A DNA stretch of 64,000 nucleotides from Sulfuritalea sp. (GTDB taxonomy: Bacteria; Pseudomonadota; Gammaproteobacteria; Burkholderiales; Rhodocyclaceae). Location: contig JAOTRV010000019.1 in the NCBI GenBank assembly GCA_030247575.1, forward strand, positions 13,336 to 77,335. Reading direction: 5' to 3'. Below the pieces are notes generated by a model. That model saw nothing but the letters and a program-made list of their open reading frames with translations, had not been told where the DNA came from and ran no database searches. This document shows, piece after piece, positions 1-64,000 of this stretch; position 1 is the first letter of the stretch, and the number at the start of each line of letters is the position of its first letter. The translations under genes and the position numbers were made by a program.

Positions 1-93
1 GCGGGTTGCACCAGGCGAGCAGCGAATCATCCGCTGACCGGAATCCCCGATCCCGCCGCCGGCGGCGGGATCGGCGCGGACCTCCATCAAAAA

Positions 94-114
94 GTCGACG
101 CCGGCGATACGGCG
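94..114 (+). repeat. Interspersed 21-nt motif, copy A (GTCGACGCCGGCGATACGGCG)
   Basis: Intergenic, 14 nt downstream of the nirD stop. Confidence 0.7.
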
Positions 115-127
115 CGGTACGCGCCGA

Positions 128-439
128 TCACTTCAGCCGCAGCCACACATCCCCGCCTTCCAGCTTGACGGCGAAGGTTTTGGCACAGCCCTTGTCCGGC
201 GCCACGGCTTCGCCATCCTTGAGGCCGATCTTCATGCCGTGCAGCGGACAGGTCACCGCGTTGCCGTGCACGATGCCCTGCGACAGGGGGCCGCCCTTGT
301 GCGGGCACTTGTCGTGCAGGCCGAAGACCTGGTCGGCCGCGGTGCGGAAGATGGCGATGTCGCCCTGGCTCGACGCCACCACGCGACTGCCCTGCGGCGC
401 GATCTCGTCGAGCGCGCAAACCCTGATCCAGCCAGTCAC
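128..439 (-). CDS. nirD: Nitrite reductase [NAD(P)H] small subunit (Rieske-type NirD)
   Basis: C-terminal 103 aa of the 128..1612 frame reads VTGWIRVCALDEI...CPHKGGPLSQG...CPLHG, which is Rieske-like. A GTG start overlaps the nirB stop (GTGA). The gene lies directly downstream of nirB. Confidence 0.88.
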   Translation of the reverse strand: MTGWIRVCALDEIAPQGSRVVASSQGDIAIFRTAADQVFGLHDKCPHKGGPLSQGIVHGNAVTCPLHGMKIGLKDGEAVAPDKGCAKTFAVKLEGGDVWLRLK

Positions 440-2931
440 GACACCACCTCCACTTCCTTGATTTCGATGACCTGATACTCGCGGCGCACCTCGGGCTTTT
501 CCACCGCCTCCCGCCACGGGTCCTCGTAGTCCTTGAGGGCGAACAGCAGGCGCTCGTACAGCGCCCTGCGCCGCGCCGGGTCGGCCACCACCGCCGCCTT
601 GACATGATCGAGGCCGACGCGGGCGACGTAATGACAGGTGCGTTCGAGGTAGAAGCCTTCCTCGCGGTAGAGCTGGAGGAAGGCGGCCGAGTATTCCTTG
701 ACCTCGTCGTCGGTCTTTACCTTGCACAGGAACTGGGCGACCTCGGTCTTGATGCCGCCGTTGCCGGCGACGTAGATCTCGTAGCCGGAATCGACGCCGA
801 TCACGCCGATGTCCTTGATGCCGGCCTCGGCGCAGTTGCGCGGGCAGCCGCTGACAGCGAGCTTGACCTTGTGCGGCGCGCCCATGCCGAACAGCATCTT
901 TTCCAGCTTGACACCCATCTCCATCGAGCGCTGGGTGCCGAAGCGGCAATGCTCGGCGCCAACGCAGGTCTTCACCGTGCGGATGCTCTTGCCGTAGGCG
1001 TGGCCGGAAACCATGCCGGCGGCGCCCAGATCGGCCCAGACCCTGGGCAGGTCTTCCTTCTTGATGCCGAGCAGGTCGACGCGTGCGCCGCCGGTCATTT
1101 TTACCGTCGGCACCTGGTATTTCTCGGCGATGTCGGCGATCACGCGCAACTCCGCCGGCGTCGTCAGGCCGCCCCACATGCGCGGCACCACCGAAAAGGT
1201 GCCGTCCTTCTGGATGTTGGCATGCGCCCGTTCGTTGACGAAGCGCGACTGCGGATCGTCCTTCGCTTCGCCCGGCCAGGTGGAGATCAGGTAGTAGTTG
1301 AGCGCCGGGCGGCAGGTGGCGCAGCCATTGGGCGTGTTCCATTCCATGTAGTGCATGGTGTCGGCAATGGTGAGCAGGTGCCGCTCGCGGATGGTCTTGC
1401 GCACCGCGCCGTGCGAATGGTCGGTGCAGGCGCAGATCGGCTTTTCCTTGGCGTCCGTCGGCGTGTAGGCGCCGCCGATGGTCGAGGCCAGGATCTGCTC
1501 GACCAGGCCGGTGCAGGAACCGCAGGAGGAGGAGGCCTTGGTGTGCTTGCGCACGTCCTCCAGGGTGAACAGGCCCTGGCTCTTGATCGCCTTGACGATG
1601 TCGCCCTTGCACACGCCGTTGCAGCCGCAGACCTCGGCCTCGTCGGGCATCGAGGCGGCCTTGGAGACGCCGGCATGCCCGCCGTCGCCGACGTGGTTTT
1701 GCCCGAACAGCAGCTGGTCGCGCAGCTCGCGGATGTTCTGGCCGTCCTTGACCAGCTGGAAGTACCAGCCGCCGTCGGCGGTGTCGCCGTAGAGCACAGC
1801 GCCGACCAGGGTGTCGTTCTTCACCACCAGCTTCTTGTACACGCCGCCGGCGGCATCGTTGAGCACGATCTCGTCGGTGCCCGGTCCGCCCATGAAATTG
1901 CCGGCGGAGAAGAGATCAATGCCCGTCACCTTGAGCTTGGTCGAGGTCACCGAGCCGGTGTAGCGCGCGATGCCGAAGTTGGCCAGGTGGTTGGCGCAGA
2001 CCTTGGCCTGCTCGAACAGCGGCGCCACCAGGCCGTAGGCGATGCCGCGATGCGCCACGCATTCGCCGACGGCGTAGATGCGCGGGTCGTAGGTCTGCAT
2101 GGTGTCGTTCACCACGATGCCGCGGTTGCAATGCAGCCGCGCCGATTCCGCCAGCGCGGTGTTGGGGCGGATGCCGGCCGCCATGACGACGAGGTCGGCG
2201 GGAATTTCGAGGCCGTCCCCCGGGTCGTAGCCCGGGGCAGGCTTGAAGCGAATCGCGGCTACCCGGCCGGACTCACCACCGAGCAGTGCTTCGGTCTGCT
2301 TTTCCAGCAGGAACTTGAGCCCACGCGCCTCCAGCGATGCCTTGAGCATGTCGGCCGCGGCCTTGTCGAGCTGGCGCTCCATCAGCCAGGGCATCAGATG
2401 CACCACGGTGACATCCATGCCGCGCAGCTTGAGGCCATTGGCGGCTTCGAGGCCGAGCAGGCCGCCGCCGATCACCACGGCGTGCCTGTGCGTGGCAGCG
2501 GCGGCGATCATCTCGTCGGTGTCCTTGATGTCGCGATAGCTGATCACGCCGGGCAGATCGTTGCCGGGCACGGGCAGCATGAAGGGCGTGGAACCCGTGG
2601 CCAGCAGCAGGCGGTCGTACTCTTCCTCGGTGCCATCGCTGGCGACCACCTTGCGCGCGGTGCGGTCGATCTTCGTCACCATCTTGCCGACATGCAGGCG
2701 GATGCCGTTGTCGGCATACCAGCCGAGCGGGTTGAGGATGATGTCGTTGATGGTCATCTCGCCCGCCAGCACCGGCGAGAGCAGGATGCGGTTGTAGTTG
2801 GGGTGCGGCTCGGCGCCGAACACGGTGATGTCGTAGAGGTCGGGCGCGAGCTTCAGCAGCTCCTCCACGGCGCGCATGCCGGCCATGCCGTTGCCGACCA
2901 CTACCAGTTTCTGCTTCTTCATTTTTTGCAC
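436..2931 (-). CDS. nirB: Nitrite reductase [NAD(P)H] large subunit
   Basis: 831 aa. N-terminal FAD/NAD Rossmann motif (VVVGNGMAG), a BFD-like [2Fe-2S] Cys motif (CGCNGVCKG) and a siroheme/4Fe-4S nitrite-sulfite reductase C-terminal half. Confidence 0.95.
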   Translation of the reverse strand: MQKMKKQKLVVVGNGMAGMRAVEELLKLAPDLYDITVFGAEPHPNYNRILLSPVLAGEMTINDIILNPLGWYADNGIRLHVGKMVTKIDRTARKVVASDGTEEEYDRLLLATGSTPFMLPVPGNDLPGVISYRDIKDTDEMIAAAATHRHAVVIGGGLLGLEAANGLKLRGMDVTVVHLMPWLMERQLDKAAADMLKASLEARGLKFLLEKQTEALLGGESGRVAAIRFKPAPGYDPGDGLEIPADLVVMAAGIRPNTALAESARLHCNRGIVVNDTMQTYDPRIYAVGECVAHRGIAYGLVAPLFEQAKVCANHLANFGIARYTGSVTSTKLKVTGIDLFSAGNFMGGPGTDEIVLNDAAGGVYKKLVVKNDTLVGAVLYGDTADGGWYFQLVKDGQNIRELRDQLLFGQNHVGDGGHAGVSKAASMPDEAEVCGCNGVCKGDIVKAIKSQGLFTLEDVRKHTKASSSCGSCTGLVEQILASTIGGAYTPTDAKEKPICACTDHSHGAVRKTIRERHLLTIADTMHYMEWNTPNGCATCRPALNYYLISTWPGEAKDDPQSRFVNERAHANIQKDGTFSVVPRMWGGLTTPAELRVIADIAEKYQVPTVKMTGGARVDLLGIKKEDLPRVWADLGAAGMVSGHAYGKSIRTVKTCVGAEHCRFGTQRSMEMGVKLEKMLFGMGAPHKVKLAVSGCPRNCAEAGIKDIGVIGVDSGYEIYVAGNGGIKTEVAQFLCKVKTDDEVKEYSAAFLQLYREEGFYLERTCHYVARVGLDHVKAAVVADPARRRALYERLLFALKDYEDPWREAVEKPEVRREYQVIEIKEVEVVS

Positions 2932-3288
2932 CCTTTGCGAAGATCGATTGACGTCGCTTGTCTATCAGCAAGGCGTGTGCCAGCACGAAAATGCGCGGAA
3001 TTGGCGCGAATCCGCGCGCGCGGCAAGTCCGTCCGCACTACATCGACTCATTTTCGTATTGCGGCGCACCACGAACGTGCGCAAGTCCGTCGTCGATCGC
3101 CGCCCGATTCCGTGCGCAGCGGCGGGAAGGCCGCCAGATCAGGGTTTTCGCGCGTGGCACGATCCCTGCTGAAGCGAAGTCGCACTGGCAAGGGTGCCGC
3201 ACCCGACCGTCCCGCCGCACATCGGCGAAGCGGACGCTGCAAGCCGCCATCACCCTGTCATTTCTTCGATTCCACGAAAGGAAACATC

Positions 3289-4101
3289 ATGGCTTATCTG
3301 GCACCTTCCGAGTTCGTCACCAAAATGGTGGATGCGGGCGAATCCAAAATCTACATGGCGACACGCGACGTGCTGATCCGCGCCTACATGGCCGGCGCGA
3401 TACTCGCGCTGGCCGCCGTGTTCGCGATTTCCGCCACCGTCATGTCGGGCTCGGCGCTGGTCGGCGCCATCCTGTTTCCGGTCGGCTTCTGCATGCTTTA
3501 CCTGCTGGGCTTCGACCTGCTCACCGGCGTCTTCGTGCTGACGCCGCTGGCCTGGCTGGACAAGCGCCCCGGCGTCACCATCAATGGGATCCTGAAGAAC
3601 TGGGGCCTGGTGTTCACCGGCAACTTCCTCGGCGCGCTGACCGTCGCTTTCATGATGGCCTTCGTGTTCACCTACGGCTTTTCGACGCCGCCCAACGACA
3701 TCGGCACCAAGATCGGCCACATCGGCGAGGCGCGCACGCTGGGCTATGCGCAGTACGGCCTGATGGGTTGGCTGACGATCTTCATGCGCGGCATGCTGTG
3801 CAACTGGATGGTGTCCACCGGCGTGGTCGGCGCGATGATCTCGACCACGGTCAGCGGCAAGGTGATCGCGATGTGGATGCCGATCATGCTGTTCTTCGCC
3901 ATGACCTTCGAGCACTCGGTGGTGAACATGTTCCTGTTCCCCTCCGGGCTGATGCTGGGCGGCAACTTCTCGATCCTCGACTACTTCATCTGGAACGAGA
4001 TTCCGACCGTCCTCGGCAATCTGGTCGGCGGCCTGGCCTTTACCGGGCTGACGCTGTACTCGACGCACATCAAGACCGCACCCAAGCGCAGCTTCAGCTG
4101 A
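3289..4101 (+). CDS. nirC: Formate/nitrite transporter family channel (NirC-like)
   Basis: 270 aa starting MAYLAPSEFVTKMVDAGESK. Multi-TM FNT-like sequence, divergent from nirBD. Only the last part of the long 604..4101 frame is used. Confidence 0.85.
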   Translation: MAYLAPSEFVTKMVDAGESKIYMATRDVLIRAYMAGAILALAAVFAISATVMSGSALVGAILFPVGFCMLYLLGFDLLTGVFVLTPLAWLDKRPGVTINGILKNWGLVFTGNFLGALTVAFMMAFVFTYGFSTPPNDIGTKIGHIGEARTLGYAQYGLMGWLTIFMRGMLCNWMVSTGVVGAMISTTVSGKVIAMWMPIMLFFAMTFEHSVVNMFLFPSGLMLGGNFSILDYFIWNEIPTVLGNLVGGLAFTGLTLYSTHIKTAPKRSFS

Positions 4102-4108
4102 TCGCCGC

Positions 4109-5845
4109 ATGGGCGCCGAACTGAGGCTGTCGATCGGCCAGCACTCGGACAGGGGGCGCAAGGAAAGCAACCAGGATTTCCACGGCGCCTGCCTGCCGCG
4201 CGAGCCGCAACTCAGCGCCAAGGGCGCGGCGGTGGCGCTGGCCGACGGCATCAGCAGCAGCGATGCCGGCCGCGCGGCGGCCGAGTTCGCGGTCGGCGGC
4301 TTTCTGGAAGACTACTACTGCACCTCCGATGCCTGGTCGGTCAAGACCTCGGCGCTGCGCGTGCTGGGCGCCACCAACTCGTGGCTGTACTCGCAGACGC
4401 AGCAGGGCCAGGGCCGCTACGACAAGGATCGCGGCCATGTCTGCACCTTCAGCGCGCTGGTGCTCAAATCGACCACCGCGCATGTGTTTCATGTCGGCGA
4501 CGGCCGGGTCTGCCTGCTGCGTTGCGGCGCCCTGGAACAACTGACCACGGATCACCGGATCTTCGTCACCCGCGAAGAAAGCTACCTCAGCCGGGCGCTG
4601 GGCATCAATCCGCAGCTCGACATCGACTACCGGACCGAAGCCGTGGAACGGGGCGACATCTTCGTCCTGAGCACCGACGGCGTGCACGAGCACGTCGCCC
4701 CCGTGCTGATCGTCGATCTGATTGCCCGCCATGGCGACGACCTCGACTCGGCGGCGCGGGCCATCGCCGACGCCGCCTTGCGCCAGGGCAGCCGCGACAA
4801 CCTGACGATTCAACTGGTGCGGGTGGATGAACTGCCCGCCGGGAGGATCGATGAAATCCGCCACCAGCTCTCCGAACTGCCGCTGCCGCCGCTGCTCGAA
4901 CCGCGCATGGCGTTCGACGGCTACACGATAGTCCGCGAGGTGCACGCTAGCAGCCGCAGCCACATCTATCTGGCGGTGGATCAAGACACCGGCGAGCGGG
5001 TCATCATCAAGATCCCGTCGATCGACCTGGGCGGCGATCCGGCTTATCTCGAAAGCTTCCTGATGGAAGAGTGGATCGCCCGCCGCATCGACAGCGTGCA
5101 TGTGCTGAAGGCGTGGCCGCAGACCCGCAAGCGCCATTTCCTCTACGTGGTCACCGAATTCATCGAGGGGCGGACGCTGGCGCAATGGATGGTCGACCAT
5201 CCGGCGCCCGACCTGGAAACCGTGCGCGGCATCCTCGACCAGATCGCGAAGGGCCTGCAGGCCTTTCATCGCCTCGAAATGCTGCACCAGGACCTGCGTC
5301 CGGAGAACATCATGATCGACGCCGCCGGCACGGTGAAGCTGATCGATTTCGGCTCGACGCGCGTCGCCGGCATCGCCGAGGCGGCGAACACGGCGAATCC
5401 CGATGAACGCAAGCAAATGGCGGGTACGCTGCAATACGCTGCGCCGGAATATTTCCTCTGGGAAGAAGGCTCGACGCGCTCCGACCTGTATTCCCTGGGC
5501 GTGATCGCCTACCAGATGCTGACCGGACGCTTTCCCTACGGCACCGGTGTCGCCAAGTGCCGCACCCGCGCCGAACAGAACAAGCTGAAGTACGCCCCGG
5601 CGCTCGAAAGCCGGCGCGATATTCCGCCCTGGGTCGACGGCGCGATCAAGCGCGCCGTCCATCTCAATCCCGACAAACGTTACGAGGAGTTGTCGGAATT
5701 CATCTTTGACCTGCGCCATCCGAACCGGGCCTACCAGACCGACCGGCCGCCGCCGCTGATCGAACGCAATCCGCTGCTGTTCTGGAAGGGCCTGTCGCTG
5801 GTTCTCGCGATTCTGCTGGTGCTGGCACTGACCGCGCGCCCCTGA
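4109..5845 (+). CDS. Bifunctional PP2C-type phosphatase / Ser-Thr protein kinase with C-terminal TM anchor
   Basis: 578 aa. The N-terminal half is PP2C-like (SDRGRKESNQDF, DGISSS, STDGVHE). The C-terminal half is Hanks kinase-like (HQDLRPENIMID, DFGSTR, APE), followed by a terminal hydrophobic helix. Confidence 0.85.
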   Translation: MGAELRLSIGQHSDRGRKESNQDFHGACLPREPQLSAKGAAVALADGISSSDAGRAAAEFAVGGFLEDYYCTSDAWSVKTSALRVLGATNSWLYSQTQQGQGRYDKDRGHVCTFSALVLKSTTAHVFHVGDGRVCLLRCGALEQLTTDHRIFVTREESYLSRALGINPQLDIDYRTEAVERGDIFVLSTDGVHEHVAPVLIVDLIARHGDDLDSAARAIADAALRQGSRDNLTIQLVRVDELPAGRIDEIRHQLSELPLPPLLEPRMAFDGYTIVREVHASSRSHIYLAVDQDTGERVIIKIPSIDLGGDPAYLESFLMEEWIARRIDSVHVLKAWPQTRKRHFLYVVTEFIEGRTLAQWMVDHPAPDLETVRGILDQIAKGLQAFHRLEMLHQDLRPENIMIDAAGTVKLIDFGSTRVAGIAEAANTANPDERKQMAGTLQYAAPEYFLWEEGSTRSDLYSLGVIAYQMLTGRFPYGTGVAKCRTRAEQNKLKYAPALESRRDIPPWVDGAIKRAVHLNPDKRYEELSEFIFDLRHPNRAYQTDRPPPLIERNPLLFWKGLSLVLAILLVLALTARP

Positions 5846-5854
5846 CCGGAAACC

Positions 5855-6178
5855 TCAGCCCGTGCTCCAGCCGCGCGGCCGCCGCATGCCGGCGATCTTG
5901 CAGGCCTGCTTGACGTAGCCGTAGGGAAACAGTTCGAAGATCAGGTTGCGCGAGCCGCCGATGCTTGCGGTCAGGTGGCGGGTGACGAAGCGCACGTCGG
6001 GGATGACCTGGTGCTCCTGGTAGAAATCGCGCATGAAGCGGATCGCTTGCCAGTGGGCGTCGGTCAGTTCGATGTTTTCCCGGGCGGCCAGAACCCCGGC
6101 CAGTTCTTCGCTCCATGCGGCCGGATCGATCAGATAGCCTTCGTCATCGTTCGCCGGCATTCTCATTGTCACTTCCAT
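5855..6178 (-). CDS. TusE/DsrC-family protein lacking the penultimate C-terminal cysteine
   Basis: The motifs WSEELA...IELTDAHWQAIRFMRDFY...LFPYGYVKQACKIAG are typical of DsrC/TusE. The C-terminus reads MRRPRGWSTG rather than the canonical ...PKPTGCV. The start codon is uncertain (6178, 6166 or 6160). Confidence 0.7.
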   Translation of the reverse strand: MEVTMRMPANDDEGYLIDPAAWSEELAGVLAARENIELTDAHWQAIRFMRDFYQEHQVIPDVRFVTRHLTASIGGSRNLIFELFPYGYVKQACKIAGMRRPRGWSTG

Positions 6179-6334
6179 CGAGCCTCTCCAGAAGGTTGGG
6201 GAACAGGATATCAATCAACCAATACATCACGCTGTGATATACGCACAGTATGATACTTTAGGTGCGCTGCCCTCTGTGGTGGCCGACGATACCCCCTTTG
6301 GAGTATTGAAAAAGGCAATTCGGATGTTTCTGAC

Positions 6335-6754
6335 ATGGCGAGACCACCCTTGAGCAAGCGCGAATTCGAAGCACTTTCGCAATTTCGCTACCAGTTGCGC
6401 CGCTTCCTGCGCTTCAGCGAGCAGGCGACGCGCCAGCGCGGCATTACGCCGCTGCAATACCTGCTGCTGCTGCACATCAAGGGTTTCCCTGCGCGCGACT
6501 GGGCCACGGTGGGGGAGCTGGCCGAACGGCTGCAGGCCCAGCACCATGGCGTGGTGGCGCTGATCTCGCGCTGCGAGAAACTGGGCTGGGTGTCGCGCGA
6601 GCAGGGCAAGACCGACCGCCGCGAGGTGGAAGTGCATCTCACCGCCAAGGGCGAGCGCATGGTGGCGAAGATGGCGCAACTGCATCGCGACGAACTGCTC
6701 AACCTCGAAGGCAATTTTCTGCTGCCGCAGTTGCAGGAACTGCAGCAGGACTGA
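6335..6754 (+). CDS. MarR family transcriptional regulator
   Basis: 139 aa with a winged-HTH pattern (ITPLQYLLLLHI...VGELAERLQAQHHGVVALISRCEKLGWVSRE...DRREVEVHLTAKGE). Confidence 0.85.
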   Translation: MARPPLSKREFEALSQFRYQLRRFLRFSEQATRQRGITPLQYLLLLHIKGFPARDWATVGELAERLQAQHHGVVALISRCEKLGWVSREQGKTDRREVEVHLTAKGERMVAKMAQLHRDELLNLEGNFLLPQLQELQQD

Positions 6755-6773
6755 CCGCCAAGGAGCGCATGCC

Positions 6774-6989
6774 GTGACCGAGCCGATCGAAATTGCCCAG
6801 GCCGTGCGCAGCGCCTGCGTGCAGGCCGCGCTGGACGGCTACGAACAGGCGCAGATCGCCGGCCTGTGCCAGGAAGGCGCCTGGGAAGTCGCCGTCGATG
6901 CGATACGCAGGGTCGACCTCAAGGAAATTCTGCGGAAGAAGGCGGCGGAGTCGTCCCCACCGCTTCCTCGCGGGCCTTCTTCTGCCTGA
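6774..6989 (+). CDS. Small conserved hypothetical protein (GLCxEGAWE motif)
   Basis: 71 aa with a GTG start, 20 nt downstream of marR. The motif AALDGYEQAQIAGLCQEGAWEVAVDAI resembles small proteins I recall from other proteobacteria. Its 3' tail overlaps the convergent ORF 6919..7128. Confidence 0.45.
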   Translation: MTEPIEIAQAVRSACVQAALDGYEQAQIAGLCQEGAWEVAVDAIRRVDLKEILRKKAAESSPPLPRGPSSA

Positions 6990-7128
6990 GCCGCTCGTTC
7001 TTGTCATCGTTGGCGAAAACAAAACGCCCATGCAGAACGCAACCCTTCATGCCCGGATCGCAAGGCAGATTATTGACTTTCGAACACAGGTCGTTCGCTT
7101 CGTGCGGGCAACCCCAGGAGCCGGCCAT
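6919..7128 (-). CDS. Cysteine-rich small protein (family not recognised)
   Basis: 69 aa from the internal Met: MAGSWGCPHEANDLCSKVNNLPCDPGMKGCVLHGRFVF. It lies 33 nt downstream of the nsrR-like gene on the same strand, so it is possibly co-transcribed. Confidence 0.45.
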   Translation of the reverse strand: MAGSWGCPHEANDLCSKVNNLPCDPGMKGCVLHGRFVFANDDKNERLRQKKAREEAVGTTPPPSSAEFP

Positions 7129-7160
7129 GATGAGTCCTTTGCGGTTTGATCGGAATGGCG

Positions 7161-7595
7161 CTAACGATGCAACAGAATCGCTTCCAGCGCGCGTGGCGTC
7201 TTCACCAGATCGGCCAGGGTGTAGTCGTCCAGCGCCGCATACAGCGCGTCGAAGGCGCGCACCAGAATTTTCGTCAGCCGGCAGGCCGGCGCGATGCGGC
7301 AGGTTGCGGTGTCGCCGGAAAGGCATTCGACGATGGGCGCGTCGCCCTCGCTGGCGCGAACGACCTGCCCCAGCCGGATGGCCTCGGGCTCGTGCGCAAG
7401 GCGGATGCCGCCGCCCTTGCCGCGTACCGATTCGATGACGCCGGAGCGCGCCAGTTGGTGCACCACCTTCATCAGGTGGTTTTCCGAAATGTCGTAGGCA
7501 GCGGCGATCTCGGGAATCGTCGCCAGCCGCTCGCGGTTGAGCGCGAGGAACATCAGCACGCGCAGGGTGTAGTCGGAAAAGGTCGTCAGTTTCAT
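7161..7595 (-). CDS. nsrR: Rrf2 family NO-sensing transcriptional repressor (NsrR-like)
   Basis: 144 aa starting MKLTTFSDYTLRVLMFLA, with the three-Cys cluster pattern C-x6-C-x5-C (ECLSGDTATCRIAPAC). It is divergent from a stress cluster. Confidence 0.85.
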   Translation of the reverse strand: MKLTTFSDYTLRVLMFLALNRERLATIPEIAAAYDISENHLMKVVHQLARSGVIESVRGKGGGIRLAHEPEAIRLGQVVRASEGDAPIVECLSGDTATCRIAPACRLTKILVRAFDALYAALDDYTLADLVKTPRALEAILLHR

Positions 7596-7615
7596 GTCCG
7601 GCAGTTTACGCCTAT

Positions 7616-7638
7616 AAGCAGTAAAAAAGATATTGCTT
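7616..7638. promoter_or_regulatory. Candidate Rrf2/NsrR operator 1 (AAGCAGTA-N7-TATTGCTT)
   Basis: 23-bp imperfect inverted repeat in the AT-rich nsrR/DUF59 divergent intergenic region. Confidence 0.4.
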
Positions 7639-7662
7639 TAACAAAAAGGCGGTGGTACGATA

Positions 7663-7685
7663 AAGCTGTATTAATTTTACTGCTT
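7663..7685. promoter_or_regulatory. Candidate Rrf2/NsrR operator 2 (AAGCTGTA-N7-TACTGCTT)
   Basis: Second 23-bp inverted repeat with the same half-sites, 47 bp from the first and 10 bp upstream of the DUF59 start. Confidence 0.4.
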
Positions 7686-7694
7686 TAAAGAGCC

Positions 7695-8039
7695 ATGACG
7701 ACAGACGCCTCCGAAGCCGCCGTTTCACTCGCCATCGACGAGCAGCAGGTACGCGACATCCTGCGCCGGGTCATCGACCCCGAAGTGGGCCGCGACATCG
7801 TTTCCCTCGGCCTGGTCTATCGCGTCGAGGTCGCCCCCGGCAACCTGGTGATCGAGATGACCATGACCTCGCCGGCCTGCCCGATGGGCGACATGATCGT
7901 CGGCGACGTCCATGCCGCGCTGGCGAAAGTCCTGCCCGCCGCGATCGAGCCCGACATCCGCCTGGTCTGGGAGCCACCCTGGAACCCCTCGATGATGGAC
8001 GACGCCACCAAGCAGCATTTCGGCTGGACCCCCGAATAA
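7695..8039 (+). CDS. DUF59/SufT-like metal-sulfur cluster assembly factor
   Basis: 114 aa with VIDPEVGRDIVSLGLVY...MTMTSPACP, the hallmark of the DUF59 (MIP18) family. Confidence 0.8.
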   Translation: MTTDASEAAVSLAIDEQQVRDILRRVIDPEVGRDIVSLGLVYRVEVAPGNLVIEMTMTSPACPMGDMIVGDVHAALAKVLPAAIEPDIRLVWEPPWNPSMMDDATKQHFGWTPE

Positions 8040-8099
8040 CAACAGCGACGCATCCCGAACCCCATCCGTATTTCAACCCCGCCACAGAGGAGCACAACC

Positions 8100-8390
8100 A
8101 TGACCACGACACAGAGCTTCAAAGCCACCATCGACGTCCGTCACATCATTCCGCGCGAGCGCCATCCGCTGATTTTCAGCACCTTCGACCATCTGGACGC
8201 CGGCGAGGCCCTGCTGCTGGTCAACGATCACGATCCGAAGCCGCTGTTCTACCAGTTCCAGGCCGAGTCGAAAGGCGAATTCACCTGGGATTACCTGGAG
8301 AACGGACCCGACGTCTGGCAGGTCAGGATCGGCAAGCCCGTCGCCGAGGGCTCCGCCGCGCCGGTCGGCGGCTGCGGCTGCAACCACTAA
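8100..8390 (+). CDS. DUF2249 domain protein
   Basis: 96 aa with IDVRHIIPRERHPLIFSTFDHLDAGEALLLVNDHDPKPLFYQF, the typical DUF2249 pattern seen next to hemerythrin/NnrS genes. Confidence 0.72.
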   Translation: MTTTQSFKATIDVRHIIPRERHPLIFSTFDHLDAGEALLLVNDHDPKPLFYQFQAESKGEFTWDYLENGPDVWQVRIGKPVAEGSAAPVGGCGCNH

Positions 8391-8406
8391 CGCAGACCAT
8401 CCGATC

Positions 8407-9498
8407 ATGGCCGATCTGCGCCCCGCCGCCCGCGTGCCGCTGCTGGTGCTCGGCATGCTGTCCCTCGTGGGCGGCGTGCTGGCCGGTCTGGCGCGGCTGG
8501 ACTGGGGCGTGCCGGCGACCGCGGCCAACGCCGCCGGCTGGCATGGGGCGCTGATGATTTCCGCCTTCCTCGGCACCGTCATCAGCCTCGAACGGGCCGT
8601 CGCGCTGGGCCGCGGCTGGGCCTACGCGGCGCCGGCGGCGGCCAGCATCGGCGGCATCGCCCTGCTCGCCGGGGCGCCGCTGATCCTGCCCAAACTGCTG
8701 CTGGTCGTCGCCGCCGCGACCCTGGTGGCCGCCAGCATCCAGGTGCTGTACCGGCTGGTGGCGCCCTTCACCGTCATCCTCGGCGCCGGTGCCCTGTGCT
8801 GGCTGATCGGCAACTTCGCCTGGCTCGCCGGCGGCCCGCTGACGGCGGCCGTGCCCTGGTGGCTGGCCTTCCTGGTGCTGACCATCGCCGGCGAGCGGCT
8901 CGAACTGACGCGCTTCCTGCCCACGCCGGTCGCGGCGCATCGGCTGTTCTTCGCCATCGTCGGCGGCATCCTCGCCGGCGCCGCGCTCAGCCTCGGCGAG
9001 GAAGACGCCGGCCTCGCCCTGTTCGCCGCCGGCCTGCTGGCGCTGGCGCTCTGGCTGCTGCGCTACGACATCGCGCGGCGCAACGCGCGAACCACGGGGC
9101 TGACGCGCTTCATCGCCCTCTGCCTGCTCTCCGGCTACGCCTGGCTGGTGCTGGCCGGCCTGCTCGGCCTGGCCGGCGGCTTCCTGCCCGGCCATCCGTG
9201 GCGCGATGCGACGCTGCATGCGGTCGGCCTCGGCTTCGTCTTCTCGATGATCTTCGGCCACGCGCCGATCATTTTTCCGGCCGTGGTGCGGGTGAAGATT
9301 CCCTATCACCCGTTTTTCTACCTGCCGCTGCTGGTGCTGCACGCCTCGCTGGCGCTGCGCATGCTCGGCGGCCTCGACGACGCCTTTGCGCTGCGCCGCG
9401 AAGGCGGCATGCTCAATGCCGTCGCCCTGCTGCTGTTCGTCGCCACGATGATCGCCAGCGTCGTGCGCGGCCGCCGCGAAACCCCGGGAGCCGCATGA
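8407..9498 (+). CDS. Polytopic inner-membrane protein (possibly distant NnrS-like)
   Basis: 363 aa with about 10 hydrophobic segments and conserved-looking His residues (WHGALM, LHAVGLGF..FGHAP). The family assignment is uncertain. Confidence 0.65.
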   Translation: MADLRPAARVPLLVLGMLSLVGGVLAGLARLDWGVPATAANAAGWHGALMISAFLGTVISLERAVALGRGWAYAAPAAASIGGIALLAGAPLILPKLLLVVAAATLVAASIQVLYRLVAPFTVILGAGALCWLIGNFAWLAGGPLTAAVPWWLAFLVLTIAGERLELTRFLPTPVAAHRLFFAIVGGILAGAALSLGEEDAGLALFAAGLLALALWLLRYDIARRNARTTGLTRFIALCLLSGYAWLVLAGLLGLAGGFLPGHPWRDATLHAVGLGFVFSMIFGHAPIIFPAVVRVKIPYHPFFYLPLLVLHASLALRMLGGLDDAFALRREGGMLNAVALLLFVATMIASVVRGRRETPGAA

Positions 9499-10316
9499 TG
9501 GGCGCGATACAGGAATCCGGCCTGGCAATGTTCGGCAAGCCCGCCGCCGGCCCGCAGGACAAATGGACCACCGAGCGCGTGCTGTCGATCCGCTGGTGGA
9601 CGCCGACGCTGGCGACCCTGCGCACCACGCGCTATCGCGGCTTCCGCTTCACGCCGGGCCACTACACGCGGCTCGGGCTCGGCGCCGCCGATGACATTGT
9701 CTGGCGCCCCTTCTCGCTGGCCTCGGCGGCCTACGACGACTACCTCGAATTCATCGCCGTGCTGGTGCCGGGCGGGGCGTTCTCCGGGCAACTGCAGCAC
9801 CTGCGCGCCGGCGACAGAATCCGCGTCGACAAGGCCAGCTACGGCTTCCTCACCGTCGATCAACTGGCCGCCGGCCGCGACCTCTGGCTGCTGGCCAGCG
9901 GCACTGGGCTCGGGCCCTTCCTGTCGATCCTGCGCGATCCTGCCGTCTGGCAGAACTACGAGCGCCTGATCGTCGCGCACAGCGTGCGCCATTCGTCCGA
10001 GCTGGCCTGGCGCGACGAAATCGCCGCCATGCCCAAGGGCGAACTGTTCGCCGATGCCGAGGCCGCGCTCACCTACCTGCCGGTCGTCACCCGCGAGCCG
10101 GGCGCGGCCGCACTGGCCGAACGCATCCCGCTGCTGCTTGCCGACGGCCGCCTTGAAGCCGCGGCCGCGACCCCGCTCGACGTCGCGACCTCGCGCGTGC
10201 TGGTCTGCGGCAATCCCGAAATGACCCGCGAGCTGCGCCAGGCACTGGCCGCGCGCGGCTTCGCCACCAATCGCCGCGGCGTGCCGGGGCAGATGGCCTT
10301 CGAAAAATACTGGTAG
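9495..10316 (+). CDS. fpr: Ferredoxin-NADP(+) reductase
   Basis: WTTERVLSIRWWTPTL..FRFTPGHYTRLG...RPFSLAS...LLASGTGLGPF...CGNPEM...EKYW. The ATG overlaps the upstream stop (ATGA). The downstream MFGK start is an alternative. Confidence 0.85.
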   Translation: MMGAIQESGLAMFGKPAAGPQDKWTTERVLSIRWWTPTLATLRTTRYRGFRFTPGHYTRLGLGAADDIVWRPFSLASAAYDDYLEFIAVLVPGGAFSGQLQHLRAGDRIRVDKASYGFLTVDQLAAGRDLWLLASGTGLGPFLSILRDPAVWQNYERLIVAHSVRHSSELAWRDEIAAMPKGELFADAEAALTYLPVVTREPGAAALAERIPLLLADGRLEAAAATPLDVATSRVLVCGNPEMTRELRQALAARGFATNRRGVPGQMAFEKYW

Positions 10317-10334
10317 CCGCGAGACGCCGCCGCG

Positions 10335-10730
10335 ATGAAGCGCCATCCCGATCTGCTGCAGCTCTCGCGCGAGCACTACGCTGCGCTGAAACTGGCGCGC
10401 GACGCGCGGCGCGCCGCCGGATCGGGCGAAGCGGATGAGGTGGCGGCGCTCGCGCAGCGCGTCGTCGCCCTCTTCGCCGCCGAGCTCGATCCGCACTTCC
10501 GCGTCGAGGAGCAGGGCATCCTGATTCTCCTGGCAGAAGCCGGCGAGCATGAGCTGGCGGGGCGCACCCTGGCCGACCACGCCGAGCTGCGCCGCCTCGC
10601 CAGGCGGCTGGCCACGCCCGATGCGGAGACGCTGCTGAGTTTCGCCGAGCTGCTCGGCGCGCATGTGCGCTTCGAGGAGCGCGAAGTCTTCGAGGCGGCC
10701 CAGGCCCGGCTCGATAGGCTTACCGTCTGA
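10335..10730 (+). CDS. Hemerythrin-like domain protein
   Basis: 131 aa with a helical H/E-rich pattern (LSREHYAAL...LDPHFRVEE...HVRFEEREVFE). Confidence 0.65.
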   Translation: MKRHPDLLQLSREHYAALKLARDARRAAGSGEADEVAALAQRVVALFAAELDPHFRVEEQGILILLAEAGEHELAGRTLADHAELRRLARRLATPDAETLLSFAELLGAHVRFEEREVFEAAQARLDRLTV

Positions 10731-10738
10731 ACAACGCC

Positions 10739-12145
10739 ATGACCCGGCAAGCCGTCGCCAGACGAGTCATCGAGATCAAGCCCTACGGCGATCCGGAGGC
10801 CAAGGTGTACCCGCGCTCGATCAGCGGCATCTACGCGCGCTGGCGCTGGATTTTCGTCTGGCTCACGCAGGGCATCTTCTACGGCCTGTGCTGGCTGCCG
10901 TGGCGCGACCGGCAGGCCGTCCTGTTCGACATCGACGCGCGTAAGTTCTACATCTTCGATCTGGTGCTCTGGCCGCAGGACACGATCTATCTCGCGCTGC
11001 TGATGATCATCGGCGCGCTGGCGCTGTTCCTGTTCACCGCGGTCGCCGGGCGCCTGTGGTGCGGCTATGCCTGCCCGCAAACTGTCTACACGGAAATCTT
11101 CCTGTGGTTCGAGAAAGTCATTGAAGGCGAGCGGCGACAGCGCATCATGCTCGATGCCGCGCCGTGGTCGCTGCGCAAGCTGTCGATCAAGACCGCCAAG
11201 CACGCCGCCTGGCTCGCCTTTTCCTTGTGGACCGGCTTCACCTTCGTCGGCTACTTCACGCCGATCCGCGAACTCGCCCACGATCTCGCCACGCTGTCGC
11301 CGGGCGGCTGGTCGGCCTTCTGGGTGCTGTTCTACGGCTTCGCCACCTACGGCAACGCCGGCTTCCTGCGCGAACAGATGTGCCGCCAGATCTGCCCCTA
11401 CGCGCGCTTCCAGTTCGTCATGCTCGATCCCGACACGCTGATCATCGCCTACGACGCCAAGCGCGGCGACGCGCGCGGCCCGCGCGCCAGGGGCGTCGAC
11501 CCGCGCCAGCAGAATCTCGGCGACTGCGTCGACTGCGGCATCTGCGTCCAGGTCTGCCCGACCGGCATCGACATCCGCAACGGCCTGCAGAACGAATGCA
11601 TCGGCTGCGCCGCGTGCATCGACGCCTGCGACCAGGTGATGGACAAGATGGACTATCCGCGCGGCCTGATCCGCTACTCCACGGAAAACGCCGTAAGCGA
11701 GCGCCTCATGCCGCTGGATATCCTGCGCCGGGCCTTCCGGCCGCGGGTGATCATCTACGCCGCCATCCTGCTCACGCTATCGGCCGCCACCGCCTGGTCG
11801 CTGTCGATGCGCATCCCGCTGAAAGTGAATGTGCTCAAGGACCGCGGCGCGCTGTCGCGCGAGGCCGACGACGGCACCGTCGAGAACATCTACCGGCTGC
11901 AGATCATGAACACCGGCGACCAGACCCGCACCTTCCGCATCCGCATCGCCGGCGTCGACGGCATCCGCCTCCACGACGACAAGCCGATCACCGTGCCCGG
12001 CGGCGAGATCGGCAGCCGCACCGCCAGCGTCCGGGCCGACCCCGGCGCGGCGAAATCCGGCGCCATCCCGATCCGCTTCAGCGTCGAGGACGTCGCCGAC
12101 GCCGCGGTGGCCGTCACCGAACAGTCGAAATTCTGGATGCCCTGA
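10739..12145 (+). CDS. ccoG: CcoG/FixG-type 4Fe-4S membrane ferredoxin
   Basis: 468 aa with RLWCGYACPQT, two CxxCxxCxxxCP motifs (CVDCGICVQVCP, CIGCAACIDAC) and a C-terminal Ig-like region. Confidence 0.85.
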   Translation: MTRQAVARRVIEIKPYGDPEAKVYPRSISGIYARWRWIFVWLTQGIFYGLCWLPWRDRQAVLFDIDARKFYIFDLVLWPQDTIYLALLMIIGALALFLFTAVAGRLWCGYACPQTVYTEIFLWFEKVIEGERRQRIMLDAAPWSLRKLSIKTAKHAAWLAFSLWTGFTFVGYFTPIRELAHDLATLSPGGWSAFWVLFYGFATYGNAGFLREQMCRQICPYARFQFVMLDPDTLIIAYDAKRGDARGPRARGVDPRQQNLGDCVDCGICVQVCPTGIDIRNGLQNECIGCAACIDACDQVMDKMDYPRGLIRYSTENAVSERLMPLDILRRAFRPRVIIYAAILLTLSAATAWSLSMRIPLKVNVLKDRGALSREADDGTVENIYRLQIMNTGDQTRTFRIRIAGVDGIRLHDDKPITVPGGEIGSRTASVRADPGAAKSGAIPIRFSVEDVADAAVAVTEQSKFWMP

Positions 12146-12198
12146 CGCGATTTGACGCGGGATTTGACGCAAACCCGAATTCCTGTTCCGATAGATTC

Positions 12199-12429
12199 AT
12201 GGCGAAGAAATTTCCCCTGCACCCGAAGCACCCCGAGCGCATCTGCTGGGGCTGCGACAAATACTGCCCGGTCGGTTCGCTCGAATGCGGCAACGGCTCG
12301 GACCGCACCCAGCACCCGATGGAACTGCTTGGCGAGGACTGGCTCGACTACGGCGACTGGGACATCGATACCGCAACGGAACCGCCCCGCACTACCGGCG
12401 GCACCGACAAGGGGCCGGCTTCGAAGTAG
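12199..12429 (+). CDS. Small Cys-rich protein, DUF3079-like
   Basis: 76 aa starting MAKKFPLHPKHPERICWGCDKYCP. The family name is recalled from memory. Confidence 0.55.
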   Translation: MAKKFPLHPKHPERICWGCDKYCPVGSLECGNGSDRTQHPMELLGEDWLDYGDWDIDTATEPPRTTGGTDKGPASK

Positions 12430-12454
12430 CTCCGGAGGTGCCTCCGCTGCAAGA

Positions 12455-12475
12455 GTCGGCGCTGGCGGGACGGTA
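12455..12475 (+). repeat. Interspersed motif, copy B (GTCGGCGCTGGCGGGACGGTA)
   Basis: Intergenic, 26 nt downstream of the DUF3079-like stop. Confidence 0.8.
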
Positions 12476-12538
12476 ATCAAAACAAAATCGAACCCGACCA
12501 CTTATTGCTGGCTATTGGATAGCAAATTGAAACCAATG

Positions 12539-13204
12539 CTAGCGCTTCGTTGCTTCTTCATAGCGAAGTGAGGCGGTGTACAACAAACCTTCGTCCCCCT
12601 CGGGCGTTTTGGAAGGGTCTGGAAGTAGCCCGCCAAAGCTTGGGTCTTTTCGTCGATCCTCTTGGGCATGCCGAAGAATTGCAGCGACCGTCTTATTCAT
12701 GCTTCGCGGATCGAGAATTGCCTGAACTATTGAAACGAATTCGCGCTGCACGCCGATGAGGGCAGCCTTTCTATCTGGAAAGGCGAACAAATCGATCGCG
12801 CCGTCCAAAATACGTTCCGCCGCAACAAGGGCGTCAAGAGCTGGATGTCGATAGCCCTTGTATGCACTTGCCTTGTGATCACCGTGCTCTCCCTCACGCT
12901 CGTTGGGCAATAGAAAACGTCCACGGTCTATAAGCGCAGATAGCCGGTAACGACAGCGAGTAGCGATTGCCTGTTCGCTTGATGACAGCGTTGAATCGCT
13001 TCTTCTACACATATAGGTCGACTCGGCTAGAACATCTACTGCCTCGGATGCCCACGCTCTTAGGTCTCGCAGCCAATCAGCGGCAATGCTTGTCGCGGTC
13101 AAGCGATTCTGACGAGTGGCGGCGTAGTACGCGGCTAGTGCGCCAAGCCCTGTGAGAATGCCGGCGAGTGCGCCCACGATGAAAGTCAGGAATTCCAGCG
13201 TCAT
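12539..13204 (-). CDS. Hypothetical protein with N-terminal TM helix (lower-GC orphan)
   Basis: 221 aa clean ORF. N-terminal hydrophobic helix FLTFIVGALAGILTGLGALAAYY. GC is visibly lower than the surroundings. No recognisable domain. Confidence 0.6.
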   Translation of the reverse strand: MTLEFLTFIVGALAGILTGLGALAAYYAATRQNRLTATSIAADWLRDLRAWASEAVDVLAESTYMCRRSDSTLSSSEQAIATRCRYRLSALIDRGRFLLPNEREGEHGDHKASAYKGYRHPALDALVAAERILDGAIDLFAFPDRKAALIGVQREFVSIVQAILDPRSMNKTVAAILRHAQEDRRKDPSFGGLLPDPSKTPEGDEGLLYTASLRYEEATKR

Positions 13205-13294
13205 CGGCTTGATCTCTCTTTCTTTTCACCCAACGATTAGCGACGATTAGCGGGGTAGCGATTAGGGGGCGGAGTCATTTGCGTTTTGCCAGAA

Positions 13295-13315
13295 GTCGGC
13301 GCTGACGGGGCGGCG
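13295..13315 (+). repeat. Interspersed motif, copy C (GTCGGCGCTGACGGGGCGGCG)
   Basis: Intergenic, about 30 nt downstream of the higA stop. Confidence 0.75.
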
Positions 13316-13347
13316 ATTCGGGCCGCCGTCCGACCGCACCGCAAGGT

Positions 13348-13671
13348 TCAGGCCGCCGTCAACTCCGCATCGCGTCGCCTCCGTGCCGCCTTCGGCTTCC
13401 TGATCGTGACATGGGGCTCCAGACCGGCGACGGCGGCCATGTCGATCAATGCTTCCAGCGAGAACAGGCTGATCTTGCCGCGCATGAGGTCGGACATGCG
13501 CGGTTGCGTAATGCCGAAGAGGCCGGCGGCCTCGGCCTGGGTCTTGCCGCTGGTCTTTACCCAGGCCTGCATGGCCATCATCAGTTCGGAGCGCGCGCGC
13601 ATGCCGGCGGCTTGCTGCGGCGTATCCTCGATGGCGTCCCAGACGCTGGCGAATCGTTGTCCCTTGCTCAT
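13348..13671 (-). CDS. higA: XRE-family HTH antitoxin (HigA-like)
   Basis: 107 aa with KTQAEAAGLFGITQPRMSDLMRGK. There is a 4-nt overlap (ATGA) with the upstream toxin gene. Confidence 0.8.
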   Translation of the reverse strand: MSKGQRFASVWDAIEDTPQQAAGMRARSELMMAMQAWVKTSGKTQAEAAGLFGITQPRMSDLMRGKISLFSLEALIDMAAVAGLEPHVTIRKPKAARRRRDAELTAA

Positions 13672-14000
13672 GGCTGTTTCCTCATCAATTCCCTGAAGCG
13701 GCTGCGGGCGAGCCTGATGTCCTTCTCGCTGGTTTCCTGCGTCTTCTTCTGGAAGCAATGCAGGACATACACCGCATCGGCCAGCTTCGCCAGGTAGATC
13801 ACCCGAAAGGCGCCGGCTTCATCCCGTATGCGAATCTCCCTGACGCCGGCGCCGATGGCGGTCATGGGCTTCCAGTCGTCGGCTTCTTCGCCTCGCTGCA
13901 CCTTGTCGAGCTGGAATCCGGCCTCCTGGCGGGCGTTGCCGGGAAAGGCGCGCAGAGTCTCGATGCTGTCACCAAGGAATTCGACCGGCTTGACCGTCAT
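13668..14000 (-). CDS. higB: RelE/HigB-type toxin (Gp49-like)
   Basis: 110 aa starting MTVKPVEFLGDSIETLRAFP...REIRIRDEAGAFRVIYLAKLADAVYVLHCFQKKTQ, the classical toxin-first higBA order. Confidence 0.8.
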   Translation of the reverse strand: MTVKPVEFLGDSIETLRAFPGNARQEAGFQLDKVQRGEEADDWKPMTAIGAGVREIRIRDEAGAFRVIYLAKLADAVYVLHCFQKKTQETSEKDIRLARSRFRELMRKQP

Positions 14001-14078
14001 GGCCGGAATATACAAGAACTTGTAACTCCGGCGCAAGAGGGGGCTTCCTCCTCGCGTCGACTGCACCACCCCGCAAGA

Positions 14079-14099
14079 GTCGACGTCGGCGGGACGGCG
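14079..14099 (+). repeat. Interspersed motif, copy D (GTCGACGTCGGCGGGACGGCG)
   Basis: Intergenic, 15 nt downstream of the LapA-like stop. Confidence 0.75.
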
Positions 14100-14113
14100 T
14101 TTCGGCATTGGCC

Positions 14114-14509
14114 TTAAGGCGGATTCTTTTCCGCGCCCGTCCCGGCAATCAGCGTCTTCAATCCGACATAGGGCTTCTCCGCCGGCGTTGCGTTCGCAGG
14201 CGCCGGGGACAGGCGCGCGACTTCGGCTTCGAGTTCGCGGCTGCGCTGCTGCTGCGCGGCCAACTGGCGCTCGAGATCGGATACCTGCTTGCGCAGGCGG
14301 CCCATGGTCCATTGGCCCCGGATCACCGCAGGCGAAGACAGCAGGCCGGCGATCAGTGCGCCGAGGCCGAGGGACACCAGCAGCACCAGCGCCAGCGAGC
14401 CTTCGAAGCGCCACAGCGCGATCGCCACGGCCACGGGCAGGTTGTTCTGCAGGGCGAAGACCACGGCCCCGATGGCGACGATGATGCCGAGAATCAAGGT
14501 GAGCTGCAT
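14114..14509 (-). CDS. LapA-family (DUF1049) inner-membrane protein
   Basis: 131 aa with two TM helices followed by a coiled coil (LRKQVSDLERQLAAQQQRSRELEAEV). Confidence 0.7.
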   Translation of the reverse strand: MQLTLILGIIVAIGAVVFALQNNLPVAVAIALWRFEGSLALVLLVSLGLGALIAGLLSSPAVIRGQWTMGRLRKQVSDLERQLAAQQQRSRELEAEVARLSPAPANATPAEKPYVGLKTLIAGTGAEKNPP

Positions 14510-14775
14510 GTTCGTCCTTTCGAGTGCAATTGATGAAACCGTTGCCGGCACAGGGCCGGACGCGAGCTAGTGTAGCGGCAATCTGTCGCGAAAGTCATAG
14601 GAATCCGGCCCCGGCCCGCCCCGGCTCGCCGGATAACGCGAAGCAGGTATTGCATTTATCATGCACTGATCCATAATCGCGTTCAGCATATGTGAAGTCT
14701 GTCACGGATGACAGCAGGGCGATCCGATAGGATCGATCGGCTCAGGAGAAGTTCATTTCCGATCGGGAAGATGCC

Positions 14776-15090
14776 ATGGACCACGACCCCCACTTTCGCA
14801 CGCCGGAAGATGTTCGCACCTACATCAAGGAAGACACGGCGGAGCAAAACGCCCTCTGGCAGGAGAAATACGAGCACATCCTGCGCGCCAAGAATGCCGT
14901 GTGGCTCCTGCTGCTGGTGGTGTTTTGTTTGCAGGTCTACATGATCAACGTCATGATCGAGGCGACCCGCCTGGAGACGCGCGCGATGCAGAATGCCGCC
15001 GGCGTCAGGCTGATCAACTGCCGGCCTGCGGGAGCTGCGGGAGTAGACGCCGGCGGGACGGCGGCGCCACCCGCCGGCAAGTCGATCTAG
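14776..15090 (+). CDS. Hypothetical single-TM protein
   Basis: 104 aa ORF with one hydrophobic helix. The 3' end is formed by a copy of the interspersed motif, so the true stop and reality of the gene are uncertain. Confidence 0.35.
   Translation: MDHDPHFRTPEDVRTYIKEDTAEQNALWQEKYEHILRAKNAVWLLLLVVFCLQVYMINVMIEATRLETRAMQNAAGVRLINCRPAGAAGVDAGGTAAPPAGKSI
15043..15063 (+). repeat. Interspersed motif, copy E (GTAGACGCCGGCGGGACGGCG)
   Basis: At the 3' end of the doubtful ORF 14776..15090. Confidence 0.7.
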
Positions 15091-15154
15091 ACCGGCCGCC
15101 TTCACCGGGGAGCCGCCGGGACGGGGCTTCGGTCCCGGCGGTTCTTGCTTGCTC

Positions 15155-15655
15155 CTATTTCCCCGCGACGCGCCCGATGTCCTCGATGGCATCGACCACC
15201 ATGCGGGTGCCGATGGCGATCAGCAGGATGTCCGAGGCCACGCGCACATAGCGGTGTTCGGGCGGCGGCGGCGGCAGGTGCGAACGAAGATCACGGGGCA
15301 GATCGTAGAAGCGCAGATCCTTGGGCAGCGGCTGGCCCGTCGTCCACTTCTTGGCCTGGCCCGGCGGCATGCAGCCGTTGTGCTTCTTGGCCAGGCCCGG
15401 CGGGCACTTGCCCTTGCGGAACTGCGATCCGTAATAGTCGTTGACGTAGCGCCGGACATCGTCGTTGAAGCCGTATCCCGTCGCCGCCGCCGGCGCGCCC
15501 GCCGGCCGGCCGGCTTCCTGGCCGTTCTTGTTCGCCTTGGCCGGCTTGCCCTGTCCCGCCCACTCGGGCTTGTCGGCCCATGCGCTGCCGGCGGCAAGCC
15601 CGGCCAGCACGGCCAGCATGGCCAGGCGCGGCACAACGTTGAGTCTTTTGATCAT
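15155..15655 (-). CDS. Secreted RcnB/CigR-like periplasmic protein
   Basis: 166 aa with a signal peptide (AMLAVLAGLAAGSAWA), GCPPGLAKK..GCMPPGQAKKW repeats and a ...YVRVASDILLIAIGT tail. Confidence 0.6.
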   Translation of the reverse strand: MIKRLNVVPRLAMLAVLAGLAAGSAWADKPEWAGQGKPAKANKNGQEAGRPAGAPAAATGYGFNDDVRRYVNDYYGSQFRKGKCPPGLAKKHNGCMPPGQAKKWTTGQPLPKDLRFYDLPRDLRSHLPPPPPEHRYVRVASDILLIAIGTRMVVDAIEDIGRVAGK

Positions 15656-15787
15656 GGTTGACCTTCCGATGATGAGAAGCGATGGTCGACTCTACCGAGT
15701 CGCGTGCGCCGCTGCCAGCGCCATCGCCCGGCCGCCGTGACATCAGTCACGCCCGCCGGCAATTGGCCTTGGCGGCGGCTCGCCCGG

Positions 15788-16525
15788 TCAGATCGCCAGT
15801 GTCAGGCCGCCATCGACGACGAAGATGTGTCCGGTCGCATAGCGGGTGCGCAGCAGGCCCAGCGCGGCCTCGACGCAATCGTCGGGCGTGGCGGAGCGTT
15901 TCAGCGGCGCCCTGGTCTTGACGGCTTCGTGCTGCGCCTGCCAGTCCGCGGTCCAGGGCGTTTCGACCAGTCCCGGCGCGACCGCATTGACGCGCACCGG
16001 CGCGCAGGATTTCGCCAGCAGGCGCGTCATCTGGTTGAGCGCGGCCTTCGCCATCGAGTAGGCGATCGAGCTGCCCGCCGGGCGCACGCCGGCGATCGAG
16101 GTGATGTTGATGACATTGCCGTCCTCGCTCTGCATCAGGTGCGGCATCGCGGCCTTGGTCAGCATCCAGGTGCCGGTGACGTTGATGTCGAAGGTCTTGG
16201 CGAAGATCTCGTCGGTCAGCGCCGCGAGATCGGTGTGCGGCACGACCGTGGTCCAGCCGGCATTGTTCACCAGGATGTCGAGCCTGCCGAAGCGCGCGAT
16301 GGTCGCCGCCAGCAGCCGCTCGCCGGCGGCCTTGTCGGCGATGTCGGCCTGCACGTAAAGGGCGTTGGCGCCGAGCTCCGCGGCGATGCGCTGCCCGGCT
16401 TCCACCGAACTCGCCGAGTTGATCACCACCGAGGCGCCGAGCGACGATAACCGGCGCGCGATGGCCTCGCCGATGCCGCTGCTCGATCCCGTGACCAGGG
16501 CCACTCTGTTGGAAAACTCGCTCAT
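15788..16525 (-). CDS. SDR family oxidoreductase
   Basis: 245 aa with TGSSSGIG, NNAG and YSMAKAA motifs. Confidence 0.9.
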   Translation of the reverse strand: MSEFSNRVALVTGSSSGIGEAIARRLSSLGASVVINSASSVEAGQRIAAELGANALYVQADIADKAAGERLLAATIARFGRLDILVNNAGWTTVVPHTDLAALTDEIFAKTFDINVTGTWMLTKAAMPHLMQSEDGNVINITSIAGVRPAGSSIAYSMAKAALNQMTRLLAKSCAPVRVNAVAPGLVETPWTADWQAQHEAVKTRAPLKRSATPDDCVEAALGLLRTRYATGHIFVVDGGLTLAI

Positions 16526-16559
16526 CTCTTCTCCTTGGGTTGTTGTTATTGACGCCGGC

Positions 16560-18626
16560 TCAGCCGGTCAGCTTGCGGTAGATCTCGGCAATTTTTTGTG
16601 GCAGTTTTTTCGCGTCGTCGATCACCGAATAGTGCGCGGGGCCATAGAGCTGAGGCAGGTAGTCGGCGCCGTGGCGGTCGATGGTGACGCAATAGCTGCG
16701 GATGCCCTTTTCGCGCGCTTCGAGCAGGGCGCGGCGGGTGTCCTCGATGCCGTAGCGGCCGCGGTATTCATCGCCGTAGTCGTCGGGGCGGCCGTCGGAG
16801 AGCGTGACCAGCAGCTTGTGGCGCGTGTTCTGCCGCATCAGCAGGCCGGAGAGGTGGCGCACCGCGACGCCCATGCGCGTGTAGTCCTTGGCCTCGATGC
16901 CGGCGATGCGCTGGCGGGTTTCGGCGTCATAGCGGTCGCCGAAACGCTTGACGCGGTAGATGTCGCAGTGCGTGCGCGTCCAGCCGGAAAAGCCGTAGAT
17001 GGCGTAGCTGTCGCCCAGCGCCTCGATGGCTTCGCACAGCAGCACCAGCGATTCGCGCTCGGCGTCATTGACCCAGCCCTTGGTCGAGCCGCTCATGTCG
17101 ACCATGAACATCACGGCCAGCGAGCGCTCGATGCGGCGGCGATGGATGAACAGGCGCGGCGACGGTTCGGCGCCGCTCTTGCGGTCGGCACGCGCTTCCA
17201 CCTGCGCATCGAGATCGATTTCCTCGCCGTCGAACTGGCGTTTCTGCGGCTTGTCTTCGCCGCGTAGAGCCTCGAAGCGGCGGCGGATGCTGCGGATCAG
17301 GTGGGCGTGGCGAGTGCGCACTTCATCGACCCATTCCGGATCGCCGGACCGCGCCTCCATCTCGTACAGATGGCACCAGCCGCGCCGCCATGAGGCGCGC
17401 CGGTAGTCCCATTCATCATAGAAGGCATCGGGCTGGGTGGTGACGCCGGGCGCGATGGATTCATCGACGCCATCGACCGGCTGCCACGCGCCCGGCCCGG
17501 CCGGGTGCAGGGCTTCGGGAGGAATCTCGCCAAGATCCTGCAGCAGCGACTTGGCCGCCTCGCGCGCGGCGGGCGGCAGCGCGAGCAGGTCGGCCTGCGG
17601 GTCGGGCACCTGCAACTCGCCTTCCGCGGCGAGCGGCGGGTAGTCGGAATTTTCGGCGGCGCCGGCCTTGGTATCCGTCGCCGCAATCACGTTGAGGGCG
17701 CGGCGCACGACGGCCAGCTCGCGCGTGATGCGTGCGGCGCGCACGCGCCGTGCCGCGACCGGATCGAGCGTGCCGATGTGCGGCAAAGTCGGCGCTGGCA
17801 ACACGCCGATTTCCCGCAGCGCCGCCATGCAGGCGAGGCTGTCGGCGACCGTGGCATCGGGTCGCGCCAGCTTCGCTGCGGCAGCCGCCAGCTCGGCCGG
17901 CCACGGCCCACGCAGGCCGGCGATTTCCTGCGCGAGGCCCGGCAGCTCGACCGCGATGCAGGCTTCGAGGCGCATGGCTTCGAACACGGCGAACCAGGCC
18001 AGCGCACGCTCGCGGTCGGGCCACAATTCCAGCTCGGGTTCGGGATCGAGATTGAAAGTGCCGAAGCGCGTCTGCGCCCAGAGCAGGGCCGCGATGGCTT
18101 TGTAGAGCCGGCGGTTGCCGGCAACGTCGGTCGCCGCGTCGAGCCGTTCCGGCAGCCACAGGGTTTCGGTATCGGTCCAGGCCTTCGGGCCGCTGACCAG
18201 CCGCAGCGGGCGGCCGTCGAGCGCCTGCAGGAAGCGAGAGAGGCGCCCTTCGATCGCCCCGAATGCAACGCTGTCCTGCGAACGCAAGGTGCTGGCCTTG
18301 TGCGTATCAGTGAACTCGTTCAGGGCCTTGCGCGTGGCGGCGAGGCCGCTGCGGTCATAGGCATCGAGCCCGGCGCGCGCCCAGTCGTCGAGCTGCGCGC
18401 CGAGACCGGCCGCCTGCGTCGCGGCCAGCGAGGCGATCAGCCAGCCGAGGTCATCCGAGGTTTGCGCCGCGACGCCGGCCCAGTGCAGCACGCGCTCCTG
18501 CAGCTCGCGTGGCAGGGCTTCGAGCAGCGCAGCCGGCTCGGCTGCGGAACGCTGGCGCAGGGAAAGCAGCAGCAGTTCGTCGAGCCGTGCTTCGAGTTCG
18601 TGAGCGAAGAGCTTGCGTTCGCTCAT
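16560..18626 (-). CDS. norD: NorD/CbbO-like von Willebrand factor A protein
   Basis: 688 aa with a C-terminal VWA/MIDAS (VMFMVDMSGST...LVTLSDGRPDD). It lies directly downstream of the NorQ-like ATPase. Confidence 0.78.
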   Translation of the reverse strand: MSERKLFAHELEARLDELLLLSLRQRSAAEPAALLEALPRELQERVLHWAGVAAQTSDDLGWLIASLAATQAAGLGAQLDDWARAGLDAYDRSGLAATRKALNEFTDTHKASTLRSQDSVAFGAIEGRLSRFLQALDGRPLRLVSGPKAWTDTETLWLPERLDAATDVAGNRRLYKAIAALLWAQTRFGTFNLDPEPELELWPDRERALAWFAVFEAMRLEACIAVELPGLAQEIAGLRGPWPAELAAAAAKLARPDATVADSLACMAALREIGVLPAPTLPHIGTLDPVAARRVRAARITRELAVVRRALNVIAATDTKAGAAENSDYPPLAAEGELQVPDPQADLLALPPAAREAAKSLLQDLGEIPPEALHPAGPGAWQPVDGVDESIAPGVTTQPDAFYDEWDYRRASWRRGWCHLYEMEARSGDPEWVDEVRTRHAHLIRSIRRRFEALRGEDKPQKRQFDGEEIDLDAQVEARADRKSGAEPSPRLFIHRRRIERSLAVMFMVDMSGSTKGWVNDAERESLVLLCEAIEALGDSYAIYGFSGWTRTHCDIYRVKRFGDRYDAETRQRIAGIEAKDYTRMGVAVRHLSGLLMRQNTRHKLLVTLSDGRPDDYGDEYRGRYGIEDTRRALLEAREKGIRSYCVTIDRHGADYLPQLYGPAHYSVIDDAKKLPQKIAEIYRKLTG

Positions 18627-18632
18627 GCCGAT

Positions 18633-19472
18633 TTAAAACACTGCGCGGATCAGGTCGTCCAGCGCATCGCGCGTGTCGGTCTCGTCGGCCAGCGGGCGGG
18701 CGATCGCGGCGGTGCAGGCGATCGCCGGCGCCATGCCGCTGGCGATCAGTTGCGCGGCATGCACCAGCAGGCGGGTGCCGGCGCCTTCGTCGAGCCCGGC
18801 GCCCTTGAGCTTGCGCGTGAGCCCGCCGAGCTTGACCAGCCTCTGCGCGGTATCGGCGTCGACGCCGCCTTCATGGGCGACGATGCGCGCTTCGGTCGCG
18901 GCCTCCGGATAGTCGAAATCCAGCGCGACGAAGCGCTGCCGCGTGCTCGGCTTCATTTCCTTGAGCACGCTCTGGTAGCCGGGGTTGTAGGAGATCACCA
19001 GCATGAAGTCCGGCGGCGCGGTGATGTACTCGCCGCGCTTTTCGACCGGCAGCGCGCGGCGCGAATCTGTCAGCGGATGTATCACCACGGTGGTGTCCTT
19101 GCGCGCCTCGACGATCTCGTCGAGATAGCAGATGGCGCCGGCGCGCACGGCAGCGGTGAGAGGGCCGTCCATCCAGACGGTTTCGTCGCCGACGATCAGG
19201 TAGCGGCCGACGAGGTCGGCGGTGGTCAGGTCGTCGTGGCAGGCCACGGTGACCAGCGGCCGCTTCAGACGCCAGGCCATGTGCTCGACGAAGCGCGTCT
19301 TGCCACAGCCGGTGGGGCCTTTCAACATCACCGGCAGGCCGCTTTTGGCGGCGGCCGCGAAGACGTCGAGCTCGTCGCCGGTGGCATGGTAGTAGGGCTC
19401 GCTGGCGAGGTGCACCAGCGGTGTGGAAGGTGCGTGAGCTTCGGCGCGGCTGGCGGGTTTGGCAGTATTCAT
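18633..19472 (-). CDS. norQ: CbbQ/NirQ/NorQ-family MoxR AAA+ ATPase
   Basis: 279 aa with Walker A GPTGCGKT, Walker [10 protein letters not shown] and the typical YNPGYQ motif. Confidence 0.9.
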
Positions 19473-19476
19473 ATGT

Positions 19477-20937
19477 CTATTTTTTTGCTTCCCTGGCCAG
19501 TTTGGCGTCGTCGGCCATACGTTTTTTCATTTCGCGCAAACGCGAATCCACCTGCGATTGTTCGTAGAAATTGCCGTCGCCGGCCTTTTGCGCCAGCTCG
19601 AGCTGTTCCACCGCGGCCGGCACCTGGCCCAGCAGGGCATAGGCTTCGGCCTGGGCGCGATGCTGTTGCAGGCGTTTGCCGAGCACGGACCAGGTCTTGG
19701 CCTGCAAGGCGTGCATCTTCGGGTCGGACGGGTAAGACAACAGTTCGTCTTCGGTGACCTTGATCGCCTCCGCGGGCAGGCGGGCTTCCAGTAGCGATTC
19801 CACCAGGCCGTAGGCGATCGCGCGTTCCTGCGGAAAGCGTGGCTGCGCCGCGCGCAGGATCTGCACCGCCGTCGCGGGGTCGCCCTGCTTGAGCCGCAAC
19901 TGGGCCGCGAGCGTCTCGATCATCGGTGACTGGACCTTCATGCGGCGCAACTCGCCGATCTCCTTTTCGGCGGCGGCGGGATCGCCGTCGCGCAGACGCG
20001 CCTGTGCCAGGCCGTAGCGCATGGCGGCTTCGCTGCCGGAAAAGCTGTGATCCTTGAGCCGGGTGTCGAACTCCGTCACGGCGTCGCGCGAGCTGCCTTC
20101 CTGCGCGCGCAGCTTGGCGCGCACCAGCTGGAACTCCAGCGAATCCGCCACCTGCTTGTAGGGCCGTCCCTGGATGCGGTTGCCCATGTCGGCCAGCCGC
20201 TCGGTGGTCAGCGGGTGGGTCCGCAGGTAGCCGGGGGCATTGTTCTCGTAGAGCCGCCCCTGCTTCTGCAGGCGCTCGAAGAAGCTGCTCATGCCGCGAA
20301 TGTCGAAGCTGGATTTTTCCAGCAGGCGCACGCCGATCCGGTCCGCCTCGCGTTCGAAGTCGCGCGAGTAGTTGAGCTGGTTCTGGATCGCCGCGCCCTG
20401 CCCGGCCATCAGCGTGCCCATCGCCAGATCGGGACTGCTGCGCGCGGCCAGGATAGCCACCGCCAGCGCCAGCAGGCTGGTGACCTGGCCCTGCCCCGAC
20501 TTGTTGACCAGGCGCGCCAGGTGGCGCTGCGTGACGTGGGAGATTTCGTGCGCCAGCACCGAGGCGAGTTCCGATTCGGAGGCGGCGGCAAGGATCAGCC
20601 CGGTATGCACGCCGATGTAGCCGCCGGGCAGGGCAAAGGCATTCAGCGTGGGGTCGCGCAGCGCGAAGAACTCGAATTCCTGCCGGCCCTCCTCGCTCTG
20701 CGAAGAAAGCCGGCTGCCGATCCGGTTGAGATAGCTGGTCACCTCGGGATCGTCGAGCCAGGCAGGATCGCGGCGGATCTCGAGCATCACCGATTCGCCG
20801 ATGCGGCGTTCCATCGCGGGCGAGAATTCGGTTTGCGCCGCTTCGCCGAGATCGGGCAGGCCTTCGGCCACGGAAAGCGGCGCGCAGAGGATGCCGAAGC
20901 CGATGACGGCGGCGCTGGCAAGCGGATAAAATTTCAT
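19477..20937 (-). CDS. M48 metalloprotease with TPR domain (BepA/YfgC-like)
   Basis: 486 aa from [11 protein letters not shown] (signal peptide), with [10 protein letters not shown] zinc motif and a C-terminal TPR region. The upstream part of the 672-aa frame is rejected. Confidence 0.85.
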
Positions 20938-20985
20938 ACCGCTATGATAGCGGCTTCGCCAGAACGAGTTGTGACAGCGTATTTC

Positions 20986-21522
20986 ATGAAGCCATCTCCG
21001 AAGCCATCCCTCAAGCCGTCTACCCAGCCTCGCGCCACACCGCTGACCCATTTCGATGCCGCCGGCCAGGCGCACATGGTCGATGTCGGCGCCAAGGCGG
21101 AAACCAGCCGCGTGGCGCGGGCGCGCGGCCACATCCGCATGGCGCCCGCGACCTTCGCCCTGATCCAGAGCGGCTCGGCGAAAAAGGGCGACGTGCTGGG
21201 CATTGCGCGCATTGCGGCGATCCAGGCCAGCAAGCGCACCTCCGAGCTGATTCCGCTGTGCCATCCGCTGGCACTGACCCGCGTCGCCGCCGAACTGACG
21301 CTGGACGCCGCCCGCCATCGCGTGACGATCGAGGTCACGGCGGAAACCTTCGGCCGCACCGGCGTCGAGATGGAGGCGCTGACCGCTGTCTCGGTCGGCC
21401 TGCTGACCATCTATGACATGTGCAAAGCCGCCGATCGCGGCATGATCATCGAAGACATTCGCCTGCTGGAAAAAGCCGGCGGCAAATCCGGGCATTGGCT
21501 GGCAGATGCGGACCGCAAATGA
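20986..21522 (+). CDS. moaC: Cyclic pyranopterin monophosphate synthase
   Basis: [18 protein letters not shown]...IPLCHPL...GVEMEALTA...TIYDMCKA. The start could also be at 20944. Confidence 0.9.
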
Positions 21523-22535
21523 ACACTGATAACCAACAACGCGCCGTAGCCTGGTGGCTGTTCGCCTGCTGCGCCATGGTTTTCCTGACGATGGTGGTCG
21601 GCGGTGTGACGCGCCTGACCCATTCGGGCCTTTCCATCGTCGAATGGAAGCCGCTGATCGGCGCCCTGCCGCCGCTGTCCCACGCCGACTGGCTCGAACT
21701 CTTCGCCAAGTACCAGCAGACGCCGGAGTTCATCAAGCGCAATCACGACATGACGCTCGACGGCTTCCAGTTCATCTTCTGGTGGGAATGGGCGCACCGC
21801 CTGATTGGCCGCAGCATCGGCGTGGTGTTTTTTGTTCCCTATGTGTGGTTTCTCATTCGCGGAAAACTGCGCGGCGCGCTTGCGGCCAAAGTGTTCGGCT
21901 TCTTCATCCTCGGCGGCCTGCAAGGCGCCATGGGCTGGTACATGGTGCAGAGCGGACTGGTGGATGATCCGCGCGTGTCGCAATACCGGCTGGCGGCGCA
22001 CCTGGGGCTGGCCTTCCTGCTATTCGGCCTGATGGGCTGGACCGGGTTGGGCATGATGCAGCGGCGCGCCGTACCGCCAGCGCCGACTTTCACCATGCGC
22101 CTCGGCAACTGGCTGGTGGCGCTGGTGTTCATCATGGTGCTCTCGGGCGCGCTGGTGGCCGGCATCCACGCCGGGCTGGCCTACAACACCTTCCCGCTGA
22201 TGAACGGCGACTTCGTCCCGCCCGAGATCTTCATGGTCGAGCCCTTGTGGCTGAACTTCTTCACCAACATGGCCACCGTGCAGTTCGACCACCGCATGAT
22301 CGCGTGGTTGTTGATGGGCTTGATTCCATGGTTCTCCTGGCGCATCTGGAAGGAAACCCCGGAGGCGCGGCCGGCGGCCGTGCTGCTCACGCTCTGGCTG
22401 GCGGTGCAGGTGAGCCTCGGCATCGCCACGCTGCTGCTGCAGGTGCCCGTGGCGCTGGCGGCCACACATCAGGCCGGGGCGATGGTGCTGTTCGGGCTGG
22501 TGCTGTGGGCGAATCACGCGATAAGGCGCGCCTGA
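21519..22535 (+). CDS. ctaA: Heme A synthase (COX15/CtaA)
   Basis: 338 aa from [14 protein letters not shown], with [18 protein letters not shown] and conserved His in the TM helices. The ATG overlaps the moaC stop. Confidence 0.85.
22067..22087 (-). repeat. Interspersed motif, copy Q (revcomp GTCGGCGCTGGCGGTACGGCG)
   Basis: Inside ctaA, antisense to the gene. It encodes AVPPAPTF in a predicted loop. Confidence 0.8.
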
Positions 22536-22641
22536 AGACGAAGACTGCGCACACTTGAAATGCCGGCGGCAATTGGTTACCAATGGCTACCAATGGCCGC
22601 CGCAGACGAAATGCCAAGCGCGCCACCCCGGCAGGCCGAAA

Positions 22642-22662
22642 GTCGGCGCTGGCGGGACGGCG
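22642..22662 (+). repeat. Interspersed motif, copy F (GTCGGCGCTGGCGGGACGGCG, consensus)
   Basis: Intergenic between ctaA and hsdM. Confidence 0.85.
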
Positions 22663-22726
22663 ATTCTGAAGAATCAGGAGAAGTTAACCTCCAAGTTCGC
22701 CCGCCGCAACATCAAGGAGACTCTTC

Positions 22727-24421
22727 TTGCTCTGGATCGCCCCCTCCGAAAAAGACGCCGCTTCCACCTCGCTCGAAAAGCGCCTGTGGGATGCCGCCGA
22801 TCAGTTCCGCGCCAATTCCGGCCTCAAGGCGCAGGAATACTCCGGCCCCATCCTTGGACTGATCTTCCTGCGCTTTGCCGAAGTGCGCTTTGCCATTCAG
22901 CGCGGCAAGCTCGAAGGCGCCAGCGCCTCATCGCGCCGGGGTAGCCGCATCGATGAACCCGCCGCCTACCACGCCGAAGGCATCCTCTACCTTGCCACCG
23001 AGGCGCGCTTCGACTACCTTCTGACGTTGCCCGAGGTGGCCGACATCGGCGCCAGGGTCAACGCCGCGATGCGCGAGATCGAGAAGCACAACCCGCAGCT
23101 CGCCGGCGTGCTGCCCAAGACCTACAACCTGTTCACCAGCACCCTGCTGAAAGAGTTGCTGAAGAAGGTCTCCGAGATTCCGGCCACGCTCGACTACGAC
23201 GCCTTCGGCCGCATCTACGAATACTTCCTCGGCGCCTTCGCCATGACCGAGGGCCAGGGAGGCGGCGAGTTCTACACGCCCTCCAGCATCGTCAAGCTGT
23301 TGGCCGAGATCATCGAACCCTTCCACGGCCGCATCCTCGACCCCGCCTGCGGCTCTGGCGGCATGTTCGTGCAGTCGGCGCGCTTCGTCGCCGAGCATCA
23401 GAAGAACCCCGCCGCCGAGCTCGCCATCTGCGGCGTCGAAAAGACCGACGAAACCGGCCGCCTGTGCCGCCTCAACCTTGCCGTGCATGGGCTGGAAGGC
23501 GACATCAAGCACGGCGGCAACGTCAACAGCTACTACGACGACCCGCACAGCGCCACCGGAGCCTTCGACTTCGTCCTCGCCAATCCGCCCTTCAACGTCA
23601 ATGCGGTGGACAAGGAAAGGCTCAAGGACATGGTCGGCGCCGGACGCCGCTTCCCCTTCGGCCTGCCGCGCACCGACAACGCCAACTACCTGTGGATACA
23701 GCTCTTCTACTCGGCGCTCAATGCCACCGGTCGCGCCGGCTTCGTCATGGCCAACTCGGCCTCCGACGCCCGCTCCAGCGAGCAGGAACTGCGGCAGAAG
23801 CTGATCGAAGCGCGGGCGGTGGATGTCATGGTCGCCGTCGGCCCCAACATGTTCTACACCGTCACGCTGCCCTGCACGCTGTGGTTTCTCGACAAGGGCA
23901 AGGCTTCACTCCCCTCGCCCCTTGCGGGAGAGGGGCCGGGGGAGAGGGGACATCCCAACCGCCGCGACACCGTGCTCTTCATCGACGCCCGCCATATCTA
24001 CCGGCAGGTCGATCGCGCTCACCGCGACTGGACCCCGGCGCAGATCGGCTTCATCGCCAACCTCGTCCGCCTCTATCGCGGCGAAGCGCTCGAAGCGCCA
24101 AGAGTCGGCGCTGGCGAGACGGCGACCAAGCTACTTGAGGTTTTCCCTCCCCTTCAAGGGGAGGGCCAGGGAGGGGATGGGTTGGTCTACCGCGACGTGC
24201 CCGGCCTGTGCAAGGCGGCGACCATCACCGAGATCGAAGCCCAGGGCTGGTCGCTCAACCCCGGCCGCTACGTCGGCGTTGCGCCGGGTGAAGAGGTCAG
24301 CGACGAGGACTTCAAGGAGCAGCTCGAAACCCTGAACGAGGAACTGGAATCGCTGAACGCCCAGGCGCGGGAACTGGAGCAGACCATCGCCGCGAATGTG
24401 GCGGGGATTCTGGAGGCGTGA
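22727..24421 (+). CDS. hsdM: Type I restriction-modification methyltransferase subunit
   Basis: 564 aa with a TTG start. Contains [28 protein letters not shown] and the NPPF catalytic motif. It carries three in-frame repeat insertions (see findings). Confidence 0.9.
23911..23949 (+). repeat. C-arm/G-arm hairpin repeat (CCCCTCGCCCC-TTGC-GGGAGAGGGG-CCG-GGGGAGAGGGG) inside hsdM
   Basis: Read directly from the sequence. It translates in frame as [12 protein letters not shown]. Confidence 0.7.
24104..24124 (+). repeat. Interspersed motif, copy G (GTCGGCGCTGGCGAGACGGCG)
   Basis: Inside hsdM on the sense strand. It encodes VGAGETA. Confidence 0.8.
24145..24176 (+). repeat. C-arm/G-arm hairpin repeat (CCCTCCCC-TTCAA-GGGGAGGG-CCA-GGGAGGGG) inside hsdM
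   Basis: Perfect 8-bp stem plus an extra G-arm, the same architecture as 23911..23949. It translates as [10 protein letters not shown]. Confidence 0.7.
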
Positions 24422-25653
24422 TGGTGGCGGCGTTTCCGACCGTGAAACTCGCTGACTGCGTTGATCTTCTCGCGGGCTTCGCCTTTAAAAGCCAGTATTT
24501 CACCAACAGACCCGATGACATTCCGCTGGTCAAGGGTGAGAACGTCAGCCAAGGCGGCATCCTCTGGGAGATTTCAAAGCGGTGGTCGGCCGCTGATTGG
24601 TCGAACTTGGAAAAGTACCAGCTTCGCTCAGGCGACGTTGTGGTGGCTATGGATCGGCCTTGGGTTCCGGCCGGTCTCAAATGGGCGTACATCCGAAGCG
24701 ATGACCCAAAGGCCTTACTGGTCCAGCGGTGCTCGCGTCTCCGAAGCAACACGCCGAAGCTTGACCAAGATTTTCTCCGTTTCGTCATTGGCGGGCCGGG
24801 CTTCGAGTCATACGTAATGCCCATCACGACCGGTGTGAATGTCCCGCACATCAGCGGGAGTCAAATTCTCGATTACGAGTTCGCGCTTCCCCCGCTCCCC
24901 GTCCAACAACGCATCGCGGGCATCCTGTCGGCCTACGACGAACTCATCGAGAACAGCCGGCGGCGCATCAAGATTCTGGAGGCGATGGCCCGCGCCCTCT
25001 ACCGCGAGTGGTTCGTCCACTTCCGCTTCCCCGACCACGAAAACCACCCCCGCGTCGCTTCCCCCCTCGGCGAGATTCCGCAGGGGTGGGAGGTGAAAAA
25101 GTTGGGCGACATCGCTGAAAACTTCGACCGCATGCGTAAGCCTCTGTCGAAAATGCAGCGATCCCAGTTGCAAGGTGAGTATCCGTACTACGGCGCCGCC
25201 AAAGTCTTCGATTACGTCAATGGCTACATCTTTGACGGCGAATACCTGCTACTGGCTGAAGACGGTTCAGTTATTACGCCCGAGCGTGCACCGGTACTCC
25301 AATTGGTCAATGAAAAATTTTGGCCAAACAATCACACGCACGTTCTTCGGGGCAAGTCTCCATTCTCGACACATTTCCTGTACCTCGGCCTTTCTGAGGT
25401 GGACATCTCCCCGTACATAACCGGCGCTGCCCAACCGAAGATCACGCAAGAGAACATGAACCGCATTCCGTTCTTTTGTGGCCCCGAGTATTTGCATATT
25501 GAGTTCAACCTGCTGGTGGAGCCAACGATTCGACAGAGCCACATTCTGCAGCGCCAAGTCCAAAACCTCCGCCGCACCCGTGACCTGCTGCTGCCTCGCC
25601 TGCTTTCCGGCCAGATAGACGTTTCCAACCAACCCGAACCGGTGCCCGCATGA
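24418..25653 (+). CDS. hsdS: Type I R-M specificity subunit
   Basis: 411 aa with two target-recognition halves and conserved central/terminal helices ([19 protein letters not shown]; [19 protein letters not shown]). ATGA overlap with hsdM. Confidence 0.85.
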
Positions 25654-27740
25654 ACGCCCAGGACCTCCCGCTCACCCAATTACTCGATGGCGCCAAGCAG
25701 TTCATCGTGCCAATCTTCCAGCGCGATTACTCCTGGGGCACCAAGCACTGCCAGCAGCTCTGGAACGACATCTTGCGGGTCGGGAACGATCCGAATGCAC
25801 GCGCGCATTTCCTCGGTTCCGTTGTCTATATTGCGGCCGAGGACAACCAGGCCGCCATTCCCCGCTGGTTGGTGATCGACGGGCAGCAACGCCTGACCAC
25901 TGTCACGCTGTTGCTCACCGCCCTGCGTGATCAACTGAAGGCAGCGCCTTCCGACGACGAGGCGCTACCTTCGCCGGAAGAGGTCGAAGACCGCTTCCTG
26001 CGCAACCGTCATGGCAAGGGTGAGCGCAGGAGCAAGCTCATGCTGCGCCGTGCCGACAACGACGCGCTATCCGCTCTCATGTCTGGACAGACAGCGGCCG
26101 CGGACACCGCCGAGGTGGTGCGTGAGAACTATGAGTTCTTCCGCGAGCGTCTGGCCGACGCCGATGTGGGCCGGGTCTATGCCGGAATCGCCAAGCTTGT
26201 CATCGTCGATGTCAGCCTGACACGCGGACACGACGATCCGCAGATGATCTTCGAGAGCCTCAATTCGACGGGGCTTGACCTGACACAGGCCGACCTGATC
26301 CGCAACTTCGTCCTGATGCGCCTCGACGACGAACTGCAAACCCGACTCTACGAAGACTACTGGCGCCCGATCGAGCTTGCCTTCGGCAACCGCTACCGTA
26401 GCGAGTTCGACAAGTTCTGCCGCGATTTCCTGGTCCTGAAACTCAAGCCGAGCAAGCAGCTCCGCGCCGACGCGATCTACCATCACTTCCGCGGGTTCTT
26501 CCATGCCGAATCCGCGCATCGGTCGGTCGAGGACGTGCTCGGGGAGTTGCGCCGTTTCGCCGGCTACTACGTCCGTTTCAGCCTGGGCCGGGAGGCCGAT
26601 CCCTTGTTCGCCGGCGCGGCGAACCGCCTGCGCGGACTGGTCGAGGTGGCGTCACCCTTGATGCTGCGCTTGCATGACTGTCACGAGCGGACAGGGCAGT
26701 TCGACAGCGCCGCGTTCAAGGAGGCCATCGAGCTTCTCGAAAGCTACGTCTTCCGTCGTTCGGCCTGCGACATGCAGACTCGCAACCTCTACCAGGTCTT
26801 CGCCAGCCTGGCCTACAGGATCCGCGACAACGCACCGCTCTTGAGCCTGAAGGTGGCGATATATCGCGGCGGCAAGAAACGCCGCTTCCCCTCCAACATC
26901 GAATTCAGCGATGCCCTGGAAACGCGCGATGTCTATGCGATGCGAACCTGTACCTATCTGCTCGACCGCCTCGAAAACGACAGCAAGGAAAAGATCGACA
27001 CCAGTTCCTTCACCATCGAGCATGTGCTGCCGCAGAACGAGAATCTTTTGCCGGCGTGGCGGGAGATGCTCGGGGACGACTGGAAGACGATTCAGGAAAC
27101 CTGGCTGCACCGCCTGGGCAACCTGACGCTGACCGGGTACAACGCCGAGTACAGCGATCGCTCGTTCGACGAAAAGAAGGCGATGCCCAAGGGCTTCAAC
27201 GACAGCCCCCTGCGCCTCAACCGGTTCGTCCGCGAACAGGCACGATGGACCGCTGCGGAAATCGACGCCCGAGGCAAGGCGCTGGCGCAGCAGGCCGTTG
27301 GCGTCTGGCCAGCGCTGGTGGTCGATATGGCAGCCGTTCGCCAGGCCGATCTGGAAGAACGGCGGGCCGCTGCAGCCCAGTACAGCATCGACACGGTCGG
27401 CTTCGATGCCGAGAGCCGGACACTTTTCGAGGCCATCCGCCCGCACATTCTCGCGCTGGGCGAAGACGTGATCGAACTCTGTGGCGCGAAGAGCGTGGTT
27501 TACCGCGTCTATGACCACTTTCTGGAGATCCTGCCACGCACGAAATACATCCTCTTGCTGGCGAACATCGACTTTGATGAAACGGACGATCCCTCGGGCC
27601 TCTCGCGTGATGCGTCGGACTTCGCATTCATCACCCATGCCAGCGAATCCGGGGATGTGATCTTTTCGCTCAAGGATGCATCGCAAGTCCATGCGGCCAT
27701 GCACGTCGTGATGCAAGCCTATGAGCGGGTGACCGAGTAG
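25650..27740 (+). CDS. DUF262 + DUF1524 (GmrSD-like) nuclease-family protein
   Basis: 696 aa. The N-terminus has FIVPIFQRDYSW and IDGQQRLTT (DUF262/ParB-like). The middle has FTIEHVLPQN...HRLGNLTL (His-Me finger DUF1524). ATGA overlap with hsdS. Confidence 0.85.
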   Translation: MNAQDLPLTQLLDGAKQFIVPIFQRDYSWGTKHCQQLWNDILRVGNDPNARAHFLGSVVYIAAEDNQAAIPRWLVIDGQQRLTTVTLLLTALRDQLKAAPSDDEALPSPEEVEDRFLRNRHGKGERRSKLMLRRADNDALSALMSGQTAAADTAEVVRENYEFFRERLADADVGRVYAGIAKLVIVDVSLTRGHDDPQMIFESLNSTGLDLTQADLIRNFVLMRLDDELQTRLYEDYWRPIELAFGNRYRSEFDKFCRDFLVLKLKPSKQLRADAIYHHFRGFFHAESAHRSVEDVLGELRRFAGYYVRFSLGREADPLFAGAANRLRGLVEVASPLMLRLHDCHERTGQFDSAAFKEAIELLESYVFRRSACDMQTRNLYQVFASLAYRIRDNAPLLSLKVAIYRGGKKRRFPSNIEFSDALETRDVYAMRTCTYLLDRLENDSKEKIDTSSFTIEHVLPQNENLLPAWREMLGDDWKTIQETWLHRLGNLTLTGYNAEYSDRSFDEKKAMPKGFNDSPLRLNRFVREQARWTAAEIDARGKALAQQAVGVWPALVVDMAAVRQADLEERRAAAAQYSIDTVGFDAESRTLFEAIRPHILALGEDVIELCGAKSVVYRVYDHFLEILPRTKYILLLANIDFDETDDPSGLSRDASDFAFITHASESGDVIFSLKDASQVHAAMHVVMQAYERVTE

Positions 27741-27742
27741 CC

Positions 27743-27823
27743 ATGTCCAAAAACCTCCGCCGCACCCGAGACATGCTGCTGCCGCGCCTGCTCTCCGGCC
27801 AGATAGAGGTCGCGGCGGCCTGA
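27743..27823 (+). pseudogene. Orphan hsdS 3'-end remnant (26 codons)
   Basis: [26 protein letters not shown]. Positions 27745..27810 are about 90% identical by eye to hsdS positions 25568..25632. Confidence 0.6.
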
Positions 27824-27839
27824 GGTCATTTGACAATCC

Positions 27840-27925
27840 CTACTAATCTTTAAGCAATTTAGTAGACTTTGCCTGCCTTCCCTGTCTATACTAATCTCTA
27901 CTAATTTGATTAAGGTTTAGTAGAC
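27840..27925. promoter_or_regulatory. Two copies of the inverted repeat CTACTAA-N12/13-TTAGTAG upstream of fic
   Basis: 27840..27867 reads ctactaatctttaagcaatttagtagac and 27897..27925 reads tctactaatttgattaaggtttagtagac. Both lie in an AT-rich stretch that ends 1 nt before the fic ATG. Confidence 0.45.
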
Positions 27926-27926
27926 A

Positions 27927-29279
27927 ATGCGTCTCCCGGAGCACGCTCCCCCGCTGGAAACCAGCTTTGCGAACCTGACGCCGACCCGGATCGAGGCGCT
28001 GATGCGGCACGCCAACCCGTTGCCGACCGGGAAGTATCTGCACTGGGACGAATTGCGGCGGCGTTTGGCACCCGAAGGGCTGACGCATGCGGAGTGGTGG
28101 GCGGCGGTGACCCTCGGCCGCATGCCCTCGTTTCAGCCCTTGCCCTTGCTGGACAAGCAGGGCCAGCCCTTCGTGTTCACCACGCCGGCGCCGGTGGCGA
28201 TCGACCTGCACCATATCGACCGCGATGCGGCCGGGCACATCCGCACCGCGACCGGGGCGCCGCTGCGGGAAGATTCCCAGCGCTACCTGATCAGTTCGCT
28301 GATCGAGGAGGCCATCACGTCGAGCCAGCTGGAAGGGGCATCCACCACCCGCAAGGTGGCAGCGACGATGCTGCGCAGCGGGCGCAAGCCGCGCGACCTC
28401 TCCGAGCGGATGATTTTCAACAACTACCGGGCCATGGAACACCTGCGCTCGCTGCGCGAGGTGAAGCTGACGCCCGGGCATGTGCTGGAACTGCACCGGA
28501 TGCTGATGGAGGACACGCTGGAGGACGCGGAAGACGCCGGCCGTTACCGGCGCGATGACGCGGTGCATGTGGTCGATGTGCGCGACAACACCGCGCTGCA
28601 TGTGCCGCCCTCGCACGCCGAGCTGGCGCAACGCATGCAGCGGCTTTGCGATTTCGCCAATGCCGACGAGGCCTCGCTGCCCTTCGTGCATCCGGTGCTG
28701 CGCGCCATCCTGCTGCACTTCATGATCGGCTACGACCACCCCTTCGCCGACGGCAACGGCCGCACGGCGCGCGCGCTGTTTTACTGGTCGATGGCGCGGA
28801 GCGGCTACTGGCTGATGGAGTACACCTCGATCAGCCATATCCTGCGCAAGGCACCGGCGCGCTACATGCGCGCCTACCTGCACACGGAAACCGACAAGAA
28901 CGACACGACCTACTTCCTGCTGCACCAGTTGCAGACCATCCGCCAGGCCATCGCCGCGCTGCATGATTACGTGGCGAAGAAATCCCGCGAACAAAAGGAG
29001 ACCGAACGCCTGCTGGCCGCATCGCCGACGCTGCGCGGACGTTTCAACCACCGGCAGACGGCGCTGTTGAACCATGCCTTGCGCAACGCGGGTGAGGCGT
29101 ACCGCGTGGATGCGCACCAGCGTTCCCATGCCGTGGTGTACCAGACGGCGCGGCACGACCTGCTGGCGCTGGAGGCGCTGGGACTACTGGAAAAAACCCG
29201 GCAAGGCAATGCCTATGTGTTCTTTGCGCCGTCGGACTTGCGTGATCGACTGAATGCCCTGGCGAAGTCCGGCACATGA
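27927..29279 (+). CDS. Fic/DOC family protein with C-terminal winged-helix-like region
   Basis: 450 aa with the Fic motif HPFADGNGRTAR. The C-terminal HAVVYQTARHDLLALEALGLLEK resembles a wHTH. Confidence 0.85.
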   Translation: MRLPEHAPPLETSFANLTPTRIEALMRHANPLPTGKYLHWDELRRRLAPEGLTHAEWWAAVTLGRMPSFQPLPLLDKQGQPFVFTTPAPVAIDLHHIDRDAAGHIRTATGAPLREDSQRYLISSLIEEAITSSQLEGASTTRKVAATMLRSGRKPRDLSERMIFNNYRAMEHLRSLREVKLTPGHVLELHRMLMEDTLEDAEDAGRYRRDDAVHVVDVRDNTALHVPPSHAELAQRMQRLCDFANADEASLPFVHPVLRAILLHFMIGYDHPFADGNGRTARALFYWSMARSGYWLMEYTSISHILRKAPARYMRAYLHTETDKNDTTYFLLHQLQTIRQAIAALHDYVAKKSREQKETERLLAASPTLRGRFNHRQTALLNHALRNAGEAYRVDAHQRSHAVVYQTARHDLLALEALGLLEKTRQGNAYVFFAPSDLRDRLNALAKSGT

Positions 29280-32200
29280 GCCCCCACGCCTACACCGAAG
29301 ACCAACTCGTCGAACAGCCCGCGATCGGGCTGTTTGCCGCGCTTGGCTGGCAGACGGTGTCGGCGCTGGAGGAGAGCTTCGGTGTTGGTGGAACACTGGG
29401 GCGCGAAACCCGGGGCGAGGTGGTGCTGGTGGAGCGCCTGCGCGCCGCGCTGTGCAAGTTCAACCCCGAACTGCCGCCGGAGGCGATCGGCAACGCCGTC
29501 GATGAGCTGACGCGCGACCGTTCGGCGATGAGTCTGGAGGCAGCCAACCGCGAGCTGTATCGGCTGCTCAAGGAAGGCATCACGGTGTCGGTGCCCGACC
29601 GGGAGCGCGGTGGGCAAAAGACAGAGCGCCTGCGCGTGGTGGATTGGGAACATCCCGAGAACAACGACTTCCTGCTGGTCAGCCAGTTCAGCGTCACCGG
29701 CGCGCTCTACACTTGCCGGCCCGATCTGGTCGGCTTCGTCAATGGCCTGCCCTGGGTGGTGATCGAACTCAAGAAGCCCGGCGTGCCGGCGCGGGCGGCC
29801 TTCGCCGAAAACCTCACCCATTACAAGCAGCAGATTCCGGCGCTGTTCTGGAGCAATGCGCTGCTGATCGCCAGCAACGGCACCGACAGCCGCGTCGGTA
29901 CGCTGACCGCCGACTGGGGGCGCTGGGTGGAATGGAAGCGTATCGAGCGCGAGGACGAACCGCGCCGGGTGTCGCTGGAAGTGATGCTGCGCGGCACCTG
30001 CGCGCCGCAACGCCTGCTCGATCTGGTGGAGAACTTCACGCTGTTTTCCGAACACAAGGCCGGGCTGGTCAAGGTCATCGGCCAGAACCACCAGTTCCTC
30101 GGCGTCAATAACGCTGTTCGCAAGATGCTCGACGCCCGCCAACTGGGCCACGGGCGCGGCGGCGTGTTCTGGCAGACACAGGGCAGCGGCAAGAGCTTTT
30201 CGATGGTGTTCTTCGCGCAGAAGGTGCTGAGGAAGCTCCCCGGCAACTGGACCTTCGTGGTAGTCACCGACCGCGTGGAACTGGACGAGCAGATTGCCAA
30301 GACCTTCAAGACCACCGGCGCGGTATCTGATGCCGAGGGCGACGCATGCCACGCGGCCAGCGGCGCCCATCTGCGCGACCTGCTGCGCGGCAACCACCGC
30401 TACGTGTTCACGCTGGTGCACAAGTTCCAGACACCGGAGTTGCTGTGCGATCGTTCCGACGTGATCGTTCTGACCGACGAGGCGCACCGCAGCCAGTACG
30501 ACACGCTGGCGCTCAACATGCGCGCCGCCTTGCCCCGCGCGATGTTCCTGGCCTTTACCGGCACGCCGCTGATCGCCGGCGAGGAGCGCACCAAGGAAGT
30601 GTTCGGCGACTACGTCTCGATCTACGACTTCCAGCAGTCCATCGAGGACGGCGCCACCGTGCCGCTGTTCTACGAGAACCGCACGCCGGAATTGCAGCTC
30701 GTCAATCCCGACCTGAACGAAGATATCTACCGCCTGATCGAGGACGCCGACCTCGACGCGGAGCAAGAGGCCAAGCTGGAGCAGGTGCTGGGGCGGCAAT
30801 ACCACCTGATTACCCGCGACGACCGGCTGGAAACCGTGGCACAGGACATCGTGCGACACTTCCTCGGCCGCGGCTTTGTGGGCAAGGCGATGGTGGTGTC
30901 GATCGACAAGGCCACCGCGCTGCGCATGCACGACAAGGTGAAGCTGCATTGGGCGGCGGAAACCGCGCGGGTGCAGCAGGAACTGGGCGAATTGCATTAC
31001 AAGCTTGACGGTAGCGGCGGCGGCATGACGCCCGAGCAGGCGCGACGCGACCTGCGCATGGCCGAACTGAAACAGCGGCTGGAGGTGCTGACCAGCACCG
31101 ACATGGCATTGATCGTCTCGCCGGGGCAGAACGAAATCCAGCAGATGCAGACGCTGGGCCTGACCATCGAGCCGCACCGCAAGCGCATGAACGAATCACA
31201 ACCGGGGCTGGACGAGAAGTTCAAGGACACCGACGACCCGCTGCGCCTGGTCTTCGTCTGTGCCATGTGGCTGACCGGCTTCGATGCGCCGAGTTGCTCG
31301 ACGGTGTATCTCGACAAGCCGATGCGCAACCACACTCTGATGCAGACCATCGCCCGCGCCAACCGGGTCTTCCCCGGCAAGCACAGCGGGGTGATCGTCG
31401 ATTACGCCAATGTCTTTGCCTCGCTGGAAAAGGCGCTGGCCATCTACGGCGCCGGCAAGGATGGAAAAAGTCCGGTCAAGGACAAGCAGCAACTGGTCGG
31501 GGAACTGCGCAAGGCGGTGGTTGATGCCACGGCCTTCTGTGCCGCGCACGGCGTGATGCTGGGCGAGATCGAGGCCACGGCCGCAGGCAGCATGGAGCGC
31601 CTGTCACGTATCCAGGACGGCATGAACGCCCTGATCTCCCCCGATCCGCTACGCCGCGATTTCTTCGCCCATGAGCGACTGGTGAGCACGCTCTACCGCG
31701 CCGTGAAACCTGACCCGGCAGCGATCGAATTCGCCAGTCGCGTCGCCTGCCTGACGACACTGGCCGAAGCCATTCGCGCCACGCTGAACCCGAACCCGCC
31801 GGACATCTCGCAGGTGATGAACCGGATCAACGGCCTGCTCGACGAATCCATCACCGGCCACGAGATCCGCCAGTCGGGACCGCCGGCGCTCGACCTGTCG
31901 CAGATCAACTTCGAGGCGCTGGCAAAACGCTTCAAGGAATCGAAGCACAAGAACACCGACCTCGAAGTGCTCAAGGCCGCGATTCGCGCCCAACTGGAAA
32001 GGATGATCCAGTTGAATCGCACGCGCGCCAACTTCGCCGAAAAATTCGAGGCGCTAATCGAAAGCTACAACGCCGGCAGCCGCAGCATCGAAGAGCTTTT
32101 CGAGGAACTGGTGAAGCTCTCCAACAGCCTGAACGACGAGCAGCAGCGACATGTGCGCGAGGCCATGTCTGAGGAAGAACTGGTTATCTTCGATATCCTG

Positions 32201-32479
32201 ACGCGACCGGCGCCGGAGCTGTCAGCAGAGGAACGGGCTGAGGTAAAGAAGGTCGCCCGTGAACTGCTGGCGCGCTTGAAGGCTTTGCTGGTCTTGAACT
32301 GGCGGCAAAAATCGACGGCGCGCTCACAATTGAAGCTGGCCATCGAGGACACGCTCGACAGCGGCCTGCCGCGCGCCTACACGCCGGAGCTATACCACCA
32401 GAAATGCTCGGCTGTGTTCGAGCATGTGTATGAGAGCTACCCGGAGCGGAATGCCGGCGTGTATGCCGAAGTAGCCTGA
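29276..32479 (+). CDS. hsdR: Type I restriction endonuclease subunit R
   Basis: 1067 aa with WQTQGSGKS (Walker A), DEAHRSQ, helicase C motifs and a C-terminal DUF3387-like tail. ATGA overlap with fic. Confidence 0.95.
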   Translation: MSPHAYTEDQLVEQPAIGLFAALGWQTVSALEESFGVGGTLGRETRGEVVLVERLRAALCKFNPELPPEAIGNAVDELTRDRSAMSLEAANRELYRLLKEGITVSVPDRERGGQKTERLRVVDWEHPENNDFLLVSQFSVTGALYTCRPDLVGFVNGLPWVVIELKKPGVPARAAFAENLTHYKQQIPALFWSNALLIASNGTDSRVGTLTADWGRWVEWKRIEREDEPRRVSLEVMLRGTCAPQRLLDLVENFTLFSEHKAGLVKVIGQNHQFLGVNNAVRKMLDARQLGHGRGGVFWQTQGSGKSFSMVFFAQKVLRKLPGNWTFVVVTDRVELDEQIAKTFKTTGAVSDAEGDACHAASGAHLRDLLRGNHRYVFTLVHKFQTPELLCDRSDVIVLTDEAHRSQYDTLALNMRAALPRAMFLAFTGTPLIAGEERTKEVFGDYVSIYDFQQSIEDGATVPLFYENRTPELQLVNPDLNEDIYRLIEDADLDAEQEAKLEQVLGRQYHLITRDDRLETVAQDIVRHFLGRGFVGKAMVVSIDKATALRMHDKVKLHWAAETARVQQELGELHYKLDGSGGGMTPEQARRDLRMAELKQRLEVLTSTDMALIVSPGQNEIQQMQTLGLTIEPHRKRMNESQPGLDEKFKDTDDPLRLVFVCAMWLTGFDAPSCSTVYLDKPMRNHTLMQTIARANRVFPGKHSGVIVDYANVFASLEKALAIYGAGKDGKSPVKDKQQLVGELRKAVVDATAFCAAHGVMLGEIEATAAGSMERLSRIQDGMNALISPDPLRRDFFAHERLVSTLYRAVKPDPAAIEFASRVACLTTLAEAIRATLNPNPPDISQVMNRINGLLDESITGHEIRQSGPPALDLSQINFEALAKRFKESKHKNTDLEVLKAAIRAQLERMIQLNRTRANFAEKFEALIESYNAGSRSIEELFEELVKLSNSLNDEQQRHVREAMSEEELVIFDILTRPAPELSAEERAEVKKVARELLARLKALLVLNWRQKSTARSQLKLAIEDTLDSGLPRAYTPELYHQKCSAVFEHVYESYPERNAGVYAEVA

Positions 32480-32489
32480 CCGCACCGCG

Positions 32490-33035
32490 CTACTCGTATC
32501 GCACTTCGATGATGTCGATTTCGCGCAAGCCCCCGGGGCTGTCGAAGCGCACCGTGTCGCCTTCGCGCGCCTTGAGCAGGGCGCGCGCCAGCGGTGAAAT
32601 CCAGCTGATGCGGCCTTCCATGGCATTGGCTTCGTCGATGCCGACGATCTGGTAAGTCGCTTCCGTGCCGTCGGCGTCGCAGACGGTGACGGTGGCGGCG
32701 AAAAACACCTGCTCGCAATTCTGCTGCTCGGCCGGGTCGACGATCACCGCCGACTCCAGCCGCTTGGTCAGGAAGCGGATGCGCCGGTCGATCTCGCGCA
32801 GGCGTTTCTTGCCGTAGATGTAGTCGCCATTTTCCGAGCGGTCGCCGTTGCCCGCCGCCCAGGACACCACCTGCACCATGGCCGGCCGCTCGACCTTGAC
32901 CAGGTGCTCGAATTCGGCGCGCAAGGCCGCGTGACCGCGCACCGTCATGTAGTTTCTGGTACCGGCGGGAATCGCGGACTCGGGGGCTTCCTCCTCGTCG
33001 ACGTCGTCGGATTCTTTGACAAAGGCCTTGTTCAT
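32490..33035 (-). CDS. greB: Transcription elongation factor GreB
   Basis: 181 aa from MNKAFVKESDD, with NGDRSENGDYIYGKKRLREIDRRIRFL and a C-terminal ISWISPLARALLKAREGD. Confidence 0.82.
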   Translation of the reverse strand: MNKAFVKESDDVDEEEAPESAIPAGTRNYMTVRGHAALRAEFEHLVKVERPAMVQVVSWAAGNGDRSENGDYIYGKKRLREIDRRIRFLTKRLESAVIVDPAEQQNCEQVFFAATVTVCDADGTEATYQIVGIDEANAMEGRISWISPLARALLKAREGDTVRFDSPGGLREIDIIEVRYE

Positions 33036-33078
33036 CTTGTGGCAATCCGTAGCGGTTTCAAATGTTAGCATTCCAACC

Positions 33079-34302
33079 ATGACAAATCCCTCCCCGCCAC
33101 TGGCGCAGCGCCCGCTCGCCACCGTGCTCACCTTTGCCGCGCTGATCGTCTGCGTGGCGATGGGCATCCGCCATACCTTCGGCCTGTTCCTGACGCCGAT
33201 GAGCATGGAGCACCAGTGGAACCGCGAAGTGTTTTCCTTTGCGCTGGCGCTGCAGAACCTGTTGTGGGGCGCGACGCAGCCTTTCGCCGGCTGGCTCGCC
33301 GACCGCTACGGCGCGCGCCGCGTGTTGTGGAGCGCCAGCGTGCTGTATGCGCTGGGCCTGCTCGGCATGGCCTACGCCGCCACCGGCACCGGGCTCGCCG
33401 CCACGGCCGGCCTGATGATCGGCGCGGCGCAAAGCGGCTGCACCTACAGCGTGGTGTTCGCCGCGATGGGCAAGCTGGTGCCCGACGCCAAGCGCGGCTG
33501 GGCGATGGGCGTGGTGGCCGCCGCCGGCTCCTTCGGCCAGTTCCTGATGATCCCGGTGGCCTCCGGCCTGATCGGCGGGCTGGGCTGGTTCGGCACGCTG
33601 CTGGTGTTCGCCGCGTCCGCCCTGCTGATCATCCCGCTCGGCGGCGCGTTGACCAAAGGACTGGTGGCGGGCGCCTCCGGCCACGGCCAGACGGCGCGCG
33701 AAGCGCTGGGCGAGGCCATGCGCGAAAAGAGCTTCGTACTGCTGATCGCCGGCTATTTCGTCTGCGGCTTCCAGGTGGTGTTCATCGGCGTGCATTTCCC
33801 GACCTACCTGATCGACAAGGGCATGGGCGCCAGCGTCGGCATGACGGCGCTGGCGCTGATCGGCCTGTTCAACGTGTTCGGCAGCTACGGCGCGGGGCAT
33901 CTCGGCGGCCGCCTGCCCAAACGCCACGTGCTGGCCGGCATCTACGCCGCGCGCAGCCTGGTCATCTCGCTTTTCCTCTGGGCGCCGCTGACGCCCGCCA
34001 GCGTCTATCTGTTCTCGGCGGCGATGGGCCTGCTCTGGCTGTCCACGGTGCCGCTGACCAACGCCATCGTGGCCCAGGTGTTCGGCGTGCGCTTCCTCGG
34101 CATGCTGTCGGGGCTGGTGTTCTTCAGCCATCAGGTCGGCAGCTTCCTCGGCGTCTGGCTCGGCGGCAAATTGTTCGACGCCACCGGCGCCTACGACACG
34201 GTGTGGGGCATCTGCATCCTGCTCGGCATCCTTTCGGCCCTGATCCACCTGCCGATCGACGAGCGCAGCCTGGAAACGCGGCGCCTGGCCACGGCCGGCT
34301 AA
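33079..34302 (+). CDS. MFS transporter
   Basis: 407 aa from MTNPSPPLAQ, with 12 predicted TM segments and the GWLADRYGARR loop motif. Confidence 0.8.
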   Translation: MTNPSPPLAQRPLATVLTFAALIVCVAMGIRHTFGLFLTPMSMEHQWNREVFSFALALQNLLWGATQPFAGWLADRYGARRVLWSASVLYALGLLGMAYAATGTGLAATAGLMIGAAQSGCTYSVVFAAMGKLVPDAKRGWAMGVVAAAGSFGQFLMIPVASGLIGGLGWFGTLLVFAASALLIIPLGGALTKGLVAGASGHGQTAREALGEAMREKSFVLLIAGYFVCGFQVVFIGVHFPTYLIDKGMGASVGMTALALIGLFNVFGSYGAGHLGGRLPKRHVLAGIYAARSLVISLFLWAPLTPASVYLFSAAMGLLWLSTVPLTNAIVAQVFGVRFLGMLSGLVFFSHQVGSFLGVWLGGKLFDATGAYDTVWGICILLGILSALIHLPIDERSLETRRLATAG

Positions 34303-34467
34303 ACCATCCGGATCGCCCGCACCGCGCCGATCTGCACGGTGATTCGGCCGCAATTCGGGGCGTATACCGCCGCTGCGGGCAGCCCCGGAGCGCCCGGACA
34401 GAAATAGCCGATGATCCTGCCGCAGCTTGCCGCAACGCCCTGCCGCAGGATGGCTAGGATGCTCCGG

Positions 34468-34821
34468 ATGCCTTCCCGAATCGAACTCTACGAAGAAATA
34501 TGCCTGCTTTCGTCGCGCATGGCCGCGGCGGCGCGCGCCAGTGCCTGGGACAGCCTGGTCGAGCTGGAGCAGCGGATTGCCGCCTTGCGCGACAGCCTGC
34601 TGGCGGCGGCGGAAGACGGCAACGCGCCGGCCGCGGAGCTGGCCCGCAGGCACAGCCTGATCCAGCGCATCCTCGATGACGACGCCGAGGTGCGGCGCCA
34701 CACCGAGCCCTGGATGGAGCATCTGGGCCAGCTCCTCGGCGACAGCACCCGTCGCCGCGACATCCTGAAGGCCTATGCGGCGGGCGCCGGCAGCGCGCCG
34801 TCCGACGGCGCCGGCGCCTGA
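34468..34821 (+). CDS. fliT: FliT-like flagellar export chaperone (tentative)
   Basis: 117 aa helical protein (ELYEEICLLSSRMAAAARASAWDSLVELEQ). The pattern matches FliT as I recall it. The start is uncertain. Confidence 0.45.
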   Translation: MPSRIELYEEICLLSSRMAAAARASAWDSLVELEQRIAALRDSLLAAAEDGNAPAAELARRHSLIQRILDDDAEVRRHTEPWMEHLGQLLGDSTRRRDILKAYAAGAGSAPSDGAGA

Positions 34822-34829
34822 ACCCGAAG

Positions 34830-34850
34830 CGCCGTCCCGCCAGCGTCTAC
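34830..34850 (-). repeat. Interspersed motif, copy H (revcomp GTAGACGCTGGCGGGACGGCG)
   Basis: Between the convergent fliT-like and M48 genes. The M48 stop codon TAG lies within it. Confidence 0.75.
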
Positions 34851-35650
34851 TCCGCCCGGTTTGCCTTGCGTGCCGCCAGATAGAGCGGCATGACCTGCGG
34901 CAGGTGCTTCTCGATTTCCTTGATGCGATGTTCGCCCGCCGGATGGGTCGAGAGGAATTCGAGCGGCGCCTTGCTGTTGGCGGCCGTCATTTTCTGCCAC
35001 AGGCTGACCGCCGCGCGCGGGTCGAATCCGGCGCGTGCCGCCAGGTCGAGCCCGACCACATCGGATTCCGATTCGTCGTCGCGCGAAAACTTGAGCGACA
35101 GCAGGTTGCCGCCAAGCTGGAAAGCCCCCGTGTAGCGCCCGCCGCCCACCAGTTCGCCGAGCAGGCTGGCGCCCAGCTGGGTGAGCTGGCTCTTCGCGAT
35201 GCGTTCGCGCGCGTGCTCGCGCAGCGCGTGGGCGATCTCGTGGCCCATGACCATCGCCACCTCGTCATCGGTCAGCTTGAGCGTGTCGAGTATCCCGCTG
35301 TAGAAGGCGATCTTGCCGCCGGGCATGCAGAAGGCATTGATCTGCTTCGAGCCGATCAGGTTCACTTCCCACTGCCACTGGCGGGCGCGGGGATTGAAGC
35401 GATCGACGAAGGGGATCAGGCGCGCCGCGATCGCGCGCAGCCGCTTCACCTGCGGATGGTCGTCGGGCCCCAGCGCCCTTTTGGCGGCGGCCTGGCGCTT
35501 GAGCTGCGAATATTCCTGGGCCGCCTGGTTTTCCAGCGCGCCGGCCGGCACCAGGTTGCGCATGCTGGAAGGCTTGCCGACCTCGACGCCGTCCGCCAGC
35601 GCCGGCAGGCCGGGCAGGAAGAGCGCCAGAACGAGCAGCGCGCGCAGCAA
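34847..35650 (-). CDS. M48 family metallopeptidase (secreted/lipoprotein)
   Basis: 267 aa with a signal peptide and the HEIAHALREH motif. Confidence 0.85.
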   Translation of the reverse strand: MLRALLVLALFLPGLPALADGVEVGKPSSMRNLVPAGALENQAAQEYSQLKRQAAAKRALGPDDHPQVKRLRAIAARLIPFVDRFNPRARQWQWEVNLIGSKQINAFCMPGGKIAFYSGILDTLKLTDDEVAMVMGHEIAHALREHARERIAKSQLTQLGASLLGELVGGGRYTGAFQLGGNLLSLKFSRDDESESDVVGLDLAARAGFDPRAAVSLWQKMTAANSKAPLEFLSTHPAGEHRIKEIEKHLPQVMPLYLAARKANRAE

Positions 35651-35651
35651 T

Positions 35652-36551
35652 TTATTCGCCCTCGCCGCCCAGCACGTCGATCAGATGCGCCAGCAGTTGC
35701 GCCAGTTCGCCGCACATCAGGGTGAAGTCGGCCGCGAACAGGTCGTCGGCGTTCTCGGCCTGGCGCTCGGCGTCCTCTTTCAGCAGATCGAGGAAGGCCA
35801 GTTTCTTGACCTGCAGCTGCTCGGTCAGCACGAAGGAAATACGGTCGTTCCAGGTCAGCGCCAGACGCGTGGCCGACTTGCCGCCGGCAATGTGGGCGCG
35901 CACTTCGTCGCTATCGAGGTTGTGCCGAACATAGCGTACGGCGGCCCGCTCTTCGGCGGCGGCACGCAGTTCGCAATCGCGGTCGATGCCGAAGCTGCCG
36001 GGGGCCTCGCCCGCCGCCAGCCACTGCGTCATTGCCGTGGACGGCGCCAGTTGCGTCTTGATCAGGGTCACCGGCAGTTCACCGAGCGACAGCTTGAGAT
36101 GCTCCATGACTTCGTCGGCGCGGGTGCTCGACGAGGCGTCGACCAGCAGCCAGCGATTGACCGGATCGATCCAGACGTAGGTCAGGCCGCGCTTGGCGAA
36201 GGCGCGCGGCAAGAGTTCGGCCTCCGTCTGTTCGACCACCTCGCGCACCTGCTTGCGCCCCGGCTTGTAGCCTTGGGCCGCTTCGATCTCGATCAGCTTG
36301 GCCTGCGCATACTGGCGCACCACCGAGGCCGGCAGCAGCTTCTGCTCGACGCCCAAAGCGATCAGTTGCTGGCGCTCCATGCTGAACACCAGTTCTCCCT
36401 CCTCGCCGCGCGGCGGCACCCAGCCGCGCGCGACGCGATCGCTCGCGCTGCAGCCGTGGAACAGGCCCTTGTGCAAGGCGGCCGAGAGGGATTCGGTGCT
36501 ATAGGACCACTCGGGAGTGAGCCGGAAGATCTGGAGATTGCGGAACCACAT
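35652..36551 (-). CDS. rdgC: Recombination-associated protein RdgC
   Basis: 299 aa starting MWFRNLQIFRL, the canonical RdgC N-terminus. Confidence 0.9.
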   Translation of the reverse strand: MWFRNLQIFRLTPEWSYSTESLSAALHKGLFHGCSASDRVARGWVPPRGEEGELVFSMERQQLIALGVEQKLLPASVVRQYAQAKLIEIEAAQGYKPGRKQVREVVEQTEAELLPRAFAKRGLTYVWIDPVNRWLLVDASSSTRADEVMEHLKLSLGELPVTLIKTQLAPSTAMTQWLAAGEAPGSFGIDRDCELRAAAEERAAVRYVRHNLDSDEVRAHIAGGKSATRLALTWNDRISFVLTEQLQVKKLAFLDLLKEDAERQAENADDLFAADFTLMCGELAQLLAHLIDVLGGEGE

Positions 36552-36663
36552 GGGAAGGACGCTCTACTTTCGGGAAAGGAAATGCCGGCTTCGCGCCGAG
36601 GCGAAGGGGCATGAATTGTAATCACAATGGCGGGCTGGGGGCGGAAGCCGGCGGGAATCGGGA

Positions 36664-36684
36664 GTCGACGCCGGCGGTACGGCG
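36664..36684 (+). repeat. Interspersed motif, copy I (GTCGACGCCGGCGGTACGGCG)
   Basis: Intergenic, downstream of flhC and upstream of rdgC. Confidence 0.75.
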
Positions 36685-36775
36685 ATTTCCACCGGCGCGG
36701 GGAGTGCAAAGCAAACGCGCCCCTTCCACCGTTGCGGAGGAGCGCGTCGGGATGCCGCCCGGGAGTCGGCGACGG

Positions 36776-37333
36776 CTAGGCGGTGGCGCCCGCGGCGATC
36801 GCCGCCGCGGCTTCGGCCGCGCGCCGCGTCTTGCCGGCGCGCGCCGGCATATGGCACAGGCCGCAGACGTAGCCGCGCGTGGGATCGTAGGCGTGGGCGA
36901 CGAAGTCGCCGCCGCACTCGCGGCAGGTGGCCATTTGCAGCATGTTGGCGTCGAAGAAGCGCACCATGGTCCACGCCCTCGTCAGCGACAGCACGGTATC
37001 CATGCCGCCGCGCTGGACCTGGTCGAGGTACATCCGGTAGGACTTGATGATCAGTTCCAGACCGGTCAGCTCGGTGTGCGACTTGAGGAAGCGGAAGTAG
37101 GCCATGAACAGCGAGGCGTGGATGTTCGGCTGCCAGGTCATGAACCAGTCGGTCGAGAAGGGCAGCATGCCCTTGGGCGGCGACTCGTGACGCACTTCCT
37201 TGTAGAGCTTGAGCAGCCGCTCGCGCGAAAGATTGGTTTCCGCCTCCAGCAGTTGCAGCCTGGCGCCGAGTTCGATCAGCTCGATGGCCAGACCGATATC
37301 CTTCGCTTCAATGATGACCGACTTGTTCCGCAT
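36776..37333 (-). CDS. flhC: Flagellar master regulator FlhC
   Basis: 185 aa with SVIIEAKDIGLAIELIELGARLQ and the Zn-Cys motif CRECGGDF...CGLC. Confidence 0.9.
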   Translation of the reverse strand: MRNKSVIIEAKDIGLAIELIELGARLQLLEAETNLSRERLLKLYKEVRHESPPKGMLPFSTDWFMTWQPNIHASLFMAYFRFLKSHTELTGLELIIKSYRMYLDQVQRGGMDTVLSLTRAWTMVRFFDANMLQMATCRECGGDFVAHAYDPTRGYVCGLCHMPARAGKTRRAAEAAAAIAAGATA

Positions 37334-37377
37334 ATGGAGCCTCCGCAGCGTGATGCTTGATCTGGAATGACGCCTTC

Positions 37378-37695
37378 TCAGGCAATCGTGGCGACCGGCC
37401 GGCCCGCAGCCAGGATCGTGGCATGCAGATGCCCTACGCCGCGATCGCGTTCGTGATTGGCGAGAAGATCAAGTAGCAGCGCGTCGTCGAAGCGGAAGCT
37501 GCACAGCAGCATGTCCGAACTGGCCATTTTCAGAACCTGGCCCGGCGTGAGGCGCCCAAGCACATCGGCAATCTCGGCGCTGATGCCCAGACGGAAAATG
37601 GCGGCTTCGCGATCCGAGCGAACCATGTTCTGCGCCAGCATCAGATAGGAGAGATTGACTTCCTTTATGTCGTTGTAGGTGTCGGTCGATTTCAT
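37378..37695 (-). CDS. flhD: Flagellar master regulator FlhD
   Basis: 105 aa from MKSTDTYNDIKEVNLSYLMLAQ. It lies directly upstream of flhC. Confidence 0.85.
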   Translation of the reverse strand: MKSTDTYNDIKEVNLSYLMLAQNMVRSDREAAIFRLGISAEIADVLGRLTPGQVLKMASSDMLLCSFRFDDALLLDLLANHERDRGVGHLHATILAAGRPVATIA

Positions 37696-37826
37696 CTTGC
37701 ACTCCTTGTGAGCGCCGGTCGGACCCGAATTCGAGCCCAAATCACGGCGAATACATGATCACACAGGGCATGACAAGAAAGAAATCAGCGGAAAAACCAT
37801 TCTATTGTAAGAATTAGATAGAGCGT

Positions 37827-37851
37827 CTTTGTAAGAGAAAACATTACAAAG
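37827..37851. promoter_or_regulatory. Perfect inverted repeat CTTTGTAA-N9-TTACAAAG upstream of flhD
   Basis: Read directly from the sequence. It lies in the AT-rich 37696..37868 region, about 130-155 bp upstream of the flhD start. Confidence 0.35.
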
Positions 37852-37868
37852 GCAGGATAACAGGCTGT

Positions 37869-39593
37869 TTAATTGCTGTTTTCCGGACCCAAACCGGCCA
37901 GCAGCTTTACTCGCAGGGCATCGGCGCTTACCGGGTGTCCGAAGAAATAGCCTTGGCAACGGTCGCAGCCTTCGGCCTGCAGGAACCGGGCCTGCGCTTC
38001 GGTCTCGACGCCTTCGGCCACGGTGCCGAGCTTCAGCGATCGCGCCAGGGCGATGATGGCGCGGGTGATCGCCGCATCCTCGCCGCCGTGCGGCAGGTCG
38101 CGGACGAAGGACTTGTCGATTTTCAGCACGTCGATCGGCAGGCGCTTGAGGTAGGACAGCGAGGAATAGCCGGTGCCGAAATCATCGACGGAAATGCGCA
38201 GGCCCATGTTCTTCAGCGCCCGCAACATGCCCACCGCCGAACCGGCGTCGTGCATCAGCACCGATTCGGTGATTTCGAGTTGCAGCTTGCCCGGCGCGAA
38301 GCCGGATTCATGCAGAACGCGGCTGACCAGTTCCAGCGTCCGCGGCTGGGCGAACTGGACGGCGGATACGTTGACCGACAGGTAGATGTCGAAGCCGGCA
38401 TCCTGCCACAGGCGTCCCTGGCGGCAGGCCTCCTGCAGCACCCATTCGCCGATGCCGACGATGATCCCCGACTCGTCGGCGACGGGAATGAAATATTCCG
38501 GGCCGATCAGACCCCGTTCCGGATGCTGCCAGCGCAACAGCGCCTCGACGCCGACCAGTTTCCCGCTCGCCGCCTCGACGCAGGGTTGATACTCGATAAA
38601 CAGCTGATTGCGCTCGATGGCATGGCGCAAGTCGGCTTCCATCGCCAGGCGCTCTCCGGAATGGGCATTCATCACATGCTGGTAGTACTGAACGCCGTTG
38701 CCGCCGAGACGCTTGGCGTGCGTTACGGCCGTCTCGGCGTTCATCAGCAGTTCGTTGGCCTCGATGCCGTCGTTCGGCAGCATGGCGACACCGAGGCTGG
38801 CGGTGACGAAAAGCTCGATGCCGTCCTTGTCGAAGGGCGCATCGAAACAGGCGCGGATGTTGTGCACCACCTCATCGACCGTGCTGCGGCCGACCGGTCC
38901 CGGCAGAAACACCGCAAATGAATCGCCGGCAATCCGCGCCAGTACCGCCGAAGCCGGCAGGACCTTGCCCAGGCGGGCTGAAAACTGGCGCAGGATGTCG
39001 TTGCCGGCCTCGAAGCCGAACGAGGAATTGATCCGCAGGAAGCGGTCGAGGTCGAGGCCGATGACCGCGCCGCCGGGGGTCTTCCCCTCCTGCTGCGCCT
39101 GCGCCACGGCCTCTTGCACCTTGCTGCAGAACAGGGCGTGGTTGGGCAGGCTGGAGAGCGGATCGAACAGCGCCAGTTCGCGAATCCGGGTATCGGCCTG
39201 GCGTGCCACATGCCGCGCCGAAGCGTTCTTCAGTTCGCGCTCGATGACCGGAATGAGCCGGCTGTAGTTGCCCTTCTCGACATAATCCTGCACGCCGGCG
39301 TCCATCGCCGAAAACGCCAACTGATCGCTGATGCGGCCGGAATAGATGATGAACGGTACGTCCTTGCCCGAATGTTGGGCGACGGCCAGCGCCGAACCGG
39401 AATCGAAGCCCGGCATGTTGTGGTCGCAAAGAATCAGGTCCCAGTCTTCCTGCGCCAGCGCTACGGCCATGTCGTGCTTGGTGTCCACCCGCGCCCAGTT
39501 CAGCGACAAGCCGCGCGAACGCAGTTCGGAATACAGCAGGAAGGCTTCGTCCTCGGAATCCTCGACCATCAGCATGCGAATCGCGGCGCACAT
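37869..39593 (-). CDS. Response-regulator receiver + degenerate GGDEF + EAL phosphodiesterase
   Basis: 574 aa. REC domain (MVEDSEDE...DLILCDHNMPG), GGDEF site degenerated to AGDSF, and an intact EAL (EALLRWQHP, DDFGTGYSSL). Confidence 0.85.
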   Translation of the reverse strand: MCAAIRMLMVEDSEDEAFLLYSELRSRGLSLNWARVDTKHDMAVALAQEDWDLILCDHNMPGFDSGSALAVAQHSGKDVPFIIYSGRISDQLAFSAMDAGVQDYVEKGNYSRLIPVIERELKNASARHVARQADTRIRELALFDPLSSLPNHALFCSKVQEAVAQAQQEGKTPGGAVIGLDLDRFLRINSSFGFEAGNDILRQFSARLGKVLPASAVLARIAGDSFAVFLPGPVGRSTVDEVVHNIRACFDAPFDKDGIELFVTASLGVAMLPNDGIEANELLMNAETAVTHAKRLGGNGVQYYQHVMNAHSGERLAMEADLRHAIERNQLFIEYQPCVEAASGKLVGVEALLRWQHPERGLIGPEYFIPVADESGIIVGIGEWVLQEACRQGRLWQDAGFDIYLSVNVSAVQFAQPRTLELVSRVLHESGFAPGKLQLEITESVLMHDAGSAVGMLRALKNMGLRISVDDFGTGYSSLSYLKRLPIDVLKIDKSFVRDLPHGGEDAAITRAIIALARSLKLGTVAEGVETEAQARFLQAEGCDRCQGYFFGHPVSADALRVKLLAGLGPENSN

Positions 39594-39608
39594 GTCGGTT
39601 GGTCCCTA

Positions 39609-41834
39609 TCAGGCCGACATTGCCGAAACTGCCGGTCTGGACTGCACGGCGGCGACGGTGTTGCGCCGGCGCTTGGCGAGATAGACGCTCTGGTCGGCCA
39701 GCCGGATCAGGGCCTCCGGATCGGCCGTCGCGGCATCGCGCACGGCGACGCCTATGCTGACGCTGCCGCGCAGGCTCTCCGCGGCGGAAACGACGGGCAA
39801 GGTCTCGATCACGGCGCGCATGCGCTCGGCACACGCGAGCGCGGCTTCCAGCGTGGTGTCCGGACAGATCACCATGAACTCGTCGCCGCCGGTGCGGGCC
39901 AGCACGTCCTGCGCGCGCATCTCATCCTTGAGGGCGCTCGCCACGAGTTTCAGCATGGTGTCGCCGGCCGCATGGCCATGCATGTCGTTGACCAGCTTGA
40001 AGTCATCGATTTCGACGGCCATGCAGGCCAGCGGACGCAGGCTGCGCGTCGCCATCGCCCATTCCTGCTGAATGCGGTCCATCGCCGCGCGGTGATTCGG
40101 GCAGCCGGTCAGCATGTCGGTCATGCCCACCGCCTGCAATTGCTGGTTGGTCGCCGACAGCTCGGCGGAAATGCGCCGGATCTCTTCCTGATCGCGGGCG
40201 AGCTCCTCCTGCAGCCTGACCACGCGCTGACCGGCGCGCAGGCGTGCCGCCAGCACGCGCGGCTTGATCGGCATGACCAGGAAATCGTCCACCCCGGCCT
40301 CGAAGGCCTGGACCAGCGACTCGTCGTCGTCCGCCCCGCTCAGGAGATTGGTTCCGGTCAGCAACAGAATGTAGATGCCGCGCCCGACCTTGAACTGGCG
40401 CAGGCTGTCGGTCAGCTTGATGCCGTCCATGCCCCCGGGCTGCAAGTCGACCAGCATGACCTGGGGCAGCAGTTCGAGCGCCATGGCCAGGCCCTGCCGG
40501 CCATCGGCCGCCTCGGATACCGAATGTCCGACCGCCGTCAGTACTTCGCAAAGCTGCTTGCGCACCCGCTCCTGATCGCCGACCACCAGGATGCGCAGAC
40601 TCTTGCTGCTGCCTCCGTTCGGCGCGGGCTCCGCCTTCTCCGCCTTTTTTGGCGCTGCCGCGGGCTTTTCGAGGGCGGCCTCGACAGGCGGCAGCGGCAT
40701 GCGACGGCTTACGGCCTCCCTGGGCGGGGTAGCCTGTTTGGCGGCGGGAGCGGCCTCTTTCGCGGGGATCGCGGCCCTGGCCGGAGCACCCGCCACGACC
40801 GGCGCAGCCGCCTTGGCAGGAGCGGCCGCCACGGCGGGGACTGCCTGCTTCGCCGGAGCAGGCCTGACCGGCGGCGGGCGCGCGGTTTCCAGTTCTTCGG
40901 CAGAGACTTCCTCGAAGCGCGGCATGGGGCCGGTGTCGACCTCCATCGTCGGCCCCCATTCACGCCATTCGTGGGCGATGCGGTTGCAGATCGCGATCAG
41001 CGCGGGCGCGTCCAGACCCAGGCGGGCGCCCAGCTGGAACAGCCTCGGCATCAACCAGCGCCATTCCGCCTCGGGCGCCACGCAGATGTCGGCGACGCGG
41101 TCGGCCACGGCCAGCAAATGCCGCATCACGAACGCTTCGGAGCCCTTCTCCAGGGGCTGCTCCTCGCAGCCCTCGAACAGTTTGGCCGCCTCGATGCAAT
41201 CCTCGGGCAGGCCGCAGTCGACCAGCATCGACGCCGTCAGTTCGTCATGATTTGCGCCGAAGGCCTGCTGCTCGAGGTCGGCCAGGCGATTCGACGGCTC
41301 CTGGCGGCGGCGTTCGAGGATCTCCGCATACGGCTCCGGGAACACCTCGGCCAGCGCCAGTTCCCCCGTGCGGGCCAGCAGCCCGACACTGAAGGCCTCC
41401 TCGGACTCGCTGCGGTGGACTGCCCCGTTCAACAACTGCAGGCCGACGGCGCGCGCCATGGAATGCGACCAGAAGCGCGGGTAGTCGAATCCGCCGCACT
41501 TGCCGCTGCGATGGATCGACAACAGCGAGAATCCGAGGGCCAGCGCCCTGACCGCCGGAACGCCCAGCACGCTGACGGCGTCGCGCAGCGAAACCACCGG
41601 CGGCTTCTCGGTGCCGTTCGCGCCGTTGGCGACCTTGATCAACCTGACGGAGAAGATCGGATCGGCCTTCAAGGCATGCGCCAGCACACCCAGCGACGTG
41701 GATTCTCGCTGGGTCAGGCGGATCAGCGCCATCGCCGGCCCCTTGGCCACCGGGAAGTCCTCCATCGCCTTGATTTCCTGAATGCGATCAGGGGCGACGG
41801 AAGCAAACGTCAGGTCGAGTTTCTCATCGGTCAT
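39609..41834 (-). CDS. HDOD + receiver + GGDEF diguanylate cyclase
   Basis: 741 aa. N-terminal HDOD-like region, an Ala/Pro-rich linker, REC (ILVVGDQ...VDLQPGGMDG), a coiled coil, and an intact GGDEF (RTGGDEFMV). Confidence 0.85.
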   Translation of the reverse strand: MTDEKLDLTFASVAPDRIQEIKAMEDFPVAKGPAMALIRLTQRESTSLGVLAHALKADPIFSVRLIKVANGANGTEKPPVVSLRDAVSVLGVPAVRALALGFSLLSIHRSGKCGGFDYPRFWSHSMARAVGLQLLNGAVHRSESEEAFSVGLLARTGELALAEVFPEPYAEILERRRQEPSNRLADLEQQAFGANHDELTASMLVDCGLPEDCIEAAKLFEGCEEQPLEKGSEAFVMRHLLAVADRVADICVAPEAEWRWLMPRLFQLGARLGLDAPALIAICNRIAHEWREWGPTMEVDTGPMPRFEEVSAEELETARPPPVRPAPAKQAVPAVAAAPAKAAAPVVAGAPARAAIPAKEAAPAAKQATPPREAVSRRMPLPPVEAALEKPAAAPKKAEKAEPAPNGGSSKSLRILVVGDQERVRKQLCEVLTAVGHSVSEAADGRQGLAMALELLPQVMLVDLQPGGMDGIKLTDSLRQFKVGRGIYILLLTGTNLLSGADDDESLVQAFEAGVDDFLVMPIKPRVLAARLRAGQRVVRLQEELARDQEEIRRISAELSATNQQLQAVGMTDMLTGCPNHRAAMDRIQQEWAMATRSLRPLACMAVEIDDFKLVNDMHGHAAGDTMLKLVASALKDEMRAQDVLARTGGDEFMVICPDTTLEAALACAERMRAVIETLPVVSAAESLRGSVSIGVAVRDAATADPEALIRLADQSVYLAKRRRNTVAAVQSRPAVSAMSA

Positions 41835-41908
41835 CCCGCGACTTATATCACATCACCCTGCGGCTGCGGGCGATGCCGGAATGGCCGTTCGGCAAGCTAC
41901 AATAAATC

Positions 41909-42481
41909 ATGGATCCGGCGATGAATTTTTGCAGTGTCTGCGGCGCACCCGTCATATTGAAGATTCCCGCGGGGGACTCCCTGCCGCGCCACGTCTGCGA
42001 TGCCTGCGGCGCGATTCATTACCGCAATCCGCGCCTGGTGGTCGGCGCCCTGCCGGAATGGGAAGACCGCATCCTGCTTTGCCGGCGCGCCATCGAGCCG
42101 CGCCACGGCAAATGGACGCTGCCGGCCGGCTTCATGGAAAACGGCGAAACCGTCGGCGAGGCGGCGCTGCGCGAAACGCTGGAAGAGGCCTGCGCGCGGA
42201 TCGAGCTGGGCGACATGTACACGATGATCAGCGTGCCGCAGATTCATCAGGTGCATGTGATCTACCGCTCGCGGCTGCTGGATCTCGACTTCGCCCCCGG
42301 CATCGAAACCCTCGAACTGCGGCTGTTCGGCGAGGACGAGATACCGTGGGACGAAATCGCCTTTCGCACCATCGCCATCACCCTGAGGCATTACTTCGCC
42401 GATCGCCGTGCCGGCGAATACCGTTTCCGCGCCGAAAACCTGACGGCGCCGCCCAAGCCGGCTACTGCTCATCGAGACTGA
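41909..42481 (+). CDS. Nudix hydrolase with N-terminal zinc ribbon
   Basis: 190 aa with CSVCG...CDACG and the Nudix box GFMENGETVGEAALRETLEEA. Confidence 0.85.
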   Translation: MDPAMNFCSVCGAPVILKIPAGDSLPRHVCDACGAIHYRNPRLVVGALPEWEDRILLCRRAIEPRHGKWTLPAGFMENGETVGEAALRETLEEACARIELGDMYTMISVPQIHQVHVIYRSRLLDLDFAPGIETLELRLFGEDEIPWDEIAFRTIAITLRHYFADRRAGEYRFRAENLTAPPKPATAHRD

Positions 42482-43247
42482 AGAATACCGGCAGCACCAC
42501 GGCGAAGGCCTTGCCGCGCAGACTTTCGGGCAGGCGCGCGCGCAGGGCGCCGGCATCGATCATGGCCAGCGCCGCGCGATCCAGCGGTTCGTGACCGCTG
42601 GAGCGGGCGACCGTGGCGGCCCGCGGCCGGCCGTCGCTGCCGACTTCGACGCGGATATCGGCGCTTCCCTCCCAGCCTGAGGCCATCGCCTGTGCCGGAT
42701 AGCGCTTGAAGCGTCGCGCCTGGACGGCGACCGCCATCCGGTAGGTACGCAGGCTATCCACCGTTTCTCCGGTCGCGCTGGTTTCCGTCAGCAGCACGCC
42801 GCTGGTCGATCCGGCGGGTCCGGCCGGCGCCGAAGGCGCTGCCGCAGCGGGCGCCGCGGCGGGGCCGGTGGCGGGCTTCGCGACCGCTTCGGCCGGCGCG
42901 GCGGGCGCTTGCGGAACCGGAACCGGCTTGGCCTGCTCTGAGGAACTGGGCGCTGGTTTAGCCACTTGGGGCACGCTGGGCACCGGAGCCTTCGCCGGCG
43001 CCGGCAGCGGAGCGGGTGCAGGAGTCGACGCCGGCGCTACGGCGCGTGGCGGCACTTTGGCCGGTGCAGGCTCCGCCGGCAGCGGCGAGCGCAAGGTTGC
43101 ATGGAGCACGGAAGGCGTATCCTTCGTCAGCACGCGCGGCGGGCCGGACCAGAACATCGCCAGAACGTGAATCAGCAGCGAAGCGACAAGTGCATGACGC
43201 AGCCGTCGATACGCCAATTCCCTCTCGTTCAAGCTATGAAAAGTCAT
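42462..43247 (-). CDS. TonB-family energy transducer
   Basis: 261 aa with an N-terminal TM, a long Pro/Ala-rich spacer and a C-terminal TonB_C-like domain (YPAQAMASGWEGSADIRVEV). Confidence 0.72.
   Translation of the reverse strand: MTFHSLNERELAYRRLRHALVASLLIHVLAMFWSGPPRVLTKDTPSVLHATLRSPLPAEPAPAKVPPRAVAPASTPAPAPLPAPAKAPVPSVPQVAKPAPSSSEQAKPVPVPQAPAAPAEAVAKPATGPAAAPAAAAPSAPAGPAGSTSGVLLTETSATGETVDSLRTYRMAVAVQARRFKRYPAQAMASGWEGSADIRVEVGSDGRPRAATVARSSGHEPLDRAALAMIDAGALRARLPESLRGKAFAVVLPVFFSLDEQ
43024..43044 (+). repeat. Interspersed motif, copy J (GTCGACGCCGGCGCTACGGCG)
   Basis: Inside the TonB-like Pro/Ala linker, antisense to the gene. It encodes AVAPAST. Confidence 0.65.
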
Positions 43248-43288
43248 TCCGCTCTGCTAAATTCTCGCCAATACAGGATTCTATAGAG

Positions 43289-43864
43289 ATGAGTAGCCAT
43301 CCGCTGATCCTTACCCTCGACCAGCACGGCGTTCCGCACCGCTGGGTGAGCTGGCAGCATGCCTGCATATACGTCGCGCGCGATCTGGTCGCGTGGGACG
43401 CGGGCGATACTCATTTTGTTTTCTACGGCGGCACCAACCGCGTTACCGGCGAACGTTCCGCCCTGGCCACCAGCAGCATCATCGCGATCCGCGGCAAGGC
43501 CCTCTCGGGCAAGTCCCTGCATCCGACGCCACCGCTGTCCAACCGCGAACTGTTCCACCGCGACCGGCACATCTGCGCCTACTGCGCGCGCGAGTTCGCC
43601 TCGCAGCGGCTCACCCGCGACCACATCCTGCCGGTTTCGCAGGGCGGGCGCGACACTTGGATGAACGTGGTCACCGCCTGCCGTCACTGCAACCAGACCA
43701 AGAGCGGGCGCACCCCGGAACAGGCGCGCATGGAACTGGTCTATGCGCCCTACGTGCCGAACAAGGCGGAATACCTGATCCTCTGCAACCGGAACATCCT
43801 CGCCGACCAGATGGATTTTCTGGCCCGTCACGTTCCTTCCCAAAGCCGCGTCCGCGCGGCCTGA
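43289..43864 (+). CDS. HNH endonuclease
   Basis: 191 aa with CAYCAREF...[26 protein letters not shown]. Confidence 0.8.
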
Positions 43865-43874
43865 TTCTCCCGCA

Positions 43875-46154
43875 ATGGCCATCACCACCGTAGCGGCCAA
43901 GCCGCTCACTTCCTATCGCAAGTACTGGGCGCTGCGCTTCGGCGTCGCGCCTTTCCTGCCCATGTCGCGCGCCGAAATGGACAAACTGGGATGGGACGAA
44001 TGCGACATCATCCTCGTCACCGGCGACGCCTATATCGACCATCCCAGCTTCGGCATGGCGCTGGTGGCCCGGCTGCTCGAAGCGCAGGGCTTTCGCGTCG
44101 GCCTGATCAGCCAGCCGGACTGGCACTCGTCAGATGATTTCAAGCGCCTGGGCAAGCCCAAGCTGTTCTTCGGCATCACCGCCGGCAACATGGATTCGAT
44201 GGTCAATCGCTACACCTCGGATCGCAAGATCCGCTCCGACGACGCCTACACACCCGGCGCCGCGCCGGACCGCCGCCCCGACCGCGCCGTGATCGTCTAT
44301 TCGCAGCGCGCCCGCGAAGCCTTCCCCGACGTGCCGCTGGTGATCGGCGGCATCGAGGCCAGCCTGCGCCGCATTGCGCACTACGACTACTGGTCGGACA
44401 AGGTGCGGCGCTCGATCCTGCCGCACTCGAAAGCCGACCTGCTGCTGTTCGGCAATGCCGAACGGGCGCTGGTCGACCTCGCCCACCGGCTGGCCCATGG
44501 CGAGAAGATCGCCGACATCCGCGACCTGCGCGGCACCGCCTTCATGGTGCCGCACGGCTGGCTGCCGGGGCCGGAGTGGGCCGAAGCGGATTCGACGACG
44601 GTGGATACGCCGGGGGCCGTGCATCCCCATCCCGACCCCTACGCCATGGAAGCCGACAAGCAGACCCCGAAAGTCGGTGCTGGCGACACGGCGGTCGTGC
44701 GCGTCGTCAGTCGCGCCGAACGGCTCGCGGCAACCAAGGAAGCACGCGCTCACACCGCGATTCGCCTGCCATCGTATGAGCAGGTGCGCGACGACCCGGT
44801 GCTCTACGCCCACGCCTCGCGTACCTTTCATCTCGAATCCAATCCCGGCAATGCGCGCGCGCTGATCCAGGCCCACGGCGAGGGCGCCAGCCGGCGCGAC
44901 CTATGGCTCAATCCGCCGCCGATTCCGCTGACCACCGAGGAGATGGACCACGTCTTCGGCCTGCCCTATGCCCGGGCGCCGCATCCGAGTTATGGCGACG
45001 CGAAAATTCCGGCCTGGGAGATGATCCGCTTCTCGATCAACATCATGCGCGGCTGCTTCGGCGGCTGTACCTTCTGCTCGATTACCGAACATGAAGGCCG
45101 CATCATCCAGAGCCGCTCGGAAGCCTCGATCCTGCACGAGATCGAGGAAATCCGCGACAAGACGCCCGGCTTCACCGGCGTGATTTCCGACCTCGGCGGG
45201 CCGACCGCCAACATGTACCGCATGGCCTGCAAGGACCCGCAGATCGAGTCCTCCTGCCGCCGCCTGTCCTGCGTCTATCCCGGCATCTGCGAAAACCTCG
45301 GCACCGACCACGCGCCGCTGATCTCGGTCTACCGCAAGGCACGCGCCCTGCCCGGCATCAAGAAGATCCTGATCAGCTCCGGCCTGCGCTATGACCTCGC
45401 GGTGCGCTCGCCCGAATACGTCAAGGAACTGGTGACCCACCATGTCGGCGGCTACCTGAAGATCGCGCCCGAGCACACCCAGGAAGGCCCGCTGTCGAAA
45501 ATGATGAAGCCGGGCATCGGCGCCTACGAACGCTTCAAGCAGATGTTCGACAAGTTCTCCAAGGAAGCCGGCAAGGAGCAGTACCTGATTCCCTACTTCA
45601 TCGCCGCGCATCCCGGCACCACCGATGAAGACATGCTGGAGCTGGCGCTGTGGCTGAAGAAGAACGGCTTCCGCCTCGACCAGGTGCAGACCTTCCTGCC
45701 GACGCCGCTGGCCATTGCCACGGCGATGTGGCACACGGAGAAAAATCCGCTGCGCAAGGTCACGACGGATTCGGAAGGCGTTGCCGTGGTGCGCGGCGGA
45801 CGCCAGCGCAAACTGCACAAGGCCTTCCTGCGTTATCACGATCCGGAAAACTGGCCCCTGCTGCGCGAAGCCTTGAAAGCCATGGGCCGCGCCGACCTGA
45901 TCGGGCCGGGCAAGCGCCACCTGATTCCGCCCTGGCAGCCGGCCGGCACGGGGACTTCGTCGTTGCCGCACCGCCAAACGACCCACGCCGGCAAGCGCCC
46001 GCAGAAGTTATGCAAAGCGGTATCCCCTGGTGGGACGGCGCCGGCGACACGGCGAACCACGCCTGCCGCGCCGGCCAAACCCGGCAAAGCCCCGCCGGCG
46101 CGCCGCCATCCGGACGTGCCGCGGCATCCGCTATCGCGCCGCAAGGGCGGCTGA
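43875..46154 (+). CDS. ygiQ: YgiQ-family radical SAM protein (UPF0313)
   Basis: 759 aa with the radical-SAM cluster motif CFGGCTFCS, YgiQ-type N- and C-terminal regions, and a basic Pro/Arg-rich tail. Confidence 0.9.
44673..44693 (+). repeat. Interspersed motif, copy K (GTCGGTGCTGGCGACACGGCG)
   Basis: Inside ygiQ on the sense strand. It encodes VGAGDTA. Confidence 0.75.
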
Positions 46155-46203
46155 GCGCAGAATAATCAGGGGAAATTGGGGTAGCTAGGGAGCAGGTAGA
46201 ATC

Positions 46204-46219
46204 GGGTGGCGGGAGGGTG
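46204..46219. repeat. Putative distal att core (GGGTGGCGGGAGGGTG)
   Basis: Matches 56136..56152 (GGGTGGCGGAGAGGGTG, the tRNA-Ser 3' end) with a single 1-nt gap. Confidence 0.45.
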
Positions 46220-46282
46220 TCTGTCACATTATGGCTTGAAAGCCGCGCCATCACTAGGCTTCTGCATAGCTTGATATTGCAG

Positions 46283-46302
46283 TTACCACGTTTCTTACCA
46301 CG
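46283..46302 (+). promoter_or_regulatory. Two TTACCACG repeats (candidate integrase arm-type sites, distal end)
   Basis: TTACCACG occurs at 46283..46290 and 46295..46302. The same octamer is found near the integrase start. Confidence 0.45.
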
Positions 46303-46717
46303 ATTTAGCGCGCGCTACCCCCTGTTTTGATGTTGTGGCGCAGGATCAACAGATCGGCACGGCCGGACCGGTGTTTCCTTTCCACCCAGCGCGCAGCGCC
46401 TGAATAAACAGCCGCAGCGAAGCAAGCCAGCATAGCCATTGTCCGGGCCGGGGCGCGAGACATAACCGACCATTACACGAACCCGCAGGGCGCGGCAGCG
46501 GCAGGCCATCAAGCGAAGCCCAGCGCAGCGGCTGGCCTGCTTTGTGTAATGCGCGGTTATGTTCAATCGCTTGCGATTTACCCCGGCCCGGCCGCGTGCC
46601 ATGCGCGCAGGGCGCGGTCATCGAGCTTTCCCCGGCGTAGCTGCCTGCGCCGTGGGCAGCCCTACCGCCGACGGCGCAGGCAGCGGACAGGACGCGCCCA
46701 TGCTGGCCAGGGCAATA

Positions 46718-46738
46718 GTCGGCGCTGGCGGGACGGCG
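46718..46738 (+). repeat. Interspersed motif, copy L (GTCGGCGCTGGCGGGACGGCG, consensus)
   Basis: In the non-coding arm of the integrative element. Confidence 0.85.
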
Positions 46739-46910
46739 ATCGCCAAAGGCACGAAGCCGTGACGCGGCCTTATCGCGTGACGGCGCGGCGCAGCAGGCGA
46801 GGCGGTAGCGATGGCGCGGGGCTTGCGGGTTTATTGCAAGCGCCGTGACTGAGCGGGCAGAGCACCCGACCGCCTAGCATTGGATCGCGCTCGCGTCGTC
46901 GGCTACGGCG

Positions 46911-47012
46911 ATCCGGCCGGCGTTGCCTTGGTGCAAGCGTTCGCAGAAATCCGCCACCCGGTGAGGGTGCGCCGGGGCGCACCTTCGCGCCAGAAATCGA
47001 GGGGCACGGACG
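46911..47012 (+). repeat. About 100-bp direct repeat, copy 1 (contains the 18-bp palindrome GGTGCGCCGGGGCGCACC flanked by CAGAAATC)
   Basis: Near-identical by eye to 47180..47280. Confidence 0.8.
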
Positions 47013-47179
47013 CGGACGCGGGCGATCGGTCGCCATTGGCGGCCGGGTTGATCGCCGCCGCTCGATCCAAGCGCGATCCGCAGGCCTCGCGCCTGGTAGC
47101 GGATGGCCGGCCCATGTGCCCAGCTTCCACCAGGGCGAAGCGTAGCGACGGGGACCGCCATTGCCGGCGAGCGGTGGCA

Positions 47180-47280
47180 ATCCGGCCGGCGTTGCGTGGT
47201 GCAGACGTTCGCAGAAATCCGCCACCCGGTGAGGGTGCGCCGGGGCGCACCTTCGCGCCAGAAATCGAGGGGGACGGACG
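47180..47280 (+). repeat. About 100-bp direct repeat, copy 2
   Basis: Near-identical by eye to 46911..47012. The period is about 269 bp. Confidence 0.8.
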
Positions 47281-47340
47281 GGGGCGCGGGTGAGGGTCTG
47301 CACCCGTCCAGGTGGAAAACCGGGGCACACTTTCCGCCCG

Positions 47341-47460
47341 GAAACCGGGGATATCCCCATCATCCGGGGTGCACTTTCGTCATTACCGGGGATCGCTAGA
47401 GCAAGTCATACCAAGGGTTCCCGCGATCAATCCCCGGAATCCCCGGTATCCCCGGTTCAA
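47341..47460 (+). repeat. 120-bp inverted-repeat arm L, carrying ATCCCCGG/CCGGGGAT octamer iterons (a triple tandem at the inner end)
   Basis: The reverse complement of 48027..48145 aligns along the full length (about 85% by eye, with the last 39 nt identical). Confidence 0.85.
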
Positions 47461-47738
47461 TTTTGGGGGATGGACTTGAGGCGGCAAAATCCCCGGTCCC
47501 TATATGTCTGACTTGATGGCTCTATTTATTCCAACAACATAGAGAGGTTTCCTGCTGCAGGGAGCTTGACCCTACCCCCCCCTCGGAAACCTCCGCTCAC
47601 AAAAATTTGATTAAGCGCCCGGTCCTGCGCTATGACGCTGTAGAGATTTTCCACCCCCACCCCTATGCGAAGTGCGGGTGTGCGCACGCAGTTAAGCGCC
47701 CGGTCTAGCACCATCGCAGCCCAGGGATTTACCCCCCC

Positions 47739-48011
47739 CTACCAGGTCAGCCCCGGCCATCGCTCCCGGCCTGGTCGCTGGTCGGGATCGTCGGCCGGTG
47801 GCGCGTATGCCTCGCATCGCTTTGGCATGTCGCAGATCGGCTGATAGTTCCGGCTGGCGACGATCTCACGGCGGGCGGCTGCATCGCAGCGGCCGGCCTC
47901 CGTCAGGTTGCCGCACAGCTCGCACGTGCGAAGGTCGCCCAGCGCCCGGAATATCGTTTCTCTGGCGCAGTTTGGTTTCTCCCCACCCACACCCCGCGCG
48001 CTCGGTTCCAT
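47739..48011 (-). CDS. Hypothetical Cys-rich small protein between the repeat arms
   Basis: 90 aa from the internal Met (MEPSARGV...RTCELCGNLTEAGRCD...ICDMPKRCEAY). The longer 159-aa version has an N-terminus made entirely of repeat-arm sequence. Confidence 0.35.
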   Translation of the reverse strand: MEPSARGVGGEKPNCARETIFRALGDLRTCELCGNLTEAGRCDAAARREIVASRNYQPICDMPKRCEAYAPPADDPDQRPGRERWPGLTW

Positions 48012-48026
48012 GTCCGTCCGGTGTTT

Positions 48027-48145
48027 TTGAACCGGGGATACCGGGGATTCCGGGGATTGATCGCGGAAACCATTGGTATGACTGGTTTCAGCAATCCCCG
48101 GTAAAGGTGAAAGTGCACCCCGGATATCGGAAATATCCCCGGTTT
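48027..48145 (-). repeat. 120-bp inverted-repeat arm R, carrying the same octamer iterons
   Basis: See arm L. It starts about 85 bp downstream of the primase-helicase stop. Confidence 0.85.
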
Positions 48146-48228
48146 TTGGGGAAGAAATCCCCGATTCTGACGGCATGGCCACGTCGGTGGACGGTATCAA
48201 GGCATCCCAATCGAGCATGATCGCGCCC

Positions 48229-51135
48229 CTATTCCAGGTCGAAGATCGCCGGCAGGATGTGGAACATCCGTTGGTAGGCTTCGCCCGGTGGCTTGATCTT
48301 CACGGCGAAGTGTTCCTTCTCCGTTTTCAGGTAGCCACGGCCGGCCAGCAGCTTCGCCACAGTGCGAGGATTGAAGCCCTTGCAGACTTCATTCTTGAAC
48401 ACCTGCGACAGCACCAGGTATTCGGTCACGATATCGTCACTCAGGTAGCCGCCCTCGTCCGGTGCCGCATCAACCAGGCGCCCGCTATCCTTGTCCATCA
48501 GCCGCCGCCATCCGGCCCGGTTCATCACGCGGTTCGCGTGCGTGTCCTTCGCCACCGATCGCCGCCAATCGGAGAACCGCGCTTCGCCGTGCATCTCCAG
48601 GAAGCCGCGTACCTGCATCAGCATCGCCCGTTCTTCCTGGTTGCCTTCGCCGCCCCGGTGATGCAGCCACGCCTCGAAACACGTGCCGGCCTGCTTTATT
48701 GCCGCGCCGGCTGTCCAGCCGGTAATCCCCCAGCGTGTCGCCAGCTCGCCGGCCGCGCCGACCAGGGCGCAGCGATCGGCAACCCTCAGCACCTGGTTGC
48801 CGGCCTCGTGCGTCAGGTAGCGCTCGGCAAACAGCTTGCGGGCCTTCAGCAGGGTTTCCCGGATCTCGTCGGTGTCGCGCTTCACCAGCTCGGAAAGGAA
48901 GGCGGGAAAGGCGGTGCCGTGGTGTTTCTTGACGGCATGCGCCAGGCGTTGAGAGAGCGCCTTGGGCGATGCTTCGCCGTGCAGCGCCTCATAGATGCCG
49001 GGTGGGTTGTCGCAGACGCGGGCGGGGATCTCCGCCATGCGGCCTTCCATGCCTGCCGTGGTGGCCATGCCGACCGATGCGACGTGCGCCGCCATGCCGA
49101 CTTCGCCGGTCGAGAGGAACAGGATTCTGAACTTCGCTGTTTCACGCAAGCCGCCTTGCGCCCGCGCCCGGTTCTTTCCGTTCGCGTTGCCCAGCATGTA
49201 AATCGTATCGCCCAGCACCTTGGCATTGATCTGTGCCAGCTCGTCCATTGCCAGCAGTGCATCGCAGTGCTGTAGCGCCAGGTATTCCATGCTGTTGTCG
49301 CTGGCCCGCCATTGCTTCATGTACTCCGGCCCGCCGCAGACGCTGGCAGCCACGCGCAGCGCCGTGGTTTTGCCGTCGCCGGACTCGCCCGAATAGTGAA
49401 TGCCGCCCGATTCGCCGCCGACCAGATCGAGCAACGGCGCGGCGAAGGCCAGGCAGACAGCGAAGGTCAGGCGGCTGTTATCCAGGCACAGGGCGGCAAC
49501 CTCCTGCCGCCATTCGTCCAGGGTGCCGCGTGCCCGGTAATCGGCCGCCGCCGCGCCATCCTCGAACAGCCACACTTCGTCAGCCTTGCCGATGGCGCGA
49601 TCGGGCAACACGAACACGCGGCCATCGCCGCTTTCATGCCAGCCCGTGCGCGCCGTGGTGCGGGCGCGTTCCTTCGGCTGCTGGGTCATCAGGTATTCCA
49701 GCAGCAGCGGCCGGCCCTTGGGGGCGATCTGCAAGCCCCAGCCCCGCAGCAGCTTTTCCAGCTCGGTGCCGTCGCCGCTCAGCATCGCGTCAGGGATAAC
49801 CTCGCGGTGCGGCTGGCGATCCGGGTCAAGGAACTGCACCAGCTTGCCCCATCCCTTGTTTGCCGGGTCGCGCACCATCGCCACCACGTCAAGCGTGCGG
49901 CATACCCAGCGCGGCGCGATCAGTTCCCCCTCTTTGCTGACGCCTACATACCAGGTGCCACGGGCGTCGACGTAGAAGTGCGGGCGCGGCCCGGTGTTGC
50001 CGTCGCTTGCCGTGTCGCCAGCGCCGACTTTCGCGGCATCGGCCGCAGCGGGCGCGGCCTTCTCGAACACCGGGAAGGCCTCCGGCAGTGCCGCCAGGCG
50101 CTCGGCAACCAGGGCAGCGGTGTAGCCCTCGGCTACCGCGTTGGCGGCGTCCCAGCCATCGGGCAGCGCCTCGCGTTGCGTGCCGTCAGGCAAGCTCAGG
50201 AAGCCCGCCGCATTCAGCCGGCGAACATCGGCCGCGCCTGCCACGTGCAGACGTTTGCACACTTCAGCGGCATACGCTTCGCCGGCCGCGTCGGCATCTG
50301 GCCACAGCACGCAGCGCCGGCCCGCCAGCGCCGACCAGTCGGCTTTATCTGCCGCCTTAGCCCCGTTCGGGCTGGTGATGGCCACATGCTCGGGAAACAG
50401 CAGCGCCGCCGCGTCGGCGGCCTTCTCGCCTTCGGTAATCACGACATCAGCACCAGGGCGAGCGGCGAGGCGATCAAGCCCATAGGGCGGGCGCAGCGGA
50501 TCAACCCCCAGCCATCGCCATTCCAGCTTCCCCGCTGGCGTGCGGCGCAGGCTCAAGGGGCGGATTTCCTTGCCACCTTCTGCCTGGTCGAAACGGCACA
50601 CCAGGAACAGCAGCCGGCCGGCTTCATCGCGGTATTCCCAAGCATGCGACGGTGCGCCTAGCTTGGGATGGCGCGCCGGTCGGGCCGGCGCATCGTCGGA
50701 CACGGGTAGCACGCATTCGCCGGCCGAATGGGCCGCGCCGTTTTGCGGGCCTTGGCGGGGTTTTCGTGGGGCGGCCGGTGCCTTCGCCTTGCCGGCCTCG
50801 CCTGCGGCCTGCGGTGCCGCGCCCTTGCCAGCCGGAACCGCAATGCCGAAGTGTTGCGCCAGTCGGCGCGCCGCGTCGGACTGCTTTTCGTCAGCCAGGT
50901 ATGCCGCCAGGGAAACCAGGTCAAGGCCACTCGCGCCGATGGCGAAATCACCCCATGCGCCGGATGTGGTGTTGATGCTGAAACTCCCCGGCGAGTTGTC
51001 CGGCCGGCGAGGATTCAGCGGCAGGTATTCCGGCCCCTGGTGCTTGCCGCCCGCCAGTCCGAGAAATGACATCGTGTCGGCGAAGCTCGCCAGGGCCGCA
51101 GCAGCGACACGCGGAATCCAGGAATCGGAGTTCAT
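48229..51135 (-). CDS. Bifunctional primase / replicative helicase (Toprim + DUF927/P4-alpha-like NTPase)
   Basis: 968 aa. Toprim (VVITEGEKAADAA...LWPDADAAGEAYA) and Walker A (GESGDGKTT). Confidence 0.9.
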   Translation of the reverse strand: MNSDSWIPRVAAAALASFADTMSFLGLAGGKHQGPEYLPLNPRRPDNSPGSFSINTTSGAWGDFAIGASGLDLVSLAAYLADEKQSDAARRLAQHFGIAVPAGKGAAPQAAGEAGKAKAPAAPRKPRQGPQNGAAHSAGECVLPVSDDAPARPARHPKLGAPSHAWEYRDEAGRLLFLVCRFDQAEGGKEIRPLSLRRTPAGKLEWRWLGVDPLRPPYGLDRLAARPGADVVITEGEKAADAAALLFPEHVAITSPNGAKAADKADWSALAGRRCVLWPDADAAGEAYAAEVCKRLHVAGAADVRRLNAAGFLSLPDGTQREALPDGWDAANAVAEGYTAALVAERLAALPEAFPVFEKAAPAAADAAKVGAGDTASDGNTGPRPHFYVDARGTWYVGVSKEGELIAPRWVCRTLDVVAMVRDPANKGWGKLVQFLDPDRQPHREVIPDAMLSGDGTELEKLLRGWGLQIAPKGRPLLLEYLMTQQPKERARTTARTGWHESGDGRVFVLPDRAIGKADEVWLFEDGAAAADYRARGTLDEWRQEVAALCLDNSRLTFAVCLAFAAPLLDLVGGESGGIHYSGESGDGKTTALRVAASVCGGPEYMKQWRASDNSMEYLALQHCDALLAMDELAQINAKVLGDTIYMLGNANGKNRARAQGGLRETAKFRILFLSTGEVGMAAHVASVGMATTAGMEGRMAEIPARVCDNPPGIYEALHGEASPKALSQRLAHAVKKHHGTAFPAFLSELVKRDTDEIRETLLKARKLFAERYLTHEAGNQVLRVADRCALVGAAGELATRWGITGWTAGAAIKQAGTCFEAWLHHRGGEGNQEERAMLMQVRGFLEMHGEARFSDWRRSVAKDTHANRVMNRAGWRRLMDKDSGRLVDAAPDEGGYLSDDIVTEYLVLSQVFKNEVCKGFNPRTVAKLLAGRGYLKTEKEHFAVKIKPPGEAYQRMFHILPAIFDLE
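50008..50028 (-). repeat. Interspersed motif, copy M (revcomp GTCGGCGCTGGCGACACGGCA)
   Basis: Inside the primase-helicase on the sense strand. It encodes VGAGDTA. Confidence 0.75.
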
Positions 51136-51461
51136 CCCGCTTCGCCTCCGCCGATCAGCTCGCCGCGCTCGCGCTCCAACAACCCGTCGACGGCGTCGTC
51201 AAGTGTATCGAGGCGCGTCGCCAGCAGATCGGCGACGGTGGCCAGGTTGTCGGTAAGGGCCGTGTCGCCGCTCAGGCGTTCAGCCAGGTAGAAGGTTGCA
51301 CACGCCTGCACGCAGCCGGCGAGCATGGCCGGATGCTTTGCCGCGTAGCCCTCGCCGAATTTTCCGTCTATCAGATCCTGCAGGGTGCCGAGAGATTCAT
51401 ACACGGACTGCATGGCGGCATCTTCAAGCTGTGTAATGTTCACGCCGTCCGCGTTACTCAT
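51132..51461 (-). CDS. Hypothetical island protein
   Basis: 109 aa from MSNADGVNITQLED. ATGA-type overlap with the primase start. No domain recognised. Confidence 0.45.
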   Translation of the reverse strand: MSNADGVNITQLEDAAMQSVYESLGTLQDLIDGKFGEGYAAKHPAMLAGCVQACATFYLAERLSGDTALTDNLATVADLLATRLDTLDDAVDGLLERERGELIGGGEAG

Positions 51462-52059
51462 GGCGCGCACCTTCGGCGGGTGCGGTTGCCCAGGCCGGCC
51501 GATCTTCAATCCACAGATCGGATACGCCGGGGTCAATGCCAGTCAGCAGCGTTTCCCGCGCCCGTTCGGTCAGGCGCGCATTCGTGAGCGCGTCAATATT
51601 GGCGATGATCGCCGGCAACCGGCCGGGGTGATGCAGGGCGATTTCCAGAAACTCACCCATGCGGCAGATGAAGGAAAACCGCACGCCTGTAGCGACAGGA
51701 GGCAGCGGCAGCAAATCAGCGATATCGAGAATCAGGGACTGCGCCGGATCGGCGGCGAAGGCATCGCTGCCGTAGAGCGGCCAAGGGCGCAGCAGCTTCA
51801 AGGCAGCATCGCCGATCAGCGCACCCAGCGAATACACCCCCATGCCGATTGGGTCGACATGAATGACGGGCGTCAGCATGGGCGCTTTGCCAATGACATG
51901 AAACGCCATCGCCCGGAAGCTCGGAAGCTGGCCTATGTGGGCATGGTTGTTTTCGCCGATATGGAAATCATGGGGCGGCAGCGGCGCGGTTGCCTGGTTG
52001 AAAGTCGGCGCTGGTGGCACGGCGAACAGTCGGCGCGGTGGTGTTGTGCGGTCAGTCAT
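51454..52059 (-). CDS. Hypothetical island protein
   Basis: 201 aa ORF between the AlpA-like gene and the primase module. No domain recognised. It contains one interspersed-motif copy. Confidence 0.5.
   Translation of the reverse strand: MTDRTTPPRRLFAVPPAPTFNQATAPLPPHDFHIGENNHAHIGQLPSFRAMAFHVIGKAPMLTPVIHVDPIGMGVYSLGALIGDAALKLLRPWPLYGSDAFAADPAQSLILDIADLLPLPPVATGVRFSFICRMGEFLEIALHHPGRLPAIIANIDALTNARLTERARETLLTGIDPGVSDLWIEDRPAWATAPAEGARHE
52004..52024 (+). repeat. Interspersed motif, copy N (GTCGGCGCTGGTGGCACGGCG)
   Basis: Inside the island ORF 51454..52059, antisense to the gene. It encodes AVPPAPTF. Confidence 0.75.
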
Positions 52060-52295
52060 GATTGCCCCTCCGCACTACGCGATGCAGCAACGCGCTCACG
52101 CAGCCAGGCGTCGATTTCAGACGCCAGCCAGCCCACAGACTGCGCGCCTAGTTGTATCGGCTTGGGGAAGGTGCCGGCAGCAACCCCGGCATAGATGGTG
52201 GAACACGAAAGCCCCACACGGTCTTCTACTTGCTTGCGCCGGAGTATTTTCAACTCGGCATTTTCTGGTGATGCGGTTTCGCTACTCGCTCGCAT
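52056..52295 (-). CDS. alpA: AlpA-family phage/island transcriptional regulator (excisionase-like)
   Basis: KILRRKQVEDRVGLSCSTIYAGVAAGTFPKPIQLGAQSVGWLASEIDAWL is the classic AlpA HTH. The start was chosen at an internal Met. Confidence 0.75.
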   Translation of the reverse strand: MRASSETASPENAELKILRRKQVEDRVGLSCSTIYAGVAAGTFPKPIQLGAQSVGWLASEIDAWLRERVAASRSAEGQS

Positions 52296-52439
52296 GATTG
52301 CGTCCTTTGCAGAGCGTTCCGTTACGCACCATGCGCAACGCAACGACTGGACGCAAAACTAAAATGGGTATCCAGCTATCCGCCAGACGGCACGCGCAAG
52401 CGCGGCCTCTATGGGCTTCCGCCGAAATGGGTAGAACCG

Positions 52440-53303
52440 CTACCCGCCTTTTTTGAAGTTGGCGAGCGCAGAAAATTGATTCTTTGAAGGTGCAAGCGGG
52501 CCGGATTGCCCTTCCTGTTTTCTGGCGAGGGCCAGAAGGCGCTTGATGTTATCGGCAGAGCACCCCTCTTTAACGGCCCATCGCTTTTGAAAACCGACTG
52601 CGGTAAATTTTTCTCCGCGTGCAACATAGTCGCCCCTCTCCCTCTTTAAGGATTCCATAAGGCGCCCGGCCTTCTGTCTATCCGTCTCCTTAGGCTGAAG
52701 CGCTGCAACGCCTACAGCGGTCTTTTCGATGCTCGGCTTAATGCTCTCAAGTAGGTCAGAGATACCCTGCAATTTGGCTGTAATAGCTTCGCTAGCGCCA
52801 TCGGTGCCCGCCTGTTTTTTGGCGGTCCGCAATTCGTCGGATACGTCAATCAATGCATCATTTGTTCGCTCGAACCAAAGCCAGGTCTTTTCAAGCTGCC
52901 GCCCAACTTCCTCGGTCGCCATGCGCAGCCGATCCGCCATCAGGACATGGCCGCATTCGTCTTCCAAGCGAAGCAAATCGGCGGCGCGGGCTAGTCGGTC
53001 GGTCGCCGCCGTTAGCGGCCCTGACGGCTTAAAAAAATAGATCATCAGAGTGGCCAGGCACTGCGCATAAGCGCGATGCCAGCTACCTCGTGGCGATTCA
53101 TAGACCAGAAACCAATTGACGATATCGCTCGTGTCTGCGATCTGGTGGGCTTCCACGCCATCAGCAATGAGACCTGCCCGCAATAGACCAGCCAAATAGC
53201 GGGCGGTCGGCATCGGCTCTGTGTCTGGCTCTGTTTGGTCATCTTGGCGGATTAGGTCAAGCACGTGCTCAAGCTCGATTTCATCACCAAATATCATTTT
53301 CAT
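52440..53303 (-). CDS. Hypothetical protein, lower-GC island cargo
   Basis: 287 aa clean ORF, clearly less GC-rich than its neighbours. Predicted helical, with no recognisable domain. Confidence 0.6.
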   Translation of the reverse strand: MKMIFGDEIELEHVLDLIRQDDQTEPDTEPMPTARYLAGLLRAGLIADGVEAHQIADTSDIVNWFLVYESPRGSWHRAYAQCLATLMIYFFKPSGPLTAATDRLARAADLLRLEDECGHVLMADRLRMATEEVGRQLEKTWLWFERTNDALIDVSDELRTAKKQAGTDGASEAITAKLQGISDLLESIKPSIEKTAVGVAALQPKETDRQKAGRLMESLKRERGDYVARGEKFTAVGFQKRWAVKEGCSADNIKRLLALARKQEGQSGPLAPSKNQFSALANFKKGG

Positions 53304-53411
53304 ACCGCACCCCTTGTGCGCCCCTCAATGCAGGATCGCCGCGCCGGCCGGGTAAGGGTGCCCGGTGTTCGCCCTTGGGGATCAGCCGCAGGCTAGGCGC
53401 AGCGAAAACAC

Positions 53412-53897
53412 TCACAGCAAACCACGTTCCGCAAATGACAGCGGCACACCCCGGCCGGCGACAATGAAATGGTCAAGCACCTTGACGTCCACCAAGGCCA
53501 GGGCGGATTTAAGCGAGCTGGTCAGTACCTCGTCGGCACGGCTTGGCTCGCTCAGTCCGGACGGGTGATTATGGGCGAATATGACAGCGCCGGCATTCAA
53601 GCGCAGCGCCACTTTCACCACTTCACGCGGGAAAACGCTTGTCTGCGTCAGGGTGCCCCGGAACAGTTCTCTGTACTCGATTAGACGATTTTGAGCATTG
53701 AGGAACAGCGCCGCGAATGCCTCATGCTCCAGCTCGGCAAGGTGGAGCATGAGCAGGGCGCGAACTTCGCCGGGAGAACCCAGGCACTTGCCCGGTTCAC
53801 GCAGGCGCGAAGTCAGGACAGCCAGCGCCTTGAGGATAACGTCATCGCCCCGGCGACGGGGGCGGGAGGGTGCAGCGGTAGAATTGCTAGTAGCCAT
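53412..53897 (-). CDS. radC: RadC-like JAB domain protein
   Basis: 161 aa with the JAMM-like motif [16 protein letters not shown]. Confidence 0.85.
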
Positions 53898-53996
53898 GAT
53901 TCACCTCGTGTATAGGTGGGTTGCGGTCAGGGGTCGCTTGGTGCGCTAACACCTTGCGGCCCCGCTTTTTTGCCTTGCGGCGAAATCAGTTCATCA

Positions 53997-54182
53997 TCAC
54001 CCCGTGCCAGGATCAACGGTGCCGCCGCGCTTTGCTCGATCGCGCTTCAGCCAATCGAACAGCAGGGGCAAGATTGCCTGCGCTGTGATATCCGGGTCAG
54101 GCTTGTTGATGGATTTGATAACTATCGGCGGGCGCGCTCGATTGGATTTTCTTGCTGCCCTGGTCGGGTTTGCTTTGGTCAT
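53997..54182 (-). CDS. Small hypothetical protein
   Basis: 61 aa. The start overlaps the stop of the upstream HTH gene (ATGA). No other support. Confidence 0.3.
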   Translation of the reverse strand: MTKANPTRAARKSNRARPPIVIKSINKPDPDITAQAILPLLFDWLKRDRAKRGGTVDPGTG

Positions 54183-54502
54183 TTCTTGCCCTCGAACAAG
54201 TCAGGCTCTGCCTTGATCTGCTTCGCCAAGGCAGCGGCACGGCCGCGCAGCGGGGCGGCATTCTCGCGGGCCGGCGCCGGTGATGCGGCCGGCTTGGTCG
54301 GCAGGATGAAGGTCTGATGCAGCCGTGCAATCTCGCCCATCGCCGCCAGGTAGGAATCCACCCACAGCGGGACCGGCTCGCCATTGAGCCAGCGGCTCAC
54401 GGTCGAAGTGCCAACCCCCACCTTGCGGGCCAGGTCGGACCCCTTCCAGCCGATGGCCTTGAGGGCTTCCCGTAATTCGTCTGCCGTCATAATTGTTCCC
54501 AT
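54179..54502 (-). CDS. HTH (XRE/Cro-like) regulator of the island
   Basis: 107 aa with GWKGSDLARKVGVGTSTVSRWLNGE. It is preceded by a 240-bp AT-rich region. Confidence 0.7.
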   Translation of the reverse strand: MGTIMTADELREALKAIGWKGSDLARKVGVGTSTVSRWLNGEPVPLWVDSYLAAMGEIARLHQTFILPTKPAASPAPARENAAPLRGRAAALAKQIKAEPDLFEGKK

Positions 54503-54741
54503 AACCGTTATGCGCTTCGCGTGTGCGCGAGCAATGTAGGAATGTTATCGATAATGTTCTGAAATATCAACGAATATTTAATAATACATTGCAAAGTGGG
54601 AAGTACATAGTTTACATAACGCTAGTTATTTGCAGTAGTTTTTGCGTGTGGGAAATACACGCTGCTTTCGGGCTGGTTTTGGCGGTCAAGTGGGGAAATC
54701 TCCGAAAGCCTTGATATCAGGGGCTTTGCAGGGTGCCGCAT

Positions 54742-55974
54742 TTATGCCGCGTGCCCATGCAGTGGGATTACTTGAGCGCCGGCCTTGATCTTGTCCAGGT
54801 AATCGGCCCATGCCTGCATCATTACAAAGCGCTGCGGCAGGTATTCCGCCCTGTTGTAGGCTCCCCGCACTTCGTCCCGCTCGCAGTGTGCGAGCTGGCG
54901 CTCTATCACGTCGGGGCGATAGCCCTGCTCGTTCAGCATGGTTGAGGCCACGGCGCGGAAGCCGTGCCCGGTCATCTTGCCTTTGTACCCCAGGCGGTAG
55001 AGCGCAAACAGCATGGTGTTGTTGCTGATCGGTTTATCCCGGTTCCTGCCAGGGAACACGAAGCGGTTGCGGCCGGCGAGAATCTGCAGCTCGCCAAGGA
55101 TCGCCAGGGCTTGGGTTGAAAGCGGAACAATATGCTCTGACTTCATTTTCATTCTGGCGGCAGGGATAACCCATAGCGCGGCCTCCTGGTCGAACTCCGA
55201 CCACTCCGCGCCGATCAGTTCATTCGTTCGCACAAAGGTAAGCGCGAGCAACTGCAGGGCGAGCATGGTTTGCTTGTCGCCCGTCGCGCCATAGGTATCG
55301 ATGGCCCGCAGCAGCTCAGGGACTTCCTCCGGCCTGACGGCGGCCTGGTGTTTCTTGACGTGCGGCGCCAGGGCGCCCCGCAGATCGGCGGCCACGTCCC
55401 GCTTGCAGGCGCCGGTGGCGATGCCGTAGCGGAACACCTGCCCACACGCCTGCAGCAGCCGGTGCGCCAGGTCATGGGCGCCGCGCTTTTCGATCTTGCG
55501 GGCCATTTCCAGCAGCTCCGGCGCCTCGATCTCGGCAATCGGCCGCGCCCCGATGATCGGGAAGGCGTTCCGTTCGAACCGGCGCAGAACATCGTCGGCG
55601 TGTTTCGGTGCCCAGGTATGCAGTTGCTTGGCGTACCACTCGCGGGCAACCGCCTCGAACGAGTTTCCAGCCGCCAGGCGCTCGCGCCGTTTGGCGGCCT
55701 TGCGCTCTACTGCCGGATCAATGTCCCCATCCATCAGCCGGCGGTTATCGTCCCGGCGCTGGCGGGCTTCCTTCAGCCCGATCTTGGGATAGACCCCCAG
55801 GGAGATGGATTTTTCCTTGCCGCCAACCCAGTAGCGCAGGCGCCAGTATTTCCGCCCATCCTCATAAACCCACAGGTAAAGCCCCGCACCATCGTGGAGC
55901 TTGCGTATACTCGCCCCGGCGCTGGTGGCGTTGTCGCATTCCTTCGCCGTCAGGGTATTCAGTTTCGCGGCCAT
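54742..55974 (-). CDS. int: Tyrosine integrase (P4-type, DUF4102 N-terminus)
   Basis: KLHDGAGLYLWV..GRKYWRLRY at the N-terminus. Catalytic HGFRAVAST...LAHCERDEVRGAYNRAEY. Adjacent to tRNA-Ser. Confidence 0.9.
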   Translation of the reverse strand: MAAKLNTLTAKECDNATSAGASIRKLHDGAGLYLWVYEDGRKYWRLRYWVGGKEKSISLGVYPKIGLKEARQRRDDNRRLMDGDIDPAVERKAAKRRERLAAGNSFEAVAREWYAKQLHTWAPKHADDVLRRFERNAFPIIGARPIAEIEAPELLEMARKIEKRGAHDLAHRLLQACGQVFRYGIATGACKRDVAADLRGALAPHVKKHQAAVRPEEVPELLRAIDTYGATGDKQTMLALQLLALTFVRTNELIGAEWSEFDQEAALWVIPAARMKMKSEHIVPLSTQALAILGELQILAGRNRFVFPGRNRDKPISNNTMLFALYRLGYKGKMTGHGFRAVASTMLNEQGYRPDVIERQLAHCERDEVRGAYNRAEYLPQRFVMMQAWADYLDKIKAGAQVIPLHGHAA

Positions 55975-56003
55975 CGTGGTAACTCCCGATACACGGTTTT
56001 GAG

Positions 56004-56034
56004 CTACCACCATTTTTACCACGGTATTACCACG
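56004..56034 (+). promoter_or_regulatory. Three (C/T)TACCAC(C/G) repeats (candidate integrase arm-type sites, int-proximal)
   Basis: CTACCACC at 56004, TTACCACG at 56016 and TTACCACG at 56027. They have the same orientation as the distal pair. Confidence 0.45.
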
Positions 56035-56079
56035 GATTCAATAGGGCTAGTTCGGAACGATTGGGAACGCGCTACACGT

Positions 56080-56106
56080 AAAAAAGCCCGCAGTGGCGCG
56101 GGCTTT
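56080..56106 (-). terminator. Rho-independent terminator downstream of tRNA-Ser
   Basis: GCCCGC-N6-GCGGGC hairpin (56086..56103) followed on the minus strand by a T6 run. Confidence 0.55.
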
Positions 56107-56138
56107 CGGAATAATCTGGAATGGTTCGGTAGTGTGGG

Positions 56139-56228
56139 TGGCGGAGAGGGTGGGATTCGAACCCACGGATGCCTTGCGACATCGCCTGATTTCGAGTCAG
56201 GTACATTCGACCACTCTGCCACCTCTCC
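56139..56228 (-). tRNA. tRNA-Ser (anticodon CGA)
   Basis: Folded by hand as a 90-nt cloverleaf. Acceptor GGAGAGG/CCTCTCC, anticodon arm CCTGA-CTCGAAA-TCAGG, long variable arm, T-arm GTGGG-TTCGAAT-CCCAC, and an encoded CCA. Confidence 0.9.
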
Positions 56229-56289
56229 GCGAGGCGCGGATTATACCCGCGAAGCGGCCGTCGGTCACAGCACGCACGGAGGAAAAGCG

Positions 56290-58952
<2,663 letters not shown>

Positions 58953-60293
58953 TTATCGTTTCTTCTTCGCCTGCGCATCAAGCTCGCGCAGGTGGGCAAG
59001 TTTTTCGGCGATCTTCTGTTCCAGTCCGCGCGCCACGGGTTGGTACCAATGCACGGCCGGCATGCCTTCCGGCAGGTAGGTTTCCCCGGCGGCATAGCCT
59101 TCGGCTTCGTCGTGGACGTAGCGGTAATCGGCGCCGTAGCCGAGTTCCTTCATTAACTTCGTCGGGGCATTGCGCAGGTGCTCCGGCACGCCGCGGCTCT
59201 TGTCTTTCGCCACGAAGGCGCGGGCCGCATTATAGGCGACGTAGGCGGCGTTCGACTTGGGCGCCACGGCCATGTAAAGCACCGCGTTGGCCAGCGCCAG
59301 CTCGCCTTCCGGGCTGCCCAGGCGCTCGTAGGTGGCGCAGGCGTTCAATGCGATTTCCCAGGCGCGCGGGTCGGCCAGCCCGACGTCCTCGATGGCCATG
59401 CGCACGATGCGCCGCCCCATGTAGAGCGGATCGGCGCCGCCGTCGAGCATGCGCACCAGCCAGTACAGCGCGGCATCCGGGTCGGAGCCGCGCACCGACT
59501 TGTGCAGGGCCGAGATCTGGTCGTAGAAGGCGTCGCCGCCCTTGTCGAAGCGGCGCAGGTCGGCGGCCAGGGTCTGTTCCAGAAAGTCGGCGCTGACGAC
59601 ACGGTGGCCGGCAGTGGCCGTCGCCGTTCGTACCTGCTCCAGCACGTTGAGCAGGCGCCGCGCATCGCCATCGGCGTAACCGATGAGGCGGTCACGCGCC
59701 TCGACCTCGAATTCCAGATCGGCCAGGGCCGTGGCCTGGGCGCGGTCGAACAGTTCGCCCAACTCCTCCTCGTCGAGGCTCTTCAGCACATAGACCGAAG
59801 CGCGCGACAGCAGCGCGGAATTCACTTCGAAGGACGGGTTCTCGGTGGTCGCACCGATGAAGGTCACCGTGCCTTTTTCGACGTAAGGCAGGAAGGCATC
59901 CTGCTGCGACTTGTTGAAGCGATGCACTTCGTCGACGAACAGGATGGTGCGCCGGCCCTGCTGGGCCATGACCTCGGCCTGCTGCATCGCCTCGCGGATA
60001 TCCTTGACGCCTGAAAACACCGCCGACAGGGCGATGAACTCGGCATCGAAACTGTCCGCCATCAAGCGCGCCAGCGTGGTCTTGCCGACGCCGGGTGGGC
60101 CCCAGAGGATCATCGAATGCGGCGTGCCGGAAGCGAAGGCGAGACGCAGCGGCTTGCCCTCGCCCAGCAGATGGCGCTGGCCGATCACCTCATCGAGCGT
60201 GCGCGGGCGCATCTGCTCCGCCAGCGGCGCATGCGGGTTCACCGTCTCGAACAGATCAGTCGCCGACAACGTCAGCCCCGGCCGGTGCGACAA
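58953..60293 (-). CDS. rarA: Replication-associated recombination protein A
   Basis: 446 aa with PLAEQMRPRTLDEVIGQ, Walker A GPPGVGKTT and FVDEVHRFNK. Confidence 0.95.
   Translation of the reverse strand: MSHRPGLTLSATDLFETVNPHAPLAEQMRPRTLDEVIGQRHLLGEGKPLRLAFASGTPHSMILWGPPGVGKTTLARLMADSFDAEFIALSAVFSGVKDIREAMQQAEVMAQQGRRTILFVDEVHRFNKSQQDAFLPYVEKGTVTFIGATTENPSFEVNSALLSRASVYVLKSLDEEELGELFDRAQATALADLEFEVEARDRLIGYADGDARRLLNVLEQVRTATATAGHRVVSADFLEQTLAADLRRFDKGGDAFYDQISALHKSVRGSDPDAALYWLVRMLDGGADPLYMGRRIVRMAIEDVGLADPRAWEIALNACATYERLGSPEGELALANAVLYMAVAPKSNAAYVAYNAARAFVAKDKSRGVPEHLRNAPTKLMKELGYGADYRYVHDEAEGYAAGETYLPEGMPAVHWYQPVARGLEQKIAEKLAHLRELDAQAKKKR
59586..59606 (+). repeat. Interspersed motif, copy O, degenerate (GTCGGCGCTGACGACACGGTG)
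   Basis: Inside rarA, antisense to the gene (RVVSADF). It has 4 mismatches to the consensus core but keeps the AGAAA 5' flank. This copy is borderline. Confidence 0.45.
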
Positions 60294-60867
60294 AGCGAAA
60301 CAGCGAAGGCGGCAGCACGGGGTTGGCCTCGAACTGGGTGAAGCGCAGCACCGTCACCTGGCCGAAGCTGTCGTGGATTTCCATGCTCACCGGGCGATTG
60401 GCGGCGAAGCCGATCTTCATGCTCTCGAAGCTGGCGTCGCCGCCCTTGGGCTTGGCTTCGACGAATTCAAGGCCATCCGCGGCAGCGCCCTCCTTGAGTT
60501 CGAAATGCTTGTCGAGGTCCTGCCCGGCGAGCAGTGCGGCCGGACTGGCGCCGAAGGCCGAGCCGAGCTTCTTCACCGCAACCTGATTGAGTTCGGGGTC
60601 GTAACTCCACAGCTTGTTGCCATCGCTGACCAGCAGCTGCTTGTAGGGCTTTTCGTAGGACCAGCAGAACTTGCCCGGGCGCTGCAGGGCGAAAATGCCC
60701 GCCGACTGCTGCGGCTTGCGACCCGATTTGGAAATCGCCGTCTGCGCGAACACGCCGCGCGCGCTGCGGTTGGTTTCGAGGAAGGTCTTGAGCTGGTCGA
60801 GGCCGGCAGCCGATGCCGGTACAGCGAGGCAGGCAAGGAGGCCAAAAAAACAGAGTAGTCGCTTCAT
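60256..60867 (-). CDS. lolA: Outer-membrane lipoprotein carrier protein LolA
   Basis: 203 aa from MKRLLCFFGLLACLAVPASA. Conserved ftsK-lolA-rarA-serS order. 38-nt overlap with rarA. Confidence 0.85.
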   Translation of the reverse strand: MKRLLCFFGLLACLAVPASAAGLDQLKTFLETNRSARGVFAQTAISKSGRKPQQSAGIFALQRPGKFCWSYEKPYKQLLVSDGNKLWSYDPELNQVAVKKLGSAFGASPAALLAGQDLDKHFELKEGAAADGLEFVEAKPKGGDASFESMKIGFAANRPVSMEIHDSFGQVTVLRFTQFEANPVLPPSLFRFVAPAGADVVGD

Positions 60868-60918
60868 GGGGCAATTATCCCCGATGCCACCCCGGTGCGG
60901 CACGCTTTATTCCGCGCT

Positions 60919-63237
<2,319 letters not shown>

Positions 63238-63368
63238 GGCAACGGGCCGGTCCGGGAGTCAACCCGGACCGGAATGACGGACAGTGACGAATTATGTCCG
63301 GCTGCCGGGGTCTCCAAGGCCCAAAAAGCTGCCCAAGTCGCCCCCTGTTCCACACTTGCCGGGAGGCG

Positions 63369-64000
63369 TCAGTCGCAGATGCCCTTGTTCACGCCGCCGG
63401 AGGTAACGGTTTCGACCAATGACGACTGAGGAATGGCGCCAATGCCGGGATCAGCCGGCAGGAGCTTCGGCAGGACATTGTTCGCGGCGATGAAGCCGAA
63501 CTGCCCGGCCCCGATGGACAGGGCACCGGCACTGTTGGCTACCCGGACTTCGCCGTCGCGCACGCTGACATAGACGCCTGCCTCGTGCGTGGCATCGCTG
63601 CCTTCCTTCTTGCAAAGACCTGTCTTGCAGTCATCGACGTCGAATATCGTGCCGCGAATACCTATCGTGGCCGTCTCCGTCTTCATCTCGTAGGCATCCT
63701 GATCGCCGCGCTTGCTGATCAAGCCCGATACCGCACGCAGACCGCCCTTCAGCAGGGCGAATACCGCCTTGTCTTCCTGAGGCTTGGCTTGAACGAAGGT
63801 GTAGGCCGCCACGGTGAACTGGGTATTCGGCTTCAGGGTGATGGTTGCGCCGTCGGTGAACTTGATTTGCGCGTAGCTCCCCTTCTGCGTTTCCAGCGTG
63901 TCGCCGGGGATGACCTCCGACTTCATCGACAGAATCCGCGTCGAACCATCGGCCCGCTTGACCGAAAGGGTCCCGGAAAGCTGGATGACCGTGCCGTTGG
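63369..64000 (-). CDS. FecR-domain protein, N-terminus outside the window
   Basis: The frame stays open to the window edge (…NGTVIQLSGTLSVKRADGSTRILSMKSEVIPGDTLET…), a FecR-like beta-rich pattern. Confidence 0.5.
   Translation of the reverse strand, partial: NGTVIQLSGTLSVKRADGSTRILSMKSEVIPGDTLETQKGSYAQIKFTDGATITLKPNTQFTVAAYTFVQAKPQEDKAVFALLKGGLRAVSGLISKRGDQDAYEMKTETATIGIRGTIFDVDDCKTGLCKKEGSDATHEAGVYVSVRDGEVRVANSAGALSIGAGQFGFIAANNVLPKLLPADPGIGAIPQSSLVETVTSGGVNKGICD

What the first reader, a model, noticed from the sequence alone, without database searches (positions are those of the whole stretch)
46911..48170. Iteron-rich inverted and direct repeat architecture directly downstream of the primase-helicase: candidate replication origin or invertible segment
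Two 120-bp arms (47341..47460 and 48027..48145) are inverted copies of each other. Each ends, on the side facing the 566-bp spacer, with three tandem ATCCCCGG(A/T) octamers, and each holds further copies in both orientations. Additional octamers flank the arms at about 47322, 47488 and 48158.

Upstream lie two about 100-bp direct repeats (46911..47012 and 47180..47280). Each contains an 18-bp perfect palindrome GGTGCGCCGGGGCGCACC bracketed by CAGAAATC.

A 17-nt unit CCGGGGNGCACNTTCNC recurs at about 46971, 47240, 47320 and 47364, and inverted at about 48108.

In SaPI/PICI elements the ori lies just 3' of rep and consists of iteron sets flanking an AT-richer core. As I recall, P4 ori/crr also uses octamer iterons, with crr built of two roughly 120-bp repeats. 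The spacer here is the least GC-rich part of the region.

Alternatively, 120-bp inverted repeats could mediate inversion of the spacer. The spacer holds a small Cys-rich ORF whose longest N-terminus is encoded by arm R, and arm L encodes the same peptide reading inward.
Basis: partly seen in the sequence, partly recalled or inferred. Interest (0 to 1): 0.65.

Follow-up and report, generated by a model that had tools for sequence, protein, structure and literature searches.

The report
Two-armed iteron origin of a phage-satellite island
The inverted 124-bp repeats packed with ATCCCCGG octamers just after the primase-helicase gene are most likely the replication origin of a 10-kb phage-satellite-like island: an ordinary kind of element, built in an unusual two-armed way, with one arm lying inside a conserved gene.

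Summary
Arms 47337-47460 and 48027-48150 are 124 nt long and 86% complementary. Eleven of the window's 13 ATCCCCGG copies lie in them or beside them.

The region belongs to a ~9.9-kb island integrated at tRNA-Ser. The island carries an integrase, AlpA and a DUF927 primase-helicase related to SaPIbov1 Rep.

About half of some 140 related loci carry an arm of this kind: three 7-8-mers at exact 9-bp spacing, usually just after the helicase gene, and in about 20 inspected arms also opposed single copies. A second, inverted arm lies 0.1-1 kb away or just after the integrase gene.

The octamer sequence differs between lineages and changes together with the helicase's last ~60-90 residues, a predicted winged helix. 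It does not follow the helicase core, the integrase or AlpA. Two independent swaps are visible.

I therefore read the arms as helicase-binding iterons of a two-part origin. A conserved AT-rich tract (47501-47540) beside arm L is the likely melting site.

The inversion idea is not supported. The two ~118-bp direct repeats are a duplication found in this genome but in none of the relatives examined, of a tail module that does not follow the iterons. Their role is unknown, but they are transcribed.

This is a new variant of a known kind (PICI/SaPI ori; P4 crr/ori).

The parts
48229..51135 (-). DUF927 primase-helicase (968 aa): Toprim primase part, helicase core of the SaPIbov1-Rep/Cch type, and a C-terminal winged-helix domain. 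The last ~60-90 residues (about 48229-48500) are the inferred iteron-recognition module.
   Evidence: Pfam DUF927 E 2e-77. Profile hits to PDB 8tch (E 4e-22), 5dgk, and T7 gp4 Toprim. C-terminal model pLDDT 80.5 with Foldseek hits to the 8tch C-terminal region and the TcpK wHTH. Mosaic divergence of the last 270 nt.
48027..48150 (.). Arm R, the helicase-proximal arm ('arm 1'), with 5 exact octamers. Read on the minus strand, 5' to 3', it holds two exact and one degenerate single copies in one orientation (exact at 48135 and 48094; degenerate in 48107-48123), then a 36-bp core of 47% GC containing GAAACCA..TGGTTTC, then three tandem copies in the other orientation at 9-bp spacing (48050, 48041, 48032). 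It lies inside orf159.
47739..48218 (-). orf159, a conserved gene that starts 8 nt after the helicase stop codon and reads through arm R. Its N-terminus is MLDWDALIPS. The arm encodes a low-complexity linker (…SPESPVSPV…). The C-terminal domain is Cys-rich (CxxC…C…RC…DDPDQRPGRERWPGL). Function unknown.
   Evidence: ORF list. The same ORF and N-terminal motif occur in relatives down to ~45% helicase identity. 30 homologues, all 'hypothetical', no Pfam family. AF2 model pLDDT 46, with most of residues 8-101 below pLDDT 50.
47461..48026 (.). 566-bp spacer between the arms. It holds the coding sequence of the orf159 C-terminal domain (down to 47739), then a variable non-coding stretch with an 81-bp-spaced repeat (47611-47658 and 47692-47739) and three C-runs. 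The copy number of that repeat varies among relatives.
   Evidence: A contig in run X2 skips 47639-47736.
47501..47540 (.). AT-rich tract (33% GC in a 63% GC island), 45 bp from the triple octamers of arm L. It is the candidate DNA-unwinding element. It is conserved (25-32% GC, similar sequence) in all six members of the close clade, whatever their iteron type.
47600..47612 (-). Exact match to the IHF consensus WATCAANNNNTTR (AATCAAATTTTTG). This is a weak lead only.
   Evidence: No chance expectation was computed.
47489..47496 (+). Extra exact octamer between arm L and the AT-rich tract.
47337..47460 (.). Arm L, the distal arm ('arm 2'): an inverted copy of arm R with the same internal layout. 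It is non-coding.
47176..47293 (.). Direct repeat D1, copy b, with the interrupted palindrome at 47234-47251 flanked by CAGAAATC.
47026..47175 (.). Segment between the D1 copies. It holds two short modules (47116-47157 and 47070-47101) that recur 1-3 times in relatives L002, L004 and L085. It is part of the 268-bp tandem unit that is transcribed.
   Evidence: RNA contig 46942-47239.
46907..47025 (.). Direct repeat D1, copy a (palindrome at 46966-46983). Relatives L001, L002, L004 and L089/L090 have a single D1 copy, so the duplication is seen only in this genome among those examined.
46204..46219 (.). Island end: GGGTGGCGGGAGGGTG, a direct repeat (16 of 17 positions, one indel) of the tRNA-Ser 3' end GGGTGGCGGAGAGGGTG at 56137-56153.
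   Evidence: Read. No exact repeat of 10 nt or more was found. Segment 46666-46738 also occurs in islands at other integration sites.
54742..56228 (-). tRNA-Ser(CGA) 56139-56228 and the adjacent tyrosine integrase 54742-56022. This is the other end of the island.
52056..52343 (-). AlpA-family regulator of the island.
   Evidence: Pfam Phage_AlpA E 5e-17.

Best explanation
**What it is.** The two 124-bp inverted arms are the cis-acting replication origin of a ~9.9-kb integrative, phage-satellite-like island (tRNA-Ser, int, RadC, alpA, DUF927 primase-helicase).

**How an arm is built.** Each arm has opposed ATCCCCGG iterons on either side of a 36-bp lower-GC core, and it ends in three iterons phased at 9 bp.

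**How it most likely works.**
1. After excision, hexamers of the island's own primase-helicase bind the iterons through the C-terminal winged-helix domain. This is inferred from co-variation and from homology to SaPIbov1 Rep.
2. One complex is placed on each arm, in opposite orientations.
3. The DNA melts, most likely at the conserved AT-rich tract 47501-47540 beside arm L.
4. The helicase loads itself, and its Toprim domain primes synthesis.

The pair of arms plays the part that the two iteron sets play in SaPI/PICI origins and that crr plus ori play in P4. Here the arms are separated by 566 bp.

**Arm R is also coding sequence.** It forms the linker-coding part of a conserved downstream gene (orf159). 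Helicase binding there may therefore also gate that gene. That last step is speculation.

**The direct repeats are not part of this machinery.** The two ~118-bp repeats upstream (46907-47293) are a tandem duplication, seen only in this genome among those examined, of a transcribed tail module of unknown role.
For: **Shown**
- The octamers are strongly clustered (13 against 3.1 expected, 11 of them in 800 bp). The arms are 86% complementary over 124 nt.
- The helicase belongs to DUF927. Its profile matches SaPIbov1 Rep (8tch, E 4e-22) and Cch (5dgk).
- SaPI Reps bind iterons lying immediately 3' of rep through a C-terminal winged helix (PMC9371898, PMC7581432).
- Gram-negative PICIs have the int-alpA-pri/rep-ori layout, and a tested EcCICFT073 pri-rep-ori replicon is functional (PMC6092414).
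- The C-terminal 168 residues fold (pLDDT 80.5) into a domain whose best PDB matches are the C-terminal part of 8tch and the oriT-binding wHTH protein TcpK.
- The 9-bp triple signature recurs.
  - Genome set: about half of the loci carry a 9-bp-phased triple. About 20 arms printed share the same overall layout of opposed single copies, a central region and the triple.
  - Independent IMG/VR set: 30 of 53 loci have a 9-bp triple, and 25 have one within 700 bp after the helicase gene. Triples counted by spacing from 7 to 13 bp are 1, 9, 47, 3, 2, 5, 0.
  - In E. coli the arrangement lies in an intergenic gap, so it is a DNA-level feature.
- The iteron sequence is lineage-specific and follows the C-terminal domain, not the helicase core.

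| Pair | Core identity | C-terminal identity | Iterons |
|---|---|---|---|
| WIN / L001 | 98% | 73% | ATCCCCGG vs GTTCCCCA |
| L004 / L085 | 95% | 72% | differ |
| WIN / L004 | 88% | 98% | same |

- The DNA identity profile between WIN and L001 is mosaic: 95% over the gene, 75-88% in its last 270 nt, 62-68% in arm 1, and 95% again in the spacer. Arm 2 has switched too.
- The same iterons occur with three different integrases and att sites (tRNA-Ser, tRNA-Val, tRNA-Met) and with a non-homologous gene in the AlpA position. Int and AlpA are therefore not the binders.
- An AT-rich tract is conserved next to arm 2 in the whole close clade.

**Inferred**
- The binding itself, the melting site and the loading mechanism.
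Against: - There is no experimental evidence for binding or replication.
- In the source metagenome the island has the same depth as its flanks (30-37x against 28-33x), so it was not replicating there.
- The arms are 566 bp apart with a gene between them, unlike the compact SaPI/PICI origins. One arm could instead be an auxiliary or copy-control element (crr-like) rather than a site of initiation.
- The co-variation rests on two switch events within one clade.
- The Foldseek E-values for the C-terminal domain are modest (about 3e-3).
- The AT-rich tract could be a promoter rather than an unwinding element.
Confidence: 0.8

Rival explanations
1. The arms bind the helicase, but mainly for copy control or as a replication enhancer (handcuffing or looping, like P4 crr or plasmid iteron control). 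Initiation itself would take place elsewhere, or at only one arm.
For: P4 crr consists of two 120-bp repeats directly after the alpha gene, with octamers in both orientations. It is required in cis, while ori lies 4.5 kb away. In many relatives the second arm is kilobases away, just after int, which shows the two arms can act at a distance. Only arm L has an adjacent AT-rich tract.
Against: The window has no third iteron cluster that could serve as a separate ori. Each arm already has the full SaPI/PICI layout of opposed iterons around a lower-GC core.
Confidence: 0.12
2. The octamers are operator sites for a transcription factor of the island (AlpA, the HTH protein or orf159) that control orf159 or downstream transcription. 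On this reading they are not an origin.
For: Arm R overlaps the 5' part of orf159. An RNA contig shows transcription downstream of arm L. AlpA also differs between WIN and L001 (~80% DNA identity).
Against: L004 shares the iterons but shows no DNA match to the window at the AlpA position, and the gene called there has no AlpA Pfam hit. The orf159 C-terminal domain is 95% identical in DNA between WIN and L001 although their iterons differ. The divergence boundary falls inside the helicase gene, exactly at its C-terminal domain. Homologous proteins are known origin binders (PMC9371898).
Confidence: 0.04
3. The 124-bp inverted repeats mediate inversion of the 566-bp spacer, acting as a switch for the Cys-rich ORF.
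For: Long inverted repeats flank a small gene. Arm L would encode a similar peptide reading inward.
Against: There is no invertase in the island. The only recombinase is the tRNA-site tyrosine integrase at the far end. The ORF has a conserved N-terminus upstream of arm R, and an inversion would cut it off. All relatives have the same orientation. The arms diverge in concert with the helicase domain. In other relatives the second arm is kilobases away or only ~100 bp away.
Confidence: 0.02
4. The arms, or the D1 palindrome, are packaging signals (cos/pac, terminase small-subunit binding sites) used to hijack a helper phage.
For: Relative L001 carries a Nu1-type terS gene in the spacer. Other relatives carry head-tail and tape-measure-like genes. 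The GC-rich, nearly symmetric D1 core flanked by direct CAGAAATC copies resembles a cos-like layout. D1 is conserved whatever the iteron type.
Against: Most relatives, including the window, have arms but no terS. The arms co-vary with the helicase. The D1 core has no match in IMG/VR contigs or GenBank phages.
Confidence: 0.02

Closest known systems
SaPI / PICI replication module (SaPIbov1 Rep + ori; E. coli EcCICFT073 pri-rep-ori)
   Same: The helicase is homologous to SaPIbov1 Rep and Cch (DUF927). It has a C-terminal winged-helix domain. The iterons lie immediately 3' of the gene, in both orientations, around lower-GC DNA. The island layout is int-alpA-pri/rep-ori, as in Gram-negative PICIs (PMC6092414, PMC9371898).
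   Different: The iterons are 8-mers in a fixed 124-bp arm that is present twice, inverted, 566 bp apart. SaPI origins are compact, with 5-6-mers. One arm lies inside a conserved coding sequence. In relatives the second arm can sit after int.
Phage P4 alpha protein with crr and ori
   Same: Two ~120-bp repeats lie directly downstream of the primase-helicase gene and near attP. Each carries octamer iterons in both orientations, with adjacent copies 9 bp apart. In relatives a second iteron cluster lies kilobases away (one search compared). The initiator is a fused primase-helicase.
   Different: P4 alpha is a Zn-ribbon/Toprim/D5 SF3 helicase with no detectable sequence similarity to this protein. 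The crr repeats are direct, not inverted. P4 has a separate ori, and the window has none.
Phage lambda O protein / ori-lambda
   Same: Origin iterons are embedded in a protein-coding sequence, where they encode a linker. Initiator specificity and iterons are exchanged together among relatives. This comparison rests on my own knowledge and was not tested here.
   Different: In lambda the iterons lie inside the initiator gene itself, and the initiator is not a helicase. Here they lie in the gene after the initiator.
SCCmec Cch / Cch2 helicases with downstream putative origins
   Same: Cch is a DUF927 helicase. Cch2, which belongs to a different helicase family, binds repeats just downstream of its gene (PMC7581432).
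   Different: Those elements are Gram-positive cassettes with few (3) short direct repeats, no fused primase in Cch, and no long inverted arms.

Membership tests
SaPI/PICI-type replicon (Rep initiator-helicase plus adjacent iteron origin) | Initiator-helicase homologous to SaPI Rep proteins | tested here: met
   Pfam DUF927 E 2e-77. Profile against PDB: 8tch SaPIbov1 Rep E 4e-22, 5dgk Cch E 7e-13.
SaPI/PICI-type replicon (Rep initiator-helicase plus adjacent iteron origin) | C-terminal winged-helix origin-binding domain | tested here: met
   Prediction only. The AF2 model of residues 801-968 has pLDDT 80.5. The best Foldseek matches are the 8tch C-terminal region (135-140 columns, probability 1.0) and the TcpK wHTH (64 columns, rmsd 2.1 A).
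SaPI/PICI-type replicon (Rep initiator-helicase plus adjacent iteron origin) | Short repeats immediately 3' of the rep gene, in both orientations, flanking AT-richer DNA | tested here: met
   The arrangement is duplicated and spread over 814 bp rather than compact.
SaPI/PICI-type replicon (Rep initiator-helicase plus adjacent iteron origin) | Iteron specificity matched to the initiator's C-terminal domain | tested here: met
   Two independent cassette switches (WIN/L001 and L004/L085), while the core stays 95-98% identical.
SaPI/PICI-type replicon (Rep initiator-helicase plus adjacent iteron origin) | Rep-dependent autonomous replication, and induction and packaging by a helper phage | not testable with these tools
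   Circumstantial only. Relatives carry terS, tail-completion and tape-measure-like genes. The island was not amplified in the source sample.
P4-type replicon (alpha, ori, crr) | Alpha-type primase-helicase (Zn ribbon, Toprim, D5/SF3 helicase) | tested here: not met
   No BLASTP similarity (best E 1.1). P4 alpha has the Zn_Ribbon_Prim, D5_N, DUF5906 and Pox_D5 domains, and the window protein has DUF927.
P4-type replicon (alpha, ori, crr) | crr: two directly repeated 120-bp units with octamer iterons just downstream of the helicase gene | tested here: not met
   Size, position and octamer content match, but the units are inverted and 566 bp apart (one search compared).
P4-type replicon (alpha, ori, crr) | Separate ori with the same iterons kilobases from crr | tested here: not met
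   There is no third cluster in the window. Relatives do have a distant second arm after int.
Invertible DNA switch (Hin/Gin or Fim type) | Dedicated invertase gene next to the segment | tested here: not met
   None of the island proteins scanned has a resolvase/invertase domain. The only recombinase is the att-site integrase 6.6 kb away.
Invertible DNA switch (Hin/Gin or Fim type) | Both orientations present in a population | tested here: inconclusive
   Only unitig-level data were available. All seven distinct related sequences examined, and the window, show one orientation.

The most novel reading that the evidence does not exclude
The origin is dual-coded and modular.

- One arm doubles as the linker-coding part of a conserved, uncharacterised gene (orf159). 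The 9-bp iteron phase equals a tripeptide repeat, and the motif M[IL][DN]Wx[AT]LIP at the protein start is kept down to ~45% helicase identity.
- Helicase occupancy of the origin would then directly gate expression of a partner protein.
- The helicase C-terminal domain and both arms are exchanged as a specificity cassette. That would define incompatibility groups among satellites sharing a host.
- The position of the second arm (adjacent, 0.5-1 kb away, or after int) would set how two helicase hexamers are brought together by looping.
Probability: 0.25. Interest if true: 0.55.

Novelty: new variant of a known kind. Interest (0 to 1): 0.4.

Why it matters
The result gives a sequence-level rule for finding origins in a large, mostly unannotated family of DUF927 primase-helicase elements. 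These range from betaproteobacterial islands to Pseudomonas, and they include P4-like satellites present in 771 of 5426 complete E. coli genomes.

The rule has three parts:
- a ~120-bp arm whose hallmark is three iterons phased at 9 bp, with opposed single copies where inspected;
- a position usually just after the helicase gene;
- a second, inverted arm at a variable place.

The natural swaps of C-terminal domain plus arms give ready-made pairs for testing how a SaPI-Rep-type self-loading helicase reads its origin. They point to a handful of residues (for example GEA[Y/H]QRM and HFAV/RPDV) as specificity candidates.

None of this changes the general picture of satellite replication.

Tried and rejected
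- **DNA similarity searches.**
  - 46200-48230 against plasmids: no match.
  - 46900-47300 against GenBank phages: no match.
  - Exact D1 core in IMG/VR: no match. The cos/helper-borrowed idea for D1 therefore could not be supported.
- **Rfam.**
  - At gathering thresholds: only the tRNA and int-alpA RNA, neither in the region.
  - At permissive E-value on 46150-48250: only chance-level hits.
- **Promoter and terminator scan.** Nothing above the shuffled background.
- **RNA folding.**
  - The 268-bp D1 unit is not unusual on either strand (z about -1.4).
- **orf159.**
  - No Pfam or PHROG family.
  - The AF2 model is too poor for a fold search (pLDDT 46).
  - An Ogr/Delta-type zinc finger was considered, because E. 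coli relatives have one at the same position. It was rejected: no Pfam family, Ogr/Delta included, was reported for the protein, and the Cys spacing differs from the Ogr/Delta spacing as I recall it.
- **Integrase arm-type sites.** Rejected, because the same iterons occur with three different integrases.
- **MITE or transposon ends.** Rejected, because one arm is fixed relative to the helicase gene and lies inside a conserved ORF across the family.
- **Inversion.** It could not be tested on reads, because only unitigs were available. They break at the repeats.
- **Metagenome scan with the single protein.** It added only four loci.
Full report
**1. What is in the sequence**

The repeats exist as described.
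- Arms 47337-47460 and 48027-48150 are 124 nt long, 86% complementary and 566 nt apart.
- Exact ATCCCCGG occurs 13 times in the 64-kb window. Shuffles give a mean of 3.1 and a maximum of 7. Eleven copies lie between 47345 and 48142.
- Each arm ends, on the spacer side, with three copies at exact 9-bp spacing. Each arm also holds two exact copies in the opposite orientation.
- An extra exact copy lies at 47489. The copies claimed at ~47322 and ~48158 are only 6/8 and 7/8 matches.

The direct repeats are 46907-47025 and 47176-47293, 94-95% identical. Their 'palindrome' GGTGCGCCGGGGCGCACC (46966-46983 and 47234-47251) is an 8-bp inverted repeat around an asymmetric GG, not a perfect 18-mer. CAGAAATC does flank it on both sides.

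The 17-nt unit has four matches at one mismatch or fewer, against 0.13 expected.

**2. Context**

The region is the tail of a ~9.9-kb island.
- tRNA-Ser(CGA) lies at 56139-56228 on the minus strand.
- Next come a tyrosine integrase with an arm-binding domain, an HTH protein, RadC, an int-alpA RNA (Rfam, 48.9 bits), AlpA, three proteins without a known family, and a 968-aa DUF927 primase-helicase at 48229-51135 on the minus strand.
- The tRNA 3' end GGGTGGCGGAGAGGGTG (56137-56153) recurs as GGGTGGCGGGAGGGTG at 46204-46219, right after ygiQ.

Relatives come from Sulfuritalea and other Rhodocyclales-like metagenome bins. Some carry a Nu1-type terS, a tail-completion (HK97 gp10-like) gene or a tape-measure-like gene. 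The island is therefore best described as PICI/P4-like, meaning phage-satellite-like.

**3. The arms are a family feature**

*Close relatives.*
- L002/L003, L004 and L089/L090 (86-93% helicase identity) keep both arms and the ATCCCCGG octamer.
- L001, L006 and L085 keep the arms at the same places but use GTTCCCC(A/G).

*Genome collection.* A ~120-bp arm begins 40-100 bp after the helicase stop in many of the 80 loci. In about 20 arms printed base by base it has the same overall layout: opposed single copies, a central ~40-nt region, three tandem copies at exactly 9-bp spacing, then an A-run. The 7-8-mer itself differs by lineage: TGTCCCGG, TGTCCCAG, GCCCCACT, TGTCTTAA, GGTGTAAC and others.

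*Second arm.* It is inverted relative to the first. It lies either 0.1-1 kb further downstream, or, in nearly all loci where it is distant, 40-130 bp after the stop of the integrase gene, kilobases away.

*Independent IMG/VR set*.
- 30 of 53 loci have a 9-bp triple.
- 25 have one within 700 bp after the helicase gene.
- Triples counted by spacing from 7 to 13 bp are 1, 9, 47, 3, 2, 5 and 0. The 9-bp phase is therefore specific.

*E. coli.* In a P4-like element the same layout fills the 283-bp intergenic gap between the DUF927 gene and an ogr/delta-like gene. The layout is thus a DNA-level feature and not a by-product of coding.

**4. What binds the arms**

The helicase profile matches SaPIbov1 Rep (8tch, E 4e-22) and Cch (5dgk). 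Its residues 198-342 match the T7 gp4 Toprim region.

SaPI Reps recognise iterons immediately downstream of rep through a C-terminal winged helix. Two hexamers are thought to load on either side of an AT-rich centre (PMC9371898, PMC7581432). Gram-negative PICIs have the same organisation, and a tested EcCICFT073 replicon is functional (PMC6092414).

A model of residues 801-968 (pLDDT 80.5) finds as its best PDB matches the C-terminal part of 8tch and the oriT-binding winged-helix protein TcpK.

Co-variation is the strongest argument.

| Pair | Core identity | Last 62 residues | Iterons |
|---|---|---|---|
| WIN / L001 | 98% | 73% | differ |
| L004 / L085 | 95% | 72% | differ |
| WIN / L004 | 88% | 98% | same |

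At the DNA level WIN and L001 are 95% identical along the gene. Identity falls to 75-88% in the last 270 nt and to 62-68% in arm 1, then returns to 95% in the spacer. Arm 2 has switched as well.

The amino-acid differences between WIN and the L001 protein concentrate in residues 921-960, for example GEAYQRM to GEAHQRM and HFAV to RPDV.

The same iterons occur with integrases that target tRNA-Ser, tRNA-Val and tRNA-Met, and with a non-homologous gene in place of AlpA. Those proteins are therefore excluded as the binders.

**5. Anatomy of the origin in the window**

Read in the direction of the helicase gene, the order is:
1. the helicase stop;
2. the start of orf159, 8 nt later;
3. arm R (singles, a 36-bp core of 47% GC with GAAACCA..TGGTTTC, then the triple);
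4. the orf159 C-terminal domain;
5. a variable non-coding stretch with an 81-bp-spaced repeat and G-runs;
6. an exact IHF-consensus match (47600-47612);
7. a 33% GC tract (47501-47540);
8. one extra iteron (47489);
9. arm L.

The AT-rich tract is conserved (25-32% GC, ~48 bp from the triple) in all six members of the close clade, whatever their iteron type. It is my candidate melting site.

**6. Arm R is coding**

The ORF at 47739-48218 (minus strand) is not a chance open frame.
- Its N-terminus MLDWDALIPS recurs as M[IL][DN]Wx[AT]LIP right at the helicase stop in about 20 relatives, down to ~45% helicase identity.
- The frame stays open through arms of quite different sequence.
- The 9-bp triple is read as a tripeptide repeat: SPE-SPV-SPV, SPR-SPR-SPR, APL-APL-APL or VPD-VPD-VP.

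The C-terminal Cys-rich domain (…RTCxxCxNL…GRC…RRCEGY…DDPDQRPGRERWPGL) is also found behind other N-termini. It has no Pfam or PHROG family. The model is of low confidence, with the arm-encoded part predicted to be unstructured.

**7. The direct repeats**

- L089/L090 sits at the same chromosomal site and has one D1 copy. L001, L002 and L004 also have one. The 268-bp duplication is thus seen only in this genome among those examined.
- D1 in L001 is 97% identical over 37 nt although its iterons have switched. D1 is therefore not part of the helicase-binding set.
- The segment between the copies contains short modules that recur 1-3 times in L002, L004 and L085. This tail is repeat-prone.
- A metatranscriptome from the same study as the source sample holds a 298-nt contig covering 46942-47239 at depth 361. 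The island's other RNA contigs have depths of 83-264.
- Its first and last 30 nt are the same D1 sequence. It is therefore a closed unitig of the 268-bp unit, with no branches into the flanks.
- Something here is transcribed, with both ends inside D1. The strand and the function are unknown.
- No Rfam match, no unusual fold and no phage match were found.

**8. Inversion**

- No invertase is present.
- The conserved N-terminus of orf159 lies outside the segment that would invert.
- All relatives show one orientation.
- Read-level data were not available. The unitigs simply break at the repeats.

**9. Comparison with known systems**

The helicase is a member of the SaPIbov1-Rep/Cch (DUF927) family, and the island layout is that of Gram-negative PICIs.

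The cis architecture looks most like P4 crr. The annotated P4 record shows two 120-bp repeats just after alpha and next to attP, each with five octamers in both orientations and adjacent ones 9 bp apart, plus an ori 4.5 kb away. However, P4 alpha is unrelated in sequence, the crr repeats are direct, and the window has no third cluster.

Iterons inside a coding linker recall ori-lambda within gene O. That comparison rests on my own knowledge.

**10. Verdict**

The finding is real and the origin reading is right in outline.
- The spacer as a whole is not the AT-rich core.
- The direct repeats are a separate matter.
- Inversion is unlikely.

This is a new variant of a known kind, of moderate interest.

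In the source sample the island was at chromosomal copy number. Nothing here shows activity.

Noticed in passing
46942-47239: A metatranscriptome run from the same study as the source sample has a 298-nt contig at depth 361 that closes on itself (268-bp unit plus a 30-nt overlap). It covers exactly the tandem D1 unit. The transcript appears to have both ends inside the D1 core. Strand and function are unknown.
   Followed up: partly
46457-46585: A long-range inverted repeat (ACATAACCG.CATTACAC … GTGTAATG.GCGGTTATGT) encloses ~70 nt in the island tail near the att end. It is nearly identical in the syntenic relative L090. The RNA fold z-score is -3.1 on the + strand and -2.2 on the - strand. 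It could be a structured RNA or a protein-binding site near attP.
   Followed up: partly
53322-53403 (-): An Rfam int-alpA RNA motif (48.9 bits) lies between RadC and the 287-aa gene. An RNA contig (53303-53586, depth 264) covers it in the same metatranscriptome.
   Followed up: no
46803-46834 and 45914-46154: Short stretches have very high k-mer depth in the source metagenome and in its RNA run (up to ~3900x, against ~30x for the island). They are probably sequences shared with abundant unrelated organisms or repeats. A contig also joins 46740 to 50009.
   Followed up: no
47571-47588, 47651-47667, 47729-47744: Three C-runs (G-runs on the helicase-sense strand) are each paired with a TTAAGCGCCCGGTC motif or, for one of them, a 9-bp stem, in the non-coding part of the spacer. 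The copy number of the 81-bp unit varies between relatives, and one metagenome contig skips 47639-47736.
   Followed up: no
47739-48218 (-) and proteins P0139-P0150: The Cys-rich C-terminal domain of orf159 (…CxxCxNL…GRCxAAxRGEIxASRNYxP…RRCEGYxP…DDPDQRPGRERWPGL) forms an unannotated family. It also occurs behind other N-terminal regions, some with the FEERAAIMEYDGG motif.
   Followed up: partly
L001 4144-6525 and 10609-11076; L002 9182-9796: Relatives carry different cargo in the same slots. Just upstream of the helicase gene there is a tape-measure-like 793-aa protein or an HK97-gp10-like tail-completion protein. One relative has a Nu1-type terS inside the origin spacer. The window's island has none of these. 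Several relatives also have HicAB where the window has only the HTH gene.
   Followed up: partly
L005 (+6584 from the helicase stop): In this 89%-identical relative the only ATCCCCGG triple found lies 6.6 kb downstream of the helicase gene instead of directly after it. That suggests an insertion or rearrangement between the gene and its origin.
   Followed up: no
L175 (E. coli NZ_CP028769.1 1453252-1470058): A P4-like E. coli satellite (P2-type capsid-related gene, Icd-like, ogr/delta-like, tRNA-Arg integrase) uses a DUF927 helicase instead of alpha. It has a compact GGTAACA iteron origin. Similar DNA is present in 771 of 5426 complete E. coli genomes.
   Followed up: partly
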